From the NCBI GenBank assembly GCA_963844035.1, contig CAWJMT010000030.1, positions 1 through 13,694 on the forward strand: a stretch of 13,694 nucleotides of DNA. Reading direction: 5' to 3'. The notes below the pieces were generated by a model. It saw nothing but the letters and a program-made list of their open reading frames with translations, was not told the DNA's origin and made no database searches. Source of the DNA: an uncultured Gemmatimonadales bacterium. Its GTDB lineage: Bacteria; Gemmatimonadota; Gemmatimonadetes; Gemmatimonadales; GWC2-71-9. Of the stretch, positions 1 through 13,694 are shown in pieces; the first letter of the stretch is position 1; the number at the start of each line of letters is the position of its first letter. The position numbers and the translations under genes were made by a program.

Positions 1-482
1 ATAGAGAATCCACATGAAGGAAACGGTGCCATGTGGATAATCCCCGGTGGGGCTCCGGTCGCGTGCCAGTACGATCCGGCCGGGGTGGCGGCGGCCGGCG
101 TGGCGGCCTGCGGGGCAGCGGCCTCTTCGCCCATGCGCACGACCCCGTTGATCTCTCCTCCTTCATGGACCAGCAAGCGTCGGCTGGTGATGTCGCCGTG
201 CACGACGCTCGTGGCCTGGATCTCCACGCGCTCCTCGGCAACCACGGTGCCGCGCACCTCGCCGCCGATAATCGCTTCGCGAGTGACGACGTCACCCTCG
301 ACCTCGCCCCCCTTGGCAACCAGCACTTGCCGGCCGGCGCGCACGGTACCGACGACGGTGCCTTCAATCTTCACCACGCCGTCTGCCGTGATGTCGCCCA
401 CCACCCGCATGCCGGGGCCGATGATTGACAGCGCGCCCTGCGATTCCGGCGCGCCGTGTCCCTTCTCGGTGAAGATGGCCAT
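1..482 (-). CDS. Bactofilin (polymer-forming cytoskeletal protein, CcmA family); 3' end runs off the window
   Basis: Not in the ORF track because it has no stop in the window. Read by hand from ATG at 482: MAIFTEKGHGAPESQGALSIIGPGMRVVGDITADGVVKIEGTVVGTVRAGRQVLVAKGGEVEGDVVTREAIIGGEVRGTVVAEERVEIQATSVVHGDITSRRLLVHEGGEINGVVRM. This is the typical beta-helix G-x-V/I repeat pattern. It starts 1 nt after the M23 stop (TGA-C-ATG). Confidence 0.92.
   Translation of the reverse strand, partial: MAIFTEKGHGAPESQGALSIIGPGMRVVGDITADGVVKIEGTVVGTVRAGRQVLVAKGGEVEGDVVTREAIIGGEVRGTVVAEERVEIQATSVVHGDITSRRLLVHEGGEINGVVRMGEEAAAPQAATPAAATPAGSYWHATGAPPGIIHMAPFPSCGFS
32..40 (-). promoter_or_regulatory. DnaA box (TTATCCACA, perfect)
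   Basis: TGTGGATAA at 32-40 on the + strand is the exact reverse complement of the consensus. A second degenerate box, GAATCCACA (7/9), lies at 6-14 in the opposite orientation. The setting is locally AT-richer and close to gidA/parAB/parS. Confidence 0.6.
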
Positions 483-483
483 G

Positions 484-1480
484 TCAATTCTCCCGTTTCA
501 CCATCGTGAGCGGATCGAGCGATTTCCCGTCGAGACGAATTTCGAAATGCAGGTGCGGCGCGGTCGAGTGCCCCGAGCTCCCGGACAGCGCGATCACCTG
601 CCCCGCCTGCACCGAATCGCCCTCTCGCACCAGCAGCCGCGACGCGTGGCCATACATGCGTCTCATAGTGCCCGGGATGTAGCAAGAGCACAAACAGCCC
701 AAACGCGGAATCGGTCCCCGCCTTCTCCACCACGGCGCCTCCCGCCGCGCGCACCGGTGTGCCCAGGGGCACTGCAATATCGATCCCGGAGTGCGATTCC
801 GCTGGGTCGCCGGGCTTCACTTCGCCGCGGGTCACGAACCCCGCCGCGTCCAGCGGCCAGCGCAGTGATGCTGACGACTCCGGCGCCTTCCGTGCCGATG
901 ACGACGTCCCAGTCCCTGCCGGTACAGGCGCCGGTGCCGGTGCCGGTGCCGCTGCCGCCGGTGCCGCCGCTGCTGCCGCAGTCGGTGCCGGCCTCGATGC
1001 CGGGCTGGCGTCGGTGCCGGCGGCGGCGGAGTCGGTGTCGTGGCCGGTGCCGGTGCCGCGCCACTGCCGGGGTCGAAGAGGAGTCGAAGGCGGAACGGGA
1101 GCCGCGGTGGGAATGCTCGCCCGCAGCGCCACGGCACGCATCATGTCCTCCTCGGGCATCGGCGCAGGCGCCGCGCCCGCGCGGCCACCGAGCAGCTGCC
1201 GCAACTCCTGATAGTTCGCCTCCGCCCGGCTCAGCGCCTGGGCGAGCGCTTGGACGCGACCATTCTCCTTGCTCAGACGCGCGACTTCGCGTTCCAGTCC
1301 CGGCACCCGTGCGGCCGCGTAGGTCAGCGGCTCCGCGAACGCGAAGAACAACACTACCAGCAGAGCGACCGTGACGGCGCTCCACTTCCCTGCCTCGAAC
1401 GCCCAGAGCGGGACGTGATACTTCTTGGTGCTGGGATCGCCGTCGATGTGGACGACGATCGTGACGCCGCGCGGCTTCAT
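484..1480 (-). pseudogene. Membrane-anchored M23 metallo-endopeptidase (LmdC/Csd1-like layout), split by a +1 frameshift at ~658; possibly an intact gene with a sequence error
   Basis: ORF 371..1480 gives an N-terminal peptide, a TM helix (WSAVTVALLVVLFFAFA), a coiled coil, a Pro/Ala linker and the first half of M23 (WPL...HSGIDIA, HxxxD). ORF 484..777 gives the second half (YGHAS...GQVIALSGSSGHSTAPHLHFEIR, HxH). Removing base 658 joins them as ...HYET-MYGH..., about 331 aa. Confidence 0.88.
930..1060. repeat. Degenerate GCCGGT/GCCGCT short tandem repeats encoding the Pro/Ala-rich linker of the M23 protein
   Basis: (GCCGGT)x3 at 930-947 followed by degenerate units; (GCCGGT)x2 at 1043-1054. 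Confidence 0.7.
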
Positions 1481-2361
1481 CCGTCGAACGGCGCGCCCAG
1501 TACGAGCTCGAGCAGGCGAGCCAGATCGTCGTTGGAGTAGAACGCGACATGGATCTGCCCCTTCCCTTTCGCTCGCAGCGTGACGCGCACGTCGGTCCCG
1601 AGACGGCGGCGCAGTGCGTCTTCGACGCGGCGCACCTCGGGCGCCTGACCGACGCCGCGTTTGAGACGCGGGCGACGGACGGGTGCGCGCCCGCCCCGCA
1701 CGCGATCTTCGATCTCGCGCACCGAAAAACCCTGCGCGACCGCTTCCCGCGCAAGCTGCGCGGCAGCGCGCGGGTCCTCGACCGCGAGCAACGCGCGGGC
1801 GTGCCCCACCGACAGGTGCCCTTCGTGCAGCATCGTGAGCACGGCGGCGGGCAGCTTGAGGAGTCGGAGCGCGTTCGCCACCGTGGAGCGGTCGCGCCCG
1901 ACGGCGTCCGCAACGTCCTGTTGCGCCAAACTGAATTCCGCGAGCAGGCGCTCATAGCCGCGCGCTTCGTCAACGGGCGACAAGTCGTCCCGCTGCAAGT
2001 TTTCGATGAGGGCGAGGGTCAGGGCGGTGCGATCGTCGACTTCCCGCTTGACGGCGGGGATGCGCTCCCAGCCGAGCGCCTGGCACGCGCGCAGCCTCCG
2101 CTCCCCGGCGATCAGCTCGTATCCGGCGCCGCTCGGTCGGACGACGATCGGCTGCAGCAGACCCGCCTGACGGATGGACGCCTTGAGCTCCTCGAGTGCA
2201 GCGGGGTCGACGTCTTGACGGGGTTGGAAGGGATTCGGGCGGATATCGACGACTGCCAACTCGACCAGACTGCCGTCGCGCTCGGCGTCCTCGCGGGTGG
2301 GGCCGAGTAGGGCTTCGAGCCCTCGGCCGAGCCGGCGGCGTCCAACGGTGACTTCGGTCAT
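1477..2361 (-). CDS. parB: Chromosome partitioning protein ParB/Spo0J
   Basis: 294 aa. N-terminal LGRGLEALL ParA-activating peptide, PNPFQPR, GLLQPIVVR, ELIAGERRLRA CTP-binding motif, ENLQRDDL, HTH region (GRDRSTVANALRLL). ATGA overlap with the parA stop. Confidence 0.98.
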   Translation of the reverse strand: MTEVTVGRRRLGRGLEALLGPTREDAERDGSLVELAVVDIRPNPFQPRQDVDPAALEELKASIRQAGLLQPIVVRPSGAGYELIAGERRLRACQALGWERIPAVKREVDDRTALTLALIENLQRDDLSPVDEARGYERLLAEFSLAQQDVADAVGRDRSTVANALRLLKLPAAVLTMLHEGHLSVGHARALLAVEDPRAAAQLAREAVAQGFSVREIEDRVRGGRAPVRRPRLKRGVGQAPEVRRVEDALRRRLGTDVRVTLRAKGKGQIHVAFYSNDDLARLLELVLGAPFDG

Positions 2362-3179
2362 GCGGGCACCTCGGGCAGCGGTTCAACCGCGGGGGGGGCA
2401 GGGGACTCCGCCCGTTCGACGCGAGCGATCAACTCCTGCGCCACGGCGAGATAGCTCCGGGCGCCGACCGACTGGACGTCGTACAGGAGGATCGGCTTAC
2501 CGAAGCTCGGCGCTTCGGCCAACCGCACGTTGCGGGGAATCGTGATGCCGAACATGCGCGGCCCGAAATACTCCTTCGCCTCCTCCGCCACCTGCTTGCA
2601 GAGGTTGAGCCGCGCGTCGTACATGGTGAGCAGGACGCCATCGATCGCCAGCGTCGGATTGAAGTTTCGTTGGACGAGCTTGATCGTGTTGAGGAGCTGC
2701 GAGAGTCCTTCAAGCGCGTAGTACTCGCACTGAATCGGAATCACGACGCTGTCGGCGGCGGTCAGCATGTTCAGGGTGATGAGACCGAGCGACGGCGGAC
2801 AGTCGATGATCACGTATTGGTACTGCTCGCGGATATCGCGCAGCGCGCGCTTCATGGCCATCTCGCGCCCTTTGCGATTCACCAGCTCGAGCTCGGCACC
2901 TACCAGATCCTGGTTGGAGGGAATGAGATCGAGGAAAGGGAAGTGGACGTGCGCGAAGCGCGCGTCCTCGAGCGGCCGGTTCTCCATGAGCACGTCGTAC
3001 AGCGAGTAACGAATGCGATCGCGCTCGATGCCGACACCGCTCGTCGAGTTCCCTTGAGGATCGCCATCGATGAGCAGCGTCTTCCGCTCCGCGGTCGCGA
3101 GCGAGGCGGCGAGATTCACGGCGGTGGTCGTCTTGCCGACACCGCCCTTCTGATTCGCGATCGCGATTACGCGCGACAT
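2358..3179 (-). CDS. parA: Chromosome partitioning ATPase ParA/Soj
   Basis: 273 aa. Deviant Walker A NQKGGVGKTT, DGDPQGN, IIDCPPSLG, PIQCEYYALEG, IPRNVRLAEAPSFG. Confidence 0.98.
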   Translation of the reverse strand: MSRVIAIANQKGGVGKTTTAVNLAASLATAERKTLLIDGDPQGNSTSGVGIERDRIRYSLYDVLMENRPLEDARFAHVHFPFLDLIPSNQDLVGAELELVNRKGREMAMKRALRDIREQYQYVIIDCPPSLGLITLNMLTAADSVVIPIQCEYYALEGLSQLLNTIKLVQRNFNPTLAIDGVLLTMYDARLNLCKQVAEEAKEYFGPRMFGITIPRNVRLAEAPSFGKPILLYDVQSVGARSYLAVAQELIARVERAESPAPPAVEPLPEVPA

Positions 3180-3182
3180 TCG

Positions 3183-3207
3183 TAAGTTATTGTATTATAA
3201 TGACTTA
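3183..3207. promoter_or_regulatory. 9-7-9 palindrome TAAGTTATT-GTATTAT-AATGACTTA; probable protein-binding site at the parA start
   Basis: Arms match 8/9. It lies 3 bp upstream of the parA ATG and is extremely AT-rich compared with the rest of the window. Confidence 0.6.
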
Positions 3208-3232
3208 TATATGAGTTCTGCATTGCGGTTAG

Positions 3233-3262
3233 AATATACTGAAGCAGGACCGCGATTGTAAA
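3233..3262 (-). promoter_or_regulatory. Putative sigma70-type promoter for parAB
   Basis: On the minus strand, TTTACA (3262-3257), an 18-nt spacer, then TATATT (3238-3233). An additional TATAAT lies at 3199-3194. Confidence 0.55.
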
Positions 3263-3268
3263 GAGGGA

Positions 3269-3284
3269 AGTTTCACGTGAAACA
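3269..3284. other. parS: parS centromere-like site
   Basis: AGTTTCACGTGAAACA is a 15/16 match to the consensus TGTTTCACGTGAAACA, with a perfect 14-bp palindrome core at 3270-3283, directly upstream of parA. Confidence 0.95.
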
Positions 3285-3300
3285 GGGAGGCGAGATCCCT
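3284..3300 (-). terminator. Weak hairpin after mnmG, possible terminator
   Basis: On the minus strand AGGGA-TCTCGCC-TCCCT (5-bp stem) is followed only by GTTTC, so the U-tract is poor. Confidence 0.25.
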
Positions 3301-3322
3301 TAACCAATTGGATTACGACGTG

Positions 3323-5188
3323 TTACGCAACGGAACGACGGCGACGAAACGCCTCGACCACCAAGTTGTGAAGGTCGCTCGGGGAAACGCCAGGCACCCG
3401 GGCCGCTTGCGCCAGCGTCGCGGGACGAACGCTGTTGAGCTTTTGTCGCGCCTCGGTCGCGAGACTCTTCAGCTCGAGGTAGGGCAGGTCGGCGGGCAAC
3501 TCGAACGACGCCATCTCGGCCAAGCGGCTGGCGGCCTCGCGCTCGCGCGCGAGGTAGCCCGCGTACTTGATCTCGATCTCCACGGCGGCGAGCGCGTCGT
3601 CGCCTGCCACCGAGATCCCCGCGGCCTCGAGCAGCGCACGCAGTGAAACTCCCGGACGCCGCGCGACCGCGGCTACGCGATCGGCTTCGGCAAGGCTGGT
3701 TCCCGACGCCGCCAGCACCGGCGCCGCTTGCGCGGGTGTGATCGTCGTTGCCTGCGCCGTCTCGAGCAGCCGTTCTTCAGCGCGCAGCTGCTGCTCCGCC
3801 ACTCGCAGCTCTGCGGGGGTGAGCAACCCCAGGCGCTCTGCCAGGGGCACCAGCCGCCGCAGCGCGTTGTCCTGGCGGAGCAACAAGCGAAACTCGGAGC
3901 GCGACGTGAACAGGCGATACGGCTCGTCGACACCGCGCGTGACCAGGTCGTCCACCAGTACACCGATGTATGCGTCGTCCCGTCCCAGGATCACGGGCTC
4001 CTCACCGCGCAACCGTCGGACCACGTTGACCCCGGCCACTGCTCCCTGACCCGCGGCCTCTTCATACCCTGTCGTGCCGTTGATCTGACCAGCGAAAAAC
4101 AAATGCTCCACCGCCTTGGTCTCGAGCCACGGCGTGAGCTGGGTGGGAGGATAGTAGTCGTACTCGATCGCGTAGCCCGGGCGCGTCATCGCGGCCCGCT
4201 CGAGACCGGGCACAGCGTGCAGCAGCTCGAGCTGCACGGGGACGGGCAGCGAGGTGGAGAGCCCGTTCACGTACAACTCATGCGTGTCGAGCCCCTCCGG
4301 CTCGAGGAATATCTGATGGCGCTCCGCGGCGGGGAACTTGACGATCTTGTCTTCAATGGATGGGCAATACCGCGGGCCTCGGGCGCTGATCGCTCCGCCG
4401 TACAAGGCCGACTCGTGGATGTGCTCCTGAATGATCTGCTTGGCGCGGGGTCCGGCCCACGTGATCCAGCAGGGGACCTGGCGCGGCAGGACATCGCGTT
4501 CGAAGTATGAGAAGCGATACTCGACACCGTCGCCGTCCTGACGCTCTACCTTCGACCAGTCGACGGTTCGTCCATCGATCCGCGGCGGCGTCCCGGTCTT
4601 GAAGCGCGATGAGATAAGTCCAATATCTTCAATATGTTGCGCGATCGCGACCGCCGGTTGATCGCCCGCGCGCCCGGCGGGAATCGCCGTGTCAGTGCCC
4701 AGGTGAATGCGGCCGCGCAAGAACGTACCGGCCGTGATCACCACGGCGCGCGATGTGAGTCGCCGCCCGTCGGCCAGCTCGACCCCGTGCAGCGCGGCTC
4801 CCTCGACGATCAGGCGCGTGACCATGCCCTGCGCCAGCTCGATTCCCTCGACGCGTTCGAGCAGCGTGCGAACCGCGCGGCGGTACAGTGTGCGGTCGCA
4901 TTGCGCGCGGGGCGCCCACACCGCCGGGCCCTTGGAGCGGTTGAGCATACGAAAATGGATCGTGGCCCGGTCAGCGGCCCGCCCCATCACGCCGCCGAGC
5001 GCATCGACCTCGCGCACCACGGTCCCCTTGGCAATTCCGCCGATCGCGGGATTGCAACTCATTTGGCCGATGGTATCGAGGTTCGACGTCAGGAGCAGGA
5101 CGCGGGCACCCAATCGCGCGGCCATGACGGCGGCCTCGGAGCCGGCGTGGCCGGCACCGACAACAATCACGTCATAGTCAACAGGCAT
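3323..5188 (-). CDS. mnmG: tRNA uridine-5-carboxymethylaminomethyl(34) synthesis enzyme MnmG (GidA)
   Basis: 621 aa. VVGAGHAGSEAA FAD-binding motif, MSCNPAIGGIAKG, RFKTGTPPR, GPRYCPSIEDK, AGQINGTTGYEEAAGQG, EPYRLFTSRSEFRL. Confidence 0.99.
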   Translation of the reverse strand: MPVDYDVIVVGAGHAGSEAAVMAARLGARVLLLTSNLDTIGQMSCNPAIGGIAKGTVVREVDALGGVMGRAADRATIHFRMLNRSKGPAVWAPRAQCDRTLYRRAVRTLLERVEGIELAQGMVTRLIVEGAALHGVELADGRRLTSRAVVITAGTFLRGRIHLGTDTAIPAGRAGDQPAVAIAQHIEDIGLISSRFKTGTPPRIDGRTVDWSKVERQDGDGVEYRFSYFERDVLPRQVPCWITWAGPRAKQIIQEHIHESALYGGAISARGPRYCPSIEDKIVKFPAAERHQIFLEPEGLDTHELYVNGLSTSLPVPVQLELLHAVPGLERAAMTRPGYAIEYDYYPPTQLTPWLETKAVEHLFFAGQINGTTGYEEAAGQGAVAGVNVVRRLRGEEPVILGRDDAYIGVLVDDLVTRGVDEPYRLFTSRSEFRLLLRQDNALRRLVPLAERLGLLTPAELRVAEQQLRAEERLLETAQATTITPAQAAPVLAASGTSLAEADRVAAVARRPGVSLRALLEAAGISVAGDDALAAVEIEIKYAGYLAREREAASRLAEMASFELPADLPYLELKSLATEARQKLNSVRPATLAQAARVPGVSPSDLHNLVVEAFRRRRSVA

Positions 5189-5200
5189 GGCAGGAAACTA

Positions 5201-5635
5201 CTAGGGAGCAGGAACGGCATAGGCGCACAGACGGGCAGCGGGAAACAGGCGGGAGTCAACGGGATTAGGAGATTTCTCGGCGGACTGGCCGATCTTCCTC
5301 ATCAACCCGAATAAGGTCTTGCTCGTCTCCGTGGCGAGTGCCTCCAGGCGACCGAACTCAGCGGGCCGCAGGTAGCCGACCTCGTGCGCGATCCCCAGGG
5401 CCGTTTCCACTTCCGCCAAGGACCCCCACGCGATGTCGAGGTAGCGTCGGTACTCTCTCGACCCCTTCCGGGCGGTTCCTTCCGCGATGTTCAGGGGAAC
5501 GCTGTAGCAGGCGCGCCGGAGTTGGTCGGCAAGAACGGTCTGTTCGCATTCCGGAAACGCCTGGGCCGCCTTGACGCACTCGACCGCGAGTCGCTGCGCG
5601 TGCTGCCATGCCTTGAGCGTCTGATGGTTGGGCAT
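5201..5635 (-). CDS. Four-helix-bundle protein (23S rRNA intervening-sequence protein family, TIGR02436/PF05635-like; structurally related to DGR Avd)
   Basis: From ATG 5635: MPNHQTLKAWQHA...FPECEQTVLADQLRRACYSVPLNIAEG...EYRRYLDIAWGSLAEVETAL...GYL. This matches the family pattern L-x-x-WQ...QxRRA-x-S-x-x-x-NIAEG...I-A-x-GS-x-x-E. 144 aa; the 26-aa extension to 5713 in the ORF track looks non-coding. Confidence 0.92.
   Translation of the reverse strand: MPNHQTLKAWQHAQRLAVECVKAAQAFPECEQTVLADQLRRACYSVPLNIAEGTARKGSREYRRYLDIAWGSLAEVETALGIAHEVGYLRPAEFGRLEALATETSKTLFGLMRKIGQSAEKSPNPVDSRLFPAARLCAYAVPAP
5227..5251. repeat. Left arm of a degenerate inverted repeat flanking the four-helix-bundle gene
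   Basis: ACAGACGGGCAGCGGGAAACAGGCG is 18/25 identical to the reverse complement of 5711-5735. It sits in a purine-rich array of ~8-11 nt units (CGGGA recurs at 5239, 5250 and 5260). Confidence 0.65.
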
Positions 5636-5710
5636 GGTACCGGACGATAGGATCAAGAGGAGCAGATGGGGAATCATTCGCTTGCAGTCCGTACCCGACC
5701 TACGCACTAA

Positions 5711-5735
5711 CACCTGTCCGCCGCTTGCCGTCTAT
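5711..5735. repeat. Right arm of a degenerate inverted repeat flanking the four-helix-bundle gene
   Basis: CACCTGTCCGCCGCTTGCCGTCTAT; its reverse complement ATAGACGGCAAGCGGCGGACAGGTG aligns to 5227-5251. The CGTCTA unit repeats at 10-nt spacing. Confidence 0.65.
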
Positions 5736-5760
5736 CGTCGTCTAGCTCTTTGCATTTCCT

Positions 5761-7020
5761 CTACGCTGCCTTTACCCACCTTACTAGTTCCCTCAGGCTG
5801 GGCCGCTTTCCCGTCATCAGAATCCCCACGCGGTAGATCCGCGCCGCCACCCACGTGGCGCCGACGATCCCCACCGCGAGCAAAACGAGTGAAGCCGCGA
5901 GCTCCAGCGCGGGCAGGTCGCCCGCCGCCCAGCGCACCGGCATTGCGATCGGGGAGGTGAAGGGAATGAGTGACAATGTCACGGCGAGGGCAGACTCGGG
6001 ATTGTTGAGGAGCGCGAACATGGAGAGGAACGCGACCACCAGGAGGTACACAATCGGCTGTTGTGCCTGCTGGGCCTCCTGCTCGTTCGAAGACATTGCG
6101 CCTACAGCGGCGAACATCGCGGCGTACAGGAAAAACCCGCCGATGAAGTAGGCGAGAAAGATGAAGACCGTTGCGCCCGACACCTGCGGGATCCGAAACA
6201 GGGGCTCCGGCGTGTCGAGACCGCCCCAATGCCCCCCGAGCGCCGACCCCACGCCGAGCAGGGCCTTCGCGGCAATCCCCCAGAGCAGGAATTGAAACAG
6301 CGACACCGCTCCGACACCGAGGACCTTACCAAGCAGCAGCGGAAACGGCCGGATCGACGACACCAGCACCTCGACGATCCGCGTCGTTTTCTCTTCGAGC
6401 ACCGCGCTCTTCACGTTCACGCCGTACATCACGATCGCCATGTACAGGATGACCGCCATGAAGTACGCCAGCGAGAACGATTGCGCCGCGCTTTCTCCCG
6501 TCGCATGCGACCCGGAGACTTTGGTCGTGATGAGGGTGATCCCTTGCCGTGCCCGCGTCAGGACGTCCGGATCGACACCCGCACGCTCGAGCCGGGCCGC
6601 CGTGACCACGCTCGACAGTATGGTCTCGAGCTCCTTGATATCGCGCAGCGCCGACACGTTCGATGCCCGGTACTCCGCCACCCCGGTCGCCACCACATCC
6701 TCCGAGAGAATCAGCACACCGTCGAGGCGCTTGGCACCGACCTCTCCCATGAGCGAATCGAGCACGCTGGTGCCTGCGCTTACGAGGACACCGCGGAGCG
6801 TGGTGCCGGCGTTCAGAGCGGCGATGACCCGCGCGCCGAAGTCCGCGTTCGTGCCGTCCACGACGGCGATTCGCTTGGTTCCGCCGGCGGACGCGAACAC
6901 GACCGGCAGCAGAAACACCGCGGCAAAGAAAATCGGACCGAGCAGGGCCGAGACCCAGAACCACTTGCGGCGCACCCGCTCGAGAAACTCGCGCCGGATC
7001 ACCGCCCAGACCTTACGCAC
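5761..7020 (-). CDS. ABC-2 type exporter permease (NatB/YhaP-like)
   Basis: 419 aa with a GTG start and GGGAG RBS. N-terminal REFLERVR plus a TM helix, a large extracellular loop, EEKTTRIVEVLVSS, GKVLG, 5 further TM helices, IPFTSPIAMPVR and RIYRVGILMTGK. Confidence 0.93.
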   Translation of the reverse strand: MRKVWAVIRREFLERVRRKWFWVSALLGPIFFAAVFLLPVVFASAGGTKRIAVVDGTNADFGARVIAALNAGTTLRGVLVSAGTSVLDSLMGEVGAKRLDGVLILSEDVVATGVAEYRASNVSALRDIKELETILSSVVTAARLERAGVDPDVLTRARQGITLITTKVSGSHATGESAAQSFSLAYFMAVILYMAIVMYGVNVKSAVLEEKTTRIVEVLVSSIRPFPLLLGKVLGVGAVSLFQFLLWGIAAKALLGVGSALGGHWGGLDTPEPLFRIPQVSGATVFIFLAYFIGGFFLYAAMFAAVGAMSSNEQEAQQAQQPIVYLLVVAFLSMFALLNNPESALAVTLSLIPFTSPIAMPVRWAAGDLPALELAASLVLLAVGIVGATWVAARIYRVGILMTGKRPSLRELVRWVKAA

Positions 7021-7996
7021 GCGGCGTCTCCCCGCGTTCGGCGCCCACCAAGTCTATGAAAACTTTGTGCAGCGACGGCTCCACCAGCTCGAAGCGCGCG
7101 AGCCGCACGCCCGATTGCACCAGCTCTCGCAGCAGCTCCTGTGGATCGGTGCCGGATGGGAGCTCGACTTCAGCGTATTGCCCGTAGTCGTCGACTTTGG
7201 ACACGAGCCGCCGGTCGGCGAAGATCCGCAGGGCGGCCGTATCCGTGCGCCCGTCGAAGCCGATGGTCAGATGCTGGCCACCATGCATGCGCTTGATCTC
7301 CGCCAGGGGACCGTCCACGAGCTTGCGGCCGTGCGCGACGATGCACAGCTGGTCGCACAATTTCTCGGCCTGCTCCATGACGTGCGTGGACAGCAACACC
7401 GTGACCCCACCGTTGCGGAGGTCCAGGACCACATCCTTGAGAACCTGGGCGTTCACGGGATCGAGGCCGGCGAACGGCTCGTCCAGAATCACCAGCGCGG
7501 GGTCGTGGAGCAGGGTCGAGATGAACTGGACCTTCTGCTGCATCCCTTTGGAGAGGTCGTCGACGCGACGGGCGTGCCACCCGCCCAGTCCCAGGCGTTC
7601 GAGCCAGGCAAGCGCGCGGGCGCGTGCAGCCCGGCGATCGACCCCCTTCATCTCGCCGAGGAACACCAGGACATCGAGCACCCGCATCCGGCGGTACAAC
7701 CCCCGCTCCTCGGGGAGGTACCCGATCCGTGCCGAGTGATCCCGCGCCGTGCCGGATCCCCCGAACAGCCGCACGCGACCAGCGTCCGGGAGGAGGATGT
7801 CCAGCATCATCCGGATGGTGCTGGTTTTCCCCGCTCCGTTGGGACCCAGCAATCCGTAGATGACGCCCGTCGGGACTGTGAGCGACAGGTCGTCCACCAC
7901 CGTGTGACCCGCGAACCGTTTGGTGATATGGTCCAACACAAGGGCAGGCGGGAGAGGCGCGGGGCGGGGCAGGCCGGCCGCGGAGGCGTCCGTCAG
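7013..7996 (-). CDS. ABC exporter ATP-binding subunit (NatA/YhaQ-like); start uncertain (CTG 7996, GTG 7939 or TTG 7936)
   Basis: Walker A GPNGAGKTS, GYLPEERGLY, signature LSKGMQQK, Walker B ILDEPFAGLDP, STH switch, C-terminal PSLHKVFI. Confidence 0.92.
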   Translation of the reverse strand: MTDASAAGLPRPAPLPPALVLDHITKRFAGHTVVDDLSLTVPTGVIYGLLGPNGAGKTSTIRMMLDILLPDAGRVRLFGGSGTARDHSARIGYLPEERGLYRRMRVLDVLVFLGEMKGVDRRAARARALAWLERLGLGGWHARRVDDLSKGMQQKVQFISTLLHDPALVILDEPFAGLDPVNAQVLKDVVLDLRNGGVTVLLSTHVMEQAEKLCDQLCIVAHGRKLVDGPLAEIKRMHGGQHLTIGFDGRTDTAALRIFADRRLVSKVDDYGQYAEVELPSGTDPQELLRELVQSGVRLARFELVEPSLHKVFIDLVGAERGETPRA

Positions 7997-8436
7997 GACT
8001 TCACGGCGTCCTTGAGCGCGTTCCAGGGAAGTAACGCACACTTGATCCGGACCGGGAATTTCGCGACCCCGGCGAGTGCCCGGAGATCACCCAGCCCCTT
8101 GTCGGCGGCGGCGGACTCATCGCCGTGCATCATGGCGCTCATCCGGTCCGCCAACGCGAGCGCGTCGGCCAGCCGCTTGTCCTTCACGATCTGCGTCATC
8201 ATCGAAGCGGCAGCCTGGCTGATCGAGCAGCCGCGACCGATGAATCGCACCTCTTTGATCACATCCCCGTCCATGCGCAGCTGCAACTCGATCTCGTCGC
8301 CACACAGGGGGTTGTTCAAGACGATCGCGTGGGTCGGCTGCTCGAGCACCCCTTTGTTGCGGGGCCGCCGGTAGTGATCGAGGATCAACTCCTGGTAGAG
8401 CGCGCTGAGCCTCGGCTCAGGCCGGGACGTATCCAA
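7993..8436 (-). CDS. sufU: SUF system Fe-S assembly / sulfur-transfer protein SufU
   Basis: LYQELILDHY, NPLCGDEI, GCSISQAAAS and GVAKFPVRIKCA give three Cys plus Asp. It lacks the IscU LPPVK motif. TTG start with a GGAG RBS. Confidence 0.95.
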   Translation of the reverse strand: MDTSRPEPRLSALYQELILDHYRRPRNKGVLEQPTHAIVLNNPLCGDEIELQLRMDGDVIKEVRFIGRGCSISQAAASMMTQIVKDKRLADALALADRMSAMMHGDESAAADKGLGDLRALAGVAKFPVRIKCALLPWNALKDAVKS

Positions 8437-9646
8437 ACAGCGCTCCAGCTTTGACCAGCGAGCCCACCAGGGCGTCGATGTCGTCGTGGTCGTTGTAGAG
8501 GTAGAAGGACGCCCGCGCCGTCGCCGCGATGTTGAGGCGTCGCATCAAGGGCTGGGTGCAGTGATGACCGGCCCGGATGCACACGCCGTCCTGATCGACG
8601 ATCGTCGCCAGGTCGTGGGGATGAATGTCCCCGTAGGTGAACGAGACCACCCCGGCGCGATGCTCGCGGGGCCCATACAAGGTGATGCCCTCCACCTGGC
8701 TCAGCCGCTCCATGGCGGCGCGCGCCAACGCAACCTCGTGCTCGGCGATCCGCTCCATGCCGACGGCCTCGAGGTACGCGATGCCCGCCGCGAGCCCGAC
8801 CGCGCCTTCCACGTTGGGCGTCCCCGCCTCGAACTTGTGTGGGATCGCGTTGTAGGTCGAATGATCGTCCCACACGCGCGAAATCATTTCGCCGCCGCCC
8901 TGATACGGCGGCATGGCCTCGAGCAGCGCGGGCTTGGCGATGAGCGCGCCCGACCCCATCGGCCCGAGCATCTTGTGGCCGGACAGCGCATAGAAATCGC
9001 AATCGAGCGCTTGAACGTCCACCCGCAGGTGCGGCGTGGACTGCGCACCGTCGACCACCGCGACCGCACCGGCGGCGTGCGCCAGCCGGACGAGCTGGGC
9101 AACCGGGTTCACAGTTCCCAACGCATTGGAGACGTACGGGAACGCGACGATCTTCGGCCGGCGCTCGAGCGCCCGTCCGAAATCGGACAAGTCGAGGCGG
9201 CCATCCTCCGTGATCTCCACCATCGAGATGGTGGCGCCTTTTTCTTCGCAGAGAATCTGCCAGGGTACCAGGTTCGAATGGTGATCCATGGCGGTCACCA
9301 CGACCGTGTCACCGGCGCGCACGTTGGCCCGGCCGTACGCGTGGGCCACCAGGTTGATCGCTTCGGTCGTGCCGCGCGTGAACACCACGCCTTCCGGCGC
9401 CCAGGCGTTCACGAACCGTGCGACGCTTGCCCGTGCGGCCTCATACGCTTCCGTCGCCCGTACGGCGAGGTCGTAGGCGCCGCGGTGGACGTTGGCGTTG
9501 GTGGTGCGATAGTACTCGGCGATCGCCCGCAGCACCGACTCGGGCTTCTGCGTGGTCGCCGCGTTGTCGAGATAGACGAGCCGGTGTCCGTTTTCCAGCT
9601 CGCGCAGCAGGGGGAAGTCGGCCCGGATCCGGGCGGTGTCGAGCAC
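8417..9646 (-). CDS. sufS: Cysteine desulfurase SufS (class II)
   Basis: YLDNAATTQKP, NVHRG, SGHKMLGP (PLP Lys), KFEAGTP, RAGHHCTQPL (catalytic Cys), RASFYLYN. Confidence 0.98.
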   Translation of the reverse strand: MLDTARIRADFPLLRELENGHRLVYLDNAATTQKPESVLRAIAEYYRTTNANVHRGAYDLAVRATEAYEAARASVARFVNAWAPEGVVFTRGTTEAINLVAHAYGRANVRAGDTVVVTAMDHHSNLVPWQILCEEKGATISMVEITEDGRLDLSDFGRALERRPKIVAFPYVSNALGTVNPVAQLVRLAHAAGAVAVVDGAQSTPHLRVDVQALDCDFYALSGHKMLGPMGSGALIAKPALLEAMPPYQGGGEMISRVWDDHSTYNAIPHKFEAGTPNVEGAVGLAAGIAYLEAVGMERIAEHEVALARAAMERLSQVEGITLYGPREHRAGVVSFTYGDIHPHDLATIVDQDGVCIRAGHHCTQPLMRRLNIAATARASFYLYNDHDDIDALVGSLVKAGALFGYVPA

Positions 9647-10986
9647 TAGACCCGCCGCCCGCCCGAGGAGCGGTCCGCCAGGCGCGCGCGGATCACGAGA
9701 TCGAGCTCGTTGCGCAGCTCCGGATGCTCCATGCGCCCGAGGATCTCGGCGGCAAAGCCGTAGGTCAACAGACCAGCCGCCATGTCGGGCGACAGGCCGC
9801 GGCTCCGCAGGTAGTAGAGCGCGGTCTCATCGAGCGGACCCATGGTCGAGCCGTGCGTGCACTTTACATCGTCCGCATAGATCTCGAGCTGTGGCTGGCT
9901 GTCGGCCCGGGCTTCGCCCGAGAGCAGCAGGTTGTTGTTGGTCTGCTTCGAATCGGTGCGCTGCGCGCCGGGACGCACGATGATGCGTCCGGTGAAGACG
10001 CCATGCGCCTGTTCGCCCAGGATGCCGTTGAAGAACTCATGGCTCGTGCAATGCGGCTGCGCGTGCTCGATCACGGTGTGATGATCGGCGTGCTGCTTGC
10101 CTCGCAGCAGGTAGAACCCGTTCAGCACCAGCTGGGCGCCGCTCCCGGCGAGTGTTGTGGCAATGTCGTGCCGCGACAACCCGGCGCCGAGCGTGATCGG
10201 GTGCAAGGCCAGCGTACTGTCCCGACCCTGCGTCGTGTGCGTGGTCGCGATGTGGTACGCCACGCGGCTGTCGCTCTGGATACGGTAATAGTCGACTCGT
10301 GCCCCCTCACCCACCGCGACTTCGGTGACGGCATTCGTCCAATAGACGCCGTCCGTGAGCGCGACGTGACGTTCGACCACCGTCACCCGGGCGCCGCGCT
10401 CCACGACCACGAGGCTGCGCGGATGCGACACCGTCGGGTCGCCGCTGCCCGACGTGGCGAAGACGAGCTCGATCGGCCGGTCGACGGTCACGCCCGCGGG
10501 CACGTGAATCACCGCTCCATCGGCGAGAAACGCAGTATTGAGCGCGGCGAATGCGTTCGTCTCGTAAGGGGCGTAGTGCGCCAGGTGGGCACGCGTCAGG
10601 TCGGGAGCCGCTGTGAGCGCCGCAGCGAGACTCCCCGCGCGAACCCCGGGAGGCAGACCGGTCAGGCTCGAGAGGTCGGGCGCGAAGCGGCCGTCCACGA
10701 ACACAGCGCGGGCCGCGCGCGGGCCGGCAAGAAAGAGCACCTGGAGCTTTCCCGAGGGCGCGCCGCCTGCCCGTCCAGCGAGCGCGAACGGCGTCTCCGC
10801 GATCGGCGCGGTGCTCGTGAATCGCCACGCTTCCTGTTTCATGGTGGGGAATCCGAGCGCCGCGAACCGGGCGATCGCCGCCTCGCGAATCTCCCTCAGC
10901 CACCCGGGAGCGCCGGCGGCGCCGTTGCCCGCGAATTTCCTGAAGTCCGCGACGTAGCGGCCGGTGACGTCCACCGGTTGCGTCAT
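9646..10986 (-). CDS. sufD: Fe-S cluster assembly protein SufD
   Basis: FPTMKQEAWRFT, FAALNTAF, QTNNNLLLS, PQLEIYADDVKCTHGST, YLRSRGL. The start is placed at the ATGA overlap with the sufC stop (MTQPVDV). Confidence 0.97.
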   Translation of the reverse strand: MTQPVDVTGRYVADFRKFAGNGAAGAPGWLREIREAAIARFAALGFPTMKQEAWRFTSTAPIAETPFALAGRAGGAPSGKLQVLFLAGPRAARAVFVDGRFAPDLSSLTGLPPGVRAGSLAAALTAAPDLTRAHLAHYAPYETNAFAALNTAFLADGAVIHVPAGVTVDRPIELVFATSGSGDPTVSHPRSLVVVERGARVTVVERHVALTDGVYWTNAVTEVAVGEGARVDYYRIQSDSRVAYHIATTHTTQGRDSTLALHPITLGAGLSRHDIATTLAGSGAQLVLNGFYLLRGKQHADHHTVIEHAQPHCTSHEFFNGILGEQAHGVFTGRIIVRPGAQRTDSKQTNNNLLLSGEARADSQPQLEIYADDVKCTHGSTMGPLDETALYYLRSRGLSPDMAAGLLTYGFAAEILGRMEHPELRNELDLVIRARLADRSSGGRRV

Positions 10987-11741
10987 GCCACGGGTGCCTC
11001 GTCCCGCGCCCACTCGTTGTAGCCCTTCGCTTCGAGCTCGAGCGCAAGATCCTTCCCACCGGATTTGACGATCCGCCCACCCGACAGCACGTGCACGAAG
11101 TCCGGCGCGATGTGCGTCAGAATCCGGTTGTAGTGGGTGACGAGCACGACGGCGTTGTCGGGGCGCCGCAACAGCGTCACCGCGTGAGCCACCGTCTTGA
11201 GCGCGTCGATATCGAGCCCGGAGTCCGTCTCGTCCAGAATGGCGAACTTGGGCTCGAGCACGGCCAGCTGGAGAATTTCGTTGCGCTTTTTCTCACCCCC
11301 CGACAGGCCTTCGTTCACCGGCCGGTCCAGGAAGCTGTCGTCCCAGCCGATGACCTTGAGCTTGGCCTCGAGCAGGTCCATGAACTCGACCGGTCCGAGC
11401 TCCTCGTCACCCCGCTGCTTGCGGATCGCGTTGAGCGCCGCGCGCAGGAAGTAGGCGTTGGTGATGCCCCGGATCGACACCGGATACTGGAACGCGAGGA
11501 ACACGCCTTCGCGGGCCCGCTCTTCGGGCTTGAGGGCGAGCAGGTCGGCGCCGCGGTAGCGGACGCTTCCCTCGGTGACGGTGAACGCCGGATGGCCGGC
11601 AAGCACCTGGGCGAGCGTGCTCTTGCCCGAGCCATTCGGCCCCATGATCGCGTGCACTTCGCCCGCTTCGACCGTCAGGTCGATGCCGCGCAGGATCTCT
11701 TTGCTCTCCACCGCGACGTGGAGGTTCTCAATCTGGAGCAA
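10983..11741 (-). CDS. sufC: Fe-S cluster assembly ATPase SufC
   Basis: GEVHAIMGPNGSGKST, FLAFQYPV, VNEGLSGGEKKRNEILQ, ILDETDSGLDIDAL, THY. TTG start as the sequence stands (see the indel finding). Confidence 0.98.
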   Translation of the reverse strand: MLQIENLHVAVESKEILRGIDLTVEAGEVHAIMGPNGSGKSTLAQVLAGHPAFTVTEGSVRYRGADLLALKPEERAREGVFLAFQYPVSIRGITNAYFLRAALNAIRKQRGDEELGPVEFMDLLEAKLKVIGWDDSFLDRPVNEGLSGGEKKRNEILQLAVLEPKFAILDETDSGLDIDALKTVAHAVTLLRRPDNAVVLVTHYNRILTHIAPDFVHVLSGGRIVKSGGKDLALELEAKGYNEWARDEAPVA

Positions 11742-11756
11742 GGGCTGTGCGTGGGC

Positions 11757-13193
<1,437 letters not shown>

Positions 13194-13296
13194 GACGACT
13201 CCCGATGAGACGATGCAGGTACTACTTCGAGCCATGTACCAGCCCGAAGTCATTTACAGGACTGCAGTTGCATGGTTTGGGCAGGTACCTGGTCGA

Positions 13297-13321
13297 AATC
13301 CTAAGCGATTTACTCGGGATT
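13297..13321. promoter_or_regulatory. Putative Rrf2/IscR-type operator overlapping the suf promoter
   Basis: AATCCTAAG-CGATTTA-CTCGGGATT is a 25-bp 9-7-9 imperfect palindrome (7/9) covering the -10 and the spacer. Confidence 0.6.
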
Positions 13322-13326
13322 GTCAA
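13298..13326 (-). promoter_or_regulatory. Sigma70-type promoter of the suf operon
   Basis: On the minus strand, TTGACA (13326-13321, perfect -35), a 17-nt spacer, then TAGGAT (13303-13298). This implies a ~100-nt leader. Confidence 0.85.
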
Positions 13327-13412
13327 CCAAACGAGAAACGGGCCCCCCGTCGCACGAGCGATGCCGAACGCGGCGTTTGCATTGGGGAGCGAAACCCCCA
13401 CATTTGCCGCCC

Positions 13413-13694
13413 ATGGCTGTCCGCCGAATCCGCCAATTCGGCGATCCGATCCTTCGCGCCCGGTCCGAACCGGTCCTCGACCACAAGTCGGCGGCCATTC
13501 GGCTGGTTGCCGACGACTTACGGGACACCCTGCGCACCGCGAAGAAGCGGTACCGGATGGGCCGCGCGCTGGCGGCCCCGCAGATCGGCGCGCCCGTGCG
13601 CGTCGTGTTCGTCGAGTCGGACAGCAGCGCTGGACGATGTTGAACCCGGAAATCACCGACGTCGGCTCGGACGACTTTATCGTGTGGGACGACT
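13413..13694 (+). CDS. def: Atypical peptide deformylase, frameshifted at ~13623 and truncated by the window edge
   Basis: MAVRRIRQFGDPILR...GRALAAPQIGAPVRVVFVESD, then after one missing base QRWTMLNPEITDVGSDDFIVWDD. Contains the GDPxLR, LAAPQIG and NPEI deformylase motifs. Confidence 0.85.

Follow-up and report, generated by a model that had tools for sequence, protein, structure and literature searches.

The window analysed here, a stretch of 13,694 nucleotides from the assembly of an uncultured Gemmatimonadales bacterium, carries a small gene for a predicted four-helix-bundle protein that is enclosed by inverted repeats and fills the gap between an ABC-2 permease gene and mnmG. A preliminary description, made from the letters alone, had proposed that this unit is a small, possibly mobile or RNA-excisable module, or else an RNA switch controlling mnmG. 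The question raised by the locus is whether such a unit works as RNA or moves as DNA and, if the latter, by which route.

A four-helix-bundle gene between inverted arms

Gene calls and start positions were obtained with a purpose-written script. As had been described, the open reading frame at 5635-5201 (minus strand) occupies the permease-mnmG gap, so that the cassette lies between these two genes and not inside an rRNA gene (Table 1). The rest of the window, 1-3179 and 7013-13253, holds ordinary neighbours: parA, parB, an M23 peptidase, bactofilin-like genes, an ABC ATPase and the suf operon (parA and the ABC ATPase were named by Pfam, the rest by eye). The earlier statement that no transposase or reverse transcriptase (RT) is present was borne out, as none was found by eye among the open reading frames of the window and no RT was found in the source assembly (G000).

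Table 1. Features of the permease-mnmG junction in the window.
Feature	Position	Strand	Remarks
ABC-2 permease gene	5761..7020	-	Host gene, upstream; Pfam PF12698; last ~36 nt travel with the cassette; differences from contig C9 start at 5796
5' arm	5707..5760	-	Purine-rich, degenerate ~8-nt units, from the permease stop onward; core 5735-5711
Distal promoter-motif copy	5691..5706	-	About -70 from the ATG
Proximal promoter-motif copy, GC-N8-G(G/A)T	5671..5686	-	About -50 from the ATG; common to yraN, comM and the dprA-run promoter
TAnnnT -10-like box of the cassette gene	5644..5649	-	8 nt 5' of the ATG; predicted leaderless promoter (PMC3160421, in excerpt)
Four-helix-bundle gene	5201..5635	-	144 aa in the window copy; conserved domain 5620-5309
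Usual stop codon position	5256..5258	-	Out of frame in the window copy, which has lost one base a little upstream (a natural change or an error of assembly)
3' arm	5201..5255	-	Pyrimidine-rich; core 5251-5227
mnmG -10-like box, TAGTTT	5195..5200	-	6 nt 5' of the ATG; position kept in inverted and empty alleles
mnmG	3323..5188	-	Host gene, downstream; Pfam PF01134; first ~20-70 nt vary among swapped alleles

The assignment of the gene to the PF05635 family was confirmed, its product scoring well above the curated cut-offs of both PF05635 (106.9 versus 33.8 bits) and TIGR02436 (99.6 versus 24 bits), with PF05635 as the only Pfam match. The predicted structure (pLDDT 93.8) is a four-helix fold, and a fold search with it returned XCC0516 (2GSC, TM 0.95), a known pentamer, and Avd (4DWL, TM 0.74), a likeness that also appears in a match to PHROG 3206 (E of 1e-4). 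Neither Pfam nor the fold search revealed a nuclease, recombinase or RT domain. A role in antiphage defence was considered and rejected, since none of 11 proteins matched a PADLOC defence model. The median dN/dS was 0.09 over 703 pairs of orthologous cassette genes (saturated pairs skipped), and internal stops were absent from 38 cassette genes, although these copies were collected by protein similarity, a search that decayed copies would escape. As judged from these comparisons, the protein is under strong purifying selection.

The C-terminal tail had been described as reading through the 3' arm. This is true of the window copy but peculiar to it, as 41 of 53 orthologues stop at 125-126 aa, and comparison with them places the usual stop (5258-5256) one base out of frame in the window. 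This junction is present three times in the source assembly, in sequence that comes from different strains or species: the window, C9:145112-145492 and C1:103251-103598. Contig C1 is full of frameshifts, which makes indel errors likely in this assembly.

The core of the arms pairs as first reported (18/25, or 22/25 with G-U pairs): on the minus strand, 5735-5711 and 5251-5227 form 18 Watson-Crick and 4 G-U pairs with 3 mismatches. Dinucleotide shuffling of both flanks reached 18/25 in 7 of 1,000 trials and 22/25 including G-U in none of 1,000, while the 19/25 pairs of the plus strand were reached in 240 of 1,000. The transcribed strand of the window copy has four G-U and no A-C pairs, and its core helix is predicted to form with pair probabilities of ~0.9 within an 820-nt context. 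As an arm-only duplex, the sense strand gave a z score of -3.1 (0/300 shuffles) and the antisense strand one of -1.9 (10/300). Folding the whole 581-nt region was no better than shuffles on either strand (z of 0.36 and 0.28), and the outer pairings GAGC/GCTC and AGGAAA/TTTCCT, said to extend the stem to both host genes, are there as letters but have pair probabilities of 0.01 to 0.03; the TTTCCT element overlaps the mnmG -10-like box. Of the preliminary observation, then, the gene and the core arms stood, and the whole-region fold, the outer pairings and the generality of the read-through tail did not.

Terminal complementary arms making a long stem are present, if weak, in the window copy, whose stem is among the weakest of its family (alignment score of 30, reached in 41/200 shuffles; DNA duplex z of -1.6). 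Stems were significant in 34 of 39 orthologous copies at the mnmG slot, with the two strands equally good (19 versus 20). The check for similar flanks at paralogous loci, proposed beforehand, was positive: 59 of the relatives' 95 loci exceeded the 99th percentile of non-cognate flank pairing, compared to 1 of 95 in a direct-repeat control. The arm units vary between copies, and the arm type tracks the cassette-gene tree (by eye). Divergent genes flank only 2 of 78 paralogous loci, and the 5' arm is purine-rich in 70; in 57 of the 78, with both neighbours resolved, the downstream neighbour is head-on.

Exchange, inversion and loss at the mnmG slot

The window and its sister contig C9 differ by ~1.7% outside the cassette and by ~25% inside it; per 250 nt, this amounts to 0 to 12 differences over ~8 kb outside and 56 to 73 inside. 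The tract of divergence extends between 5796 and 5168-5120, from 36 nt into the permease gene to 20 to 70 nt into mnmG. The C9 cassette is 91 to 96% identical to that of C1, the host genes of which are only ~85% identical. The same pattern was found between two genera (L154 and L160), with cassettes 86 to 90% alike and permease genes ~70%, and the reverse between host sisters such as L140 and L160, with outer flanks 96 to 98% and cassettes 55 to 68% alike. In these comparisons, the divergence of the flanks fades with distance from the cassette. Approximately unbiased (AU) tests on the cassette gene rejected 8 of 9 host groups, which were chosen after both trees had been inspected; the pair of window and C9 was not rejected (p of 0.49). 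At the level of these gene sequences, the cassette-gene tree is in conflict with the host tree.

We examined 53 loci from 51 genomes, all of them adjoining the permease gene or mnmG. The cassette was complete and forward in 39 and inverted in 8, and the tree forces at least three changes of orientation (with one short locus and C1 left out). A further inverted allele, ~79% identical to that of the window, belongs to a close relative found in runs X2 and X3, one contig each from a single study. The check for empty junctions in relatives, which had been suggested beforehand, gave 18 unfilled and 6 filled out of 24 in a first sample, some of the former with arm remnants, and the filled ones all fell in one clade of 15 rows. 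A further 20 junctions comprised 11 empty ones, 6 with the gene (one inverted), 1 gapped and 2 with other DNA. Close homologues were present in 55 of 301 genomes of the family, and the source assembly has seven PF05635 loci, three of them the copies of the permease-mnmG junction, which come from one mixed assembly. All these counts are over related genomes and are not independent samples.

Plain vertical inheritance with losses, our first reading, was overturned by denser sampling, which brought out the swaps, the inversions and the tree conflict. The data show that cassettes are exchanged horizontally at a single allelic site, with short flanks co-converted, and they fit equally a swap of filled alleles and a loss followed by regain. 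They do not show insertion without exchange of flanks, as for an insertion sequence (IS) or MITE, since the flanks covary with the cassette. Comparison among relatives shows that the PF05635 unit behaves as a DNA cassette at a fixed slot, where it is exchanged, inverted and lost. The idea of a small, possibly mobile module is in this way upheld by empty junctions, swaps and inversions; the RNA excision, the selection on RNA structure and the mnmG switch that accompanied it are not (see below).

Other DNA was also seen in or near the slot. In G072 (L213:584-1456), an integron integrase gene directly follows the permease gene in the place of the cassette, with a similar leader motif by eye. In G098 (L216:966-2015), a DDE transposase gene stands between the 3' arm and mnmG, and in G133 (L207), what appears by eye to be a Tad-type pilus locus lies between the permease gene and the cassette. 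Cassettes in both orientations occur at two other sites as well (G000:C12:79466 with L109, L113, L117 and L098, and L050 with L100), one of which holds an unrelated four-helix-bundle gene in another family.

Predicted leaderless starts and the upstream motif

A scan of 5150-5800 for sigma-70 promoters and terminators gave no sites. However, the TAnnnT pattern that marks leaderless genes (PMC3160421, in excerpt) was found 4 to 10 nt before the mnmG start in 38 of 39 filled junctions, with no Shine-Dalgarno-like match, and by eye in empty junctions too. Across the source assembly, TAnnnT peaks 5 to 10 nt before the ATG, where 127 of the 773 genes that have a gap upstream carry it, which suggests that leaderless mRNAs may be numerous. 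For the cassette gene, the box reads TAnnnT in 17 and CAnnnT in 20 of 39 copies. Given the leaderless position of this box, a transcript started from it would not include the 5' arm.

When the leaders were searched de novo, ~50 of 82 diverse loci proved to have GC-N8-G(G/A)T between -48 and -52, counted from the start, and another copy lay at about -70. These two positions are reminiscent of activator sites lying at about -42 and -62 relative to a leaderless start. With a matrix built from 60 of 83 leaders and a threshold of >5 bits, the motif was present before 49 of 53 cassette genes at the mnmG slot, 22 of 30 yraN genes, 9 of 28 comM genes (19 below the threshold; 2 edge loci dropped) and none of 43 mnmG genes, against a background of 18 in 2,465 called genes and 11 in 1,268 genes with an upstream gap. 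The conserved CMD-obgE-dprA run, too, was headed by the motif in 19 of 29 genomes (one edge locus dropped) versus 11 of 419 controls, where the link to dprA, which is visible in 23 of 30 loci of this run, depends on co-transcription across CMD and obgE. The relationship holds in the opposite direction: a matrix from the 30 yraN leaders alone hit 53 of 90 cassette leaders at -49, compared to 0 to 3 of 90 at seven other offsets and 36 of 1,268 in the background.

YraN, ComM and DprA act in transformation (PMC13663708; 10.1101/2024.10.21.619469; both in excerpt), and the source assembly encodes ComEC, DprA, a ComEA-type protein, RecA and ComM. A promoter motif at a set position is thus common to the cassette gene, yraN, comM and the dprA run, and we infer that it is a candidate competence-regulon motif. 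In this assembly, however, it was not found directly before comEC, comEA, radC, dprA, lexA or recA. A LexA box was rejected as its identity, the lexA and recA upstream regions being devoid of it, and a link to pilins was set aside as weak (3 of 29 pilV-like clusters). A different repeat was seen by eye before both lexA and recA and was not recovered by a pattern search.

Other genes of the source assembly that follow the motif are DUF559 genes, a gene for a Y1 transposase and one for an integron integrase; in excerpts of PMC4790341, the integron integrase is described as induced during transformation. Its double form was seen at C37:36042, C35:168477, C5:200739, C10:45653, C27:108043, C27:110282 and C27:106278, which comprise DUF559 genes, the Y1 transposase, the integron integrase, two unannotated loci and a tRNA gene. 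The DUF559 genes and the Y1 transposase under the double motif each have REP-like flanking repeats of their own (by eye). A gene-less hairpin of 7-nt repeats directly precedes the yraN promoter (C2:40700-40780). The CMD-obgE gap is ~400 nt longer in six genomes (L325, L326, L328, L333, L334 and L336), and five of these gaps match divergent PF05635 hits, so that the dprA run appears to hold a cassette slot itself. The motif scan also brought up AT-rich stretches unlike the rest of the genome (C4:417000-451000, C20 and C22), possibly foreign or misbinned.

Routes of spread and known systems

According to the RNA reading, the arms would loop the gene out of a permease-mnmG transcript for cleavage or would control mnmG. 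The window copy does favour it to some extent, with the transcribed strand pairing better than the other (22 versus 19 of 25) and a core helix probability of ~0.9; the arms usually start within ~15 nt of a host stop codon, and the Coxiella intervening sequence (IVS) is built alike and is cleaved by RNase III (PMC4990558, in excerpt). Against it, RNase III was found in none of 151 family genomes. Searches with PF00636 and PF14622 gave 0 of 187 relatives in families f1 to f8, in contrast to 12 of 13 in f9 to f12, and in the source assembly the enzyme was found neither by tblastn nor after fabF, which is followed there by another gene. A literature search on RNase III loss returned nothing relevant among the matches listed. 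The G-U asymmetry, offered as a sign of selection on RNA structure, is real in the window copy but disappears over many copies: G-U pairs numbered 68 versus 85 on the two strands over 34 orthologous stems (the significant ones of 39 at the mnmG slot) and 122 versus 132 over 78 loci (17 weak ones left out). As for a switch, a -10-like box belonging to mnmG itself is there whether or not the cassette is, the cassette moreover occurs in either orientation, and a leaderless cassette transcript would be without the 5' arm. An Rfam search of 5000-6000 gave no match. None of the contigs in RNA runs X18-X20 or in DNA run X1 spanned the cassette. We therefore consider this reading very improbable, although the arms may have a role as RNA through an enzyme other than RNase III.

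The failure to find RNase III in the lineage and the motif common to yraN, comM and the dprA run make it likely that the unit spreads as DNA in transformation rather than being cut from RNA. The mechanism that we favour, tentatively and with slightly less than even confidence, is a self-contained cassette of arms, predicted promoter and four-helix-bundle gene that is exchanged, inverted or lost at a fixed slot and probably spreads via natural transformation of its hosts. If the motif marks a competence regulon, the cassette gene would be expressed when single-stranded DNA enters the cell. The arms could fold on either strand of the incoming DNA and loop out ~450 nt of non-matching sequence, which would bring the permease end and the mnmG start together for recombination by RecA, DprA, ComM and YraN, so that host recombination might install the cassette using short flanks. 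The Avd-like protein, probably a pentamer, would bind or protect the folded structure and favour its own cassette, and recombination or slippage between arms could give rise to inversions, losses and the matching of arms within copies. The swaps that include short flanks, the inversions, the losses that leave arm remnants, the conservation of the protein, the failure to find RNase III and the common motif, as shown by comparison, agree with this scheme. On the other hand, the motif was not found directly before comEC, comEA, radC, dprA, lexA or recA in the source assembly and is sparse at pilV-like clusters and comM. In addition, measured transformation events are kilobases long (median of 5 to 6 kb with 6.4-kb donors; PMC13663708, in excerpt), and swaps of ~650 nt would need later trimming or a special route. 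A bolder version, on balance doubtful, is that PF05635 cassettes are undescribed enzyme-free homing elements that parasitise transformation, with a borrowed competence promoter that would set expression to the moment of DNA uptake, arms presenting the host flanks alone to RecA and an Avd-like ring driving integration of its own cassette; rRNA IVSs and scattered heptamer hairpins would then be side-products.

The protein might instead be a host accessory of the yraN/comM/dprA regulon that helps, limits or filters the recombination of incoming DNA, its alleles being exchanged by ordinary transformation and kept by balancing selection and the arms being by-products matched by conversion. We hold this proposal to be rather unlikely. 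The low dN/dS without pseudogenes among 38 copies, the close homologues in 55 of 301 genomes, the presence of 53 of 53 examined loci at the mnmG slot and the common motif all fit it, and the fading of flank divergence with distance is also what a balanced polymorphism would give. Repeated clean loss (18/24 and 11/20 junctions) is harder to reconcile with such a function, as are the 0 to 13 paralogues per genome at many sites, 59 of 95 with arms of their own, and the lack of PADLOC matches (0/11); the presence of the motif before genes for a Y1 transposase, an integron integrase and DUF559 proteins suggests that mobile genes have borrowed it. The motif could also mark a LexA-independent DNA-damage or stress regulon, and the cassette could be moved in trans by an enzyme acting on folded single strands, be it a Y1 transposase, an integron integrase or an RT. 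Here yraN lies directly upstream of recA, ssb (named by eye) carries the motif, the Y1 transposase and the integron integrase share it and the latter sits in the cassette slot of G072; Avd, in turn, works with an RT (PMC10053308, in excerpt). Yet an RT was present in only 22 of 101 family genomes and not in the source assembly, and we rejected it as the mover; nor was a WYL activator found in that assembly. The swaps carry 20 to 90 nt of host flank, and site-specific enzymes are not known to carry flanking host sequence along. With arm units that vary from copy to copy, unlike fixed enzyme sites, we judge movement in trans under a stress regulon improbable.

The PF05635 family is very common, with no known function, and the means by which its intervening sequences are spread has been an open question for decades (PMC4990558, in excerpt). 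We found no description of a PF05635 cassette outside rRNA among the matches listed in a search limited to literature outside subscription journals. The mnmG-slot locus gives a direct handle on the family and adds to it the lineage-wide lack of RNase III and the motif common to transformation genes. With the RNase III route closed, exchange taking place at the level of DNA and a motif that connects the unit to yraN, comM and the dprA run, specific tests become possible on competence induction, the arms, the protein and comEC. If spread by transformation holds true, the cassette would be a selfish element profiting from transformation, which is mostly regarded as a means of clearing such elements. 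Apart from this, a candidate competence-regulon motif and an RNase III-less state are now described for a large uncultured lineage.

Among known systems, the cassette is closest in build to the ORF-bearing 23S rRNA IVSs, as in the Coxiella burnetii S23p (PMC4990558) and the CPR rRNA inserts (10.1101/2024.02.27.582315; both in excerpt), where a PF05635 gene is likewise enclosed by a stem of terminal inverted repeats; in Coxiella, too, short tandem repeats are found in the arm (PMC4990558, in excerpt). It differs in lying outside rRNA, in a lineage where RNase III was not found, in either orientation and with a predicted promoter of its own. Moreover, the Coxiella ORF was reported as decaying and probably not expressed (PMC4990558, in excerpt), as opposed to a cassette protein under strong purifying selection. 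The cassette is hence a PF05635 member built like an ORF-bearing rRNA IVS that falls outside that class by its location and by RNase III. Intergenic heptamer repeats (TAACTGA, Beggiatoaceae; PMC4679880, in excerpt) resemble the arms in their short tandem units and fixed polarity at gene ends, although here the repeats are the paired arms of a gene cassette; PMC4679880 contains no mention of "four helix," "four-helix" or "intervening sequence."

The Avd protein of diversity-generating retroelements (DGRs), which binds nucleic acid, has the same fold as the cassette protein. The two are 15 to 16% identical, though, and neither an RT in the source assembly nor a template or variable repeat in the window was seen. 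The IS200/IS605 elements, REP-associated transposases and integron cassettes depend on single-stranded DNA that is folded (reviewed in PMC4790341, in excerpt), and members of these groups share the motif of the cassette in the source assembly. Unlike them, the cassette encodes no transposase or integrase, has its gene inside the stem and not beside a short hairpin, does not conserve its arm sequence and has co-converted flanks. Instead of a transposase with conserved terminal repeats, as in an IS or MITE, we found a single PF05635 gene and arms that differ between copies. Homing endonuclease genes and introns occupy a fixed allelic site, are exchanged between species with short co-converted flanks, are lost and are kept under purifying selection, all of which the cassette has in common with them; it differs in having no nuclease or RT domain, in being intergenic and unspliced, in inverting and in its repeat arms. 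By its enzyme content, the cassette is not an IS, a DGR or a homing endonuclease gene; its behaviour at a single allelic site is that of a homing element.
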